Shown: piece by piece, positions 1 to 64,000 of the stretch | Numbering within the stretch: the stretch's first letter is position 1 | Layout: every line of letters begins with the position of its first letter | Source of the DNA: Bacillota bacterium | GTDB taxonomy: Bacteria; Bacillota; Ch66; Ch109 | Length of the DNA stretch: 64,000 nucleotides | Reading direction: 5' to 3' | Assembly: GCA_050952625.1 (NCBI GenBank) | Contig: JBMNLH010000007.1 | Coordinates: 1-64,000 of the forward strand | The notes under the pieces: generated by a model | Database searches by the model: none | What the model saw: the letters and a program-made list of their open reading frames with translations, nothing else | What the model was told of the DNA's origin: nothing | Translations under genes and position numbers: made by a program

Positions 1-1285
1 TAATTTGAGTAAACTGCCTTAAATCAAGGGCTGCTGAAAGTCTGTAATCTTGCTCTCCTCTTTCACGATATTGACTTTTAATTGCACCGGGCATGAAAGG
101 CTTGGTATGTTGGTTTATAGTATTAAAATACCTCTCTATGATACCCTTCATGTCACCTCTGTAAGGGCTAGTATTTAATATTTTTATTCCAAATGCTGAT
201 ATTAAAGATTCTATGTTTTCCCCTTCCAATTCTCCTCTATCTGCAATAATTGCTTCAGGCAGGGTGCTGCAGTAATTCCACTCATCATTGCCAATCTCTA
301 TACCGTACTTCCTGCAAAAGGATACTTTGTCTGACGCAGCATTAATTAATGCGATACTGGCCCCAATCCAACTTGGACCTTCCAAAGATATATTAATTCC
401 TACGACACAACGTGAAAATACATCCATAACAGTATATATAACCGGCCTTCCTATAATCCAATTTCGATTATATTGGGATACTAAATAAACATCTCCTACT
501 GTTGCATCTATTTGAAATATTGCTCCCGGTCCAAATGCTTCTTCAGTAGAAGACCCTGTTAGCCCCCTATGTTTTAGTTCATATTGCTTTGCACTTTGTC
601 TAGTAGATACTTCTTTTTTAATGTTTCTCTCCTTATTAAACCAATACCTGAATTGTCTTAATGTAGGAATGGCATCCTTTACTATTCCATTTTCACTAAA
701 GTATTCTTTAATCATAAGTTCATAGGTTAATGTTAAAGTCTTTCTTGAAGAATTGTAATAAAACCTATTAAGTGCTGTATTAAAAATCTTTATCGTTTCG
801 GGGGTAATGACAAAAGTATTATTTTTCTCTTTGTTCCCTTGTTTCCCGCCACAATTATGATAATCAGGAAGTAAGGAGTTTTTGTGCATACCTCTCTGCC
901 AAAACCGTTTTAAATATCTCATTACAGTTGCTTCGTGGACATTATCAACATATTCTCTGACAAGTTTAGCCCTCTTTTCAGCAATGTAAATGTCAGGTTC
1001 AATAGTAACAATGTCTTTAATGGCATTGTAAGCCTTATCTCTTATGGCCTTATGTTTAGGCAGGATATCCTCTTCATCTTTAATAATCATATATGGTTCA
1101 TTATCTAAAACATATATAGTGCCATCATTTAACCCACTCTGAATAAAGGTTTCTGAAACTGTAACAGGCATTGAGTTACCATAAATATCAATTAAATAGA
1201 TGATATCTTTATAGTAATACAGAACTCGGTAATATATTTTACCCTGACTTGTTTCGTATAAGATTACACTATTGATTGGAAGCAT
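1..1285 (-). CDS. tnsB: Tn7-like DDE transposase TnsB, runs off the window at its 3' end
   Basis: Not in the ORF track (no stop in window). Hand translation from ATG 1285 (overlapping the tnsA stop) gives MLPINSVILY... and the motifs GPGAIFQIDATVGDVYLVS, IGRPVIYTVMDVFSRCVVG, PEAIIADRGE, PYRGDMKGIIERYF; both ends are in the same frame. Confidence 0.9.
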   Translation of the reverse strand, partial: MLPINSVILYETSQGKIYYRVLYYYKDIIYLIDIYGNSMPVTVSETFIQSGLNDGTIYVLDNEPYMIIKDEEDILPKHKAIRDKAYNAIKDIVTIEPDIYIAEKRAKLVREYVDNVHEATVMRYLKRFWQRGMHKNSLLPDYHNCGGKQGNKEKNNTFVITPETIKIFNTALNRFYYNSSRKTLTLTYELMIKEYFSENGIVKDAIPTLRQFRYWFNKERNIKKEVSTRQSAKQYELKHRGLTGSSTEEAFGPGAIFQIDATVGDVYLVSQYNRNWIIGRPVIYTVMDVFSRCVVGINISLEGPSWIGASIALINAASDKVSFCRKYGIEIGNDEWNYCSTLPEAIIADRGELEGENIESLISAFGIKILNTSPYRGDMKGIIERYFNTINQHTKPFMPGAIKSQYRERGEQDYRLSAALDLRQFTQI

Positions 1286-1688
1286 ACCTAGCACCCCAAT
1301 CAATAATAATTTTGGGACGACTTTTTGCTATATCTATTGATTCATTCATATCAATGTAAATATGTTTAGATGCTAGAAGGTATTTAAAAATGTATAACCC
1401 TGTTCCATCTGACACATCATTTTCTTTATCAAAATCAGAAGTTATTTTTCTAATTGAATATTTACTATCCCTAAATTTATCAATTAGAATGTTACAATAA
1501 TTCTCTAATGAATTTTCTGTTAAGCCTCTTTCTTCATAGGTATACAAACTTGAGTGTATCCACTCTATGTTTTTTGCCATTTTAGTAGGTATTTCTTTTT
1601 GGGTAATTATGCCAAAATCAATTTGTTTTGCTGCCCAATATCTTCTTTCTATTTCTAGTCTTTCCAGCACGGACTTTTTCCCTAACTC
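1269..1688 (-). pseudogene. tnsA: tnsA 3' fragment (after IS insertion)
   Basis: ELGKKSVLERLEIERRYWAAKQIDFGIITQKEIP...NIEWIH is the TnsA C-terminal signature; joins the 5' fragment in frame when the IS and one AACTC copy are removed. Confidence 0.9.
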
Positions 1689-1908
1689 GGCTTGAACCCC
1701 TATTATTGGAGAATATACACTTAAAGCTTAAGCTTACATGAAATATAACGTTTTACCTTGAGCAACCGCCCTTGACATGAGGGCCCCTGGTGTCCGTGTT
1801 TCTTAGGGCCCGCCAGGGCCCGCTGCAGCTAATGCTTTTGCGGCCCTTTGCCAGGGATAGGCTAACACGGACACCCTCCCCATGTAAAGGGTCTTCGATA
1901 AACGGTTG

Positions 1909-2871
1909 CTAGGCGACCATTTTCTTCTCTGTAATCTGGTTGCTCATAACAGCTTCATAATATTTAGCAGGTGCCATGTACCCTATGCTGCCATGCCGGC
2001 GACGATTGTTGTAATAATCCATGTATTCGCTGATGACTCTGTATGCATCTGTAAAGCTGGTAAACTCATTTCTGCTATAGCATTCATCTTCTAATATAGA
2101 ATGAAAGGACTCAATATAGGCGTTCATATTAGGACTTTTAACTGGTATTCTTTCGTGAGTTAATTTCCATTTCCAGCATGTCTCTTCAAATATTTTAGCG
2201 GTAAACTGCGGGCCATTATCAGTCCTTATTATTGGAAGTTCCATGCCAGGCTTTAAATTGCGTTTATTAAGCGAATTTATAAGTACTGCGCAGGCATCCT
2301 TAGCTGTAGCACTTAATCCAAGGTGATAGTCAATTACTGAACGGTCAAACACGTCTATAAGGGATAATTGGAAGAAGAACCTGCTCATACCCTCAATGTA
2401 ACCATACTTCAGGTCCATTTGCCAGTGTTGGTTAGGGGCAGTTACTTCATCTCGCTTTGCCAGTTTTCTCGGCCGGTCTAGATATATTTTTCTCTGAGGA
2501 CGCAATACGTTAAGTTCTTTACAGAGCCGGTATGTTTTCTTATGGTTTATGATAAGCTGGTAATCCTCTTTCAGGGTTGCGTTGATTTTTTTATAGCCAT
2601 AAGGGAAACCATCCCCGGTAACTATCTCTTTAATATATTCCTTAATTAATTCGTCAGAGATTTGCTCACCTTCTAGATTTAATGAGTACTCTGATATCTT
2701 GCGCCCCGGTTTCTCTTTTGGTGATTTCTGGTTAATAGCACTTATAGTTTCTTTGATTTTATGATAGTAGGTGGATGAAGCCAAGCCGACAGAGCTAAGG
2801 ACCAGAGAAGCTTTATAGCCCTTATCTATCCACCTTTTAGCTATGGTAACCCTGTCGGCTACCGAGGGTTT
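1909..2871 (-). CDS. IS3-family transposase OrfB (integrase core), probably reached by -1 frameshift from OrfA
   Basis: YGYKKI, INHKKTYRLC, PNQHWQMDLKY, IDVFDRSV, RTDNGPQF, NAYIESFHSILEDE, YYNNRRRHGSIGY. Frame is open upstream of the track start (2784) into the orfA end and is -1 relative to orfA. Confidence 0.9.
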   Translation of the reverse strand, partial: KPSVADRVTIAKRWIDKGYKASLVLSSVGLASSTYYHKIKETISAINQKSPKEKPGRKISEYSLNLEGEQISDELIKEYIKEIVTGDGFPYGYKKINATLKEDYQLIINHKKTYRLCKELNVLRPQRKIYLDRPRKLAKRDEVTAPNQHWQMDLKYGYIEGMSRFFFQLSLIDVFDRSVIDYHLGLSATAKDACAVLINSLNKRNLKPGMELPIIRTDNGPQFTAKIFEETCWKWKLTHERIPVKSPNMNAYIESFHSILEDECYSRNEFTSFTDAYRVISEYMDYYNNRRRHGSIGYMAPAKYYEAVMSNQITEKKMVA

Positions 2872-3170
2872 TGGATATCCCTTAACTCTCTTAAAATAGC
2901 CAACTCTAATTCTTTATCAGCCAGAAGGCGTTTTAGCCTGTCATTCTCAGTACTAACTTCTTTAAGCTGTTTTTCCAGAGCTTTTTGGCGGTCATCTTTA
3001 GCTTTAGGCAGTCTCTTTATGGAGCCGTTTTTTCGATATTTACTTAACCAAGTATGAATTGTATTGGCCGACATTTCATGTCTGCGAGCTACCAAGGCGA
3101 CGTTACCTGTTTCCTGGCACTCTTTTATAATTAATTCCTTGAATTCATCGCTGTATTGCTTGCTTTTCAT
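2859..3170 (-). CDS. IS3-family transposase OrfA (HTH plus leucine zipper)
   Basis: YSDEFKELII...VALVARRHEMSANTIHTW, then ENDRLKRLLADKELELAILRE; SD GGGGGT upstream. Confidence 0.9.
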   Translation of the reverse strand: MKSKQYSDEFKELIIKECQETGNVALVARRHEMSANTIHTWLSKYRKNGSIKRLPKAKDDRQKALEKQLKEVSTENDRLKRLLADKELELAILRELRDIQNPR

Positions 3171-3242
3171 GAAAATCTACCCCCTATTATTATGTTAACG
3201 TATTACACGTGCTTTCTCCAAATTTATTAGGGGGCTAGATAG

Positions 3243-3603
3243 AACTCACTCGATGATTTTACTGTCCTTGCAATATATTTGTGATTTCGTAAAGTTAGTA
3301 GAAATGTAGTTGTTAGTATATATGGAGGCTCTTTATTAATAAAAAACTCTTGCTTAAGGTCTTTATTGTCTTTTACTACCTCTGCTAAATCTAAAAGTGG
3401 ATAATGTTCTCTAATATCTACTATTTCATCATCCCATTCAAACATATAAAAACATCTGGTTTGAATATCTGAAAAGAAATGATGTATTCTGTTTGTCTTC
3501 CAGCCTTTTATGCGTGACACCCTACCATTTGACGGGAAGTCTTGTATGGATAACCAGGGCTTATAGGAGGTTAATTCTCCTGCACCACGATTTTCAGACA
3601 AGA
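3243..3603 (-). pseudogene. tnsA: tnsA 5' fragment, N-terminally truncated
   Basis: RGAGELTSYKPWLSIQDFPSNGRVSRIKGWKTNRIHHFFSD...VDIREHYPLL...TTTFLLT is the TnsA nuclease domain. Cut by the transposon end at 3604; in-frame stop at 3611-3613 and no RBS before TTG 3601. Confidence 0.85.
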
Positions 3604-3817
3604 TGTTCAGTTACAAATAAGTTTGCTCACGTAGTGACAAAGTTTGCTCGTGATGAAATGTAGTTGTTGCAAGGCTTCTCGCTGTTTCTTCCCTTGTAGT
3701 GACAAAGTTTGCTCTCGGGTTGCCTTTACTGAGAAAATATAAAAAAAGATATAAAAAATGAGAAAATGACAAGCGAGTTTGCTCGTGAGCAGTGAAGAAT
3801 GACAAAGTTTGCTCGTG
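3604..3817 (+). repeat. Tn7-like transposon end (left-end-like) with spaced TnsB-binding sites
   Basis: Starts TGT-N6-ACA (TGTTCAGTTACAAATAAGTTTGCTC); five direct copies of the AGTTTGCTC core ending at ~3628, 3649, 3714, 3784 and 3814. Confidence 0.8.
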
Positions 3818-3961
3818 GAAAAATAAGGACAGTGATACGCAGGGTATAACCTACGGGAGGAAATATCGAAACCACCTACACATACGAATTATACAGGCTT
3901 ACGAGGGATTACAACTGCGTCCGGATTTAATAATTTATACATTCTTATATGCTTTTTTACA

Positions 3962-4002
3962 CAACAAAAAACCGCCAAAGGGAATTCTCCCCCCTGACGG
4001 TT
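3962..4002 (-). terminator. Intrinsic terminator downstream of rpsI, inside the mini element
   Basis: Minus strand ACCGTCAGGGGG-loop-CCCTTTGGCGGT followed by TTTTTGTTGT. Confidence 0.7.
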
Positions 4003-4004
4003 GG

Positions 4005-4058
4005 CGCTTGCCATAAGCAAACTTTGTAAGTTTGAACAAACTCGAGTGTAAATAAACA
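4005..4058 (-). repeat. Tn7-like transposon end (right-end-like) abutting rpsI
   Basis: Minus strand TGTTTATTTACACTCGAGTTTGTTC-AAACTT-ACAAAGTTTGCTT: TGT-N6-ACA start and two adjacent sites matching the 3604-3817 motif. Confidence 0.75.
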
Positions 4059-4062
4059 CCAA

Positions 4063-4456
4063 TTAACGCTTGGAGAATTGAGGAGCCTTACGCGCCTTTT
4101 TCAGACCGTATTTACGCCGCTCCTTCATTCGCGGGTCACGAACCAGGAAACCGGCTTTTTTCAAGACTGGCCGATATTCTCCATCTGCTTGGGTCAGGGG
4201 CCCGCGCAATTCCCAACCGAACGGCTCCCGCTTGGCCGGTAGTTCCGCCCCCGTGAACCCGGGCTAATACATCAAATTTCCCCTGCGCATTGGTAATTTT
4301 TAAGGGCGATTGAACTAACATTTCTAAAGTTTTCTTGCCAAAGTATTCGTCTACCTGCCGCTCATTTATTAATATCTTGCCGGTGCCGGGTACCAGACGC
4401 ACCCGAGCAACTGAAGTTTTACGCCGACCAGTACCATAAAACTGTACCTGTGCCAT
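4063..4456 (-). CDS. rpsI: 30S ribosomal protein S9, with apparent 1-nt insertion at 4197-4200
   Basis: [19 protein letters not shown]...GIARA; removing one G from GGGG restores [44 protein letters not shown]-stop (130 aa). Confidence 0.95.
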
Positions 4457-4483
4457 GTCTGCTTTTCCTCCCTTCCTACCCAA

Positions 4484-4921
4484 CTAACATCCACGGGTTT
4501 CCCATATTTCAGGCTTTTGCGCTTGATGCGGATGATTAGGTCCCCGATAAACCTTTAATTTTTTAATCATTTGCCGTCCCAACCGGTTATGCGGAATCAT
4601 TCCTTTAACGGCAATCTCCACGACCCGTTCCGGCCGATTCTGCATCAGGGTTCGGTAGTCGATTGACTTCAACCCCCCGGGGTAGCCGGTGTGGTATCGA
4701 AATTTCTTGTCCTTGAGTTTATTGCCGGTTAGCCTAATCTTTTCAGCATTGATCACAATCACATGGTCACCGGTATCGACAAAGGGAGTATATATTGGTT
4801 TATGCTTGCCTCTTAAAAGTGTCGCTATTTCCGTTGCCAGCCTTCCCAGGGTTTTATCCGCAGCATCTATCACGTACCATTTGCGGTCTATTTCCCCTGG
4901 CTTGGCCATATAGGTTTTCAT
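4484..4921 (-). CDS. rplM: 50S ribosomal protein L13
   Basis: RKWYVIDA...LGRLATEIA...[11 protein letters not shown]; SD GAGGAGG before ATG 4921. Confidence 0.98.
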
Positions 4922-4984
4922 GGCCAATCCTCCTCAATTCGTTTAGATCTTTCTTACTTAAGTACTTTGATTGTAGATCTATAG

Positions 4985-5060
4985 AATTAACAATCTGTAT
5001 CTGCTGCTGACTCGTTCGGACCCGGGGCTCTGGGGTGACCGCTCAGCACGCAAAATCACA
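4985..5060 (-). promoter_or_regulatory. Probable L13 leader RNA
   Basis: 5' UTR of rplM containing CACCCCAGAGCCCCGG, resembling the Firmicute L13-leader core; boundaries approximate. Confidence 0.5.
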
Positions 5061-5066
5061 TGAATC

Positions 5067-5096
5067 ATTATACGATAAGCCTTCCAGCCGTGTCAA
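5067..5096 (-). promoter_or_regulatory. SigA promoter of rplM-rpsI
   Basis: TTGACA-N18-TATAAT on the minus strand. Confidence 0.8.
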
Positions 5097-5154
5097 GAAA
5101 CAACCTAACGCTTTTTAGCGACCCCCTGCTGCTTAACGACACATCTCTTCAAAC

Positions 5155-5314
5155 CTTAGTAACCTACCTTAACCAAGTAAAGACGATGCCCATATTACGC
5201 CCCGCGTGCCTGTTTCACGTTGCTTCATGTCCTCGCTTGTGTAGAACGGGGCATCATATTACGCCCCGCGTGCCTGTTTCACTGCTTAGTAACCTACCTT
5301 AACCAAGTAAAGAC
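5155..5314. repeat. 30-bp direct duplication of the truA 3' end enclosing two 28-bp direct repeats
   Basis: CTTAGTAACCTACCTTAACCAAGTAAAGAC at 5155-5184 and 5285-5314; CATATTACGCCCCGCGTGCCTGTTTCAC at 5191-5218 and 5255-5282. Confidence 0.95.
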
Positions 5315-6029
5315 CCTGCGGAGGCGCGGTTGGCCCAGCTTGATTTCGATCCAGACTGGCCAATATCCCCGGTATATCCCCGGCTTTTCGTTCTCCTCGG
5401 CCTACCTGAAGTAGTGTGCCGACCATATTGCGGACCATGTGGTATAAAAAACCGTCCGCGGTCACCTCAATAATCAAATTCGCATCTACCATTCGAATAC
5501 GACAAGAAACAACTGTGCGGACAAAATTCCTCACTTCCGCTCCGCTGGCACAGAAGGCCTGGAAACTATGCGTCCCGATCAGGTGTCGGACCGCTGCCTG
5601 CATTGCGCCAATATCAAGGGTAAACGGCAGCAGCAGGGAGTAATTGCGCCAAAACACCGCGCCCTTTGGATCGGTCCGAATAATATAACGGTAGGTTTTC
5701 CAACGGGCTGAAAAACGGGCATGAAAATCTTCCGCTACCTCTTCAGCCGATCGGACGCGCAAATCAGCCGGCAGACAACTGTTGAGGGCTATCGAAAAAC
5801 GCTCAATTGGAATTGTCGAGGCAGTCGAAAAACTGACAACCTGGCCTAGCGCATGGACACCGGCATCTGTTCGCCCAGCCCCGATGATTTTGGTTTCTGT
5901 TTTCGTTAACTGCGCAATGGCTTTCTCTAATTCGCCTTGTACGGTTCGCAATCCTGGCTGAACTTGAAACCCCCGGAAGTTAGTCCCGTCATACTCGATA
6001 ATGACTTTAAGTTTGCGCAAAGCCAACAA
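5286..6029 (-). CDS. truA: tRNA pseudouridine(38-40) synthase
   Basis: EYDGTNFRGFQ, GAGRTDAGVHA, FHARFSA, FLYHMVR, TAPPQGLYL. Confidence 0.97.
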   Translation of the reverse strand: MLALRKLKVIIEYDGTNFRGFQVQPGLRTVQGELEKAIAQLTKTETKIIGAGRTDAGVHALGQVVSFSTASTIPIERFSIALNSCLPADLRVRSAEEVAEDFHARFSARWKTYRYIIRTDPKGAVFWRNYSLLLPFTLDIGAMQAAVRHLIGTHSFQAFCASGAEVRNFVRTVVSCRIRMVDANLIIEVTADGFLYHMVRNMVGTLLQVGRGERKAGDIPGILASLDRNQAGPTAPPQGLYLVKVGY

Positions 6030-6053
6030 CCTCTTTTATTTCGCTATTAATCA

Positions 6054-6842
6054 CTATACATAAAAAGAACAAATTAAAACAACAAGGCCTACCGCCAGCG
6101 TCACGTAGTCGGACTTGCCTATCCGCCACTGCCTGAGCCGAGTGCGATTCTTTCCGCCCTGATAACAGCGGGCTTCCATCGCTAGAGCTAACTCGTCAGC
6201 CCGGCGAAAAGCACTTATTAATAAGGGTACGAGGATGGCAACCAGGTTACGCATTCGTTTAAGCAGCCGGCCACTGTCAAAATCAGCTCCCCGGGCTTTT
6301 TGGGCTTTAACGATTTTTTCCGCCTCTTCCGCAAAAATAGGGATAAATCTTAAGGCAATCGTCATCATCATCGCTAGTTCATGGGCCGGGACCCGGAAAC
6401 GTTCCAGCGGTTTCATAAGACTCTCCAGCCCATCTGTCAAGGCAACTGGTGAGGTAGTCAGGGTTAAAAACGAAGTAACGATGATCAGAGCTCCTAAGCG
6501 ATAGGTTAACAGACCAGCCTGCAGGATTCCTTGCCGAGTAATCGTGAAGGGACCCAAATAATACAGAACGTCTCCCGGGGTTAGCAAAATTTGTAAAGGG
6601 AGGGCGATAATCATAATTAAGGCCAGAGGCCGGAGGCCCCTTAGCAGCATGATCCCCGGCAAATGAGACAGCCAATAAACGGTCCCCAATAACATCGCTA
6701 ATCCCGCCAACCCAAGCCAATTATTGATTAAAAAAATGGCAATCATTAAAAGCGTGGTGACGATTATTTTAATTCTGGGGTCGAGGTGGTGAATGATCGA
6801 GTCACCGGGCAAGTATTGCCCTACGGTTATATCCCTGAGCAA
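6054..6842 (-). CDS. ecfT: ECF transporter transmembrane T component
   Basis: Hydrophobic; LDPRIK, ALRFIP, AQKARG, AMEARCY. Confidence 0.95.
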   Translation of the reverse strand: MLRDITVGQYLPGDSIIHHLDPRIKIIVTTLLMIAIFLINNWLGLAGLAMLLGTVYWLSHLPGIMLLRGLRPLALIMIIALPLQILLTPGDVLYYLGPFTITRQGILQAGLLTYRLGALIIVTSFLTLTTSPVALTDGLESLMKPLERFRVPAHELAMMMTIALRFIPIFAEEAEKIVKAQKARGADFDSGRLLKRMRNLVAILVPLLISAFRRADELALAMEARCYQGGKNRTRLRQWRIGKSDYVTLAVGLVVLICSFYV

Positions 6843-6856
6843 TCGATCCCCCCCTA

Positions 6857-7729
6857 TCAGGCACTTTCGGCCTGTTTACTTAACCAATACTCAGCAATCT
6901 GCTGCGCTGCCTCTTTCTCGGTAACCGCTGCCAGCGATACCGGCCAGCCCTTTTCCCGAAGTCGGCTTAATAGATCGGTTAGCAGCGGCACGCCCAGCCC
7001 TATCTGGCGAAGAATTTCCGCCTGCTCAAAAACTTGGGCTGGCGGAGCATCAAGAACAATTTTTCCCTGGTGCATGACGATCAACCGATTAGCCAGCCTG
7101 GCCAATTCATCCAAATGATGGCTGACCAGGATTACCGTGAGGGATAATTTCCGCCAGAGACATCGGATTTGGTTTAACAGGGAGTCTCTCCCCTGCGGGT
7201 CTAAACCGGCTGTCGGTTCATCCAGAATCAAGATTTGCGGCCGCATCGCCAACACACCGGCTATCGCCACGCGGCGCATTTGACCACCGCTTAAATTAAA
7301 CGGTGACCGACGGTAAATTTCTTCATAGTTTAAACCCACCGCTTCCAGGGCCCAACGAACTCGGCTGGCTATCTTTTCCTCCGGTGTCCCCATATTTCGA
7401 GGGCCAAAGGCTACGTCGTCAAAGACTGTTTCCTCAAACAACTGCTCTTCCGGAAATTGAAAGACCAGGCCAACCTTTTGCCTCAGCTGCCGCATTTGCT
7501 CACCTTTAGCTTCATTTAGAATAAGCCCATCAATCTGAATCCGGCCGGAAGTTGGCTTGAGCAATCCATTAAGATGCTGAATCAGCGTTGACTTTCCTGA
7601 ACCTGTCGGTCCGATTAAGCCAACAATTTCTTTTTTCTCTATCGTCAGGTTAACTTGGTCTAACGCCTGAGTCGCGTAAGGCGTCCCGGGCATATAGGTA
7701 TGGCTTAAGTTTTCAATAATTAATGACAT
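6857..7729 (-). CDS. ecfA2: ECF transporter ATPase A2
   Basis: GPTGSGKST, FQFPEEQLFEETV, LSGGQMRRVAIAG, LDEPTAGLDP. Confidence 0.95.
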   Translation of the reverse strand: MSLIIENLSHTYMPGTPYATQALDQVNLTIEKKEIVGLIGPTGSGKSTLIQHLNGLLKPTSGRIQIDGLILNEAKGEQMRQLRQKVGLVFQFPEEQLFEETVFDDVAFGPRNMGTPEEKIASRVRWALEAVGLNYEEIYRRSPFNLSGGQMRRVAIAGVLAMRPQILILDEPTAGLDPQGRDSLLNQIRCLWRKLSLTVILVSHHLDELARLANRLIVMHQGKIVLDAPPAQVFEQAEILRQIGLGVPLLTDLLSRLREKGWPVSLAAVTEKEAAQQIAEYWLSKQAESA

Positions 7730-7838
7730 GAATCCCTCTCCTCGTTAACCCAATACTAACACTAGTTAACAATTTGGTAAAGAGCAGAGTCAAAGACATT
7801 AAAACACAAACGATTACCCATAATCTTAACCGGTACAA

Positions 7839-8690
7839 TTAACCTGTCTCCGGATCCCGGTCGGGCTGTAAAAAATCCACCAACTCGTCAACAGTTAACA
7901 CGTCCCAGGGGACATTAACTCCAAGCTGGCGCAGCATAGTACTCAGTTTGACTACCCGCGGGACATCCAGGCTAAGTTCCCTTAACACCTGCGTTTCTTG
8001 AAAGACTTCTGCCGGGGGGCCATCCAAGACAATTTGTCCCTGGCTCATGACGATCAGTCGATCAACTTCCACTAATTCCTCCATATGATGCGTTATCAAA
8101 ATAATCGTCACTCCGGCTTCCTGATTTAGCTGCTTGAGGGTCCTCATAACCTCTTGCCGCCCGGCCGGATCAAGCATCGAAGTAGGCTCATCCAGGACCA
8201 AATACCGAGGTTGCATGGCTAACGCACCGCTGATGGCGACCCGCTGCTTCTGCCCCCCGGAAAGGTGATGCGGTGCCCTTTTTTCGTAACCCGCCATCCC
8301 AACCTGATTCAGCACTTGATTTACCCGGCGACAAATCTCAGCCGGCGGTATCCCTAGATTTTCTGGGCCAAACGCCACTTCCTCTTCAATTACCGGGGCG
8401 ACGATCTGGTTATCGGGATTGGCGAAAACCATTCCGACCCGCTGCCGAATCTCCCAGACTAGTTCACTTTCCCGACTATCTCGACCATCGACCACCACCT
8501 GACCTTCCCCCGGCCTGGGAATTAGGAGCGCGTTAAAATGTTTCGCCAGGGTTGACTTACCTGAGCCGTTTCGACCGGCAATCCCGATAAACTCTCCTTC
8601 ATTGATCTTCAGACTAACTCGATCCAGAGCCTTAATGGTCTCCCCACTAGCGGTTTGATACTGGTGGGATAAATTAATGACTTCGATCAT
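7839..8690 (-). CDS. ecfA1: ECF transporter ATPase A1
   Basis: GRNGSGKST, NPDNQIV, LSGGQKQRVAI, LDEPTSMLDP. Confidence 0.95.
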   Translation of the reverse strand: MIEVINLSHQYQTASGETIKALDRVSLKINEGEFIGIAGRNGSGKSTLAKHFNALLIPRPGEGQVVVDGRDSRESELVWEIRQRVGMVFANPDNQIVAPVIEEEVAFGPENLGIPPAEICRRVNQVLNQVGMAGYEKRAPHHLSGGQKQRVAISGALAMQPRYLVLDEPTSMLDPAGRQEVMRTLKQLNQEAGVTIILITHHMEELVEVDRLIVMSQGQIVLDGPPAEVFQETQVLRELSLDVPRVVKLSTMLRQLGVNVPWDVLTVDELVDFLQPDRDPETG

Positions 8691-8749
8691 CTTGCTCCAC
8701 CCTATTGATAAATTCCAACAGATTAATACCCTCTATATAATTACCATAA

Positions 8750-8819
8750 ACAAAATATTAAAGCCAGGAAGTTGTAAGCCCACCCCGATATTATGGGGGT
8801 TTCCTTAACTTCCCGGCTT
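8750..8819 (-). terminator. Long stem-loop after rplQ, probable terminator of the alpha operon
   Basis: AAGCCAGGAAGTT...AACTTCCCGGCTT inverted repeat with inner CCCC/GGGG stem, AT-rich tail. Confidence 0.6.
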
Positions 8820-8843
8820 GCCCCGGTTCTTACCGCTTCACCA

Positions 8844-9182
8844 CTATACCAGTTCCAAGATCGCCATCGGAGCCCCATCACCCCGACGAAACCCGGTTTT
8901 AATCATCCGAGTGTAACCACCAGACCGCTCAGCATACTTGGGAGCCAAGTTTTCAAATAATTTGGTGACTACATCTTCATCAGTAAGAAAGGCTAATGCC
9001 TGACGACGGGCATGTAAATCTCCACGTTTACCAAGCGTTATCATCTTATTAGCCAGCCGGGTTAATTCCTTAGCCCGGGTTTCGGTTGTTTCGATGCGTT
9101 CCTCCCTAAGTAGGGAAGTAACTCCATTGCGTAGCATCGCCCGGCGGTGAGCTGACAATAGACCCAACCTTCGATAGCCCAT
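8844..9182 (-). CDS. rplQ: 50S ribosomal protein L17
   Basis: MGYRRLG...HRRAMLRN...[10 protein letters not shown]...GGYTRM; start moved to the ATG after SD GGGGAGG. Confidence 0.97.
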
Positions 9183-9204
9183 CCAGTTTTCCTCCCCGTA
9201 TCGA

Positions 9205-10152
9205 TTATTCGTTAGCTCGACGGAGGGCAAGTCCCAACTCCGCTAATTTTTTGTCAACTTCTTCTAACGACTTCTTCCCTAGATTGCGAACCTTCATCAT
9301 ATCTTCGACGTTTTTCTGCACTAATTCACCCACAGTATTGATGCCAGCCCTTTTTAAGCAGTTGAAGGAGCGTACGGAGAGATCAAGTTCTTCTATGGTC
9401 ATATCCAAAACCCGGTCCCGCGGTTCCTCTTCCTTGACCACCATGGTTTCGACATCACTTACGGTGTCGGTCAGGCCGATAAAGAGACGCAGGTGATCGC
9501 TTAAAATCTTGGCCGCCAGACTAGTGGCTTCCTTAGGGTTAATGCTGCCATCGGTCCAGACCTCCAGGGTTAACCGGTCATAGTCGGTAATTTGACCAAC
9601 TCGGGTATTCTCAACGTTATAGTTTACTTTGGTTACCGGGCTGAAAATAGAATCTATCGGAATAACCCCGATCACGTGATCTGATTTCTTATTCCGTTCA
9701 GCCGAAACATAACCGCGCCCTTTTTCGACAGTTAATTCCATAAATAGCCTTCCTTCGGTACTAACCGTAGCAATGTGCAAATCTGGATTTAAGATGTCTA
9801 CATCTGAATCCGCGATAATGTCGCCGGCTTTTACTTCTCCCTCACCCGATGCTTCTACCCGCAAAACCTTATTCTCGTCCGAATAGACCTTCAGCCGCAA
9901 GCCCTTTAGGTTAAGAATAATATCAGTTGTGTCCTCAACCACCCCTGGTATAGTCGAAAACTCATGCAACACCCCGTCAATCTTGACCGAAGTAACCGCG
10001 GCCCCTGGTAAAGAGGAAAGAAGAACCCGACGCAAGGAATTGCCTAAAGTAATTCCATAGCCTCTTTCCAGCGGCTCAATGACAAATCTTCCATAGCGAT
10101 CATCTTCGCTTTTTTCCACACATTCGATTCTTGGCTTTTCGATTTCCAGCAT
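9205..10152 (-). CDS. rpoA: RNA polymerase alpha subunit
   Basis: [36 protein letters not shown]. Confidence 0.99.
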
Positions 10153-10213
10153 TAGAAGCCAACCCTCCTTCTCCCGAACTCGACAACCTTTCTATTGGCC
10201 GGCTTTAACGTAC

Positions 10214-10840
10214 CTAACGTGAATACAACTCGACAATCAAGGTTTCCTGAATAGGCACGTCAATGTGTTCACGAGAGGGCAGACTCAGAACCCGGCCCTG
10301 TGCTTGGTCAAGGTTTAATTCTAGCCAAGCTGGAGGGGTTTTGTGCTTAGCCGCTTCTAAGTTCTCTTTAATTAAAGGAGATTCTAGACTTCGCTCTCGA
10401 ATAGTCAGCAAATCGCCCTCGCGCAAAATCATTGAGGGAATGTTTGCCTTATGGCCATTTAAACGGAAGTGGCCATGCCGCACCATTTGTCGAGCTTGAT
10501 TACGTGAACTAGCAAAACCCAGACGGAAAACCACATTATCCAAACGTCTTTCCAGGAGAGATAAGAGGTTTTCCCCGGTTATCCCGGGCATGCGATCAGC
10601 CCGGTCAAAATAATTACGGAACTGTCTTTCCAGTACGCCATAAATCCGGCGCGCTTTTTGCTTCTCACGCAACTGCAGTCCGTATTCGGAAGGCTTTTTA
10701 CCCCGCGCCTGTCCATGTTGACCGGGTGGATAGCTCCGTCGGTCAAGCGTACACTTTTCGTAACAGCGATCACCCTTTAGGAATAACTTGTTGCCTTCCC
10801 GACGGCACAGCCGACAAACTGCACCGGTATATCTAGCCAT
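10214..10840 (-). CDS. rpsD: 30S ribosomal protein S4 (Cys/Zn form)
   Basis: [31 protein letters not shown]. Confidence 0.99.
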
Positions 10841-10855
10841 TTTTTACCACACCTC

Positions 10856-11245
10856 CTAGACTCTTCTCCGTTTCGGGGGTCGGCAGCCATTATGCGGAAT
10901 CGGAGTTACGTCTTTAATCATATTTACGTTAATTCCAGCTGCCTGCAGCGAACGAATAGCGGCTTCCCTTCCCGATCCTGGACCCTTCACGAAACACTCG
11001 ACTTCTTTAACCCCATGCTCCATCGCCGCCCGGGCGGCTGCGTCCGCGGCTAATTGAGCGGCAAACGGAGTACTTTTCCGCGAACCTTTGAAACCCTGAG
11101 CACCGGCACTGGCACAGGAAATTGTATTTCCAGCGGTATCGGTAATCGTGATAATCGTATTATTAAAGGTTGACCGGATATGGGCCACACCCTTATCTAT
11201 GTTTTTCCGCTCTTTTCGTTTTACCCGGGTAACTCTTCGCGCCAA
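10856..11245 (-). CDS. rpsK: 30S ribosomal protein S11
   Basis: [41 protein letters not shown]. Confidence 0.99.
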
Positions 11246-11261
11246 CTTTATCCCCCCTTAC

Positions 11262-11633
11262 CTACTTTTTACGTCTTACGCCAACAGTTTTCTTCGGCCC
11301 TTTACGGGTCCGGGCGTTAGTCTTTGTCCGTTGTCCGCGCACCGGCATGCCCCGACGATGCCGAATTCCCCGATAACAACTGATCTCAATTAACCGCTTG
11401 ATATTAAGCGACACCTCTCGCCGCAAATCGCCTTCTAGCTTATATTCCTTGGCCAAGATGTCTCTTAAGCGTGCGATCTCCTCTTCGGTCAGGTCACGCA
11501 CTCGGGTGTCCGCGTTGATTGCTGTGTCCTTTAGAATTTTGCGTGAAGTAGGCCGGCCAATCCCATAGATATAAGTAAGAGCTACCTCTACCCGTTTATC
11601 TCGGGGCAGGTCCACACCCGCGATTCTTGCCAT
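11262..11633 (-). CDS. rpsM: 30S ribosomal protein S13
   Basis: [26 protein letters not shown]. Confidence 0.99.
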
Positions 11634-11650
11634 ACTTTTTACACCTCCGT

Positions 11651-11809
<159 letters not shown>

Positions 11810-11842
11810 CTAAGGGTAAAATGAATTATATAAATTACCTAA

Positions 11843-12061
11843 TTACTTAAAACGATAAGTTATCCGCCCTCGAGTCAGGTCATACGGAGAAAGCTCAACG
11901 GTGACCCGATCCCCCGGCAGGATTCGGATAAAATTCATACGGATTTTGCCGGAAACATGAGCCAATACCTTATGACCATTCTGAAGTTCTACCCGGAACA
12001 TGGCATTTGGTAGCGGCTCAATGACCGTACCTTCCACTTCTATCACGTCATCTTTTGCCAT
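11843..12061 (-). CDS. infA: Translation initiation factor IF-1
   Basis: [11 protein letters not shown]...[10 protein letters not shown]...[13 protein letters not shown]. Confidence 0.98.
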
Positions 12062-12377
12062 CGGGTTTGTCAACCTCCTTGCTCCCCCAATCACATTCCA
12101 GGATTGCTCTCAAATCAGCGATTGCTTTCTGTACCTCAGAGTTGGTGAGCCGCTTATTACTGCTTAGTTTCTCAGCAATTTCCCACGCTATCTGACCTGT
12201 ACTCAAGATATGCTTAGCATTTTTTCGCTTTGGGTTGCTAATTCTTCGGGTTCCTCCGTCAACCAGTTTCAGAAATGAGCCAAGCTCTAAGGCGATAACC
12301 AGATAAAAGCGTCCTTTATCGCGGCCGGCCCGAGAACATACAAGTTCTCCAATTTGAAACTCTCCAGAGGTAGCCAA
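12048..12377 (-). CDS. KOW-domain RNA-binding protein (L14E-like)
   Basis: [18 protein letters not shown]...[16 protein letters not shown]; usual position between map and infA; start approximate. Confidence 0.85.
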
Positions 12378-12397
12378 AGTCTCACCTCCCCGTATCA

Positions 12398-13144
12398 TCA
12401 GAGTTTGGTCAGAATCTCCGGACCCTTCTGGGTAATGGCTATAGTATGTTCAAAATGGGCCGATAATTGGCGATCCTGGGTAACTACGGTCCAATTGTCA
12501 AGTTTAACCGATACTTCATGTGTTCCCATATTGATCATTGGTTCGATAGCTAGCGTTAACCCAGCTTTTAAACGCGGTCCCCTTCCAGGCGGGCCATAAT
12601 TTGGCACTTGAGGCGGCTCATGCATTTTTCGTCCGATCCCGTGTCCTACATAGTCTCGGACCACTGAAAAACCCTGACTTTCGGCATAGGTTTGAATCGC
12701 ATGGGAAATGTCTGAAAGCCGGTTCCCTTCAACTGCTTGCTCAATCCCTCGCATTAGCGATTCCTGGGTTACATCCAGCAATCGTTGGGCCTCGCTGCTT
12801 ATGTCGCCAACGGGCAAGGTTACCGCTGCGTCACCATGAAATCCCTTGACAATCGCGCCAATGTCAATACCAATAATATCACCATTTTCTAGTTTCCTTA
12901 AACCTGGAATTCCATGAACTACCTCCTCGTTAATCGAGGTACAGATATTAGCTGGAAAACCTCCATAGCCTTTAAAGGCAGCAATCGCTCCTTTACGTGC
13001 CAGGTAGTTTTGCGCTATCTGGTCTAATTCCTGAGTGGTTACCCCGGGGGCCACTGCTTTGGCTATTTCACGGTGCGTTTCCGCAACTACCCGGCCGGCT
13101 TCTTTCATGCAGGCAATTTCACGGTCAGATTTAAGGATAATCAT
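12398..13144 (-). CDS. map: Methionine aminopeptidase type I
   Basis: [32 protein letters not shown]. Confidence 0.98.
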
Positions 13145-13168
13145 ACTAATTCGCTCCCAGTTTTAGTT

Positions 13169-13819
<651 letters not shown>

Positions 13820-13910
13820 TCACTCCCATGGATTTTGCGGCAATATCCATCTCATCTTAAACGATCTGCTTATTACACTGCTAGATTTACACTTTTCTCC
13901 TGCTTCAACC

Positions 13911-15188
13911 CTATTTCATAAACCCCTGATAGCTTCGAAGAAGGAGATGAGATTCAATCTGTTTCATGGTTTCCAGGGCTACTCCAACTACAATTAGCAA
14001 TGCTGTACCGCCAAACCAGATGCTGGTTATCTTAGTTATGGCAATAACGAAATTGGGCAGTATGGCAATCAAGGCCAGAAAAACCGCTCCGGCCAAGGTT
14101 ACCCGGTTTAATATCCGTTCAATATACTCTGAAGTTGGTCGACCTGGTCGAATTCCAGGAATAAATCCGCCATATTTCTTTAAGTTATCCGCTACATCTA
14201 CTGGGTTAAAGGTAACCGCAGTATAAAAGTAGGTAAAGAAAATAATCAACAGAGCATAAACAATGTTATACGGGACAGTTCCAAAATTAAAATATTGGTC
14301 GATGAAGTTGGTAAACCAACCGGGACTCATCCAGGACGCAATGGTGGCTGGGAACATCATAATCGACATGGCAAAAATAACTGGAATAACCCCAGCTTGA
14401 TTCACCTTTAAAGGAAGATGCGTTGATTGACCCCCATAAACTCGTCGTCCAACGACTCTTTTGGCATACTGAACCGGAATACGACGCTGACCTTCATGCA
14501 TGGCCACTACTGCAGCAATAACTGCCAGGGCGATAATAACTAACAGCAAAACGTTAAAAATATTGACCGTACCCGCTTTCAGGTATTCAAAAATAGAGAC
14601 TAAACCTGAAGGAACCCGGGCGACAATTCCAGCGAAAATGATTAAGGAAATCCCATTACCAATTCCTTTTTCCGTTATCAATTCGCCAATCCACATTAAG
14701 AATGCTGTTCCGGCAGTTAAGGTTATTGCGATTGCCAAATATGACCATATCCCGGGATTTATCACGGCAGTCATTCCGTCAATTTGATAACGACCTAACG
14801 CAATTGACATCCCCATAGCCTGGATAAAGCCAAGCACGACGGTTCCATAACGAATATACTGCTGGATCTTCTTGCGGCCTTCTTCCCCTTCTTTTTGCAA
14901 TTGCTCCAGCTTGGGAATAACCACGGTCAGCAGTTGCATGATAATGGAGGCGTTGATATACGGGGTTATACTCATGGCAAAGACCGTAAATCGTTTAAAG
15001 GCACCTCCGGAAATCACGTCAAAAAAGCCAAACAGCTGCCCTTGCATTAACTGAGCAATCACATCTGTATTCATTCCAGGTACTGGAACATGGGCACCAA
15101 TCCGGAATATTAAAAACATCATTAGGGTAAAAACAATTTTTTGCCGTAGATCTGCCAGTTTCCAGGCAGTCTTTAGGGTGTCCAGCAC
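13911..15188 (-). CDS. secY: Preprotein translocase SecY
   Basis: ITPYINASII, GIGNGISLIIF, FIPGIRPG, GGTALLIVVGV. Confidence 0.99.
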   Translation of the reverse strand: MLDTLKTAWKLADLRQKIVFTLMMFLIFRIGAHVPVPGMNTDVIAQLMQGQLFGFFDVISGGAFKRFTVFAMSITPYINASIIMQLLTVVIPKLEQLQKEGEEGRKKIQQYIRYGTVVLGFIQAMGMSIALGRYQIDGMTAVINPGIWSYLAIAITLTAGTAFLMWIGELITEKGIGNGISLIIFAGIVARVPSGLVSIFEYLKAGTVNIFNVLLLVIIALAVIAAVVAMHEGQRRIPVQYAKRVVGRRVYGGQSTHLPLKVNQAGVIPVIFAMSIMMFPATIASWMSPGWFTNFIDQYFNFGTVPYNIVYALLIIFFTYFYTAVTFNPVDVADNLKKYGGFIPGIRPGRPTSEYIERILNRVTLAGAVFLALIAILPNFVIAITKITSIWFGGTALLIVVGVALETMKQIESHLLLRSYQGFMK

Positions 15189-15629
15189 CTATATCACCTC
15201 GACTTTACCTCCGGCGGACGTAATCTTTTCCGCTGCCGCTTGACTGATGGCATTAACCTTAACGGTTAGTACCTTTTCCAGGTCGCCTTGACCCAGGATT
15301 TTCACCCCATCGCCAAACTGTTTTATTAAACCGGCCTCTTTTAAGGCCTCCGGGGTAACTACTGTTCCATTATCAAATCGATTTAATTGTCCGACATTAA
15401 CTATTACTATTTCTTTTCGCCATTTATTGTTGAAACCCCGTTTGGGAACCCGCCGCTGCAAAGGCATCTGACCGCCTTCGAATCCGCGGCGAACTCCGCC
15501 GCCTGACCGCGCCTTCTGACCTTTGTGCCCCCGGCCGGCTGTTTTACCTAACCCAGAGCCAATCCCTTGCCCCTTTCGAGTGCGTGGTGTTCGAGATCCG
15601 GGTGCGGGTTTAAGTTCGTGTAGTTTCAT
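15189..15629 (-). CDS. rplO: 50S ribosomal protein L15
   Basis: [23 protein letters not shown]. Confidence 0.99.
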
Positions 15630-15700
15630 TTAGCTGGCACCTAGCTGACGTTTATTTAACTAATTAATCAGACCAGGTACTTCCTCCCTTCGCTACCGAC

Positions 15701-15886
15701 TTACTCTACCTCTTCGACTGAAACCAAATGGGAAATTTTTCGCACCATCCCGCGAATCTCCGGGGTGTCCGTATGAATAACAAAATTATTGAGCTTTCTC
15801 AATCCCAGGCTTTGAATTACCCGCTTTTGGGCCTCAGGATAGCCGATTCCGCTCTTTTTCAAAGTTACTTTTAGCTTTTGGGCCAA
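15701..15886 (-). CDS. rpmD: 50S ribosomal protein L30
   Basis: LKVTLKKSGIG...LGLRK...IRGMV; spc operon position. Confidence 0.95.
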   Translation of the reverse strand: MAQKLKVTLKKSGIGYPEAQKRVIQSLGLRKLNNFVIHTDTPEIRGMVRKISHLVSVEEVE

Positions 15887-15898
15887 TTCCCTCGCCTC

Positions 15899-16405
15899 CT
15901 AGCGCAACTCTTCAACCGTTTTTCCTCGAAGTCTAGCTACCTCCTCCGGCCTCTTTAAAGACTGCAAGCCCTGGACCGTAGCATTAACCATATTATTAGC
16001 ATTGGATGAACCCAGAGATTTGGTGAGAATATCCTTAACCCCAGCCGCTTCTAAAACAGCTCGCACCGGGCCGCCGGCAATAACCCCGGTACCTGGTGAA
16101 GCTGGCTTCAGCATCACCGCGCCGGCACCAAATCGTCCTAAAATCTCGTGGGGAATCGTGCTGCCAATCATTGGGACCTCGATTAAATTCTTCTTGGCAT
16201 CCTCGATTCCTTTCCGAATCGCCTCTGGCACTTCTTGAGCCTTGCCTAGGCCGGCCCCAACCCGACCCTTACCATCACCGACTACCACCAGAGCACTAAA
16301 TCTAAACCGACGTCCCCCTTTAACAACCTTGGCCACTCGATTAACGTACACCACTTTTTCGGTGAATTCATCTTGTGCTTTCGGTTCCATTCCCGCTCGC
16401 GCCAT
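15899..16405 (-). CDS. rpsE: 30S ribosomal protein S5
   Basis: [21 protein letters not shown]. Confidence 0.99.
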
Positions 16406-16429
16406 GGATCTTTGTATCCCCCCTCGCCT

Positions 16430-16792
16430 TTAAAACTGCAGTCCAGCTTCCCGTGCCGCATCGGCCAAAGCTGCGACTCGTCCATGATATAAATTGCCGC
16501 CTCGGTCAAATACCACTGCGGTTATTCCTTGTTCTAGTGCCCGCTGCGCAATTAGGGTGCCGACTTTTTTAGCCGCTTCAATGTTTCCGCCATAATCTCC
16601 CCGTAAAGCTGAATCTAGAGTGGAAGCGGACACCAGAGTTGTTCCGGTAGTGTCATTGATAACCTGAGCGTAAATATGCTTTAAGCTGCGAAATACGCAA
16701 AGGCGAGGCATGTTCGCGGTGCCGGCCAGCCGTCGGCGCACCCGCAAGTGTTTCCTCCTCCGGATTTCTTTGCGGTCAATCTTCGTAAGCAA
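16430..16792 (-). CDS. rplR: 50S ribosomal protein L18
   Basis: [28 protein letters not shown]; start set at TTG after SD. Confidence 0.97.
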
Positions 16793-16816
16793 TCTTCTGT
16801 CACTCCCTTCAGGCAA

Positions 16817-17365
16817 CTACTTTCGGCCCTTAACTCCACTCTTGCCTGCTTTACGACGAATAACTTCGCCTTCGTAGCGAATTCCTTTACCCTTGTAAGG
16901 TTCCGGTTTACGACTAGCCCGAATAACCGCCGCTAGGGCACCCACCTTTTCCTTATCAATCCCCTTGACAATTATTCGGTTAGGAGTTGGCACCTCAATC
17001 TCCATCCCCGCCTCCGGTTCAAACTCCACTGGGTGAGCATAGCCTAAGGTAAGGACTAGCTTATTCCCCTGTTTAGCCGCCCGGTAACCGACCCCGGATA
17101 TTTCCAATACTTTTTGGTATCCTTTGGTTACCCCGTCTACCATATTAGCCACCAGAGTTCGGGTTAGACCATGCATAGAACGATGTATTTTTTCATCTGA
17201 CGGCCGGCTAACGGTTAAAGTTTTATCTTCTATATTTAATTGCATATCCTTGGGGATTTGCCGAGCTAACTTTCCTTTTGGTCCTTGGACCGTAACCAGG
17301 TTGCCTTCAATCTTAATCTCCACCCCGTCCGGGATGGGAATAGGCCTTCTGCCAATTCTAGACAA
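16817..17365 (-). CDS. rplF: 50S ribosomal protein L6
   Basis: [25 protein letters not shown]. Confidence 0.99.
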
Positions 17366-17377
17366 CTACTACACCTC

Positions 17378-17776
17378 CTACCAGACATAACAGATGACTT
17401 CGCCACCCAGGCCTAATTTGCGGGCTTGCCGATCTGTCATGATTCCCTTCGAGGTAGAGATTAGCGCAATCCCTAATCCACCGAGTACCCGGGGTATTTC
17501 GTCCTTTTTAGCGTAAACCCTAAGACCGGGTTTGCTGATTCGTTTTAGTCCCGTAATCACCCGCGCTTTATTCGGGCCATACTTGAGGTACAAACGAATT
17601 ATGCCCTGCTTACCATCTTCAATGTATTCAAAATCGCGGATATACCCTTCTTGCTTAAAAATCTCTACCATTGCCCGCTTGGACCTGGAAGCCGGTATCT
17701 CTACCTTTTCATGGTAAACGATATTAGCGTTACGGATTCGGGTAAGTAAATCCGCAATCGGGTCCGTCATGACCAT
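17378..17776 (-). CDS. rpsH: 30S ribosomal protein S8
   Basis: [23 protein letters not shown]. Confidence 0.99.
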
Positions 17777-17798
17777 GTCCTTACCTCCTTAACCGCTC

Positions 17799-17984
17799 TT
17801 ACCAACTGGCCTTGGTGACCCCAGGGATCTCGCCCCGATAGGCCAGAGTCCGGAAACAAATCCGGCAGATCCCAAACTTGCGCATATAGGCGTGGGGACG
17901 GCCACATAATTTGCATCGGTTGTAAGACCGGGCACTAAATTTTGGGGGGCGCTGCTGTCTGGCTATCATTGATTTCTTCGCCAC
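17799..17984 (-). CDS. rpsN: 30S ribosomal protein S14 type Z
   Basis: 61 aa, RCKLCGR...ICRIC...IPGVTKASW. Confidence 0.98.
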
Positions 17985-18014
17985 TCTTTTCCCTCCTTTA
18001 GGTTAAATTCCCGG

Positions 18015-18557
18015 TTAACCCTCCCTAAAAGGCATTCCCATCAAACGCAACAATTCACGCGCTTCTTCGTCATTCTTAGCGGTGGTTACCATGACGATAT
18101 CCATCCCGCGCAATTTATCAATCTTATCATATTCAATCTCGGGAAATATCAATTGTTCCCGCAGACCCAAGGTATAGTTGCCTCGACCATCAAAAGACCT
18201 GGCTGATACCCCACGAAAATCTCGGACCCTCGGTAGGGCGACATTAAGCAGCTTGTCAACAAACTCATACATCCGATCGCCGCGCAGGGTGATCTTGCAA
18301 CCAACTGACATCCCGGCTCTGAGTTTAAAGCTGGCAATAGACTTCTTGGCTTTAGTGACTACCGGTTTCTGACCGGTAATGCGGGTCAGGTCCCCTACCG
18401 CTGCATCCAAGGCCTTGGGATTCTGAATAGCCTCGCCCACTCCCATATTCACAACCACTTTTTCAAGCCTGGGTATCTGCATTACGTTGCGATAGCCAAA
18501 TTTTTTCATCATGGCTGGTGCAACTTCATTCTTATACTTATCCTTTAGTCTGGGCAT
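18015..18557 (-). CDS. rplE: 50S ribosomal protein L5
   Basis: [22 protein letters not shown]. Confidence 0.99.
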
Positions 18558-18577
18558 GACTGTCCTCCCTTCTGGCC

Positions 18578-18922
18578 CTAATCATCAATAATTTCCCCAC
18601 ACCGTTTACAGGCTCGCTTCTGCTTGCCATCAACTAACTTTTTCGCGATGCGGGTCGGCTGCTGACATTTGCTGCACACCAGCATAACGTTGGAACTGGC
18701 GATAGTTCCCTCCTTCTCGATTATGCCTCCCTGCGGTAAGGCACGGGTGGGACGGGTATGTCGCTTGGTTATATTTACCCCTTCCACTATCAGCCGTCCG
18801 GTAGTCGGGTTAACGCTGACTACCTTGCCCCTTTTGGCAGCATCTTTCCCGGTTAAGACCAGCACGGTATCATTTTTCCGAACGTGGATCTTACCAGCCT
18901 TTATCTTTTTGGCCTTATTCAA
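18578..18922 (-). CDS. rplX: 50S ribosomal protein L24
   Basis: [31 protein letters not shown]; start approximate. Confidence 0.97.
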
Positions 18923-19011
18923 GCCTTTCACCTCCATGCCTGCCTAGCCATCAAATGTTAGGCATTGGATGCTGGATATTAATTTTTTGTTCAGTTCAAA
19001 CGCTCATTAGC

Positions 19012-19380
19012 TTACAAAACTTCCGGAGCTAGGGAAACAATTTTCATAAATTCCCTTTCTCGCAGTTCACGAGCTACTGGACCAAAAATCCGGGTCCCAC
19101 GCGGGTTGTTCTGGTCATTAATTATAACTGCCGCATTTTCACTAAATTTAATATATGACCCATCGTTCCGTCGAATCTCTTTGCGCGTTCGGACGACCAC
19201 GGCCCGAACTACTTCTCCTTTTTTCACTACGCCGCCGGGCGAAGCCTCCTTAACCGAAGCTATGATTACATCCCCCACGGAAGCGTAGCGGCGAAACGAT
19301 CCACCCAGAACCCGAATACACATCAGCTTTTTTGCTCCGGTGTTATCTCCCACTCGGAGCAATGTTTGTGGTTGGATCAC
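19012..19380 (-). CDS. rplN: 50S ribosomal protein L14
   Basis: [26 protein letters not shown]. Confidence 0.99.
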
Positions 19381-19431
19381 CGTCAATAACCTCCTCTAAC
19401 CAGGGCTGATCACCTCGAAGTCAGGTTACCC

Positions 19432-19692
19432 TTACCTGGCCTTCTCAACTACTTCCACCACTCGCCAATTCTTATCTCGACTGAGTGGACGGGTTTCCAT
19501 GATTTTGACCACATCGCCGGTCCGGCACTGGTTATTTTCATCATGAGCCTTAAATTTTTTGCTCCGGCGAACTATCTTGCCATAAAGGGGATGACGAATC
19601 AGTGTGTCAACCGAGACCACAACGGTCTTATCCATTTTATCGCTAACTACTTTACCCACCCGGGTTTTCCGCAATCCTCTTTGTTCCACCAT
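19432..19692 (-). CDS. rpsQ: 30S ribosomal protein S17
   Basis: [23 protein letters not shown]. Confidence 0.99.
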
Positions 19693-19717
19693 AGAACCTC
19701 CTTATACCCCGCCCCTT

Positions 19718-19921
19718 CTAAGCCTGCTGGCGGGCGAGTTCCCTTTCCCGCAGAACAGTTTGAGCCCGGGCGATGTTTTTCCGTACTTCTTTAAGTCGCA
19801 TAGGATTATCTAACTGGTTGGTTGCCAGTTGAAAACGCAGGTTGAATAGTTCATCCCGAAAATCATGAATCCTACGTACTAATTCTTCATCAGTTAATTC
19901 ACGCAACTTATTAGCCTTCAC
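19718..19921 (-). CDS. rpmC: 50S ribosomal protein L29
   Basis: [15 protein letters not shown]. Confidence 0.97.
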
Positions 19922-20345
19922 CAACCTCACCACCCGCCTCTTCTCGTTTCACGAATTTACATTTAATAGGCAGTTTGTGGGCTGCCAGCCGCATGGCCTC
20001 CCGAGCTATCTCTTCGGATACCCCGGCTAATTCAAACATTACCCGACCTGGCTTAACCACGGCCACCCAGTATTCCGGTGCCCCTTTACCGCTGCCCATT
20101 CGAGTCTCTGCTGGTTTCGCGGTAATTGGTTTATCCGGAAAAATCTTAATCCAAACCTTACCGCCTCTTCTAATATAGCGAGTCATGGCAATCCGCGCTG
20201 CTTCAATCTGCCGGTTGGTTATCCAGGCCGGCTCCATAGCCATCAGACCATATTCGCCATACAATACGGTATTACCGCGCATCGCCTTACCGGTCATCCG
20301 ACCCCGATGTTGCCGGCGATATTTTACTCTTTTGGGTATAAGCAA
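19911..20345 (-). CDS. rplP: 50S ribosomal protein L16
   Basis: [21 protein letters not shown]. Confidence 0.99.
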
Positions 20346-20347
20346 GC

Positions 20348-21019
20348 CTATTCTCCTCCTTCCCGAGAGGCCACCTTTGGTTGAAGTGCTTTCTGTGGTA
20401 AAATCTCTCCCCGGTAGATCCAGGTTTTTACTCCAATCTTACCATAGGTGGTATTGGCTTCCGCAAAACCATAGTCAACATCTGCCCGCAAGGTATGCAA
20501 GGGTACCTTGCCTTCTGAATACCATTCGGTCCGGGCAATTTCGGCCCCGCCTAGACGACCGGAACAGGCAATCCGGATTCCTTCGGCCCCCAGCCGCATT
20601 GAACGGGAAACCGCTTGTTTCATCGCCCGCCTGAAGGAAGTTCTTCTTTCTAGCTGGCCGGCCACATTTTCCGCGACTAGTTGCGCATCTAATTCCGGTT
20701 TTTTGATTTCCACGATATTAACGTTAATCTGTTTCCCGGTCATCCGTTCCAAATATTTACGCAGGTTCTCAACCTCTGCACCGCCTCGACCAATCACGAT
20801 CCCGGGCTTGGCGGTGTGGATGGAGACCTTGACCCGGCTAGCAGCTCTTTCAATTTCCACATTAGAGATACCCGCCGCGTAAAACCTCTTTTTGAGGTAC
20901 CTACGGATCCGAATATCTTCATGGAGGAGTTCCTTGTAGTTTTTATCCGCAAACCACCGGGAATCCCAATCTCGGATAATTCCGATCCTTAAACCCTTTG
21001 GGTGTACCTTTTGCCCCAC
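20348..21019 (-). CDS. rpsC: 30S ribosomal protein S3
   Basis: [26 protein letters not shown]. Confidence 0.99.
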
Positions 21020-21023
21020 TCGC

Positions 21024-21365
21024 CTATCCCTCCTTCTTTTCCCCGACTACTACCGTAATATGGCTGGTATATCTTCGCATCAGGTCTGCTCTGCCCCGGG
21101 CCCTTGGACTCAATCGCTTAATAACCGGACCCTGATCTACCCAAATCCCCCGGACGTAGAGGTCGTCGCGAATCAGGTCCAAATTGTTTTCAGCGTTGGC
21201 AATGGCTGAACGCAAGACCTTTTGAATGACCTCAGTCGCTGTACTGGGAACAAATTTTAGAATAGCTAAAGCCTCGTCTACTTTTTTACCCCGAATCAAG
21301 TCCACAACCTGACGGGCTTTTCGGGGAGAGACCCGGATATACCTGGCAATAGCTCTTGCTTCCAT
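21024..21365 (-). CDS. rplV: 50S ribosomal protein L22
   Basis: [21 protein letters not shown]. Confidence 0.99.
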
Positions 21366-21385
21366 AATATCTCTCCTCCTGCCGC

Positions 21386-21670
21386 CTACTTCAAAGCAGT
21401 TGATCTTTCAGTGTGTGACCCGTGACCTCTAAAAAATCGGGTGGGTGCAAATTCACCCAATTTATGGCCAACCATGTCTTCGGTAATGTATACCGGTACA
21501 TGTTTCCGCCCGTCATGAACCGCCAGGGTGTGTCCGACCATTTCTGGAAAAATAGTTGACCGTCGGGACCAAGTCTTAATAACTTTTTTATCGCCAGACT
21601 CGTTCATGGCCTCAACCTTGGCGAGTAATTTCTTATCCACATACGGTCCTTTTTTAATGGACCTACCCAT
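21386..21670 (-). CDS. rpsS: 30S ribosomal protein S19
   Basis: [27 protein letters not shown]. Confidence 0.99.
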
Positions 21671-21695
21671 GTTTCGGCTCACCTCCTCGATCTAT

Positions 21696-22523
21696 CTATT
21701 TAGTTCTCCGCGTAATAATCAGCTTATCCGAAGCTTTCGGCTTCCGGGTCCGACCACCAATGGCCACTTTCCCCCAGGGAGTCATCGGTGTTTTCCGGCC
21801 AATTGGTGACCGACCTTCCCCGCCGCCGTGCGGATGGTCTACCGGATTCATGACCACGCCGCGAACAGACGGCCTGATGCCTTTCCAACGGTTACGACCC
21901 GCTTTACCGACGGTAATATTCTCATGGTCTAAATTGCCTACTTGACCAATAGTCGCCCGACAAGTGCTTAATACTTGTCGCATTTCACCCGAAGGGAGCC
22001 GCAAGGTCGCGTATTTGCCTTCTTTAGCCATCAACTGAACTGCTTCCCCGGCCGAGCGGCTAAGTTGCCCTCCCTTACCCGGTTTCAGTTCTATGTTATG
22101 AATAAAGGTGCCGACCGGAATATTTTGCAAAGGCAGCGCATTACCGACTTTAATGTCTGCATCCGGTCCGGAGACAACAGTATCTCCCACCTTTAATCCG
22201 TGAGGGGCCAAAATATATCTTTTTTCCCCATCCACGTAATTCAATAAAGCGATATTGGCTGAACGGTTAGGATCGTATTCAATACTCGCTACCCGAGCTG
22301 GAATGCTGTCCTTATTCCGTTTAAAATCAATTATGCGGTATTGTCGTTTATGTCCGCCGCCCTTATGGCGTACTGTCAAGCGACCTTGGGTATTTCGCCC
22401 GCCGGACTTTTTCAAAGGTTTTAACAACGACTTCTCGGGTCGGTCAGTGGTTATTTCATCAAAGGTTAAGACTGTCATCTGCCGCCGCCCCGGTGTGGTC
22501 GGTTTAAATTGCTTTACACCCAA
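21696..22523 (-). CDS. rplB: 50S ribosomal protein L2
   Basis: [22 protein letters not shown]. Confidence 0.99.
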
Positions 22524-22551
22524 GGAAATCCCCCTCCTTTAGTTCGCAAAC

Positions 22552-22839
22552 CTACATTCCTTCAAAGATGGCGATTCGGTCCCCCGGGCGCAGGGTGACA
22601 ATAGCTTTTTTCCGATCCGAGGTTCGGCCTACATAACGTCCCCTTCGCTTTTCTTTTCCCTTGACGACCATGGTTCTCACGTCAGTCACATTTACTTTAA
22701 ACATCTGCTCAACAGCATGCTTAATTTCGATCTTATTAGCGTCTCGGTTAACATAAAATGTATACTTGTTATCCGCCAATAAGTTGGTACTTTTTTCGGT
22801 CACTACCGGTCGCACCAGCACTTCCCGTGCATCTCGCAT
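22552..22839 (-). CDS. rplW: 50S ribosomal protein L23
   Basis: PVVTEKS, ANKIEIK, KKAIVTL. Confidence 0.98.
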
Positions 22840-23462
22840 CAGGCCAGCACCTCCTCTACCCGGTTTACGGCCTCCTTAGTCATAACTAATTTGTCGCAGT
22901 TGAGAATGTCGTAAACGTTCAAACCAGATGAGATCAAGGGTTTAATCCCCGGAATGTTTCGGGCGGATTTAGCGACGTTTACGTTATTATCACTGGTCAC
23001 AATTAAGGCCTTCCGATCCACCCGAAGATTTTGCAACACACTAACCATATCCTTAGTCTTCGGTTGCTCGAAATTCAGGTCATCTAGGACAATTAAATCT
23101 CCGCTTAGCACTTTGGCGGACAGGGCTGATTTTAAAGCCAGCCGCCGCACTTTTTTAGGCAACGTGTAGGCGTAACTCCGCGGATGCGGGCCAAAGACAA
23201 TCCCCCCCTTACGCCACAGGGGAGAGCGTCGCATCCCGGCGCGAGCCCGGCCGGTCCCTTTCTGTCGCCACGGCTTTTTATTGCTGCCGCGAACTTCTCC
23301 TTTTCCTTTAGTATCTGCTGTGCCTCTGCGCCAGGAGGCCATTTGACAGACTACCATCTCATGCAGGACCGCCTCATTTGGTTCTATTCCGAAAACTTCA
23401 TCCTTTAACTCGATTTCTCCAATGGTTTCCCCTTTGCTGTTCATCAAAGCTACCTTTGGCAC
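22839..23462 (-). CDS. rplD: 50S ribosomal protein L4
   Basis: [20 protein letters not shown]. Confidence 0.99.
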
Positions 23463-23495
23463 GATACCTCACTCCTCCTTTCTCAACGGGCAGCA

Positions 23496-24125
23496 TTATC
23501 TGGCTTTTACTGCACTTTTAACCACCAGGAGGCCGCGCCTGGGACCCGGAACTGCCCCCTTGAGTAAAAGGAGGTTACGCTCAGCATCTACTCTTACCAC
23601 TTCCAGGTTCTGAACTGTAACCCGGACTGCACCTAAATGGCCGGGTAATTTGCGTCCTTTAAAGACCCGGCCCGGACCTTTGGCCGCTAGTGAACCGGGG
23701 CGACGATGGTATTTGGAACCATGTTTCATCGGCCCACGGTGGAAGCCGTGCCGTTTGATACCGCCCGCAAAACCTTTCCCTTTCGAGGTCCCGGTCACAT
23801 CTACCATTTCACCGGGAGCAAAAATATCTGCTTTAATTTCCTGACCCACCTGGAAACCTTCAACGTCGTCAGTTCGCAATTCTCGAATATGACGCAGGGG
23901 TTTAACGTGGGCCTTTTGAAAATGTCCCTTCATGGGCTTATTCACCAGGGATTCCCGAATATCCCCAAACCCAACTTGAATCGCGCTGTAACCGTCCTGG
24001 TTCGGAGTTTTCTTTTGCACTACTATACATGGGCCGGCCTCAATTACTGTAACCGGGATGGCTTGCCCTGTTTCACTGAATATCTGTGTCATCCCTAGTT
24101 TTTTGCCCAGAATACCTTTGGACAC
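23496..24125 (-). CDS. rplC: 50S ribosomal protein L3
   Basis: [22 protein letters not shown]. Confidence 0.99.
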
Positions 24126-24170
24126 TACCTGCACCTCCTGTTTCCCTGGCACTCTACTAGCCGCAATTTG

Positions 24171-24479
24171 CTATAATTTGATTTCAATGTCTACTCCGGC
24201 CGGTAAGTCCAGACGCATCAAGGCATCCACCGTTTTCGGCGTTGGCTCAACTATATCAATCAGCCGCTTATGGGTACGCATCTCAAATTGTTCGCGCGAG
24301 TCTTTATTGACATGCGGAGAACGCAAAATAGTATAAATGTTTTTCTCCGTCGGCAAGGGAATTGGGCCTGACACCGCCGCTCCGGTTCTTTTGGCTGTAT
24401 CAACAATTTTCACTGCTGACTGATCAAGCAAATGGTGATCAAAAGCCTTGAGCCGGATACGGATTTTTTGCTTTGCCAT
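24171..24479 (-). CDS. rpsJ: 30S ribosomal protein S10
   Basis: [30 protein letters not shown]. Confidence 0.99.
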
Positions 24480-24538
24480 TTTGATAGTTCCCTCCTTATT
24501 GCCACTTGCGCCAATAGGCGGGAGGCAAGAATCCAATC

Positions 24539-25741
24539 CTATTCAATAATGCCGGTCACGACACCAGCACCTACGGTCCGACCACCTTCTCGAATCGCAA
24601 ACCGCAGTCCTTCTTCAATCGCAATCGGGGTGATCAGTTCAATAGTCATCCGAATGTTGTCCCCGGGCATAACCATCTCTACACCTTCCGGCAGGGTCGC
24701 GACACCAGTCACGTCTGTGGTCCGGAAATAGAATTGGGGTCGATAACCATTGAAAAATGGGGTGTGCCGTCCACCTTCGTCTTTCGTTAGGACATAGACT
24801 TCAGCCTGATAGTGGGTGTGCGGTTTAATGGAACCAGGCTTCGCTAAAACTTGACCCCGTTCGATTTCTTTTCGATCAACCCCCCTGAGCAGAGTGCCGA
24901 TGTTGTCACCCGCTTGGGCAAAGTCGAGAATCTTGCGGAACATCTCCACCCCAGTGCAGACAGTCTTGCGCACATCTTCCCGCAAACCAACGATTTCTAT
25001 TTCCTCGCCCACCTTGATCGTGCCCCGCTCGACCCGACCAGTGGCCACGGTGCCTCGGCCAGTAATGGTAAAGACGTCTTCGACCGGCATCAGGAATGGC
25101 TTATCCACGGCCCGTTCCGGAATCGGCACGTAAGCGTCGACAGCGTCCATCAAATCCCAAACCACCTTGCAGTTCGGGCATTCCCGACCGCCACAGGCAC
25201 ATTCCATCGCCTTTAAAGCGGAACCCCGGATTACCGGAATGTCGTCTCCCGGGAATTCATACATATTCAACAGGTCACGGACTTCCATTTCAACCAGTTC
25301 GAGTAATTCTTCGTCGTCAACCATATCCACTTTATTCAGGAAGACGACAATATAAGGAACGCCAACCTGACGTGCCAGCAAAATGTGCTCTCGGGTCTGC
25401 GGCATGGGACCGTCAGCTGCGGAGACCACCAGAATGGCTCCGTCCATCTGGGCCGCTCCAGTAATCATGTTTTTAACGTAGTCTGCGTGACCCGGGCAAT
25501 CCACATGGGCATAATGTCGGTTGCCGGTTTCGTATTCCACGTGAGAGGTAGAGATCGTAATCCCTCTTTCTCTTTCTTCCGGGGCTTTATCAATCTGATC
25601 ATAAGCTGTGGCTATCGCGCCGCCGGCTTTGGCAAGACAAATGGTGATGGCGGCGGTCAAGGTGGTTTTACCATGGTCCACGTGCCCAATCGTGCCTATA
25701 TTCACGTGGGGTTTGGTTCTTTCAAATTTTTTCTTGGCCAT
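24539..25741 (-). CDS. tuf: Elongation factor Tu (str-operon copy)
   Basis: [30 protein letters not shown]. Confidence 0.99.
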
Positions 25742-25831
25742 TTTAGTTATCCTTCCTTTCACTCGGGAGAATTACATTTTTATATTAGTTGTTTTTTATA
25801 TATTTGCATTTTTGTATTATCTAAGCTTAAG

Positions 25832-27928
25832 CTAGCCTAAGCCGTATCGACGAGCAATAATTTTTTCACTGATGTTACTCGGTACCACTTCAAAATGCGA
25901 AAATTGCATTACGTGATTGCCTCGGCCCTGGGTACTGGAACGCAGATCCGTAGTATAACCGAACATCTCAGCCAGGGGAACAAAAGCTCGAATAATCTGC
26001 AGACTGCCTTGATGTTCAATACCCTGAATCCGGCCTCGCCGGGCGTTCAGATCACCGATGACATCGCCCACATAGTCTTCCGGTACCAAAATCTCCACTT
26101 TCATTACCGGCTCTAAAAGCACAGTACTCCCTTTCGACATACCGGCCCGCAGGGCCATCGAACCCGCCATCTTGAAGGCTATTTCCGAGGAATCCACTTC
26201 ATGATATGAACCATCATATAAGGTAACGCGAATATCTACGACCGGGTAACCGGCCATAACCCCGCATTCCATAGCTTCCCGCACTCCGGCTTCAACGGCT
26301 GGAATATACTCTTTCGGTATTGCCCCGGCCACAATCCGGTTAACAAACTCAAAGCCTTTCCCTAATTCTTGCGGCTCTAGTTCCAACCAGACATGGCCAT
26401 ACTGACCGCGACCGCCGGTTTGTTTAATAAATCGGCCTTCGGCCCGAACCCGGTTGCTCAGGGTTTCTCGGTAAGCCACCTGCGGCTTACCAACATCGGC
26501 GTTAACTTTAAATTCGCGCAGCAAACGGTCTGTAATTATCTCCAGGTGCAACTCACCCATTCCGGAAATAATAACCTGACCGGTTTCTGCATCCACCGAG
26601 GTTTTAAAAGTGGGGTCCTCTTCGGCTAGTTTTTGCAAGGCACCGGCCATTTTATCCTGGTCCGCCTTACTTCTAGGTTCAATCGCTACATCAATCACTG
26701 GTTCCGGAAAGCTCATGGACTCCAAAATAACCGCTGCCTGCTCATCGCACAAGGTATCGCCCGTAAAAGTATCCCGTAGACCAACCGCTGCTACAATGTC
26801 ACCGGTCCTGACTTCATTGACCTCTTCCCGGTGGTTAGCATGCATCTGCAATAAACGGCCAATTCTTTCCTTGCGATCCCGGGTGGCGTTATAAACATAA
26901 GAGCCTGATTTAAGCTTACCAGAGTAAACCCTGAAATAAGTTAACTTGCCGACATATGGATCAACAGCAATCTTAAACGCCAGAGCAGAAAAGGGTTCAT
27001 CATCGCTGGCCCTTCGCTCCACTTCTTGACCAGTGTCACGAACGACTCCCTGGATTGCTGGAATATCCCTTGGGGAAGGCAAGTAATGCACCACTGCATC
27101 TAGCAGATTTTGGACTCCGCGGTTTCGAAATGAGGTCCCGCAAAGAACCGGAATAAACTTGACCGCCAGTGTGGCTTGACGAATGCCCTGGTAGATTTCC
27201 TGCTCAGTTAAAGTTTCTCCCTCCAGATATTTAACCATCAGGTCCTCATTCGCTTCAGCTACTGCTTCCAGCAACGCTTCGCGGTACCGAGCGGCTTGAT
27301 CGCTTAACTCGGCTGGAACCTCGGTTATCCGAGGTTCGATTCCCAGTTCATCGTCTTCCCGATAGATAATCGCCTGGTTAGTTACCAAATCAATTATTCC
27401 TTGGAAAGAGTCCTCCGCCCCAATCGGCAGTTGAATCGGCAATGCTTTTGCCCCCAGCCGCTCATTGATCATGGCCACAGCCCCGTAAAAATCGGCCCCA
27501 ACTCGATCCATTTTGTTAATATAGGCAATCCGGGGAACCTGATAGTGGTCTGCCTGCCGCCAAACAGTTTCGGACTGGGGCTGTACCCCGGCAACCGCAC
27601 AAAAGATGGCGATCGCTCCATCCAAAACGCGCAACGAGCGTTCAACTTCGACGGTGAAGTCCACGTGCCCGGGAGTGTCGATAATATTTATACGATAATT
27701 TTTCCAGTAACAGGTAGTCGCCGCGGAAGTAATAGTGATACCGCGTTCTTGTTCTTGAGGCATCCAGTCCATTGTTGCTGACCCACTATCAACCTCGCCC
27801 ATCCGGTGTACCCGTCCAGTATAAAACAACATCCGCTCAGTCGTTGTTGTTTTACCAGCATCAATATGGGCCATTATCCCGATATTCCGAATCCCCTTGA
27901 TACCAGCCCCTTCATTATATCGCATCAC
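25832..27928 (-). CDS. fusA: Elongation factor G
   Basis: [33 protein letters not shown]; between rpsG and tuf. Confidence 0.98.
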
Positions 27929-27985
27929 TATTCCCTCCTTTCCGCGGATAAAAGAAAATCTGAAATCTGCAATTAACTCTAAATC

Positions 27986-28489
<504 letters not shown>

Positions 28490-28569
28490 TCACCTATATC
28501 TCGGCGTCTTACTGTGCTCAGTATTATCTCTGGTTTAATTGCTCAAAAAGGCTAACATAGATTAATTGA

Positions 28570-28971
28570 CTACTTTTTGGCAGTCCCCTTAACTGCGCCT
28601 TTCTTTGGCCGTTTCGCGCCATACTTAGAGCGAGCCTGACCTCGGTTTTGGACGCCAGAAGAATCTAACGATCCCCGGACAATATGATATCTTACGCCCG
28701 GTAAATCTTTAACCCGGCCACCCCGAACCAATACCACCGAGTGCTCCTGAAGGTTATGCCCGATGCCGGGGATATAAGACGTAACTTCAATACCATTAGT
28801 TAGTCGAACCCGAGCTACTTTCCGCAAAGCCGAATTAGGCTTCTTGGGAGTAGTCGTATAAACGCGAGTACATACCCCTCGCTTTTGAGGGCACTCTTTC
28901 AAGGCTGGAGCAGTTGATTTTTGGGCCAGTTCTTCTCTGCCCTGTCGTATTAATTGGCTAATTGTCGGCAA
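28570..28971 (-). CDS. rpsL: 30S ribosomal protein S12
   Basis: [29 protein letters not shown]. Confidence 0.99.
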
Positions 28972-29059
28972 ATACAATGCACCTCCTTCCTAGTATTAAC
29001 TATTAATTATTTTAACTATAAAAAATTTCTATGCTTTTGCAGGCATTGCACCAGCCTCA

Positions 29060-29311
29060 TTAATCCTTCAAAATACTAGCCGAGGCGGAGCGCACATCAA
29101 TGCCACAAGCACTTCCCAGGGCGGCCATTGATTCAATATAGATTATTTCAATCTCTTTTTGACGACAGAGATCTTCTAAAGGACGAATAACCTGCGGTTC
29201 AGCATCACGGGCGATATAGACTAGCTTAACGGCATCTCTTTCAACCGCTTTTTGGGTCTGTTTGGTCCCGATGGTTTTCTTTCGCGCCGCTTTTAGTCTT
29301 TCTAAGGGCAT
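29060..29311 (-). CDS. L7Ae-family K-turn binding protein (YbxF-like)
   Basis: IGTKQTQKA, YIARDAE, LGSACGIDV; immediately upstream of rpsL. Confidence 0.93.
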   Translation of the reverse strand: MPLERLKAARKKTIGTKQTQKAVERDAVKLVYIARDAEPQVIRPLEDLCRQKEIEIIYIESMAALGSACGIDVRSASASILKD

Positions 29312-29347
29312 CTTCCAACCCCCTTCAGCTAATTCGCACACTTGGAT

Positions 29348-29376
29348 ATTTTATCATCCACCATTTTCTGTGTCAA
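29348..29376 (-). promoter_or_regulatory. SigA promoter of the str operon
   Basis: TTGACA-N17-TAAAAT with TGn extended -10. Confidence 0.75.
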
Positions 29377-29388
29377 CTATTTGTTCAA

Positions 29389-32300
29389 CTAGGAAGGATT
29401 AATCTCCTCATTTGCATTTATCTCTGTAATACCGTCTTCTGCTGCTTCCTCAGATAGAATCTGGATATTCCGATAGCGGGTCATCCCGGTGCCGGCTGGG
29501 ATCAGCTTGCCAATAATCACATTTTCTTTGAGACCGAGCAACGGATCAATCTTGCCTTTAATAGCCGCCTCAGTTAGGACCCGCGTTGTTTCTTGGAAGG
29601 AAGCAGCCGACAAGAATGAATCAGTCGCTAGCGAAGCTTTAGTGATTCCGAGCAATACTGGTTTAGCCGTCGCTGGCTCCATTCCTTCAGCAATAACCCG
29701 AGCATTTTCGTCCTCAAAATCAAACAAATCAATTAACCCACCCGGCAGCAAATCGGTCTCACCCGGATCCTCAATCTTGACCTTACGCAGCATTTGCCGA
29801 ACAATGACCTCAATGTGCTTATCATTAATATCCACCCCCTGGAGCCGGTACACGCGCTGTACCTCACGCAGCAGATAGCTTTGGACTCCTTGAACACCCT
29901 TAACCTTTAAAATATCATGCGGATTCACCGAGCCCTCGGTCAGCTCATCACCAGCCTCTACGCGTTGGCCATCGACTACCTTGAAACGTGACCCAAAGGG
30001 GACTGGATAGGTCACGATCTCCCCGGAATCCTGGTTAGTTATCTCGATTTCTCGGCGACCCTTATTCTCGGTAATCTTTAAATACCCGTCAATCTCGGCG
30101 ATAACTGCTTGGCCTTTGGGTTTTCGAGCTTCAAACAATTCCTCTACCCGGGGAAGACCCTGAGTGATATCATCTCCCGCTACGCCGCCAGTATGGAAGG
30201 TCCGCATGGTCAGCTGGGTGCCTGGTTCGCCGATCGATTGAGCAGCAATAATTCCCACCGCTTCCCCAATCTCGACTTTGTGCCCGGTAGCCAGATTGCG
30301 TCCGTAGCATTTTTGACACACTCCGTAGCGAGTCCGGCAGGTCAGGACCGAACGAATCCGCAGTTTAACTGCTTGGCCGCGCTGTTTCATATACTGCACA
30401 TAATTACTAATCCGCGCCGCCATTTCTTCCTCGATCAAGATATTGGCCTCTAGAGACACCCCTGGATCTTCCTCAAGAACCTCGCCGGTTACTGGATCAA
30501 CTTTTTTCGGCCAAGGAGTGATCGTAAAAGGCTCCGCCAAATACCGACCGCTGATCCGTTCCTCTATTCCTTCAATTACTTCCGTTCCGTCCTTGATTTC
30601 TTCAATATCTATTCCATCGTAGCAGCCATCAGTGCGGTCCCACATGCAATCTTCCTCGCGGACAATCACATCCTGGGAGACATCGACCAACCGCCGAGTA
30701 AGATAACCGGAGTCTGCGGTCCGCAGGGCTGTATCAGCCAGACCTTTACGGGCTCCATGGGTTGAGATGAAGTACTCTAAGACAGTTAACCCTTCCCGAA
30801 AGTTTGCCTTGATTGGCAGGTCAATAATTCGCCCGGAAGGATCGGCCATCAATCCCCGCATTCCAGCTAATTGCCGGATCTGCTGCACATTACCCCGGGC
30901 CCCTGAATTAGCCATCATGTAAACTGGATTAAATTTATCCAGGGTTTCTAACAGAGTTGCGGTAACATCCTCGGTGGCCTTGTTCCAAAGCGTAATGACT
31001 TTTTGATAACGTTCGTCTTCCGTAATAAAGCCCCGTCGGAACTGCTGCTCAATTTTGTCGACTTCGGAGTCCGTATTAGCCAAAATCTCAGCCTTCCGGC
31101 CAGGAACTTGAATATCGCTGATGCCGACCGTGATCCCGGCCTGCGTAGCATAGGTAAACCCTAACTTTTTAATCCCATCCAACATTAGCGCGGTTATCTC
31201 ATTACCCAATTTGCGGTAGCAGTGATCCACAATTCGCCCCAAAACCTTTTTGCCGACCATTTCGTTAATCATGCCCTCCGGTAATTCCTGCTTAATTTCT
31301 TCCGGTAAGGCCTCATTAAAAATCAGTCGACCAACGGTCGTGGTAACAATTTTACCCCGGTGCCTGACTCTAATCCGCGATTGCAGCTCAATGTCTTTAT
31401 TTTCATAGGCCATAAAGGCTTCTTCATAGCTGGCAAATGCCTTGCCTTCACCTTTGGCTCCTTCTTTCTCCACCGTCAGATAATAACAACCTAAAACCAT
31501 ATCCTGGGTTGGTGTAACTACTGGTCGGCCATCTTTGGGATTAAGGATATTATTCGAAGATAACATTAGCAGACGCGCTTCAGCCTGAGCCTCTGCTGAA
31601 AGAGGAACATGGACCGCCATCTGGTCGCCATCAAAGTCAGCGTTATAAGCGGTACAGACCAAAGGGTGAATCTGCAAAGCCCGGCCTTCGACTAGAACTG
31701 GTTCAAAAGCCTGAATCCCCAAACGGTGAAGCGTCGGTGCCCGGTTTAGCAATATCGGATGCTCGCTGATTACTTCCTCAAGGACATCCCATACTTCATT
31801 ACGCACGCGTTCCACCATGCGCTTGGCACTTTTTATATTGTGCGCATACCCGTCGTTAACCAGTCGCTTCATCACAAATGGTTTGAATAACTCCAGGGCC
31901 ATCTCTTTCGGCAGACCGCATTGGTGCAGCTTTAAATCCGGGCCAACCACAATCACCGAACGACCGGAATAGTCCACCCGTTTACCCAGTAGATTCTGTC
32001 GGAAACGCCCTTGCTTTCCTTTTAACATATCGCTTAAGGATTTGAGCGGACGGTTGCCTGGACCAGTGACCGGCCGACCGCGTCGACCATTGTCGATCAG
32101 GGCATCGACTGCCTCTTGCAACATCCGTTTTTCATTCCGGACAATGATATCCGGTGCTCCAAGATCAAGCAGTCGTTTCAACCGGTTGTTGCGGTTGATG
32201 ACTCGCCGGTACAGATCATTAAGATCAGACGTAGCAAAACGTCCGCCGTCCAACTGAACCATTGGTCTTAATTCGGGTGGTATTACCGGAATAACATCCA

Positions 32301-32985
32301 TGATCATCCATTCCGGACGATTCCCTGACTTTTTAAACGCTTCGACTACTTCCAAACGTCGAATAGCTCTAATCTTTCGTTGGCCGCTAACTTCCTTGAG
32401 TTCCTGTCTCAATTTGGCGGTCAGGTCATCCAGGTCAATTTCCTCAAGGAGTTCTTTGACTGCTTCTGCTCCCATTCCGGCCCAAAAACGCTGACCATAT
32501 TTGTCTCTTAGATCACGGTATTCGTTTTCCGTTAATAACTGTTTCTGGGTCAAGGATGGCACGTCGCCCGGATCAATTACGACATAAGAAACAAAGTAAA
32601 GTATTTTTTCCAGGGCCCTGGGAGACATATCCAGCAACAAGCCCATCCGGCTCGGAATTCCTTTGAAATACCAAATATGGGAAACTGGGGCCGCCAATTC
32701 AATATGACCCAATCTCTCTCGACGCACCTTGGAACGAGTTACTTCAACGCCGCAGCGATCACAGATAACTCCCTTGTAACGAACTCGTTTATACTTACCA
32801 CAATGGCACTCCCAATCCCGGGTAGGACCAAAAATCTTTTCGCAGAAAAGTCCTTCTCGCTCTGATTTTAGGGTCCGATAATTAATGGTTTCTGGTTTTT
32901 TTACTTCCCCACTCGACCAGGCCCGGATCTGCTCCGGCGAGGCTAACCTAATCCGCATGCGGTCAAAGTGATTAACGTCCAACAA
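29389..32985 (-). CDS. rpoC: RNA polymerase beta' subunit
   Basis: [40 protein letters not shown]. Confidence 0.99.
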
Positions 32986-33003
32986 GCCCTCTCCCCCTCT
33001 TAA

Positions 33004-36000
33004 CTAATACTCTTCTTCGGGAACGGCATCATTGTCCTGGTCATAGACCCCATAATCCCGTGGTTCATCTAAAGTATCCAGGTCATCTCCCGGTGCATAA
33101 TTGACGGATTCAAAGGTTTCATCTTCATCAGATGGTTGTTCCTCAGCGGCATAGCTATTTTCATTTTCGGCTTCAGGGTCTTCGTCGTTACCTTGGACTT
33201 CACCTTGAAAGTTATCCAGCCCGTATTCCCGGGCCGCCTCGTTAATGTCTTCCTCAACTTCTTTTATTTCTATTTCTTCATTTTGATCAGAAAGTACCTT
33301 AACATCCAGTCCTAAACTCTGCAGTTCCTTGATCAGGACCTTAAAGGACTCTGGAACACCCGGTTCGGGTACATTCTCCCCTTTGACAATGGCCTCATAG
33401 GTTTTAACGCGACCCACGACATCATCTGATTTTACGGTCAATATTTCCTGCAAAGTATAAGATGCGCCGTAGGCTTCGAGCGCCCAAACCTCCATCTCCC
33501 CAAAGCGCTGTCCGCCAAATTGCGCCTTACCGCCCAACGGTTGTTGGGTAACCAGGGAATAAGGACCGGTTGAGCGAGCGTGAATCTTATCATCAACTAA
33601 ATGGGCTAGTTTTAACATGTAGACATAGCCTACCGTTATCGGATTATCGAAAGGTTGCCCGGTCCGGCCATCAAACAAAATAGATTTACTCACTTCCACG
33701 AATGAAGATGGCCCGTTTTCTTCATTTGCCGGTAATCCCTGAGCCGGCTCATAAGCCATCTGATTGCTCCGGGATTCTTTTTCGAATCGCGCATACTCTA
33801 GATAATTCTTTACCTCTTCTTCTCTAGTAGCCTTGCCTCGCCTGATGCGGGCTGCACTCTCCAGGATCCGGCGAATATCTTCTTCATTCGCTCCGTCAAA
33901 AACTGGTGTGGCGACACTTAACCCTAAAGTCTTAGCGGCCCAACCTAGATGACACTCTAAAACCTGCCCGATATTCATTCTAGAAGGTACGCCTAAAGGA
34001 TTGAGGATAATTTCAATTGGTGTACCATCAGGCATAAAAGGCATATCTTCTTCCGGCAAAATCCGGGAAATGACTCCTTTGTTGCCATGCCGGCCAGCCA
34101 TCTTATCTCCCTCAGATATCTTCCGCTTCTGCGCCACATAAACCCGCACCAGTTGATTCACCCCGGGAGCTAGTTCATCATTGTTTTCCCGGGAGAATAC
34201 TTTGACGTCGACCACCTTCCCCGATTCACCATGGGGCACGCGCAGGGAGGTATCCCGCACCTCCCGTGCTTTTTCCCCAAAAATGGCCCGTAAGAGCCGC
34301 TCCTCGGCGGTCAATTCAGTTTCTCCTTTGGGAGTAACCTTGCCGACCAGGATGTCACTGGGTCGGACCTCTGCCCCAACCCGGATAATTCCCCGATCAT
34401 CCAGATCCTTTAACTGATCTTCTCCAACATTGGGAATGTCTCGCGTAATCTCCTCCGGCCCTAACTTCGTATCCCGGGCATCACACTCGTATTCTTCGAT
34501 ATGAATCGAGGTGAAATAATCATCCTTAACCATTTTTTCGCTAATTAAAATAGCGTCCTCGTAGTTATAACCTTCCCAGGGCATAAAGGCAACCAAAACA
34601 TTTCTCCCCAGGGCCAATTCACCCCGATCGGTCGAGGGGCCATCCGCAATGATCTCCCCGGCCTTCACGCGTTGTCCTTTAACCACAATCGGTTTCTGGT
34701 TAACACAGGTACCTTGATTAGAACGATCAAACTTCAATAACTTATAGTAATTCCGTTGTCCTCGCTCGGTCCGAATAACGATCTCATTACCGGTAACTGA
34801 TTCAACAACCCCGGCTTCTCTGGCGATAATGACTACACCCGAATCTAGGGCTGCCTTGTATTCCATACCGGTTCCGACTAAAGGCGCATCGGTCCGCAAC
34901 AAAGGAACCGCTTGCCGCTGCATGTTTGATCCCATCAAAGCTCGGTTAGCGTCATCGTGCTCTAAAAAGGGAATCAAGGCGGTGGCGATACTAACGACCT
35001 GCTTGGGTGAAACATCCATATACTCAACCTTGTCCGCTGAAACCTCCAGAATCTCACTGCCATATCGGGCATTGACGCGTTTATTGATAAAGCGGCCATC
35101 TTTATCCAGCGGCGCGTTCGCTTGAGCAATAATATAATTGTCTTCTTCATCCGCCGAAAGGTATTCTATTTCATCGGTGACCAGACCGCTTTCTTTATTT
35201 ACCTTTCGGTAAGGAGTCTCGATAAAGCCATATTCGTTTATCCGGGCATAGGTACTTAAAGAACCAATCAACCCGATATTAGGTCCCTCAGGGGTCTCAA
35301 TCGGACACATTCGGCCATAATGGGAATGATGGACATCGCGCACCTCAAACCCAGCGCGTTCCCGGCTTAATCCACCCGGGCCTAAGGCACTTAGGCGACG
35401 CTTATGGGTTAGTTCAGCCAGCGGATTGGTTTGATCCATAAACTGGGACAACTGGCTGCTGCCAAAAAATTCTTTAATGGCCGCAACCACTGGCCGGATA
35501 TTGATCAAAACCTGGGGAGTGATGACCTCCATATCTTGAATAGTCATTCTTTCGCGAACGACGCGTTCCATCCGCGAAAGGCCGATGCGAAACTGGTTCT
35601 GCAATAATTCTCCAACTGAACGCAGCCGGCGGTTGCCCAGATGGTCGATATCGTCCACCTGTCCCTGACCCTTCATCAAACCGAGCAGGTAACGCAGGAC
35701 CTCGATAACATCTTCCCGGCTCAAAGTTCGCTGATTTGCCCGCGCATCTATTCTTAATTTCTTGTTTAATTTATACCGACCCACATGAGCCAGATCGTAA
35801 CGTTTAGCATCGAAAAACAATGACTCCAGTAAAGAACGGGCACTCTCAACAGTTGGCGGTTCACCCGGACGCAGCCGTTTATAGATCTCGACCAGGGCAT
35901 CTGCTTCGGACTCTGTATTATCACGTTCTAAAGTTATTTGAATATGCTCATCATCGTTAAAAAGGTCCTGGATATGAGCATTGGTAGGATAGCCTAGGGC

Positions 36001-36582
36001 CCTAATCAAGACTGTGGCTGGCAATTTACGTGTTCGGTCAACCCGGACAAAGATATTGTCATTGGCGTCCGTTTCAAATTCCAGCCAAGCCCCCCGATTA
36101 GGGATAATTGTTGCCCCAAAGACCTTCTTGCCGCTGGGATCAATCTGTTCATTAAAGTAAACCCCGGGAGAACGCACCAACTGGCTAACAATAACCCGCT
36201 CGGCCCCGTTAATAATGAAGGTTCCTTTATTCGTCATCTTGGGGAAATCCCCCATAAAGACATCTGTTTCGTTAACCTCACCAGTCTCCTTGTTTAAGAG
36301 TCGGACCTTCACTCGCAAAGGAGCAGCATAAGTAACGTCCCTTTCCTTTGATTCCTCCTCCGAGTATTTGGGTTCACCCAAGTGATACCCCACAAACTCC
36401 AGGACTAAATTGCCGGTAAAATCCTGAATAGGCGAAATATCGTCAAATAATTCTTGTAAACCCGTTTCCAGAAACCATCGGTAGGAGTTCTGTTGCACCT
36501 CAATCAGGTTGGGCATTTCCAGCACCTCAGCGATTCGGGCGTAACTCCATCGTTTTTGGTTTCCTACCTCGATAGGATACAT
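33004..36582 (-). CDS. rpoB: RNA polymerase beta subunit
   Basis: [39 protein letters not shown]. Confidence 0.99.
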
Positions 36583-36832
36583 CTAAAGACCTCACCCCTT
36601 ATCAAGTTGGTGGACCCCCAATTAAAAAACGCAACTAACCCGCTAATGACTTTAACATATTAAGAACAGGCAAAAGCAAGGCAATGCTCACCTCGCTTCT
36701 AATTGTCCCCAGCCGTTACGCTATTTAATTATTCTTCCCAGTTCAACCAATAATATGCATGTTCTGCCATAAATATCTATTAGTAACTTTTAAAAACAAA
36801 ATAAATAGTCTTACAAAAGATGCCAGTCTATA

Positions 36833-36861
36833 ATGTTACCAGAAGACATGATATTTGTCAA
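36833..36861 (-). promoter_or_regulatory. Putative SigA promoter of rpoBC
   Basis: TTGACA-N17-TAACAT, ~240 nt upstream of rpoB. Confidence 0.55.
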
Positions 36862-36902
36862 GTAAATCCTCAACAGTGTTTCGATAATAGCGGTACAATG
36901 TT

Positions 36903-36938
36903 AAAAAGACACTCCTAAGAAGAGACTTAAGAGTGTCT
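36903..36938 (-). terminator. Terminator after rplL
   Basis: AGACACTC...GAGTGTCT stem followed by T tract on the minus strand. Confidence 0.75.
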
Positions 36939-36972
36939 CACTTCCAAAACCAATTGGATTATCCCACACCAA

Positions 36973-37350
36973 TTACTTAATCTCGACGCTAGCACCAGCT
37001 TCGACTAATTTAGCTTTAATAGCTTCGGCGTCTTCCTTAGCAATCTTTTCTTTGATTGCTTTTGGAGCTGCTTCAACTAAGTCTTTGGCTTCTTTTAGAC
37101 CCAGACCAGTTAACGCACGAACTACCTTAATTACTTCAACCTTTTTCTCTCCAAAGCTGGTGAGGATGACGTCAAACTCAGTTTGGGCTTCTTCTTCAAC
37201 CGCGGCCGGTCCAGCTGCCGGGCCAGCGGCAATTGCTACCGGAGCGGCTGCGGTAACGCCAAATTCTTCTTCAAAGGCTTTAACTAGTTCCGATAATTCT
37301 AGGACCGTCATTCCCTTGACTATTTCAAGGACTTCATTAACTTTACTCAT
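36973..37350 (-). CDS. rplL: 50S ribosomal protein L7/L12
   Basis: [23 protein letters not shown]. Confidence 0.99.
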
Positions 37351-37432
37351 TACTTTTTGCCTCCTTAAATATTCTAAATAACGGATAATTGATGTTGCTA
37401 ATCTTGGAATCAGCCTATCTGCCAAAATACGA

Positions 37433-37960
37433 TTAAGCGGTTTCCTGTTTTTGTTGGCGAATGCTGTCTAGCACGTGAACCAAATTGCGAATTGGTGCTT
37501 GAAGAACATTGACCCAACTGGTAATCGGTGCCTGGAATGCGCCGGCAACCTTGCCGAGCAATACTTCGCGCGATGGCAGCTCCGCTAATGCCTTAACGCC
37601 ATCAAGATCGATAACCTTTCCTTCTACCACCCCAACCTTAATGTTCAAGTTCTTGTGAGTCTTGGCGAACTCTGATAAAAGTTTCGCGGGAGCAACTGGA
37701 TCATTAACGCCAAAGGCAATGGCCGTTGGTCCTTTTAGATAAGGCTCCAATTCTGCCAGGCCCGCCTCACGAACGGCTAATGTGGTTAGAGTGTTCTTCA
37801 CTACCCGATACTCTACTCCAGCTTTACGCAGCTCGGCTCTCAGTTCGGTTGCTTCCGACACTTTTAACCCTCGGAAATCTGCCAAGATTAACGAACTGGA
37901 GTCGCTCATCTTTTGACGTAGTTCTTGCACGATCTTTTGTTTGGCTTCGATGTTGGGCAT
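37433..37960 (-). CDS. rplJ: 50S ribosomal protein L10
   Basis: DFRGLKV, VVKNTL, GPTAIAF, LPSRE. Confidence 0.98.
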
Positions 37961-37994
37961 CCTTTATTTCACCTCCTAACGGCTATAAAATCAC

Positions 37995-38160
37995 CAAAAA
38001 CAAAGGCCCCTGCAGACAGCAGAGACCCGGAAGGATATATCTTCAAGTTATCTAATGAAGGTTTCTTCCCAACCTCGGCAGGTGGACTTGCGAAAAATTG
38101 GTTTTGTCCCTTAAGTGGTTCCGCATCCGAACCACGCCTGCTGTCTGCAGTCAGTTATAT
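37995..38160 (-). promoter_or_regulatory. L10 leader (attenuator)
   Basis: GCAGACAGCAGG...TTAA...CCTGCCGAGG core and downstream complementary CTGCTGTCTGCAG followed by a T tract. Confidence 0.85.
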
Positions 38161-38189
38161 TCTGTTTAGTCTAAATCAATTTGTGTTTA

Positions 38190-38885
38190 TTAGCCCATTG
38201 CCTTTAAGGGATTAATCTTAATGCCCGGTCCCATAGAAGATGAAATAACGATACTCTTCATATACTGACCTTTAGCTGCGGCCGGTTTAGCTTTGATAAG
38301 AGTTTCGATGAGGGTTTGATAATTCTCTTTAATTTTGTCCGCATCAAAAGATGCTCGGCCGATTGGGGCATGGATAATCCCAGTTTTATCGACCCGGTAA
38401 GTAATTTTACCAGCTTTAACCTCACGGACCGCTCTTTCCACATCAAAAGTTACGGTACCGGTCTTCGGATTGGGCATCAATCCTTTGGGACCAAGCAGTT
38501 TGCCCAATTTCCCGACCATCCCCATCATATCTGGCGTAGCCACAGCTACGTCAAAACCAAACCAGCCTGCCTGAATCTGGGCAACAACGTCTTCTGCCCC
38601 GACAAAGTCTGCCCCGGCCAGTTCTGCTTCTTTGGCTTTATCACCCTTGGCAAAAACCAACACACTGCGGGTCCGTCCGGTTCCATGCGGCAGAACCACG
38701 GCCCCCCTGATTTGTTGGTCCGCATGTCGCGGATCAACGCCCAATTTAACGGCTATTTCGATAGTTTCATCAAATTTAGCTTGGGCTAGTTTTTTTACCA
38801 ACTCAAGTGCTTCATCAACTTCATACAATTTAGTCCGATCGTACTGTTTTAGTGCTTCCTGATACTTTTTGCCTCTAGCCTTCAT
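38190..38885 (-). CDS. rplA: 50S ribosomal protein L1
   Basis: [29 protein letters not shown]; start at ATG after SD GGAGGTG. Confidence 0.99.
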
Positions 38886-38899
38886 TTCCGACACCTCCT

Positions 38900-38927
38900 G
38901 TGGTAATAACGGATAGCTTCCTCCCAC
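38900..38927 (-). promoter_or_regulatory. L1-binding mRNA site upstream of rplA
   Basis: GTGGGAGG-hairpin-CCGTTATTACCAC next to the SD. Confidence 0.7.
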
Positions 38928-38979
38928 ATTATTTTCTTTTCCTAAAACAAACCCAATAAATATCTCTGAGGGCACAAGA

Positions 38980-39077
38980 CCGCTGTTTCCATAAGTGGCG
39001 TTGCTTTATTTAAACTTCTAGCGGAGTAAAGTTTCCACCCAAAGCCCCGATGTTCAACAAAGCCGGACGAGTTCACT
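38980..39077 (-). repeat. Dispersed intergenic repeat family A, copy 1
   Basis: Aligns by eye with 40792-40890 (+): AGTGAACTCGT...TTGAAC...TACTCC...AGAAGTTTAAATAA.GCAAC. Confidence 0.75.
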
Positions 39078-39498
39078 ATACTACCTCAATACCCATACTG
39101 CGAGCGGTCCCTTCGATTATCCTCATCGCCGCCTCTATATCAGCCGCGTTTAAGTCCTTCATTTTTGACTGGGCTATTTCTTTAACCTGATCCTGACTGA
39201 CCTTGCCAACTTTCTTCCGGTTTGGTTCTCCGGAAGCTGTTTCTATGCCAGCGGCCCGCTTCAATAACACGGACGCCGGTGGAGTTTTCAGAACAAAGGT
39301 AAACGATCTATCTTCGTAAATTGTTACCTCGACCGGCACTATCAGACCCGCCTGCGAAGAAGTTCGTTCATTATAGTCCTTGCAAAAGGCCATTATGTTA
39401 ACTCCGTGTTGTCCTAAAGCCGGACCTACTGGCGGGGCTGGTGTTGCTTTTCCAGCCGGAATTTGTAATTTGACCAAACCCACAACCTTTTTGGCCAT
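39076..39498 (-). CDS. rplK: 50S ribosomal protein L11
   Basis: [20 protein letters not shown]. Confidence 0.99.
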
Positions 39499-39523
39499 TA
39501 TCTACACCTCCTTTGAGCAAATT

Positions 39524-39551
39524 GTGGTTTGCGAGCCAAAGGCCCTCCCAC
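39524..39551 (-). promoter_or_regulatory. L1-binding mRNA site upstream of rplK
   Basis: GTGGGAGGGCC-TTT-GGCTCGCAAACCAC. Confidence 0.7.
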
Positions 39552-39553
39552 TC

Positions 39554-40081
39554 CTATATCTTTTGAATCTGTGAAAATTCCAGTTCGGTAGGTGTTTCAC
39601 GACCAAACATGGAGATAAGCACCTTGATTTTTCCCTTTTCCGGGTAAATCTCACCGATAATCCCCTCAAAGTTTCGAAAAGGTCCAGCAATAACGCGTAC
39701 CATTTCACCCACAGTAAAATCAATTTTAGGTCGTGCCTCTTCTAGACCCATCTGTTGCAAAATATCATGGACCTCTGACTGGCGCAGAGCGATCGGTTTT
39801 GAACCGGTTCCTACAAAGCCGGTTACCCCCGGTGTATTCCGTACTACATACCACGAGTCATCAGTCATAATCATTTCGACTAAAACATAACCGGGAAAGA
39901 TCTTTTTCTTGATCAACTTTTTTTTCCCGTTCTTATACTCCATCTCGTCTTCCATGGGAACCAAAACGCGAAAAATCTTGTTCTCCATGTTCATTGACTC
40001 GACCCGTTTTTCCAGGTTGGCTTTGACTTTATTCTCATAGCCAGAATACGTATGAATTACATACCAATTTTTTTCATCCAT
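39554..40081 (-). CDS. nusG: Transcription factor NusG
   Basis: WYVIHTYSGYENKV, FPGYVLV, MFGRETP. Confidence 0.99.
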   Translation of the reverse strand: MDEKNWYVIHTYSGYENKVKANLEKRVESMNMENKIFRVLVPMEDEMEYKNGKKKLIKKKIFPGYVLVEMIMTDDSWYVVRNTPGVTGFVGTGSKPIALRQSEVHDILQQMGLEEARPKIDFTVGEMVRVIAGPFRNFEGIIGEIYPEKGKIKVLISMFGRETPTELEFSQIQKI

Positions 40082-40213
40082 AATTGAAGGGACCTGCTGC
40101 AAACTAGACCCCTCACCCCCTCGGAATACCGGATTTGTTTGCACCTGCACCTATCTCCTGACAAACATTTAAACTCATTCTTCTAGTTTTCATTGAATGC
40201 TCTTGATACTTTA

Positions 40214-40453
40214 CTATTTCCCGACTGCCTTAAACAATTCTTCTATTAAAACACTTAACGCCGAATCTACTAACCAGATAAGCATGGCAACGAAGGCAAC
40301 TGAAACAAGGACCACCCCGGTATAGGTGATTAACTCCTTCCGGTTGGGCCAATGTACCTTCTTTAATTCAGCCACAACGTTACGCAAATAACCAGTTGAT
40401 CGATTCCGAAGGTCACTCCATTTATTCACTTCAGCCCGTTTGGCGGTGGTCAT
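40214..40453 (-). CDS. secE: Preprotein translocase SecE
   Basis: ELKKVHWP plus one TM helix; upstream of nusG. Confidence 0.95.
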   Translation of the reverse strand: MTTAKRAEVNKWSDLRNRSTGYLRNVVAELKKVHWPNRKELITYTGVVLVSVAFVAMLIWLVDSALSVLIEELFKAVGK

Positions 40454-40474
40454 CCCTTTCACATCCTCAAGCTT

Positions 40475-40627
40475 CTATTTAGTTTCTTTATGCACAGTAT
40501 GCGTCTTGCAAAACTTGCAGTACTTTTTCATTTCTATTCTGTCTGGATCATTTTTTTTGTTTTTATTAGTAGAATAATTCCGCTGTTTACATTCAGTACA
40601 GGCTAATATCACTCCAACACGCACCAT
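40475..40627 (-). CDS. rpmG: 50S ribosomal protein L33 (Zn form)
   Basis: Below the ORF cutoff; hand translation [50 protein letters not shown]. Confidence 0.97.
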
Positions 40628-40660
40628 TAACACCTCCCCGGCAGACTAACACACCTCAAC

Positions 40661-40690
40661 AATGTAGCACAGCAAAGGTCTTCCTGTCAA
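40661..40690 (-). promoter_or_regulatory. Putative SigA promoter of rpmG-secE-nusG
   Basis: TTGACA-N18-TACATT with TGn. Confidence 0.55.
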
Positions 40691-40791
40691 TAGACTCATT
40701 CTGACCTTTGTTGCCAACCCCATGTGTACTAGTGTACCAACTTTAGCCAGTTTCTAATCCTCAATGATGTCGACACTCATATATTCAGCAG

Positions 40792-40890
40792 AGTGAACTC
40801 GTTCAGCTTCATTGAACTTCATGCCTCAGATGGAGATTTTTACTCCAGCAGAAGTTTAAATAAGGCAACCCCGGCTAATAGAAGCAGAGT
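40792..40890 (+). repeat. Dispersed intergenic repeat family A, copy 2
   Basis: Homologous to the reverse complement of 38980-39077. Confidence 0.75.
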
Positions 40891-40909
40891 TTTTTGATTA
40901 AGATCAATT

Positions 40910-40935
40910 AAGGAGGCTGCCGCCGCAGCCTCCTT
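40910..40935 (-). terminator. Hairpin after tuf, probable terminator
   Basis: Perfect AAGGAGGCTGC-CGCC-GCAGCCTCCTT. Confidence 0.7.
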
Positions 40936-40984
40936 CTGATTTCAGTTTCGGCCAGTCAACTTATCGGTTTAAATCAACAATTAC

Positions 40985-42187
40985 TTATTCGATAATGCCG
41001 GTCACGACACCAGCACCTACGGTCCGACCACCTTCTCGAATCGCAAACCGCAGTCCTTCTTCAATCGCAATCGGGGTGATCAGTTCAATGGTCATCCGAA
41101 TGTTGTCCCCGGGCATAACCATCTCTACGCCTTCCGGCAGGGTCGCGACACCAGTCACGTCTGTGGTCCGGAAATAGAATTGGGGTCGATAACCATTAAA
41201 AAATGGGGTGTGCCGTCCACCTTCGTCTTTCGTTAGGACATAGACTTCGGCCTGATAGTGGGTGTGCGGTTTAATGGAACCAGGCTTCGCTAAAACTTGA
41301 CCCCGTTCGATTTCTTTTCGATCAACCCCCCTGAGCAGGGTGCCGATGTTGTCACCCGCTTGGGCAAAGTCGAGAATCTTGCGGAACATCTCCACCCCAG
41401 TGCAGACAGTCTTGCGCACATCTTCCCGCAAACCAACGATTTCTATTTCCTCGCCAACCTTGATCGTGCCGCGCTCGACCCGACCAGTGGCCACGGTGCC
41501 TCGGCCAGTAATGGTAAAGACGTCTTCGACCGGCATCAGGAATGGCTTATCCACGGCCCGTTCCGGAATCGGCACGGAAGCGTCGACAGCGTCCATCAAA
41601 TCCCAGACCACCTTGCAGTTCGGGCATTCCCGGCCGCCACAGGCACATTCCATCGCCTTTAAGGCGGAACCCCGAATTACCGGAATGTCGTCTCCCGGAA
41701 ATTCATACATATTCAACAGGTCACGGACTTCCATTTCAACCAGTTCGAGTAATTCTTCGTCGTCAACCATATCCACTTTATTCAGGAAGACGACAATATA
41801 AGGAACGCCAACCTGACGTGCCAGCAAAATGTGCTCTCGGGTCTGCGGCATGGGACCGTCAGCCGCGGAGACCACCAGAATGGCTCCGTCCATCTGGGCC
41901 GCTCCAGTAATCATGTTTTTAACGTAGTCTGCGTGACCCGGGCAATCCACATGGGCATAATGTCGGTTGCCGGTTTCGTATTCCACGTGAGAGGTAGAGA
42001 TCGTAATCCCTCTTTCTCTTTCTTCCGGGGCTTTATCAATCTGATCATAAGCTGTGGCTACCGCGCCGCCGGCTTTGGCAAGACAAATGGTGATGGCGGC
42101 GGTCAAGGTGGTTTTGCCATGGTCCACGTGTCCAATGGTGCCAATATTCACGTGGGGTTTGGTTCTTTCAAATTTTTTCTTGGCCAT
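40985..42187 (-). CDS. tuf: Elongation factor Tu (tRNA-cluster copy)
   Basis: 400 aa, near-identical to 24539-25741. Confidence 0.99.
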
Positions 42188-42380
42188 TTAGATTGCCTTC
42201 CTCCCTTGATCCTGTAATTCTCTAATGACTACCAACTGACACTGTACTCACCAACAAAAAACCATAAACCATGAATAAATGTATAAAAACTCATTTCTTT
42301 CGCCCAGGAATACCCGTCGATTTGAAATGATTATTCTTTTCCCCTTTCATTCAACAGGAATTCCCAAAATGCCGATGATA

Positions 42381-42409
42381 ATTCTACCCCATTTTGTCCC
42401 AAATGTCAA
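42381..42409 (-). promoter_or_regulatory. SigA promoter of tuf
   Basis: TTGACA-N17-TAGAAT. Confidence 0.7.
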
Positions 42410-42418
42410 ACTTCTAAA

Positions 42419-42450
42419 TAAAAAAATCAAAGGGTTATTAACCCTTTGAT
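42419..42450 (-). terminator. Terminator of the tRNA cluster
   Basis: ATCAAAGGGTT-loop-AACCCTTTGAT followed by a T run. Confidence 0.85.
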
Positions 42451-42461
42451 CCTCTTTCTTT

Positions 42462-42538
42462 TGGTAGCGGCGCAGGGATTTGAACCCCGGACACTACGGG
42501 TATGAACCGTATGCTCTGACCAACTGAGCTACGCCGCC
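42462..42538 (-). tRNA. tRNA-Met(CAT), elongator type
   Basis: GGCGGCGTAGCTCAG...TACGGTTCATACCCGTA...GTTCAAATC...CCA. Confidence 0.93.
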
Positions 42539-42544
42539 ATAAGA

Positions 42545-42620
42545 TGGAGCCCATAACCGGGATTGAACCGGTGACCTTATCCTTACCAAGGATACGCTCT
42601 ACCGACTGAGCTATATGGGC
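42545..42620 (-). tRNA. tRNA-Thr(GGT)
   Basis: GCCCATATAGCTCAG...ATCCTTGGTAAGGAT...CCA. Confidence 0.96.
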
Positions 42621-42621
42621 T

Positions 42622-42697
<76 letters not shown>

Positions 42698-42760
42698 TTA
42701 TTAAAAGTTTAAAGTTAGTAAATGTTATTTTGCCTGTTTAATAATATAGTTTTAATAATA

Positions 42761-42836
<76 letters not shown>

Positions 42837-42870
42837 ACGTGAGCTTCATACTGCTAATAAAGATTTATTA

Positions 42871-42955
42871 TGGTGGAGGGGGAAGGATTTGAACCTTCGA
42901 AGGCGTTGCCAACAGATTTACAGTCTGCCCCCTTTGGCCACTCGGGAACCCCTCC
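42871..42955 (-). tRNA. tRNA-Tyr(GTA)
   Basis: 85 nt with long variable arm; GCAGACTGTAAATCTGT. Confidence 0.96.
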
Positions 42956-43002
42956 ATAGCACTAACACTATATTTAAAATATATAAACTCTTTTTATCTG
43001 GT

Positions 43003-43077
43003 TGGAGCCGACGATGGGATTTGAACCCGCAACCTGCTGATTACAAGTCAGCTGCTCTACCATTGAGCTACGTCGGC
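43003..43077 (-). tRNA. tRNA-Thr(TGT)
   Basis: GCCGACGTAGCTCA...CTGACTTGTAATCAG...CCA. Confidence 0.96.
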
Positions 43078-43176
43078 ACATTAGAAATCCTGGTTGTTGC
43101 CAGGAACATTTGCTATCTTAGCAGAATACTTGCTGGCTGTCAATATTATTTTAAAATATTCTGCTGAATTATCCCC

Positions 43177-43824
43177 CTACTCGTCGTCTCTTTTTTCTAA
43201 ATACCGTTCCAATTTCCTTTTAACTCGCTGCAAGGCATTATCAATGGATTTAACGTGACGTTTCAGATCAACCGCTATTTCCTGATAGGACTTACCCTCC
43301 AGGTATGACATCAGCACCTTCCACTCCAGCGAGCTTAAGATTTCGCCCATCTTCTCTTCTATACCATCAAACTCTTCCCGACTGATGATTAATTCCTCAG
43401 GATCAGTAATCTTTGACCCAGTAATCACATCTAGCAAGGTGCGATCCGAATCCTCATCGTAAATCGGTTTGTTTAATGATACATATGAGTTTAAGGGGAT
43501 ATGCTTTTGTCTAGTCGCTGTCTTAATGGCCGTAATTATTTGCCTGGTGACGCATAATTCAGCAAACGCGCGAAAGGAGGAAAGTTTATCGCAGCGAAAA
43601 TCTCTAATTGCTTTAAAAAGACCGATCATCCCTTCCTGGATGATATCCTCCCGGTCAGCACCTATGAGAAAATAGGATCTGGCCTTAGCCCGTACAAAAT
43701 TACGGTATTTGTTTATTAGATGCTCTTCAGCCAAAAGATTCCCATCTCTAACCATCTCTACAATCTCTTCGTCACTCAGAGTCTCAAAAGCATCCAATAA
43801 CTCTTTTTGCACGACAAGAGTCAC
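43177..43824 (-). CDS. sigH: RNA polymerase sigma factor SigH
   Basis: KARSYFLIGADREDIIQEGMIGL, ATRQKHIPLNSYVSL, KSIDNALQRVKRKL. Confidence 0.98.
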   Translation of the reverse strand: MTLVVQKELLDAFETLSDEEIVEMVRDGNLLAEEHLINKYRNFVRAKARSYFLIGADREDIIQEGMIGLFKAIRDFRCDKLSSFRAFAELCVTRQIITAIKTATRQKHIPLNSYVSLNKPIYDEDSDRTLLDVITGSKITDPEELIISREEFDGIEEKMGEILSSLEWKVLMSYLEGKSYQEIAVDLKRHVKSIDNALQRVKRKLERYLEKRDDE

Positions 43825-44060
43825 CCAGATCGCCTCCACAATAAGTACTCAATAGGCTTTGACCCCTGGTCTCCTAAATTTAGCTATTTATTACAACTTA
43901 GATCCTGAAGCCAATTCCCGAAGGCTTCCAAGTACCTGCGGTTTTATCATCAGCACACTCACTTACGAGACTTTGGGTGAGTTTGGAGAGTATGATCCGA
44001 AAAGATCATAACTTATTCAGAATTGACGATAGAGGAGGGGTTGTCCCAATTAACATATAC

Positions 44061-44090
44061 ATTATAAACGAAAGCCCGAATAACAGTCAA
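44061..44090 (-). promoter_or_regulatory. Putative SigA promoter of sigH
   Basis: TTGACT-N18-TATAAT. Confidence 0.6.
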
Positions 44091-44166
44091 TACTCATGTC
44101 GCAGAGTCAGAGCTAAAGCAGCAAAATGTTTTATCGCAGAGTCCAGATAAAGTGTCCGATAGTTTG

Positions 44167-44910
44167 TTAGCTAGTATGTCTTTGGCGCAGGGCCTCATAT
44201 AATACCACTCCGGCGGCAACGGAGGCATTTAGGGAATTTATTTGACCCCGCATCGGCAATCTAACTAGCAGATCACACTTCTCCTGAACCAGCCGGCTTA
44301 GTCCCTTACCTTCTCCGCCGATTACCAGAACAAGCCCACCGGTATAATCTGCTTCATGATATTGTTGGGAAGCTTCACCGGTAGCCCCAATCACCCAACA
44401 GCCGTGCTCTTTCAAAGACTCCAGAGTCCGGACCAGATTCACCACCCGAGCAACTGGCACTAGATCAACCGCCCCGGCCGAGGTTCGAGCCACGGTAGCG
44501 TTTAGCTGAACCGACCGACGTTTTGGGATAATCACGCCGTGCGCACCAACACCCTCCACCGTGCGTAAGATACTTCCCATATTCTGCGGGTCCTCCAGGC
44601 CATCTAAGACTACTATCCAGGGTGGCTCTTCTTTAGTTCGCGCCAGTTCCAAAATGTCTTCTACCTCAACGTATTCCCGCGGGGCAGCCCAGGCCACCAC
44701 TCCTTGATGATTAAGTCCGTTCGCCTGTCGGTCCAGATAGACCTTTTCCGCTTCAACTACCGGTATTCCTTGCCCTCGAGCCAACCGTCTAATTTCGCGC
44801 AAGGAATCGTCCTCGACTCCACGGGCAATCACAACTCGATTAACTGGTCGACCAGCCCGCAAGATTTCAAGCACTGGCCGTCTGCCCGCCCGAATTTCCT
44901 TATCCTGCAT
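44167..44910 (-). CDS. rlmB: 23S rRNA Gm2251 methyltransferase (SpoU family)
   Basis: HQGVVA, LDGLEDPQNMG, GGEGKG, SLNASVAAG. Confidence 0.95.
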   Translation of the reverse strand: MQDKEIRAGRRPVLEILRAGRPVNRVVIARGVEDDSLREIRRLARGQGIPVVEAEKVYLDRQANGLNHQGVVAWAAPREYVEVEDILELARTKEEPPWIVVLDGLEDPQNMGSILRTVEGVGAHGVIIPKRRSVQLNATVARTSAGAVDLVPVARVVNLVRTLESLKEHGCWVIGATGEASQQYHEADYTGGLVLVIGGEGKGLSRLVQEKCDLLVRLPMRGQINSLNASVAAGVVLYEALRQRHTS

Positions 44911-45082
44911 TAATCAACAGATCCCCTCAATTTAATAATATGTTGCTAACAATGGATATAGAAGTATATTATACCATTAATCTAACCTTACCGTACAAGC
45001 CCTTATTATTGAGTATTTGTCAAAAATTTTATTTTATGGCACAGTATTAAGGGAATCACCCGGTATCTAGAAAGGAGAATCC

Positions 45083-45772
45083 GTGATGATTATTCAGAAA
45101 CCACGAGTACTGATTCCAGAAAGCCAGCTTGATGCCGGTATTATTCGAAAACTAGAGCGTTATGCCCGAGTTTGTTATAAATCCGAAGATAAAATGGGAG
45201 AATACGGAGAATACAATGATAACTTTTTAAAATCAATAATCAGCCGCGGACATGAATCCGTAATCGAGCATGAAAAAGTGACCGTAATGTTTATCGTGGA
45301 TAGGGGAATTACTCATGAAATAGTCCGACACCGGATCGCCAGCTACAGCCAGGAATCAACCCGGTACTGCAACTACAGCAAAGAAAAATTTGGCAATGAG
45401 ATAACTGTTATTGAACCGTTTTTCCTGGCTGGCAAAGAAACCTTTCGGTATTGGGAGGAGGCTTGTCTCACAGCTGAGAAATGCTATCTAGCTTTACTCA
45501 AAAACAAATGCACACCCCAGGAAGCTCGTTCAGTTTTACCCAATTCCCTGAAAACAGAAATTGTTGTCACCTACAACCTGCGAGAATGGCGACATTTTTT
45601 CCGGTTGCGTTGCGCAACGCCCGCTCATCCACAGATGAAGCAGGTGACCATCCCCCTGCTCCTGCTCTTCAAGGAAAAACTGCCCTTATTGTTTGACGAT
45701 ATTGAATATGATCGGGATTTCCCGAAGGAGCACTACGCTGAGGTAGTGTTAACTGACGATTTGTTTTTCTAA
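45083..45772 (+). CDS. thyX: FAD-dependent thymidylate synthase
   Basis: GHESVIEH, RGITHEIVRHRIASYSQESTRY, NLREWRHFFRLRC. Confidence 0.95.
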   Translation: MMIIQKPRVLIPESQLDAGIIRKLERYARVCYKSEDKMGEYGEYNDNFLKSIISRGHESVIEHEKVTVMFIVDRGITHEIVRHRIASYSQESTRYCNYSKEKFGNEITVIEPFFLAGKETFRYWEEACLTAEKCYLALLKNKCTPQEARSVLPNSLKTEIVVTYNLREWRHFFRLRCATPAHPQMKQVTIPLLLLFKEKLPLLFDDIEYDRDFPKEHYAEVVLTDDLFF

Positions 45773-45805
45773 GACTAAAGGCCCCGACTACTACGAAAAT
45801 CGAGC

Positions 45806-45969
45806 GCGCAGTGTTTTAACGAAGGTCAGCGATTGGCGATTTACATCAGAGAAACGAGGCGGCTGAGGATTAGCAGGCATCACTGCCTGAGCCCGCAGGG
45901 CGAGTTTGATGCCTGCCCGAAGCCGATGAGGTTCGTTCCGAGTCTAGCCGGCTGACTGAATTAAAACAC
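45806..45969 (+). repeat. Palindromic dispersed repeat family B, long copy
   Basis: Terminal IR GTGTTTTAA...TTAAAACAC with nested GTCAGC/GCTGAC, CGGCT/AGCCG and GCAGGCATCA/TGATGCCTGC stems. Confidence 0.8.
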
Positions 45970-45977
45970 AAGCACCC

Positions 45978-46451
45978 CTACTTGGCGTTCTTGGCCGGCC
46001 ACGGTAATCGAGATAAAATATCGTTCAACCGCTCAAATCTTTGTTGCAGATAAAGATAACCAATCAGGCTCTCAAACCCAGTACTCCAACGGTAGTCAAC
46101 CACCCCCACGTTTCGGGGAATATGACCGGATTTAGCATTACGTCCCCGTTTCATTACCCTTTTCTCCTCATCAGTCAAGACATCTTCAATCATATGCAAA
46201 TACTGAGCCTGACAGGTAGCCCGCACCAAACTAATTGCCTCTTGGTGCAACTGATTAACCCGGATAAAACCGCGGGTCACCAAACCACAACGAACGTATA
46301 GTTCATAAACAGCATCTCCCAGATAGGCGAGGACCAACGGAGGCAAGTCTTCCGGGTCAATCTGACTCATCTGGGCGGGGACCGGAATCAGCCCAAATAC
46401 TGGCTTGTCGAATAAACCTTGTTCGGTTCTCGCGCCTTTTAAATTTTTCAC
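45978..46451 (-). CDS. mrnC: Mini-ribonuclease III
   Basis: LAYLGDAVYELYVR, KRGRNAK, TGFESLIGYLYL; start uncertain. Confidence 0.95.
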   Translation of the reverse strand: MKNLKGARTEQGLFDKPVFGLIPVPAQMSQIDPEDLPPLVLAYLGDAVYELYVRCGLVTRGFIRVNQLHQEAISLVRATCQAQYLHMIEDVLTDEEKRVMKRGRNAKSGHIPRNVGVVDYRWSTGFESLIGYLYLQQRFERLNDILSRLPWPAKNAK

Positions 46452-46640
46452 TCCTTCATTGACAACTTCATTGACAACGTCCGGTTCGGGTGGCGTATTC
46501 AGTTAAGACAATCCCCTTTCTAGCCTATATAATTTTACCTGCGTTTTAAGACAACTAGCTCTTCCTTCTGCCCTGGTCAAACATCCTAATCAGCATTAAA
46601 ACATTTCAGCCCAATATCTAACCACTAGACGCCTCACCAA

Positions 46641-48305
46641 CTACTCTCGCCATCTGGTTCCTCGCGGGCTGTCTTCCAGGGTTATGCCGCACTGCGCCAA
46701 CTCATCTCGTATTTGATCAGCCAGGGACCACTTTTTTTGTCCCCGGGCAGTTTGACGCAGTTCAACTAATAATTCAACCAGAGAATCCGGTTCAAGCTCT
46801 GATTCTCCTATTCTAACTCGGGAACCGTGCGGAGTGTCTTCCAGGGTTATTCCCAGTTGGTTTAATCCATCCCGGATATAATCAGCAGTCGCCCAGTCTT
46901 TTCGCTGACGCGCCTCCTGGCGCAGGTTCATCGTCAAATTAATCAATTCATCTAGCTTCTGAGCACGTTCAGGACCGGCCGCCCCTCGAAACTCTCTCCG
47001 TTGTCGCAAGAATGCGGGATCAAGGCCTAACACCCCTAATGTTTCAGTCAAAGCCTGTCGTCCCAGAGCCAAGGCTTTGCTTTCATTCTCGTCTGGCTGC
47101 CGGCCACTGCGCACAACTTCGTTAATCAAAGAATTAATCTCGTGCGATAGCTCAAAGAGAGAGGCAGTGGCCCGCGCGGTGTTAAAATCATCATCCATTG
47201 CCTCGATAAACTCTTGCCGAGATCGTTCGATTTGCTCAATCAACCGCATCCATTGGCTTTGGTCACTTCCGGTCCCAGTTGGGAATCGAACCGTTTCCCC
47301 GCCGGCCGTTCCCAACAGTTCATCCAGGAGATCAAGACTGGTTTTCAATCTTTCCAAGCTCCTTCGACTCATCTCCAGTTTACCGTCATCAAAATCCAAC
47401 GGGCTGCGATAATGGGTAGATAAGAGATAAAAACGAACTACCTGGGGCGGAAATTTATCGATAATATCCCTGACCAAAAAAAAGTTGCCGAGTGACTTGG
47501 ACATCTTCTCCTGATTAACGGTAATGAAACCATTATGCAACCAGTAGCGGCAAAATGGGCCTTGCTCGGCGAAAGCCTCTGATTGGGCAATTTCATTTTC
47601 GTGGTGCGGAAAAATGAGGTCACTACCGCCACCATGGATATCAAAGCCAAAACCAAGATACTTTAACGACATGGCCGAACACTCAATATGCCATCCGGGA
47701 CGCCCGGGTCCCCAGGGACTAGCCCAAGCCGGTTCGCCTTCCTTAGCTGCCTTCCACAACGCAAAGTCCATTGGGTTGTGCTTGCGTTCATCCACCTCTA
47801 CCCGGGCACCGGCCTGGAGGTCCTCCAGAGAACGGCCCGACAATTTTCCATATTCCGCAAACCGTTCCACCGAGTAGTAGACATCGCCAGCCACTTGATA
47901 AGCATACCCTTTCTCTAGCAGCCCCTCAATCATCGCAATAATCTCGGGCAAGTGCTCACTGACTCTAGGATGAACCTTGGCCCGCTGCACATTCAGCGCA
48001 TCTGCATCCTGAAAATACTCTTCGATATACCTTTGGGCCAACTTATTAGGCTCTTCCCCTTCTTCTCGGGCTCGGTTGATGATCTTATCATCAATATCGG
48101 TAAAGTTTTGAATGTAATCAACCTGATAGCCCCGATACTCCAAATAACGGCGAATAGTGTCAAAAACTACTAAGGGGCGGGCATTTCCCAAGTGAATAAA
48201 ATTATAGGTGGTTGGTCCGCAAACATACATCCCAACCCGGCCGGGGTTAGATGATATGAATTCCTCTTTTCGCCGGGTTAGCGTATTGTACATCTTCAAA
48301 CTCAT
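46641..48305 (-). CDS. cysS: Cysteine-tRNA ligase with duplicated C-terminal module
   Basis: [27 protein letters not shown]. Confidence 0.98.
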
Positions 48306-48966
48306 CCTGTCGATCCTCCATCTCTACCATTTTCTTTTCCAGGAATTCAATGCGCTGCTGCAGGTTGCTAATCAAATCGGCAACTGGGTCCGGCAACAAA
48401 TGATGCTGCAAATCAACGCTTTCATGTTCCGTTAGTTTGCGTCCATTAAACGCAACTACCTTTCCCGGCACCCCGACTACGGTGCAATTTGCGGGTACGC
48501 TACTTAACACTACTGAACCTGAGCCAATTTTAACATTATCCCCGACCGAAAAGGAACCCAATACTTTAGCCCCGGTTGCGATAACCACATTGTTCCCAAT
48601 CGTCGGGTGGCGTTTGCCTTTCTCCTTACCCGTCCCGCCCAAGGTTACTCCTTGATATAGGGTAACATTGTCACCAAGCTCAGCGGTCTCACCAATTACT
48701 ACTCCCATCCCATGGTCAATAAATAATCCTTCGCCGATTTTGGCCCCCGGGTGAATTTCGATGCCGGTCAATTGCCGGCTTAAATGAGACACAATCCGGG
48801 CTAACACAAACCTTTTCTTCAAGTATAGCCAGTGAGCTAGACGGTGAAACTGAATCGCGTGGAACCCGGGATAACACAGCAGGACTTCCCAGACACTTTT
48901 AACCGCCGGGTCTCGCTCAAATACAACCTGAATATCCTTCTTAATCCGTCTGATAAAGCGAAGCAT
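48247..48966 (-). CDS. cysE: Serine O-acetyltransferase
   Basis: [37 protein letters not shown]. Confidence 0.97.
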
Positions 48967-49053
48967 ATGGCCACTCCCCCTTTTTTAGATTTCTGTCTTA
49001 CGTCTTCCGTTTATCCGTTTCCCACCTCACGCCTGGCACTTTACCCCTTCACC

Positions 49054-49355
49054 AAACAAAAAACCCTTCATCTCCCAATACAGAGACGAAGGGTTACTTC
49101 GCGGTTCCACCCTGTTTGGCTCTCCGGCGAGAGCCCACTCATCGATACGATTGATAGATTCGCAATCACATCAACCGTATCGGGCTGGTTAACGTCAGCC
49201 ACTTCGTCCGGACCTACGCAGTTAGGAGTTACCTACTTTCGGCCCGAAAGCTCCCGGGTGCACTTCAACGTCTACTTGATCAGGCCCGCTTTCAGCCGAT
49301 GGCGGCCCCTCTCTGAGATCAGCCAGTACGTTTACTCTCCCGTTCAAAGCCTTTC
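49054..49355 (-). promoter_or_regulatory. T-box riboswitch with Cys (UGC) specifier
   Basis: AGAGAG and GCTGAAA stem-I motifs, specifier loop GAAG-TGC-ACCC, T-box AAACAGGGTGGAACCGCG, terminator AACCCTTC...GAAGGGTTTTTT. Confidence 0.93.
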
Positions 49356-49372
49356 AATTATGACTTAAGATC

Positions 49373-49402
49373 ATTATATTGGTCTTACCCGCTGATTGTC
49401 AA
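49373..49402 (-). promoter_or_regulatory. SigA promoter of the T-box-cysE-cysS unit
   Basis: TTGACA-N18-TATAAT. Confidence 0.8.
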
Positions 49403-49416
49403 CCCTGGTTACTTGC

Positions 49417-49848
49417 TTAAGCACTAATATCAAACTTATTTTTAATATATTTTAAGTAATCCTCTTGGCAAGAACACTTTCCTTTATGGTCGCAGATACT
49501 AATTTTGACTCTTTCCATCAGAAGCCGTCGTACCCTTTCCGATTCATTCTCCCAAGCTCTTTGCTGCAGAAAAAGGAAACGCCAAGCGGTCCAAGCAATA
49601 GCTGATAGAAGAACGGTTGGACTAAGAAGAAACCAGGTAATTAGCCTGAATAGACTATCCGTACCGGTATAACCACTGAGCATTTTATGAAGATTACCCG
49701 CCGATATAATAAACAACAAAACGAATATTCCAAAAGCTAGCGGACTCCACTTGGCCCACCGGCAGGCCTCTTTCTGCCTTGCCTCCAGCTCTTTTTCAAT
49801 CCTGACAATCGAATGATCCACCTCAACCGGACGAGAATACTCATTCAC
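49417..49848 (-). CDS. Hypothetical two-TM membrane protein (possibly YpbF/DUF2663-like)
   Basis: 143 aa, two hydrophobic segments, SD GGGGGTG; family resemblance is from memory only. Confidence 0.6.
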   Translation of the reverse strand: MNEYSRPVEVDHSIVRIEKELEARQKEACRWAKWSPLAFGIFVLLFIISAGNLHKMLSGYTGTDSLFRLITWFLLSPTVLLSAIAWTAWRFLFLQQRAWENESERVRRLLMERVKISICDHKGKCSCQEDYLKYIKNKFDISA

Positions 49849-50282
49849 TCTGCCGCCACCCCCTAAACAGATTTACCGAGGGTTCGACAGCCGCCATTTC
49901 TATATAGTGTTTGGTTCGTATATAACTGCTAAAAAGCTATCTAACAAAAGCCTTCGCCTTTGCCTGAGCATCTCTCTAGCTACATTTATGCACCCGGTTA
50001 TTAATCATACGGTTCTGCCAAAACCCACCGATAAAAGCTTAGATTAGCCAGCCAACTTCCTCATAACCTCACTTACAACCGACAACGACCATCCCACTTG
50101 AATACCCTTCCCAAATAGCAACGATCACAAACCGCCTCCAACTCCATACAGCAACCCGCGACAACCTATGACTGCCTACAACTTCGACTAAACCTACCTC
50201 CATTATACCATCAAGGATAGGCTTAACAATAAGTTTTTTCTTAACCATGCGAATATTCTGGTAAAATATTAAACAAGTTTAT

Positions 50283-51755
50283 TCAGTCTCGCAATCTTGC
50301 CAGGCAACCCCTTATCCCTAATAAAGGAATGACATGATACAATTCCGGGCCGTGCATCTTACCCGTTAAGCAAACCCGTAAGGGCATGAATACCTTGCGG
50401 CCACCCAGTTTTGTTTCTTTAGTTAATCGTTTCAACATCGCCTTAGCTTGCGGGACGTCTAGGCTGACGTTATCCATAACTAACGATTCTAATTGTTGTT
50501 TAAAATGGCGAATAACTAGAGGAACCTGCTCCTCCTGCAGGACCAATGCTGCCTCTTCATTTTCCGGCGTTACCTCATCACCGATTAACCCTTGAGCCTG
50601 TTCCACAATTTCGCTTAGGCAACTTAAACGATCCTGGGTTGCCTCCATCAGGAGTCTGGTCCAAGCACGTTCCTCCGCTGTAAGTTCTGGACCAAATATG
50701 CCCGCTTTTTGCAGATATGGAATAGCCAGCTCGGTCAGCTTATCCAAAGAACTTTGCCGAATGTAACAGCCATTAATCCATTTCAGCTTGTCAATATCAA
50801 AAACGGCTGGATTTTTCGCGACCCGGTCAAGCGAAAAATATTGAACTATTTCCGCCAAGCTAAGAATTTCTTCTTCTCCTGGGGGTGACCAACCCAATAA
50901 GGCCAGAAAGTTGATCAAGGCCTCTGGCAAGTACCCGGCCTCCTGATAGGCAACAACAGAGGTAGCCCCGTGCCGTTTACTCATTTTCGACCGGTCCTTG
51001 CCCAAAATAAGTGAGACATGGGCAAATTGGGGTCGAGTTAAACCTAGGGCGTCATAGATTAACAACTGTCGCGGGGTGTTAGACAAGTGTTCCTCGCCTC
51101 GAATTACGTGAGAAATCTCCATTAAGGCATCATCAATAACACAAGCAAAATTATAGACGGGAATACCATCTGATTTCACGATAACGTAATCACCCATCGT
51201 CACTGTATCAAAAGTCACTTCACCCCGGACCAGATCATTAAAAATCACCAAATGATTATCTGGTACTCGGAAACGAATCGTCGGCCGGCGGCCTTCTGCC
51301 TGCAGTTTTTCCCGCTCCTTAGTTGATAGCTTCCGGCATTTCCCTAGATAACGAGGGGTCTCCCCTTGTTCTATCAGGATTTGGCGCTCTGCTTCCAGTT
51401 CTTCCTCCGTACAGTAGCAGTAATAAGCCTTGCCTTCAGTTAATAACTGGGCCGCAAATCGCTGATAGGTATCTAGCCGTTCAGTTTGTCGGTAGGGTGC
51501 ATAATCCCCTCCAACGCCGATTCCCTCATCCCAGGTAATGCCTAACCAACGGAGAGAAGCCAGGATATTTTCCTCTGACTCCCGACTGGAACGCTCCAGA
51601 TCAGTATCCTCGATTCGAACCACAAAATTCCCACCGTATTTCCTGGCAAACAAGTAATTAAACAAGGCTGACCGGGCGCCGCCAATATGTAAAGGACCAG
51701 TCGGACTAGGCGCAAAACGAACCCGTGCCTTGACATGATCTGCCGAAACTGCCAT
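50283..51755 (-). CDS. gltX: Glutamate-tRNA ligase
   Basis: RFAPSPTG, HIGG, RIEDTD, KMSKR. Confidence 0.98.
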   Translation of the reverse strand: MAVSADHVKARVRFAPSPTGPLHIGGARSALFNYLFARKYGGNFVVRIEDTDLERSSRESEENILASLRWLGITWDEGIGVGGDYAPYRQTERLDTYQRFAAQLLTEGKAYYCYCTEEELEAERQILIEQGETPRYLGKCRKLSTKEREKLQAEGRRPTIRFRVPDNHLVIFNDLVRGEVTFDTVTMGDYVIVKSDGIPVYNFACVIDDALMEISHVIRGEEHLSNTPRQLLIYDALGLTRPQFAHVSLILGKDRSKMSKRHGATSVVAYQEAGYLPEALINFLALLGWSPPGEEEILSLAEIVQYFSLDRVAKNPAVFDIDKLKWINGCYIRQSSLDKLTELAIPYLQKAGIFGPELTAEERAWTRLLMEATQDRLSCLSEIVEQAQGLIGDEVTPENEEAALVLQEEQVPLVIRHFKQQLESLVMDNVSLDVPQAKAMLKRLTKETKLGGRKVFMPLRVCLTGKMHGPELYHVIPLLGIRGCLARLRD

Positions 51756-51794
51756 CGCTTGCAACTCTGCCTTTCCAATTAAATTTCTCAATGA

Positions 51795-52274
51795 TTAATC
51801 TTTACGAACCAGTGAGGCAACCGCATAAGCGGCGATTCCTTCCCCGGTGCCGGTGAAGCCCAGACCCTCAGTGGTTGTTGCCTTAAGGCTAATTTGGTCT
51901 AGCGTGACCGCCATAATCCGGGCGAGGTTTTCTCTCATACTTTGGACATGGGGAGCTAATCGAGGCCGTTGAGCTACCACCACACTATCTAGATTACCCA
52001 ACCGCCAGCCTTTCTGATCCAGCAGCTCCTTAACCTGTTCCAAAAGGGCAACACTAGAAACACCCGCCAACTCAGGGTTAGTATCCGGAAAATGCTGACC
52101 AATGTCGCCAAGGGCCAGTGCTCCTAAAAGGGCATCCATAATGGCATGAATCAGGACATCAGCATCCGAATGCCCCAATAATCCCTTCTCAAACGGGATA
52201 GAGATGCCTCCCAGAATCAGCTTTCGCCCGGTTACGAGACGGTGTACATCGTAGCCGATACCTACTCGAACCAT
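51795..52274 (-). CDS. ispF: 2-C-methyl-D-erythritol 2,4-cyclodiphosphate synthase
   Basis: [32 protein letters not shown]. Confidence 0.98.
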
Positions 52275-52350
52275 TATCACCCTGGAGTCAAGGTTCATAA
52301 AACCAACCTTGAATCTCCGCCTCCCTTCTATCTAATTTTCAACCTAATTT

Positions 52351-53061
52351 TCAACCACTAGTTCGAGTTCTCTGGCGACGGGCCAAAATAACCTCTGCCA
52401 GTTCCAAGTCTTCCGGAGTGGTTATTTTCAAATTTTCGTAATCACCAGTAACTAATTTAACATTGAAACCAAGTCTTTCAACCAAGGAAGCATCATCCGT
52501 ACCATAGTACTTTTCTTTAAAGGCTATTTCATAGGCTTTCTGCAATAGGTGACGATTAAAAACCTGAGGGGTCTGGACACTCCACAGACTTTGTCGATTT
52601 AGGGTTGTCCTAACTAAACCATTGGCTGTGGCTACCTTAATGGTATCTTTAACCGGTACCGCCGCCACCGCCGCGTCATGCTCCCAGGCTTCTCTGATGG
52701 TCTGCTGTAAAATATGGTCGATCAAAAGGGGCCGTGCCCCGTCGTGCACGGCCACCCATTGACAATCTTCCGGTAATGCCTGTAGTCCCCGATATACCGA
52801 ATCTTGACGTTCTTTTCCACCGGCTAGGACTGTTCTGACCTTGGAAAAACCATAATGATTGACAATCTTTTCCTGACACCAGAATACCTCTTCCGGAGCG
52901 ACGACCAAGCAAATTTCATCAATCAACGGCTCTTTCTGAAAAACCTGCAGGGTATGGACTACCAATGGTACTCCCGCCAGAGGAAGATATTGCTTATTAG
53001 TCTCAGCTTTCATCCGCCTCCCCTGACCCGCGGCGGGAATAATCGCTGTTGTTTTAGCCAA
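52351..53061 (-). CDS. ispD: MEP cytidylyltransferase
   Basis: PAAGQGRRM, GGKERQDSV, VHDGARP, QTPQ, KITTPEDL. Confidence 0.98.
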   Translation of the reverse strand: MAKTTAIIPAAGQGRRMKAETNKQYLPLAGVPLVVHTLQVFQKEPLIDEICLVVAPEEVFWCQEKIVNHYGFSKVRTVLAGGKERQDSVYRGLQALPEDCQWVAVHDGARPLLIDHILQQTIREAWEHDAAVAAVPVKDTIKVATANGLVRTTLNRQSLWSVQTPQVFNRHLLQKAYEIAFKEKYYGTDDASLVERLGFNVKLVTGDYENLKITTPEDLELAEVILARRQRTRTSG

Positions 53062-54199
53062 GTAAATTCACCTCATTAACGTTCGTACCGGTACCCGGCA
53101 ACTTCTTGTCTGTGCCTCTTGGCTTAGCAAAAATCATCCGTCCCGCGGCTGTTTGAAAAACACTCGTCACAAAAACATCCACGGACTGGCCGATAAAACG
53201 GCGACCTCCGTCAATGACGATCATTGTTCCGTCATCTAAATAGCCAATCCCTTGACCGGCTTCTTTACCATCCTTAATTACTTGAACAACCATTTCTTCA
53301 CCAGGTAAAACAATCGGTTTGACTGCATTGGCCAATTCGTTGATGTTTAAAACCTTAACTCCCTGTAATTCAGCAACCTTGTTTAAATTATAGTCATTTG
53401 TCAGGATATGGCCCTGCTTGAGTTGCGCCAATCTAACCAGCTTACTGTCAACTTCAGCTAAATCTTCAAAATCATCTTCCACTACCTCAACGTTGATACT
53501 TGGGTTTTTTCGCATTTCGTTCAGAATATCCAGGCCGCGTCTGCCCCGGCTGCGTTTTAATAAATCAGAAGAATCAGCGACATGACGCAGTTCTTCAAGA
53601 ACAAAAGAAGGGACGATCAGAACCCCCTCAACAAATCCACTCTGACAAATATCAGCAATTCTTCCATCGATTATGACACTAGTATCTAAAATTTTGTATC
53701 GACCACGTAATTCACTTTTTGAGGCACGGTCCTTATCGCGTCCCCCTAAACGTGGAAAAATCGAAAAAACTGCCAACAATTCATCCTTTCTCTTCATTCC
53801 TAGTAAAAGGCCCAAATAACCTAACCCTAAACTAACGATAATAGCTAAATATCCGCCAATTACCGGAACATAAGAAAAAGAATAACCTAAAAGAGTAGCT
53901 ATTATAAGGCCGATAATCAGTCCTAGAGCACCACCCAGCAAATCCTGAGTTGGCGTTTTTTGCAGGGCATTTTCCACTCCGGCAGCCGCTTGAACCACTT
54001 TTCGCATACACCAGGGAGCAAGCGCAAAGGCTAACAAAGCTAAAATCCCTGTACTTAAACCAATTAAAGTATACTCCATCATGGATCCAACTGGGAGGAT
54101 GGAGCTAACAAAACTACTGTCCAAAACAATACTACTCAGCCAAAGCCCCAGACCACCTCCAACCAGAGTAATTATGATTCTAACCACTTTTTGTCCCAT
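53054..54199 (-). CDS. PIN/TRAM-domain membrane protein (YacL-like)
   Basis: N-terminal TMs, KILDTSVIIDGRI, TNDYNLNKVA, GYLDDGTMIV. Confidence 0.93.
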   Translation of the reverse strand: MGQKVVRIIITLVGGGLGLWLSSIVLDSSFVSSILPVGSMMEYTLIGLSTGILALLAFALAPWCMRKVVQAAAGVENALQKTPTQDLLGGALGLIIGLIIATLLGYSFSYVPVIGGYLAIIVSLGLGYLGLLLGMKRKDELLAVFSIFPRLGGRDKDRASKSELRGRYKILDTSVIIDGRIADICQSGFVEGVLIVPSFVLEELRHVADSSDLLKRSRGRRGLDILNEMRKNPSINVEVVEDDFEDLAEVDSKLVRLAQLKQGHILTNDYNLNKVAELQGVKVLNINELANAVKPIVLPGEEMVVQVIKDGKEAGQGIGYLDDGTMIVIDGGRRFIGQSVDVFVTSVFQTAAGRMIFAKPRGTDKKLPGTGTNVNEVNLLG

Positions 54200-54243
54200 T
54201 AAACTTTTTCACCCCCTTTCTAGCTTGGCAATTCCTAGCACTC

Positions 54244-54358
54244 ATTATAACAACCCCGATAAACCCTGTCAAAAAGCAGGATTCCCAATCTTACGCCAGA
54301 AAGCGACTTCCTCCGTCACCCGTGTGCATTGACAATAGAAAGTACTTATCATTATAAT
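54244..54358. promoter_or_regulatory. Divergent SigA promoters
   Basis: Minus: TTGACA(54267-72)-N17-TATAAT; plus: TTGACA(54329-34)-N18-TATAAT. Confidence 0.7.
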
Positions 54359-54437
54359 AGTGAGTACAGTAGCAAAAATGAACCTGAGAATTCTCAGAAT
54401 CAGATTTGAGCTTTGGAGCAAAGGAGTGACCTATTGC

Positions 54438-54833
54438 ATGAAGGACCTGCTCTGCGATGAATTTCAGAATACTGTTTCCGAATTACTCATTCGACATCAC
54501 AGTATTCTTGACGTTTTATCTAAATCGCAAGAAGCTTCAGCCAGAGTAAATCGTGCTGTCATTAAGGCGGTAACCGGTTGTGGCTGCGTTCAAATAGATG
54601 CTAAGAAGAAGCTAATTCCTCCTGAGGCCTCTCTCTCCGATTTAAAAAGCTACCTGGAGAGCCATCTTCAAGGCTCACTCTGTCCTTCCTGTCAGGAAGT
54701 TGTCGAGATGGAAATTGGGAAATTGCTTTTTTACATTACTGCGCTATGTAATCTGCTGGATCTTAACTTGTATGATGTATTTCTAAAGGAACATAAAAAA
54801 ATCAGCACCCTACGCATCTTTAACTTCACTTGA
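54438..54833 (+). CDS. Conserved clostridial hypothetical protein (Cys-containing)
   Basis: LLIRHHSILDVLSK, CGC, CPSC; SD AAGGAG before ATG 54438. Confidence 0.8.
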   Translation: MKDLLCDEFQNTVSELLIRHHSILDVLSKSQEASARVNRAVIKAVTGCGCVQIDAKKKLIPPEASLSDLKSYLESHLQGSLCPSCQEVVEMEIGKLLFYITALCNLLDLNLYDVFLKEHKKISTLRIFNFT

Positions 54834-54895
54834 GACCATAAAAATTATGATCCAAACAAAACAAGATAAAGTCCATCAAACAATGGCCGATTAAC

Positions 54896-56284
54896 TCAAA
54901 TTCTTTGATCTAAAATAACCTGCTCTTGCAACCTCTTGAGTCCGTTCTTAATCGCTCGGGCTCTTACTTCACCAATTCCCTCAACTTCGTCTAACTCCTC
55001 AATAGAAGCCTTAAGGATACTGGGTAAATTGCCAATTGTCTCGACTAGGTTAGAAATAATCGGCGTAGGCAGGCGAGGGACTTTTTGCAAAATTCGGTAT
55101 CCCCTTGAGGAAACTGATAAATCCAGAATGCTAGCCGAAGCTCCATACCCCAAGGCCCGACCAATTGCTACCAAATCGGTTAATTCTTCTGATGTCCAGC
55201 GATTTAATTGTTCCTGAATTTCTCGGGGTGATTTTTCAGTTGGGAAAACGCCGTAATCTTGAATGACTAACAAGACTTCATTCTCGGCATTACCGGCCAA
55301 TTCGTGCATCTGCATGCTCACCAATCGTCCTTCACTACCCAATTCACAGATATATCCTTCTATCTCCTTAACGATCCGAATTACCAACTGGCAACGTTGA
55401 ATAACCCGGGCCACCTCAAAAACAGTAACCATATCTTCAAATTCTAACGCACTTAGACTAATCAGATCCTTATCTAATACCATCCGATATTTTTCCAGAG
55501 TCTGCAAAGCCTGATTCGCCTTAACCAGCAGCAACCCGATATCTTGGAGCATATACTTGGTAGGACCTTGATAAAGGGTAATTAAACTTCGTCTCTGTGA
55601 GATGGCGATTACCAGTTCTCCGGTTTGCCGAGCCATTCGTTCGGCAGTTCGGTGTCGGATTCCTGTTTCGTGAGACAGTAGTTCTGGATTAGGTACTAAC
55701 TGGGTGTTAGCATAAAGAATTCGTCGGGCATCATGACTTAGAATAATCGCTCCGTCCATTTTCGCCAGTTCATATAGATAAGCGGGAGTAAATTCACAAT
55801 CAATCTTAAATCCGCCTTCAGTGGCTGCCATTACCTGCGGGCCGTCACCGACTACGATTAAAGCCCCCATTTTCCCACGGAGTATATTTTCGATGCCACT
55901 CCGCAGGGCTGTTCCCGGAGCCAAAATTTTTAAAGCCTTCACCAGTTTCTCTTCCAAGAACTTTTCCTCACGATACCGCTCCTCATGATATCGTTCATCT
56001 TTAGTAAACCTATCTTCGCGTAATCGATCATCTCTTTTTTCTTCTTTATCTTCACGCACTTCCCTATTCTCTCCCCGGGTATCTCGCCGTTCTTTAAAAT
56101 CTTTTGACCCTCTTTGATCTTTAACCGGCCGGGCATCCCTTAGCTCCCGATATTCTTTGCTTTCTTTTGTTTCTTTCCCTTCCCGCAGGCGTCGGTCAAC
56201 CGCTACCGCTTGAACTTCTCTTTTCTCCATTAATTCTTCTGCCTTATCCACTGTCCGACTAACTTTGGGCATTCCATTATCCAT
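54896..56284 (-). CDS. disA: DNA integrity scanning diadenylate cyclase with N-terminal extension
   Basis: APGTALR, ELAKMDGA, ETGIRHRTAER, HhH VEGIGEVRA; downstream of radA. Confidence 0.96.
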   Translation of the reverse strand: MDNGMPKVSRTVDKAEELMEKREVQAVAVDRRLREGKETKESKEYRELRDARPVKDQRGSKDFKERRDTRGENREVREDKEEKRDDRLREDRFTKDERYHEERYREEKFLEEKLVKALKILAPGTALRSGIENILRGKMGALIVVGDGPQVMAATEGGFKIDCEFTPAYLYELAKMDGAIILSHDARRILYANTQLVPNPELLSHETGIRHRTAERMARQTGELVIAISQRRSLITLYQGPTKYMLQDIGLLLVKANQALQTLEKYRMVLDKDLISLSALEFEDMVTVFEVARVIQRCQLVIRIVKEIEGYICELGSEGRLVSMQMHELAGNAENEVLLVIQDYGVFPTEKSPREIQEQLNRWTSEELTDLVAIGRALGYGASASILDLSVSSRGYRILQKVPRLPTPIISNLVETIGNLPSILKASIEELDEVEGIGEVRARAIKNGLKRLQEQVILDQRI

Positions 56285-56350
56285 TCTCGTCTTCCTCCGC
56301 TTTAAAAATCAGACATTGGACCTAAATCAAGATAAACCATGATGACGCTG

Positions 56351-56439
56351 GTGTTTTAACTCAATGAGCAGGCTAGACCGGGAACGAAAATAAAAATGAT
56401 GCAAACCGCCAATTGCTGACCTTCATTATAACACTGCGC
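56351..56439 (-). repeat. Dispersed repeat family B, internally deleted copy
   Basis: Matches both arms of 45806-45969 in reverse orientation but lacks the central hairpin. Confidence 0.75.
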
Positions 56440-56466
56440 AATCAGTCTATGTTACAGCATGAGGGT

Positions 56467-57828
56467 CTAACCCGAAAAAACAACTTCCAAGGCCTCTTCC
56501 AGGGTGACTACGCCAATCAATTCGGTACCGGCAGTGTTTTTCGCTTGTCGCTCATTCCCCTTTGGAATTATCAATTGTTTAAAGCCAAGTCGAGCAGCTT
56601 CCTGCAAGCGTTTATTTATCTGACCCACTGACCGGATTTCCCCGGTTAATCCTATTTCCCCGGTTACTAATAGATCCCTGTTTGCCGGGATTCCTTTAAA
56701 ACTGGAGGCCAATGCCAAGGCAATACCGAGGTCCGCCGCCGGTTCAATTACTTTTGTTCCCCCGACCACATTAACGAAAACATCCTGGTTCAAAATGTTG
56801 AGACCCACTCGCTTTTCCAGCACCGCCAGAATTAATGATACCCGATTGTAATCAGCCCCAGTAATACTCCGACGAGGTTGACCAAATCCCCCCGGTACTA
56901 CCAGGGCTTGAATCTCAACCAATAAAGGCCGTGTTCCCTCTAAAGTAGCCACGACCACCGATCCAGCCGCATTAGTCGGTCGTTCTGTCAAGAACCACTC
57001 TGAGGGATTAGTCACATCCACCAACCCGGTTTCCTGCATCTCGAGAATGCCGCTTTCATTCGTGGAGCCAAAGCGGTTTTTCATTCCACGCAGAATGCGA
57101 AAACTGTGCTGCCGTTCCCCATCGAGATGAAGCACAACATCGACCATATGCTCCAGGACTCGGGGTCCGGCAATTGCCCCATCCTTAGTCACGTGACCGA
57201 CTATCCAAACCACTATCTGCGTCGTTTTGGCTAAATTCATCAAGAAAGCCGTGCTTTCCCGTACTTGGCCCAGGGTACCCGGTGCCATTACCAGTTCCGG
57301 ACAGAAAACGGTTTGAATAGAATCAATAATCACCATCAGAGGGTTAAGCTGCTTGATATGTTCCGCAACAATCCCCAGATCAGCCTCTCCTAGCACCATT
57401 AGCCGGTTTGAGTTTACTCCCAACCGGCTAGCTCTTAAGGCTATCTGCTGAACCGATTCTTCAGCCGTAACATACAAAACTGGTCCATTCTGGTCGGACA
57501 ACCAGCGGGCTACTTGGAGCAATAAGGTAGATTTTCCAACCCCAGGATCTCCGCTCAGGAGGACAAGAGAACCAGGAACAAGTCCCCCACCCAGGACCCG
57601 ATCAACCTCTGCGCTCCCGGTTCGGTAGCGGATACCCGAATCGACTAGAATATCACTAATTACTTGAGGGTTATTGACTGGTTTTTGGTCGGACCTAAGG
57701 GGAAAAGAAGGAGCGGCTGATTTCTCAATAAACGAATTCCATTCCAGACAACTAGGGCAACGGCCCACCCATTTGGCTGTTTCAAATCCGCATTGCTGGC
57801 AAAGGAATTTTGTGCGCGCTTTGGTCAA
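56467..57828 (-). CDS. radA: DNA repair protein RadA/Sms
   Basis: CQQCG...CPSC, GDPGVGKST, KNRFG. Confidence 0.98.
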   Translation of the reverse strand: MTKARTKFLCQQCGFETAKWVGRCPSCLEWNSFIEKSAAPSFPLRSDQKPVNNPQVISDILVDSGIRYRTGSAEVDRVLGGGLVPGSLVLLSGDPGVGKSTLLLQVARWLSDQNGPVLYVTAEESVQQIALRASRLGVNSNRLMVLGEADLGIVAEHIKQLNPLMVIIDSIQTVFCPELVMAPGTLGQVRESTAFLMNLAKTTQIVVWIVGHVTKDGAIAGPRVLEHMVDVVLHLDGERQHSFRILRGMKNRFGSTNESGILEMQETGLVDVTNPSEWFLTERPTNAAGSVVVATLEGTRPLLVEIQALVVPGGFGQPRRSITGADYNRVSLILAVLEKRVGLNILNQDVFVNVVGGTKVIEPAADLGIALALASSFKGIPANRDLLVTGEIGLTGEIRSVGQINKRLQEAARLGFKQLIIPKGNERQAKNTAGTELIGVVTLEEALEVVFSG

Positions 57829-57910
57829 ACAGCCATCTCTCCTTCTCTTCTCTATTCCGGTCAATTAAGCCCTGTGACAATTATAACATTAATGCATTCG
57901 CGTTGTCAGG

Positions 57911-60346
57911 TTACTTCTCAATGATGATATTATTCTCCCGAGCATCAATCCGTACTAGATCGCCAGCTTGATACTTCCCGCGCAATAGATCCTCGGATAA
58001 CGCGTTTTCTATTAGCCGTTGGATTGCTCGACGGAGTGGTCGAGCACCGTAGGCCGGATCAAAACCCTCTTTAAGCAAGTATTCTTTAGCGGCCTCCGTC
58101 ACTTCTAGTTTGATTCCTTGCTCCGCCAATCGATCGCGCACTTCCCGGAGCATTAGGTCAATAATCTGCTTGAGTTCTGCTTCGGTCAAGTTATGGAAGA
58201 CGATAGTTTCATCAATCCGGTTGAGAAATTCTGGCCGGAAGGTTCGAGTCAATTCATTTAATATTCTTTTTTGCATTTCTTGGTAACGATCCTCTTCTCG
58301 AACGTCCGACCGAAATCCCATTACTCCCTCTCGTTTTAAATGTTGGGCCCCGACATTAGAAGTCATTATCACTACCGAATTGCGAAAATCAACCGTTCGG
58401 CCCTGCGCATCGGTTAAGCGACCGTCATCTAGTAACTGCAGCAAGATATTGAATACCTCTGGGTGGGCTTTTTCTATTTCATCAAAGAGAATGACCGAAT
58501 AGGGTTTACGGCGCACCGCCTCAGTCAACTGTCCTCCCTCATCATAACCGACGTACCCGGGCGGTGAACCTACCAATCGCGAAACGGCGAATTTCTCCAT
58601 ATATTCAGACATATCGATCCTAATTAGATTATCTTCATCGCCAAACATGGCCTCAGCGAGAGCGCGAGCTAATTCTGTTTTGCCGACTCCAGTTGGTCCC
58701 AAGAAGATAAAGGAGCCAACCGGCCGTTTCGGGTTTTTTAGTCCGGCCCGCGCCCGCCTGACGGCGCGAGCAACGGCCTGAACTGCTTCATCCTGGCCAA
58801 TTACCCGTTCGTGTAAAATCTCCTCCAGCCGAATCAGCCGTTCACTTTCCTCTTCTGCCAGTTTATTAACCGGTATCCCGGTCCAAGAAGAGACAATATG
58901 CGCGATATCCTCTTCAGTAACGTTGGCTTCCTCTTGCCCTTGTTTCTGCTTCCAGTTGCTCCGGCGTGAATCTAACTCTTCTTTAATCTTTTGCTCCCGA
59001 TCCCTGAGCTGGGCTGCCTTTTCAAATTCCTGCCCGGCAACCGCCTCTTCTTTTTCTTTCTGGATTTCTTCTAATTGAAGATTAAGGTCCTTCAGGTCCG
59101 TTGGAGTCGTGAAGCTACGCAGCCTCACGCGTGACGAGGCCTCATCAACCAGGTCAATTGCCTTATCTGGCAAGAAACGATCCGTGATATAGCGATCCGA
59201 CAGCCGAGCAGCGGCCAGAATCGCCTCATCGGTGATCTTGACTCGGTGGTGGGCTTCATAGCGATCACGTAAGCCATAGAGAATCTTAATCGTCTCTTCA
59301 ACACTCGGTTCTTCCACCATAATTGGTTGGAATCGTCTTTCCAGGGCCGGATCTTTTTCAATATGCTTTCGATACTCATCCAGCGTGGTTGCTCCGATAC
59401 ACTGCAACTCTCCTCTAGCTAGAGCAGGTTTTAAGATATTAGCCGCATCAATCGCTCCTTCAGCCCCACCCGCACCAATTAAGGTATGCAATTCATCGAT
59501 AAAAATGATCACATTACCGGCACTACGGATCTCGTCAACAATCTTTTTCAGTCTTTCTTCGAACTCGCCGCGATACTTGGTTCCAGCAACGACCGAGGAC
59601 AAATCCAGGGTCAGGACCCTTTTCTCGGTTAGAATTTCGGGCACCTCTTTCTTGATAATGCGCTGGGCCAAACCCTCAGCGATGGCCGTTTTTCCTACCC
59701 CGGGATCCCCGACTAGAACCGGGTTATTCTTGGTCCGACGGCTAAGGATCTGAACTACCCGTTCAATCTCCTTATCGCGGCCAATAACCGGGTCAAGTTT
59801 GCCATCTTTAGCATATGCGGTGAGATCACGACTGAACTGATCCAGCACCTGCGTATTGCCGCCCTGTCGACTGCGTCCGCCTCCGGCCGGTGTGCCCCCG
59901 TATGTTTGCCCAGGTCCTGCCCCGAGCAAGGTCATGAGTTGACTCCGAACTTGTTGTAAATTAGCACCTAGATCATTTAAAACACGAGCCGCTACTCCTT
60001 CGCCCTCCCGAATTAGACCTAATAACAGGTGTTCGGTCCCAACATAACCAGCCCCCTGCTGTCGCGCCTCATCAACTGATAGTTCCAGGACTTTCTTAGT
60101 CCGGGGGGTTAAACCGACTTCTTGGACCGGTGCCGGACCGGTTCCGACCAAGCTAATGATTTTTTCCCGAACTTGCTCCAGATTTATTCCCAGATTGCCT
60201 AACACCCGGGCCGCCACACCTTCACCCTCACGAATCAGGCCCAGGAGCAAATGCTCAGTCCCTACTGCATCGTGCTGAAGCCGACGCGCTTCTTCCTGCG
60301 AGTAGATCAACACTTTTTGGGCTCTTTCTGTGAAACGGGCAAACAT
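57911..60346 (-). CDS. clpC: Clp protease ATPase ClpC
   Basis: Double Clp-N repeat, GDPGVGKT and [11 protein letters not shown] segment, MGF loop. Confidence 0.98.
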
Positions 60347-60441
60347 TATACCAGCCCCCTTTCTAGAAAATATTACTTACTTTAATCACAATTTTGCGTT
60401 GTTCTGGGTCACAAAGATTTAATTTTTGTTTTTTGGGCTAG

Positions 60442-61506
60442 TTAGCCCTTTAATTTCTCCGCAATGATTGAGGCACGTTTTATATCCCGAGCACCGGCGT
60501 TCATTTCCCGGCCAGCCAATTTTTGCAAGTAAGCGGGGCGAGTGAGAATAATTAATTCATTTAAAACCCGTAAGTCAGTAGTTTTAATTATTCCTAAATC
60601 AACCCCTAAACGAACATCAGACAGATGGGATAGAGCTTCTTCTGAAGTCATAATCCGGGCATTGGTTAATACCCCCAGGGCTCGGCCAATTCGATCCTCC
60701 AGTTGCAGCCGGGCTTTTTCCATTAAATGTTGCCGTGCTCCCTTTTCTTGCTCGATAATCTGAACCGTAACCGCCGTTAGATTATTAACAATTTCTTCTT
60801 CCCGAGGACCTAAAGTGACCTGATTAGATATCTGAAACAAGTTCCCGGAAGCTTCAGTCCCCTCACCGTATAAGCCCCGCACAACCAAGCCAATCTGCGA
60901 CAAAGTCGGCAGCATCCGCTGGGCTTGATTGGTTATGACTAAGGCCGGCAAATGAAGCATCACTGAGGCCCGCATGCCAGTTCCAACATTTGTCGGACAG
61001 ACTGTAAGATATCCCCACCTTTCATCAAAGGCATAATCCATGTGGGCTTCTAGTCGATTATCAACTTTATCCGCTATTTTCCAGGCCTCATTTACTTGAA
61101 GGCCAGAAAACAAACACTGAATCCGCAGATGGTCTTCCTCATTAATCATTATTGAAATTGCCTCGTCATCTCGGATCGCCAGTCCCCGCCCTCGTCCAGC
61201 GTTTTCGGCTTGTTTAGGACTAATCAGATGCTTTTCCACTAGTATCTGTCGGTCTAAGACTGACAATTCGTTAAGATCTACCACTTCCAGGTTTCCCAGT
61301 TCCTGACGAACCTCTTTTTCCGCCACGATCTGGGCAACTTGATTTACAACATTCTGGGCTTGTTTTTCTGACATAAGATGAGGGAAAGGCACCTCAAGCA
61401 GGTTCCGAGCCAAACGAACTCGACTGCTAATTACTATATCGCTATATGGCCCGCTTCCTTCTAACCACTTACTAAATGGTCGATTAATAATTGATTGAAT
61501 AATCAT
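60442..61506 (-). CDS. mcsB: Protein arginine kinase
   Basis: SSRVRLARN, NEEDHLR, CPTNVGTG. Confidence 0.97.
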   Translation of the reverse strand: MIIQSIINRPFSKWLEGSGPYSDIVISSRVRLARNLLEVPFPHLMSEKQAQNVVNQVAQIVAEKEVRQELGNLEVVDLNELSVLDRQILVEKHLISPKQAENAGRGRGLAIRDDEAISIMINEEDHLRIQCLFSGLQVNEAWKIADKVDNRLEAHMDYAFDERWGYLTVCPTNVGTGMRASVMLHLPALVITNQAQRMLPTLSQIGLVVRGLYGEGTEASGNLFQISNQVTLGPREEEIVNNLTAVTVQIIEQEKGARQHLMEKARLQLEDRIGRALGVLTNARIMTSEEALSHLSDVRLGVDLGIIKTTDLRVLNELIILTRPAYLQKLAGREMNAGARDIKRASIIAEKLKG

Positions 61507-61526
61507 TTCTGGTGCTCACTCCCCTC

Positions 61527-62051
61527 TTACTCTGCTCTTTTTTTCTCCAGTTCTCGAATCTGGTCACGAATTACAGCTGCCTTTTCAAAAGCTTCTTGTC
61601 GGATAGCAGCTTGTAATTCACCATATAACCTCTCTAACTGCCGCTTAATCCCTAGAACCTTGCCGGTTCTCTGCGGAACCTTCCCGCTGTGCTGGGCGTT
61701 TCCATGAATTTTGCGAAAAAGGGTTTCTAATCGATCGCTAAAATGTTCATAACACTCTCGACAACCAAACTTCCCCTCTTGAGTAAACTCAGGATAACTT
61801 AAATGACACTGTTCACACTGCTGCCCGACAGACACTCCCGCAGACGATAGGCCTAAAAAGTTCTGATCCTGATTTAATAAACTGGCTAGCAATTGCTGAA
61901 AAGAAAAGGTTGGTTGAAAACTGAAGGCAGCCGCCATTTGCTGAAACTCTCGGGCACATTGATCACATAAATGCCGTTCCGTCTTCTGATTATTGATAAT
62001 CTGGGTTATGTGAACCGAAGCTGGTCTTTTTTGACATTCTTCACAAATCAT
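61527..62051 (-). CDS. mcsA: McsB activator McsA
   Basis: Four CxxC motifs and C-terminal UVR (FEKAAVIRDQI). Confidence 0.96.
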   Translation of the reverse strand: MICEECQKRPASVHITQIINNQKTERHLCDQCAREFQQMAAAFSFQPTFSFQQLLASLLNQDQNFLGLSSAGVSVGQQCEQCHLSYPEFTQEGKFGCRECYEHFSDRLETLFRKIHGNAQHSGKVPQRTGKVLGIKRQLERLYGELQAAIRQEAFEKAAVIRDQIRELEKKRAE

Positions 62052-62149
62052 TCCTGGTCACCTCCATAAGGTTTATTATTTTCACTTACTAAGGAATTAA
62101 TGGTTTGTTAATAATTGTTTGTATCGTCCGATAACCTTAAGTCATTATT

Positions 62150-62620
62150 CTACGGTATTTCATCTTTAATAACTTCTAATAAGGCTACACGTAGAATTCT
62201 GGCCCTCAAATAGTCACGTTCCGGTAATTCGAGTTGGAGGGTATCGCGATGAATTAGCTTCCGCAGCAATGAAGCTTCTCTAGAAGTAAGCAACCCATCC
62301 TCATATAAACGATCAATCAAGCCTTCACCTACTTGTTGAGAGACCTCGCCTCCTAATTCCTCTAGTAACAAACGACAAACAACATCTAAAGACAACAAAG
62401 GCAGTTTGATTAGTTTGATAAAGCCGCCCCCACCACGTCTGCTCTCTACAACATAACCGCGTTGCAACGAAAATCTGGTACTTAACACATAGTTTATCTG
62501 CGAAGGGGCACACTCAAATAATCCAGCCAATTCGTTCCGCTGTAATTCAAGGACCCCCTTAGGGTTACTGTCAAGCAATTCCTTAAGGTATCGTTCTATT
62601 CGATCCACCAGACTACCCAT
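62150..62620 (-). CDS. ctsR: Class III heat-shock repressor
   Basis: CAPSQINYVLSTRF, VESRRGGGG. Confidence 0.97.
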   Translation of the reverse strand: MGSLVDRIERYLKELLDSNPKGVLELQRNELAGLFECAPSQINYVLSTRFSLQRGYVVESRRGGGGFIKLIKLPLLSLDVVCRLLLEELGGEVSQQVGEGLIDRLYEDGLLTSREASLLRKLIHRDTLQLELPERDYLRARILRVALLEVIKDEIP

Positions 62621-62692
62621 TGTTACTACCCCTTCTATCTGTTATTGCTCTCTTGTTGTTCCCTTGTTATTCACCTTAACCTTTATTGATCT

Positions 62693-62709
62693 TTTGACTT
62701 TGTCTGACC
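62693..62709 (-). promoter_or_regulatory. CtsR operator
   Basis: GGTCAGA-CAA-AGTCAAA heptad repeat just downstream of a TATAAT (62719-24). Confidence 0.8.
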
Positions 62710-62837
62710 TTTATTGTAATTATAGTATGTACATTTTAAATCATTCCAATCCCATTAACTCCAAAAAAAGTACTTAAAAAACAAAAAACGGCTGCATTTT
62801 GCAACCAGCTAGCTCAGTCTTAGTTATATGACATTTT

Positions 62838-63221
62838 TTAACCATCAACAAGACTGAAGTGATCGGTTTTCTTCCGCAGGGTTCTAATCGCCAAATCGTG
62901 CTCACCTAAAAGTTCGTAAATTGAGAAACGGCTTTCCTTGATCTCTCGCACGTCCGCTTCCATTCGCTCCAAACGGGCTTTTATATTGTCCTGACCTATT
63001 GTTAACTGATTCACTTCTGCTTTTAGATCAGTGACCTCCGCTCTTAGTTCGGTGACCTCTGCTCTTAGTTCGGTGACCTCTGCTCTTAGTTCGGTGACCT
63101 CTGCTCTTAGTTCCTCGACAATACTGTTAGTGTTTCCCGTAATATGAATTAGCTCGGTAACCATTTTAAAAACCTGGTCAAGTCTGTCATCCACGTCTTC
63201 ACCCACTTTCAATTTAATCAT
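62838..63221 (-). CDS. Hypothetical coiled-coil protein with heptad tandem repeat
   Basis: (ELRAEVT)x4 plus DLKAEVN; start uncertain. Confidence 0.65.
   Translation of the reverse strand: MIKLKVGEDVDDRLDQVFKMVTELIHITGNTNSIVEELRAEVTELRAEVTELRAEVTELRAEVTDLKAEVNQLTIGQDNIKARLERMEADVREIKESRFSIYELLGEHDLAIRTLRKKTDHFSLVDG
63031..63114. repeat. 21-bp tandem repeat, four copies
   Basis: GTGACCTCTGCTCTTAGTTCG units, plus a degenerate unit at ~63010-63030. Confidence 0.95.
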
Positions 63222-63352
63222 AAATCTTTCAGTTCTACATGTGCTCCGCTTAATCCTGCTTTATCGCAAATATTTCCTAATGAAAATTACCTAATGAAAA
63301 TTAGGAGATAAAATTAAACAGGCCATCTTATTTTAAAGATGACCTTTAAAAA

Positions 63353-63427
63353 TGGCTCCCCGAGCTGGATTCGAACCAGCAACCCTCCGGTTAACAGCCG
63401 GATGCTCTACCGTTGAGCTATCGAGGA
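63353..63427 (-). tRNA. tRNA-Asn(GTT)
   Basis: TCCTCGATAGCTCA...CCGGCTGTTAACCGG...GCCA. Confidence 0.96.
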
Positions 63428-63437
63428 ATAAATATAA

Positions 63438-63555
63438 TCCTGGCAACGACCTACTCTCCCAGGGCGTCTCCACCCAAGTACCATCGGCGCTGGAGGGCTT
63501 AACTGCCGTGTTCGGGATGGGAACGGGTGTTTCCCCTCCGCTATCGTCACCAGAA
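63438..63555 (-). rRNA. rrf: 5S rRNA
   Basis: CTGGTGACGATAGCGGAGGGGAAACACCCGTTCCCATCCCGAACACGG...GAGAGTAGGTCGTTGCCAGG. Confidence 0.97.
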
Positions 63556-63705
63556 AATCTAATTCTTAGATTTTAGATATTGGATTTTAGATTGAACCCT
63601 CAAAACTTCACAGCGAATATTTTAGTCTGTCAATCCTTAGCTCAGCCAAGACTGTCAGGGTTTAGCGGGTTACGCCTCACACCTCACGCCTTACTTTTAG
63701 AAAAT

Positions 63706-64000
<295 letters not shown>

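Follow-up and report, generated by a model that had tools for sequence, protein, structure and literature searches.

The window analysed here, a 64,000-nucleotide stretch of a Bacillota genome, begins at a contig end inside tnsB and carries the remains of a Tn7-like element next to rpsI, the gene of ribosomal protein S9. This raises the question whether the 3' end of rpsI is a dedicated attachment site and, if so, what directs the element there. The gene set, the ends, a target-site duplication, an empty site and, across many hosts, a position and orientation that recur are observed. With high probability the element is a cut-and-paste transposon of the Tn7-like kind that combines tnsA, tnsB, tnsC and a short tnsD with some 40 kb of defence cargo, and the rpsI 3' end is its dedicated attachment site.

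The rpsI junction and the state of the tns genes

The following features of the window are relevant:
4063–4483, minus strand: rpsI (ribosomal protein S9), proposed as attachment gene, with its stop codon at 4065–4063
4059–4063: 5-bp target-site duplication, CCAAT on the plus and ATTGG on the minus strand
3604–4058, minus strand: right-end unit of 455 bp with sites and termini, and with a 95% identical copy at C1:41058–41511
3970–4002, minus strand (rpsI sense): intrinsic-terminator-like hairpin in the right end, 15-pair stem and T run
3243–3601, minus strand: 5' piece of tnsA, from codon 18 on, with about 180 bp of the upstream region lost as well
1689–3242, minus strand: IS3-family insertion sequence inside tnsA, orfA 2859–3170 and orfB 1909–2784
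1269–1688, minus strand: 3' piece of tnsA, TnsA C-terminal domain (PF08721, E 2e-21)
1–1303, minus strand: first 434 codons of tnsB, ending at the end of contig C7

Read on the minus strand, rpsI ends with ...AAG CGT TAA, followed by TTGG (4062–4059) and, from 4058 on, by TGTTTATTTACACTCGAG... This bears out the Tn7-type end that the sequence-only reading had placed at 4058, 4 nt past the rpsI stop codon. The two TnsB-like sites assigned to this end are also present, both in forward orientation (4058–4030 and 4029–4010), and tnsA and tnsB are both on the minus strand and lead away from rpsI as claimed. The duplication shares the last base of the stop codon, and the insertion leaves rpsI intact. 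Residues 1–86 and 87–130 of S9 are found in two different frames, with an apparent +1 frameshift at 4197. The base at this position is absent from the contigs of three of the four public runs (X1, X2 and X4), and the frameshift stems from the assembly.

In this genome the copy is decayed and probably immobile. A 230-bp deletion, which abuts 3604, has removed the start and the promoter region of tnsA. The IS3-family insertion sequence, whose left boundary at 1689 is uncertain by a few bases, has further copies at C8:14194 and C4:237754. The PF08721 match covers 1269–1670; the TnsA endonuclease gene is present but broken, and because of this break no sign of activity is obtainable from this copy. 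The 434-aa TnsB fragment matches Tn7 TnsB (PDB entry 7pik, E 2e-74), with residues 8–434 aligned to 3–442.

The selector and the limits of the island

The selector gene had been expected outside the window, and contig C1, the continuation of the element, indeed starts with tnsC and a tnsD-type gene. C7 and C1 are presumably joined across a segment absent from the assembly, which holds the remainder of tnsB and tnsC up to about codon 310; the corresponding stretch of the relative L042 measures ~1.69 kb. The tnsC fragment (C1:3–455) matches the end of the 460-aa TnsC of L042 at 95% identity; the L042 protein contains AAA_22 (E 5e-20) and TniB domains, and its N-terminal two thirds have no counterpart in this assembly. 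This intact relative encodes TnsA of 280 aa (PF08722 and PF08721), TnsB of 693 aa (Mu-transpos_C), TnsC of 460 aa and TnsD of 420 aa. The selector itself has 425 aa with TniQ (PF06527, E 6e-21) and TnsD (PF15978, E 1e-58) matches, and its TniQ domain aligns to the solved structure of Tn7 TnsD (PDB entry 8glu, E 5e-22).

A CCAAT motif, proposed as the mark of the distal end, was found at C1:41512–41516 (ATTGG on the other strand) and is the second copy of the duplication. Both termini, TGT at 4058 and ...GAACA at C1:41511, are flanked by ATTGG. The whole island comprises about 47 kb, with BREX-like and SMODS systems as cargo. The empty locus anticipated in relatives exists in G001, which belongs to the same genus. 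Its rpsI is 95% identical, the segment 4005–4058 is missing and the sequence after rpsI is the host flank on C1. Thus TnsA, TnsB, TnsC, a TniQ-family selector, the termini and the duplication of a Tn7-like element were all found.

The rpsI gene is a known target of streptococcal integrative and conjugative elements (ICEs) according to passages in two reports (PMC13693407, PMC10044541), and the cargo contains a phage-integrase-family ORF (C1:30377–30943). A site-specific recombinase might therefore have placed the island at rpsI, with the Tn7 genes as mere passengers. This is very improbable, since the island is bounded by Tn7-type termini and a 5-bp duplication instead of att repeats, the ORF encodes only 188 aa and the end closest to it is some 10 kb away, and members without integrase cargo occupy the same site. 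The streptococcal ICEs use the same safe harbour at the end of the S9 gene, but with tyrosine or serine integrases and att recombination, in contrast to TnsABCD and a 5-bp duplication here. With such borders and its sole integrase-family ORF internal, the island was not classified as an integrase-driven ICE or IME.

Recurrence of the site in other hosts

A dedicated site implies, as the sequence-only reading had put it, that homologous elements lie at rpsI. This is the case for all nine informative loci anchored on TnsD, where rplM-rpsI is directly upstream with 4–9 nt between stop codon and element. Within the genome collection, rplM-rpsI is situated just 5' of tnsA in five of five short-TnsD loci with sufficient flank. 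In metagenomes it is upstream in four of five; for the fifth (L093), the 200 nt upstream are identical to a G173 locus situated 9.4 kb downstream of an rpsI-adjacent unit. An end-anchored search in 400 genomes drawn evenly across the phylum revealed a homologous right end in 16. The TGT terminus is 3–8 nt past the rpsI stop codon in 14 of these, and the matched end is 57 nt and ~84–136 nt from rpsI in the other two. It is the tnsA-proximal (right) end that is next to rpsI in the window, in the nine TnsD-anchored loci and in the 14 end-anchored genomes. A fixed distance from rpsI had been suggested as well. The position does recur, but the spacing of 3–9 nt has no single value (stop-to-TGT distances of 4, 6, 6, 4, 5, 5, 9, 4, 5 and 4 nt in the TnsD-anchored set).

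The rplM-rpsI host DNA is at most 80% identical between loci, except for one pair with 92% and short matches (~100 nt) involving the fragment L101. The Tns proteins encoded at these loci are 74–99% identical. Hence the same gene, the same orientation and a near-constant distance in unrelated hosts, together with an empty site, were found for rpsI. The T. pigra element has an ATAAT duplication on both flanks, the flanks of G044 differ at one of the five duplication bases, and those of G045 form no duplication (TCGGT versus GGTGC). The sequences after the stop codon, including the duplicated 5-mers, vary by host, and the coding tail is the sole common feature. Common to all members are only the end unit and tnsABCD, while the genes after tnsD vary; wherever this region is assembled, the member encodes a TnsD-type protein. 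The literature searched contained no paper that names rpsI as a site of the Tn7 family. The rpsI gene adds a previously unlisted docking site to the Tn7 family.

The nearest sequence relatives are Bacillota Tn7-like elements with a TnsD of 600–680 aa (e.g. from Acetivibrio thermocellus and Clostridium kluyveri). They have the same gene order, with TnsD at most 43% and TnsB at most 53% identical to the family described here. However, rpsI is absent within 10 kb at all 30 of their loci. Four of these adjoin glmS, one nrdJ and one smpB, an assignment that excludes the closest elements (41–43% identical). The short-TnsD clade is a single branch (SH-aLRT 100) with a long stem, and it lacks a C-terminal part of about 200 aa that is present in all relatives.

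Proposed recognition of the rpsI 3' end

The evidence fits best with targeting of the rpsI 3' end by TnsD, as neither cas genes nor CRISPR-like arrays turned up and conservation is confined to tnsABCD. An RNA-guided selector had been considered as an alternative. Guide RNAs direct chromosomal homing in some Tn7-like families, as stated in part of a published account (PMC11406308), and the host genome has CRISPR arrays elsewhere. CRISPR-associated targeting of rpsI is nevertheless extremely improbable and lacks support here: C1:1–41600 contains no CRISPR-like repeat array, ten of the larger cargo ORFs gave BREX-type matches with PADLOC and a Cas effector was never the best hit among them, and the location at rpsI and the TnsD-type protein are constant while the cargo varies. 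With no array in C1:1–41600 and tnsABCD as its core, as seen on both sides of the assembly gap, the element was not assigned to the CRISPR-associated transposons (CASTs).

For TnsD-directed targeting we propose a pathway by analogy with Tn7 at glmS. The TniQ/TnsD protein of 420–425 aa would bind the conserved last codons of rpsI, so that TnsD would be the DNA reader and the S9 tail codons the bases read. TnsC would be recruited after TnsD binding, and TnsAB would then insert the element in one orientation, a few bases past the stop codon and with the tnsA-proximal end beside rpsI. Insertion would generate the 5-bp duplication with rpsI staying intact, and the terminator-like hairpin of the inserted end may substitute for the displaced native terminator. 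Hairpin and T run together span 4002–3960. The hairpin has a folding energy of -26 kcal/mol (z -4.2) and is retained across 20 sequences, with compensatory changes at four of ten pairs.

The short TnsD stops at position 227 of 355 of the Pfam TnsD profile, with Cys-rich motifs and a C-terminal helix-turn-helix retained. Passages in Faure et al. (PMC10293859) suggest that the C-terminal part of glmS-targeting TnsDs reads the attachment site. Because the short TnsD lacks this part, a host or unseen partner could be involved. The element might be aimed by a host factor, by another, unrecognised DNA binder that the element encodes and that works with a TniQ-like adaptor, or by a feature of the rplM-rpsI transcript end, rather than by direct reading through TnsD. 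Besides the ~200 additional residues in the relatives, this would be in line with the uncertain TniQ/TnsD class in which the same passages place proteins of this size, and with Tn7 TnsD itself, which works with the host proteins L29 and ACP (PMC11406308, in part). We consider such aiming improbable, since beyond tnsABCD no gene is conserved across members, the hosts have only the coding tail of rpsI in common, and the short TnsD retains the Cys-rich motifs and the helix-turn-helix mentioned above.

Tn7 from E. coli, with its TnsD pathway into attTn7 downstream of glmS, is among the closest known systems. Both elements share the order tnsA-tnsB-tnsC-tnsD read inward from the right end, TGT...ACA termini, repeated TnsB sites, a 5-bp duplication and orientation-specific insertion just beyond the stop codon of a conserved essential gene that remains intact, in addition to the alignments of the selector TniQ domain and TnsB to the Tn7 structures. 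The target differs, rpsI here and glmS in Tn7. Tn7 inserts about 25 bp past the stop codon, in contrast to 3–9 nt here. Furthermore, the TnsD described here is without the C-terminal third of the Pfam model, a conserved tnsE-like second pathway gene is missing, and the ends are 455-bp units arranged as direct repeats.

A possible composite architecture

The right-end unit has both end types and no gene. Its TGT-N6-ACA terminus and the two forward TnsB-like sites (4058–4010) are accompanied by five TnsB-like sites in reverse orientation (3821–3613) and an inward left-end-like terminus ...TGTAACTGAACA, which ends at 3604. The 12-mer ACAAAGTTTGCT (at most one mismatch) occurs five times in the 64-kb window versus 0.32 expected, a number reached in none of 100 shuffles, and four of the five copies fall within 3637–4027. 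Copies of the unit flank tnsABCD and cargo on both sides in direct repeat, and the unit is also found alone, in tandem beside full elements. A gene-less unit with one right-type and one left-type terminus that stands alone or brackets other genes resembles composite transposons and MITEs; unlike these, it is part of a Tn7-like system with the same site specificity. No Tn7-like element bracketed by such units was found in the literature searched (titles and abstract openings).

Tentatively, and with a probability that we place somewhat below even, the element may be a composite Tn7-like transposon. Two direct copies of the gene-less 455-bp unit, each with a working right-type and left-type terminus of its own, would bracket tnsABCD and the cargo, and the transposase could move a single unit, the complete element or several stacked units at once. 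The selector would be a naturally truncated TnsD that reads a ribosomal-protein gene through a smaller DNA-binding module than that of the glmS-type. This would account for the tandem units adjoining rpsI, for a fossil 5-mer GATAT between two units inside the island flanked by ATTGG, for the 230-bp deletion, whose start coincides exactly with the internal terminus, and for the very deep coverage of the unit in digester metagenomes. The 455-bp unit would then presumably move independently.

Implications

The value of the Tn7 family is that a dedicated protein steers its elements to one safe chromosomal site, and every new site with its selector broadens the view of how TniQ/TnsD proteins acquire new targets. 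The element described here docks at the end of a universal and highly conserved ribosomal protein gene and has an unusually compact selector. Its hosts, anaerobic Bacillota of digesters and guts, are organisms for which site-specific integration tools are few, and it carries BREX-like and SMODS defence systems between distantly related hosts. Its ends leave traces beside rpsI in about 4% of the phylum-wide genome sample; the locus is therefore a hot spot that annotators should expect. If active, the unit-bracketed architecture would allow a Tn7-like element to give rise to miniature derivatives that are site-specific.

Right end and tns genes beside rpsI

The window covers the first 64 kb of contig C7 in the G000 assembly (2.9 Mb in 9 contigs). 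The gene order on its minus strand is truA, rplM, rpsI, and the rpsI 3' end reads ...AAG CGT TAA with the stop codon at 4065-4063. Past the stop come TTGG and, starting at 4058 and running downward, TGTTTATTTACACTCGAGTTTGTTCAAAC TTACAAAGTTTGCTTATGG. Inspection of the sequence confirmed what had been read there without database searches, namely a TGT-N6-ACA end with two TnsB-like sites just past the rpsI stop: the terminus at 4058 has two forward-facing sites with the core ACAAAGTTTGCT, which is seen five times in the 64-kb window against 0.32 expected. Further features of this region are:

4002-3960: terminator-like hairpin and T run, inside the right end
3821-3613: five site copies in the opposite orientation
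3604: terminus ...GTGAGCAAACTTATTTGTAACTGAACA, an inverted counterpart of the outer terminus
about 1689-3242: IS3-family insertion sequence splitting tnsA, with HTH_Tnp_1 and rve ORFs

Since the outer TGT terminus is mirrored by the inverted terminus at 3604, positions 4058-3604 constitute a 455-bp unit whose two ends are of right type and left type. Immediately behind the unit is tnsA, with its first 17 codons and the upstream region missing, and then tnsB, which runs off contig C7 at position 1. The possibility that 3604-4058 is a separate MITE between rpsI and a truncated element is ruled out by intact relatives, in which the same unit is followed by 230 bp and then by the start of tnsA, with no other right end. 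Thus, the unit is the element's own right end. The insertion sequence is present in G000 in three copies that are 98-100% identical (window about 1689-3242, C8:14194-15756 and C4:237754-239327).

Remainder of the element, cargo and empty site

The selector, which the sequence-only reading had placed outside the window, was located at the start of contig C1. This contig begins inside tnsC, and the next gene encodes a 425-aa protein with TniQ and TnsD domains. We infer the C7-C1 join from gene order and flanks, since the G000 assembly as a whole lacks a stretch of about 1.69 kb with the 3' end of tnsB and the 5' end of tnsC. The features on C1 are:

C1:1.7-40.5 kb: cargo
C1:11.5-26.8 kb and 32.6-33.7 kb, in the cargo: BREX-like cluster (PglX-like methylase, BrxC-like protein, PglZ, BrxD, BrxHI); the span also covers the SMODS-domain protein (extracted loci L009, L010)
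C1, in the cargo: SMODS-domain protein, actin-like protein and short integrase-family ORF
C1:40592-41052: unit of a second sequence type, distal end
between this unit and the next: the 5-mer GATAT
C1:41058-41511: third unit, 95% identical to the window unit, distal end

Several large cargo ORFs (891, 264 and 151 aa; L009, L010) gave no family match. Outward of the third unit, after C1:41511, lies ATTGG, the repeat looked for at a distal end, followed by host DNA toward an Amidase_3 (CwlD-like) gene. ATTGG also precedes the 4058 terminus, the last base of the rpsI stop codon being part of this copy; hence, the whole island of ~47 kb is flanked by a 5-bp direct repeat. Integration driven by an integrase is rejected, because the limits of the island are Tn7-type termini flanked by this repeat. 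The empty locus sought in relatives is provided by G001, a genome of the same genus with 95% identical rpsI: the sequence found right of C1:41511 follows directly after the rpsI stop, and no element is present. Among the 26 loci of relatives listed, none has this end after rpsI.

Recurrence at rpsI

Homologues of the TnsD protein fall into two groups. The close group is 66-96% identical and all its members have 420-425 aa (short TnsD); the remaining homologues are at most 43% identical and nearly all about 590-680 aa long (long TnsD), three being shorter (249, 368 and 450 aa). The TnsDs of the short group form a single clade (SH-aLRT 100) with a long stem among the long TnsDs. A scan of the genome collection with an alignment of the short group returned 38 loci. 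Eight of these carry a short TnsD, and the upstream flank was sufficient in five, from Firmicutes bacterium FC7, Tissierella pigra, and Dethiobacteria, Clostridia and Lachnoclostridium MAGs. In all five, rplM and rpsI directly precede tnsA and share its orientation. The flanks of the 30 long-TnsD loci gave no S9 or L13 match, and for the closest long-TnsD relatives (genomes G343, G101 and G069) no attachment gene could be named from the 4-5 kb flank. Elsewhere among the long-TnsD relatives, the Tn7-like elements of loci L055 and L057 adjoin smpB and a B12-dependent ribonucleotide reductase gene, and four others adjoin glmS.

A metagenome scan yielded 39 loci, 15 of them of the short TnsD group. 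Here rpsI is upstream in four and absent within 1673 nt in one (L093), while the other ten either begin within the element or have undergone rearrangement. As a counter-example with a different site, L093 was rejected: the 200 nt upstream of it are identical to those upstream of a G173 unit situated 9.4 kb downstream from another unit, which abuts rpsI. L093 is thus a stacked copy. Locus L100, rearranged inside tnsB, is uninformative as site evidence. The stacked array downstream of rpsI (L093:1-1657; G173 C1 about 113.2-122.2 kb) holds a tyrosine recombinase and a GIY-YIG-like ORF between two units; in L093, tnsA is fused to the tnsC end and tnsB is deleted.

When the TGT end was followed across homologues, its position proved near-constant, 4-9 nt from the stop (4, 6, 6, 4, 5, 5, 9, 4, 5 and 4 nt in the window and nine loci). 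Between loci, host rplM-rpsI DNA shares no more than 80% identity, except for one 92% pair and matches of ~100 nt to the fragment L101, whereas their Tns proteins share 74-99% identity with the window's. The element has therefore moved between distant hosts and taken the same landing place each time. Chance insertion at rpsI is rejected by the comparative counts.

A DNA search with the 455-bp unit in 400 genomes, evenly drawn from the phylum, gave a match in 16, mostly across the first 100-280 nt. The TGT terminus lies 3-8 nt past the rpsI stop in 14 of these; in the other two the matched end is 57 nt and about 84-136 nt from rpsI. Only G173 carries tnsA and tnsB of this family, none of the 16 has a short TnsD, and in most no left-type terminus was seen within 1.6 kb. 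Consequently, these copies look like remnants or non-autonomous derivatives, and MAG incompleteness could also hide genes. Right-end fragments beside rpsI include L134, L135, L141, L142 and L145.

Target selection

All members have only the end unit and tnsABCD in common; the genes after tnsD vary. Guidance by RNA is rejected on the basis of this conserved core and because no CRISPR-like array was found in the island sequence at C1:1-41600. The S9 tail codons are common across hosts, and the sequence past the stop codon varies by host. The interpretation as a Tn7-like element with the rpsI 3' end as its site is supported, and the simplest reading is the TnsD-directed Tn7 scheme: TnsD would read the conserved rpsI end, presumably by binding it, TnsC would bridge, and TnsAB would insert the element at a set distance, its right end facing rpsI.

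Of the 355 positions in the Pfam TnsD model, the short TnsD reaches only as far as 227, immediately after a helix-turn-helix. It lacks the C-terminal region that Faure et al. (PMC10293859) connect with site recognition in glmS-type TnsDs, and an unseen partner could conceivably help it to read DNA. A comparison of rpsI-tail bases between occupied (n=23) and unoccupied (n=29) sites separated the two at two positions only, which match Arg codon usage, and gave no specificity signal.

The right-end hairpin is conserved across 20 sequences, and 4 of its 10 pairs show compensatory changes. Presumably, it ends the rplM-rpsI transcripts, the native terminator being displaced by the insertion.

Unit architecture and possible independent movement

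The T. pigra element consists of a unit, 230 bp, tnsABCD, cargo and a second unit in direct repeat, with ATAAT outside both units and the distal end on another contig. Distal ends are of unit type in G000 and in genomes G041, G044 and G045 as well; the target flanks are CATAT versus CATAC in G044 and do not match in G045. In the Dethiobacteria locus a tandem pair of units, with TATAT between them, precedes tnsA.

Several observations hint that the unit can move independently, without proving it. GATAT between two units inside the ATTGG-flanked island fits a stack that was assembled in a previous host and later moved as a whole. In G000 the 230-bp deletion starts exactly at the internal left-type terminus, as expected if the transposase cuts there. 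In digester and bioreactor metagenomes (runs X1, X2, X4 and X10) the summed contig depth, taken from assembled contigs only and summed over organisms, is hundreds to about 21,000 for the unit versus about 2-30 for rpsI. Many contigs of these runs link 4058 to 3603 through 3-4 intervening letters and represent unit-unit junctions. Some rpsI-bearing contigs run past 4058 into sequence unlike the unit. The plasmid collection held no TnsD above 38% identity and no unit match, and thus identified no transfer vehicle.

State of this copy and assembly errors

With tnsA broken twice and tnsB and tnsC incomplete in the assembly, the G000 copy is probably immobile. The rpsI gene is split at 4197 by a single surplus base within a run of C, which is absent at full depth from the contigs of three of four runs (X1, X2, X4). 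Judged from these contigs, it is an assembly error or a rare variant and not the mark of a pseudogene, and rpsI should be regarded as intact. The CwlD-like Amidase_3 gene (C1:41680-42466; L011:1680-2466) is split into overlapping ORFs of 113 and 157 aa, probably by another indel error. Both splits indicate that the assembly carries indel errors. CRISPR-like arrays outside the island are located at the C2 end and C3 start, with the same repeat, and at C1:125-142 kb; one array probably spans the C2/C3 break.

Comparison with known systems

Every defining Tn7-like feature that could be tested was found in this element. In the literature searched, the sites of the Tn7 family are glmS, tRNA genes, comM, yhiN, parE, guaC, yciA, ffs, rsmJ, nrdB, nrdD, a methylase gene and CRISPR repeats; rpsI is absent. 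The open literature searched names no Tn7-family element at rpsI, though supplementary tables, e.g. the 6,549 delineated elements of PMC8649781, may contain such elements without comment. PMC13693407 and PMC10044541 describe rpsI as a harbour of integrase-driven streptococcal ICEs. As far as the literature searched reaches, the mobile elements known to use rpsI as a harbour are thus integrase-driven ICEs, and Tn7-like elements are not among them. The element represents a Tn7-like family in which the attachment gene, rpsI, is new, the selector clade is truncated and the ends are bracketed by units.
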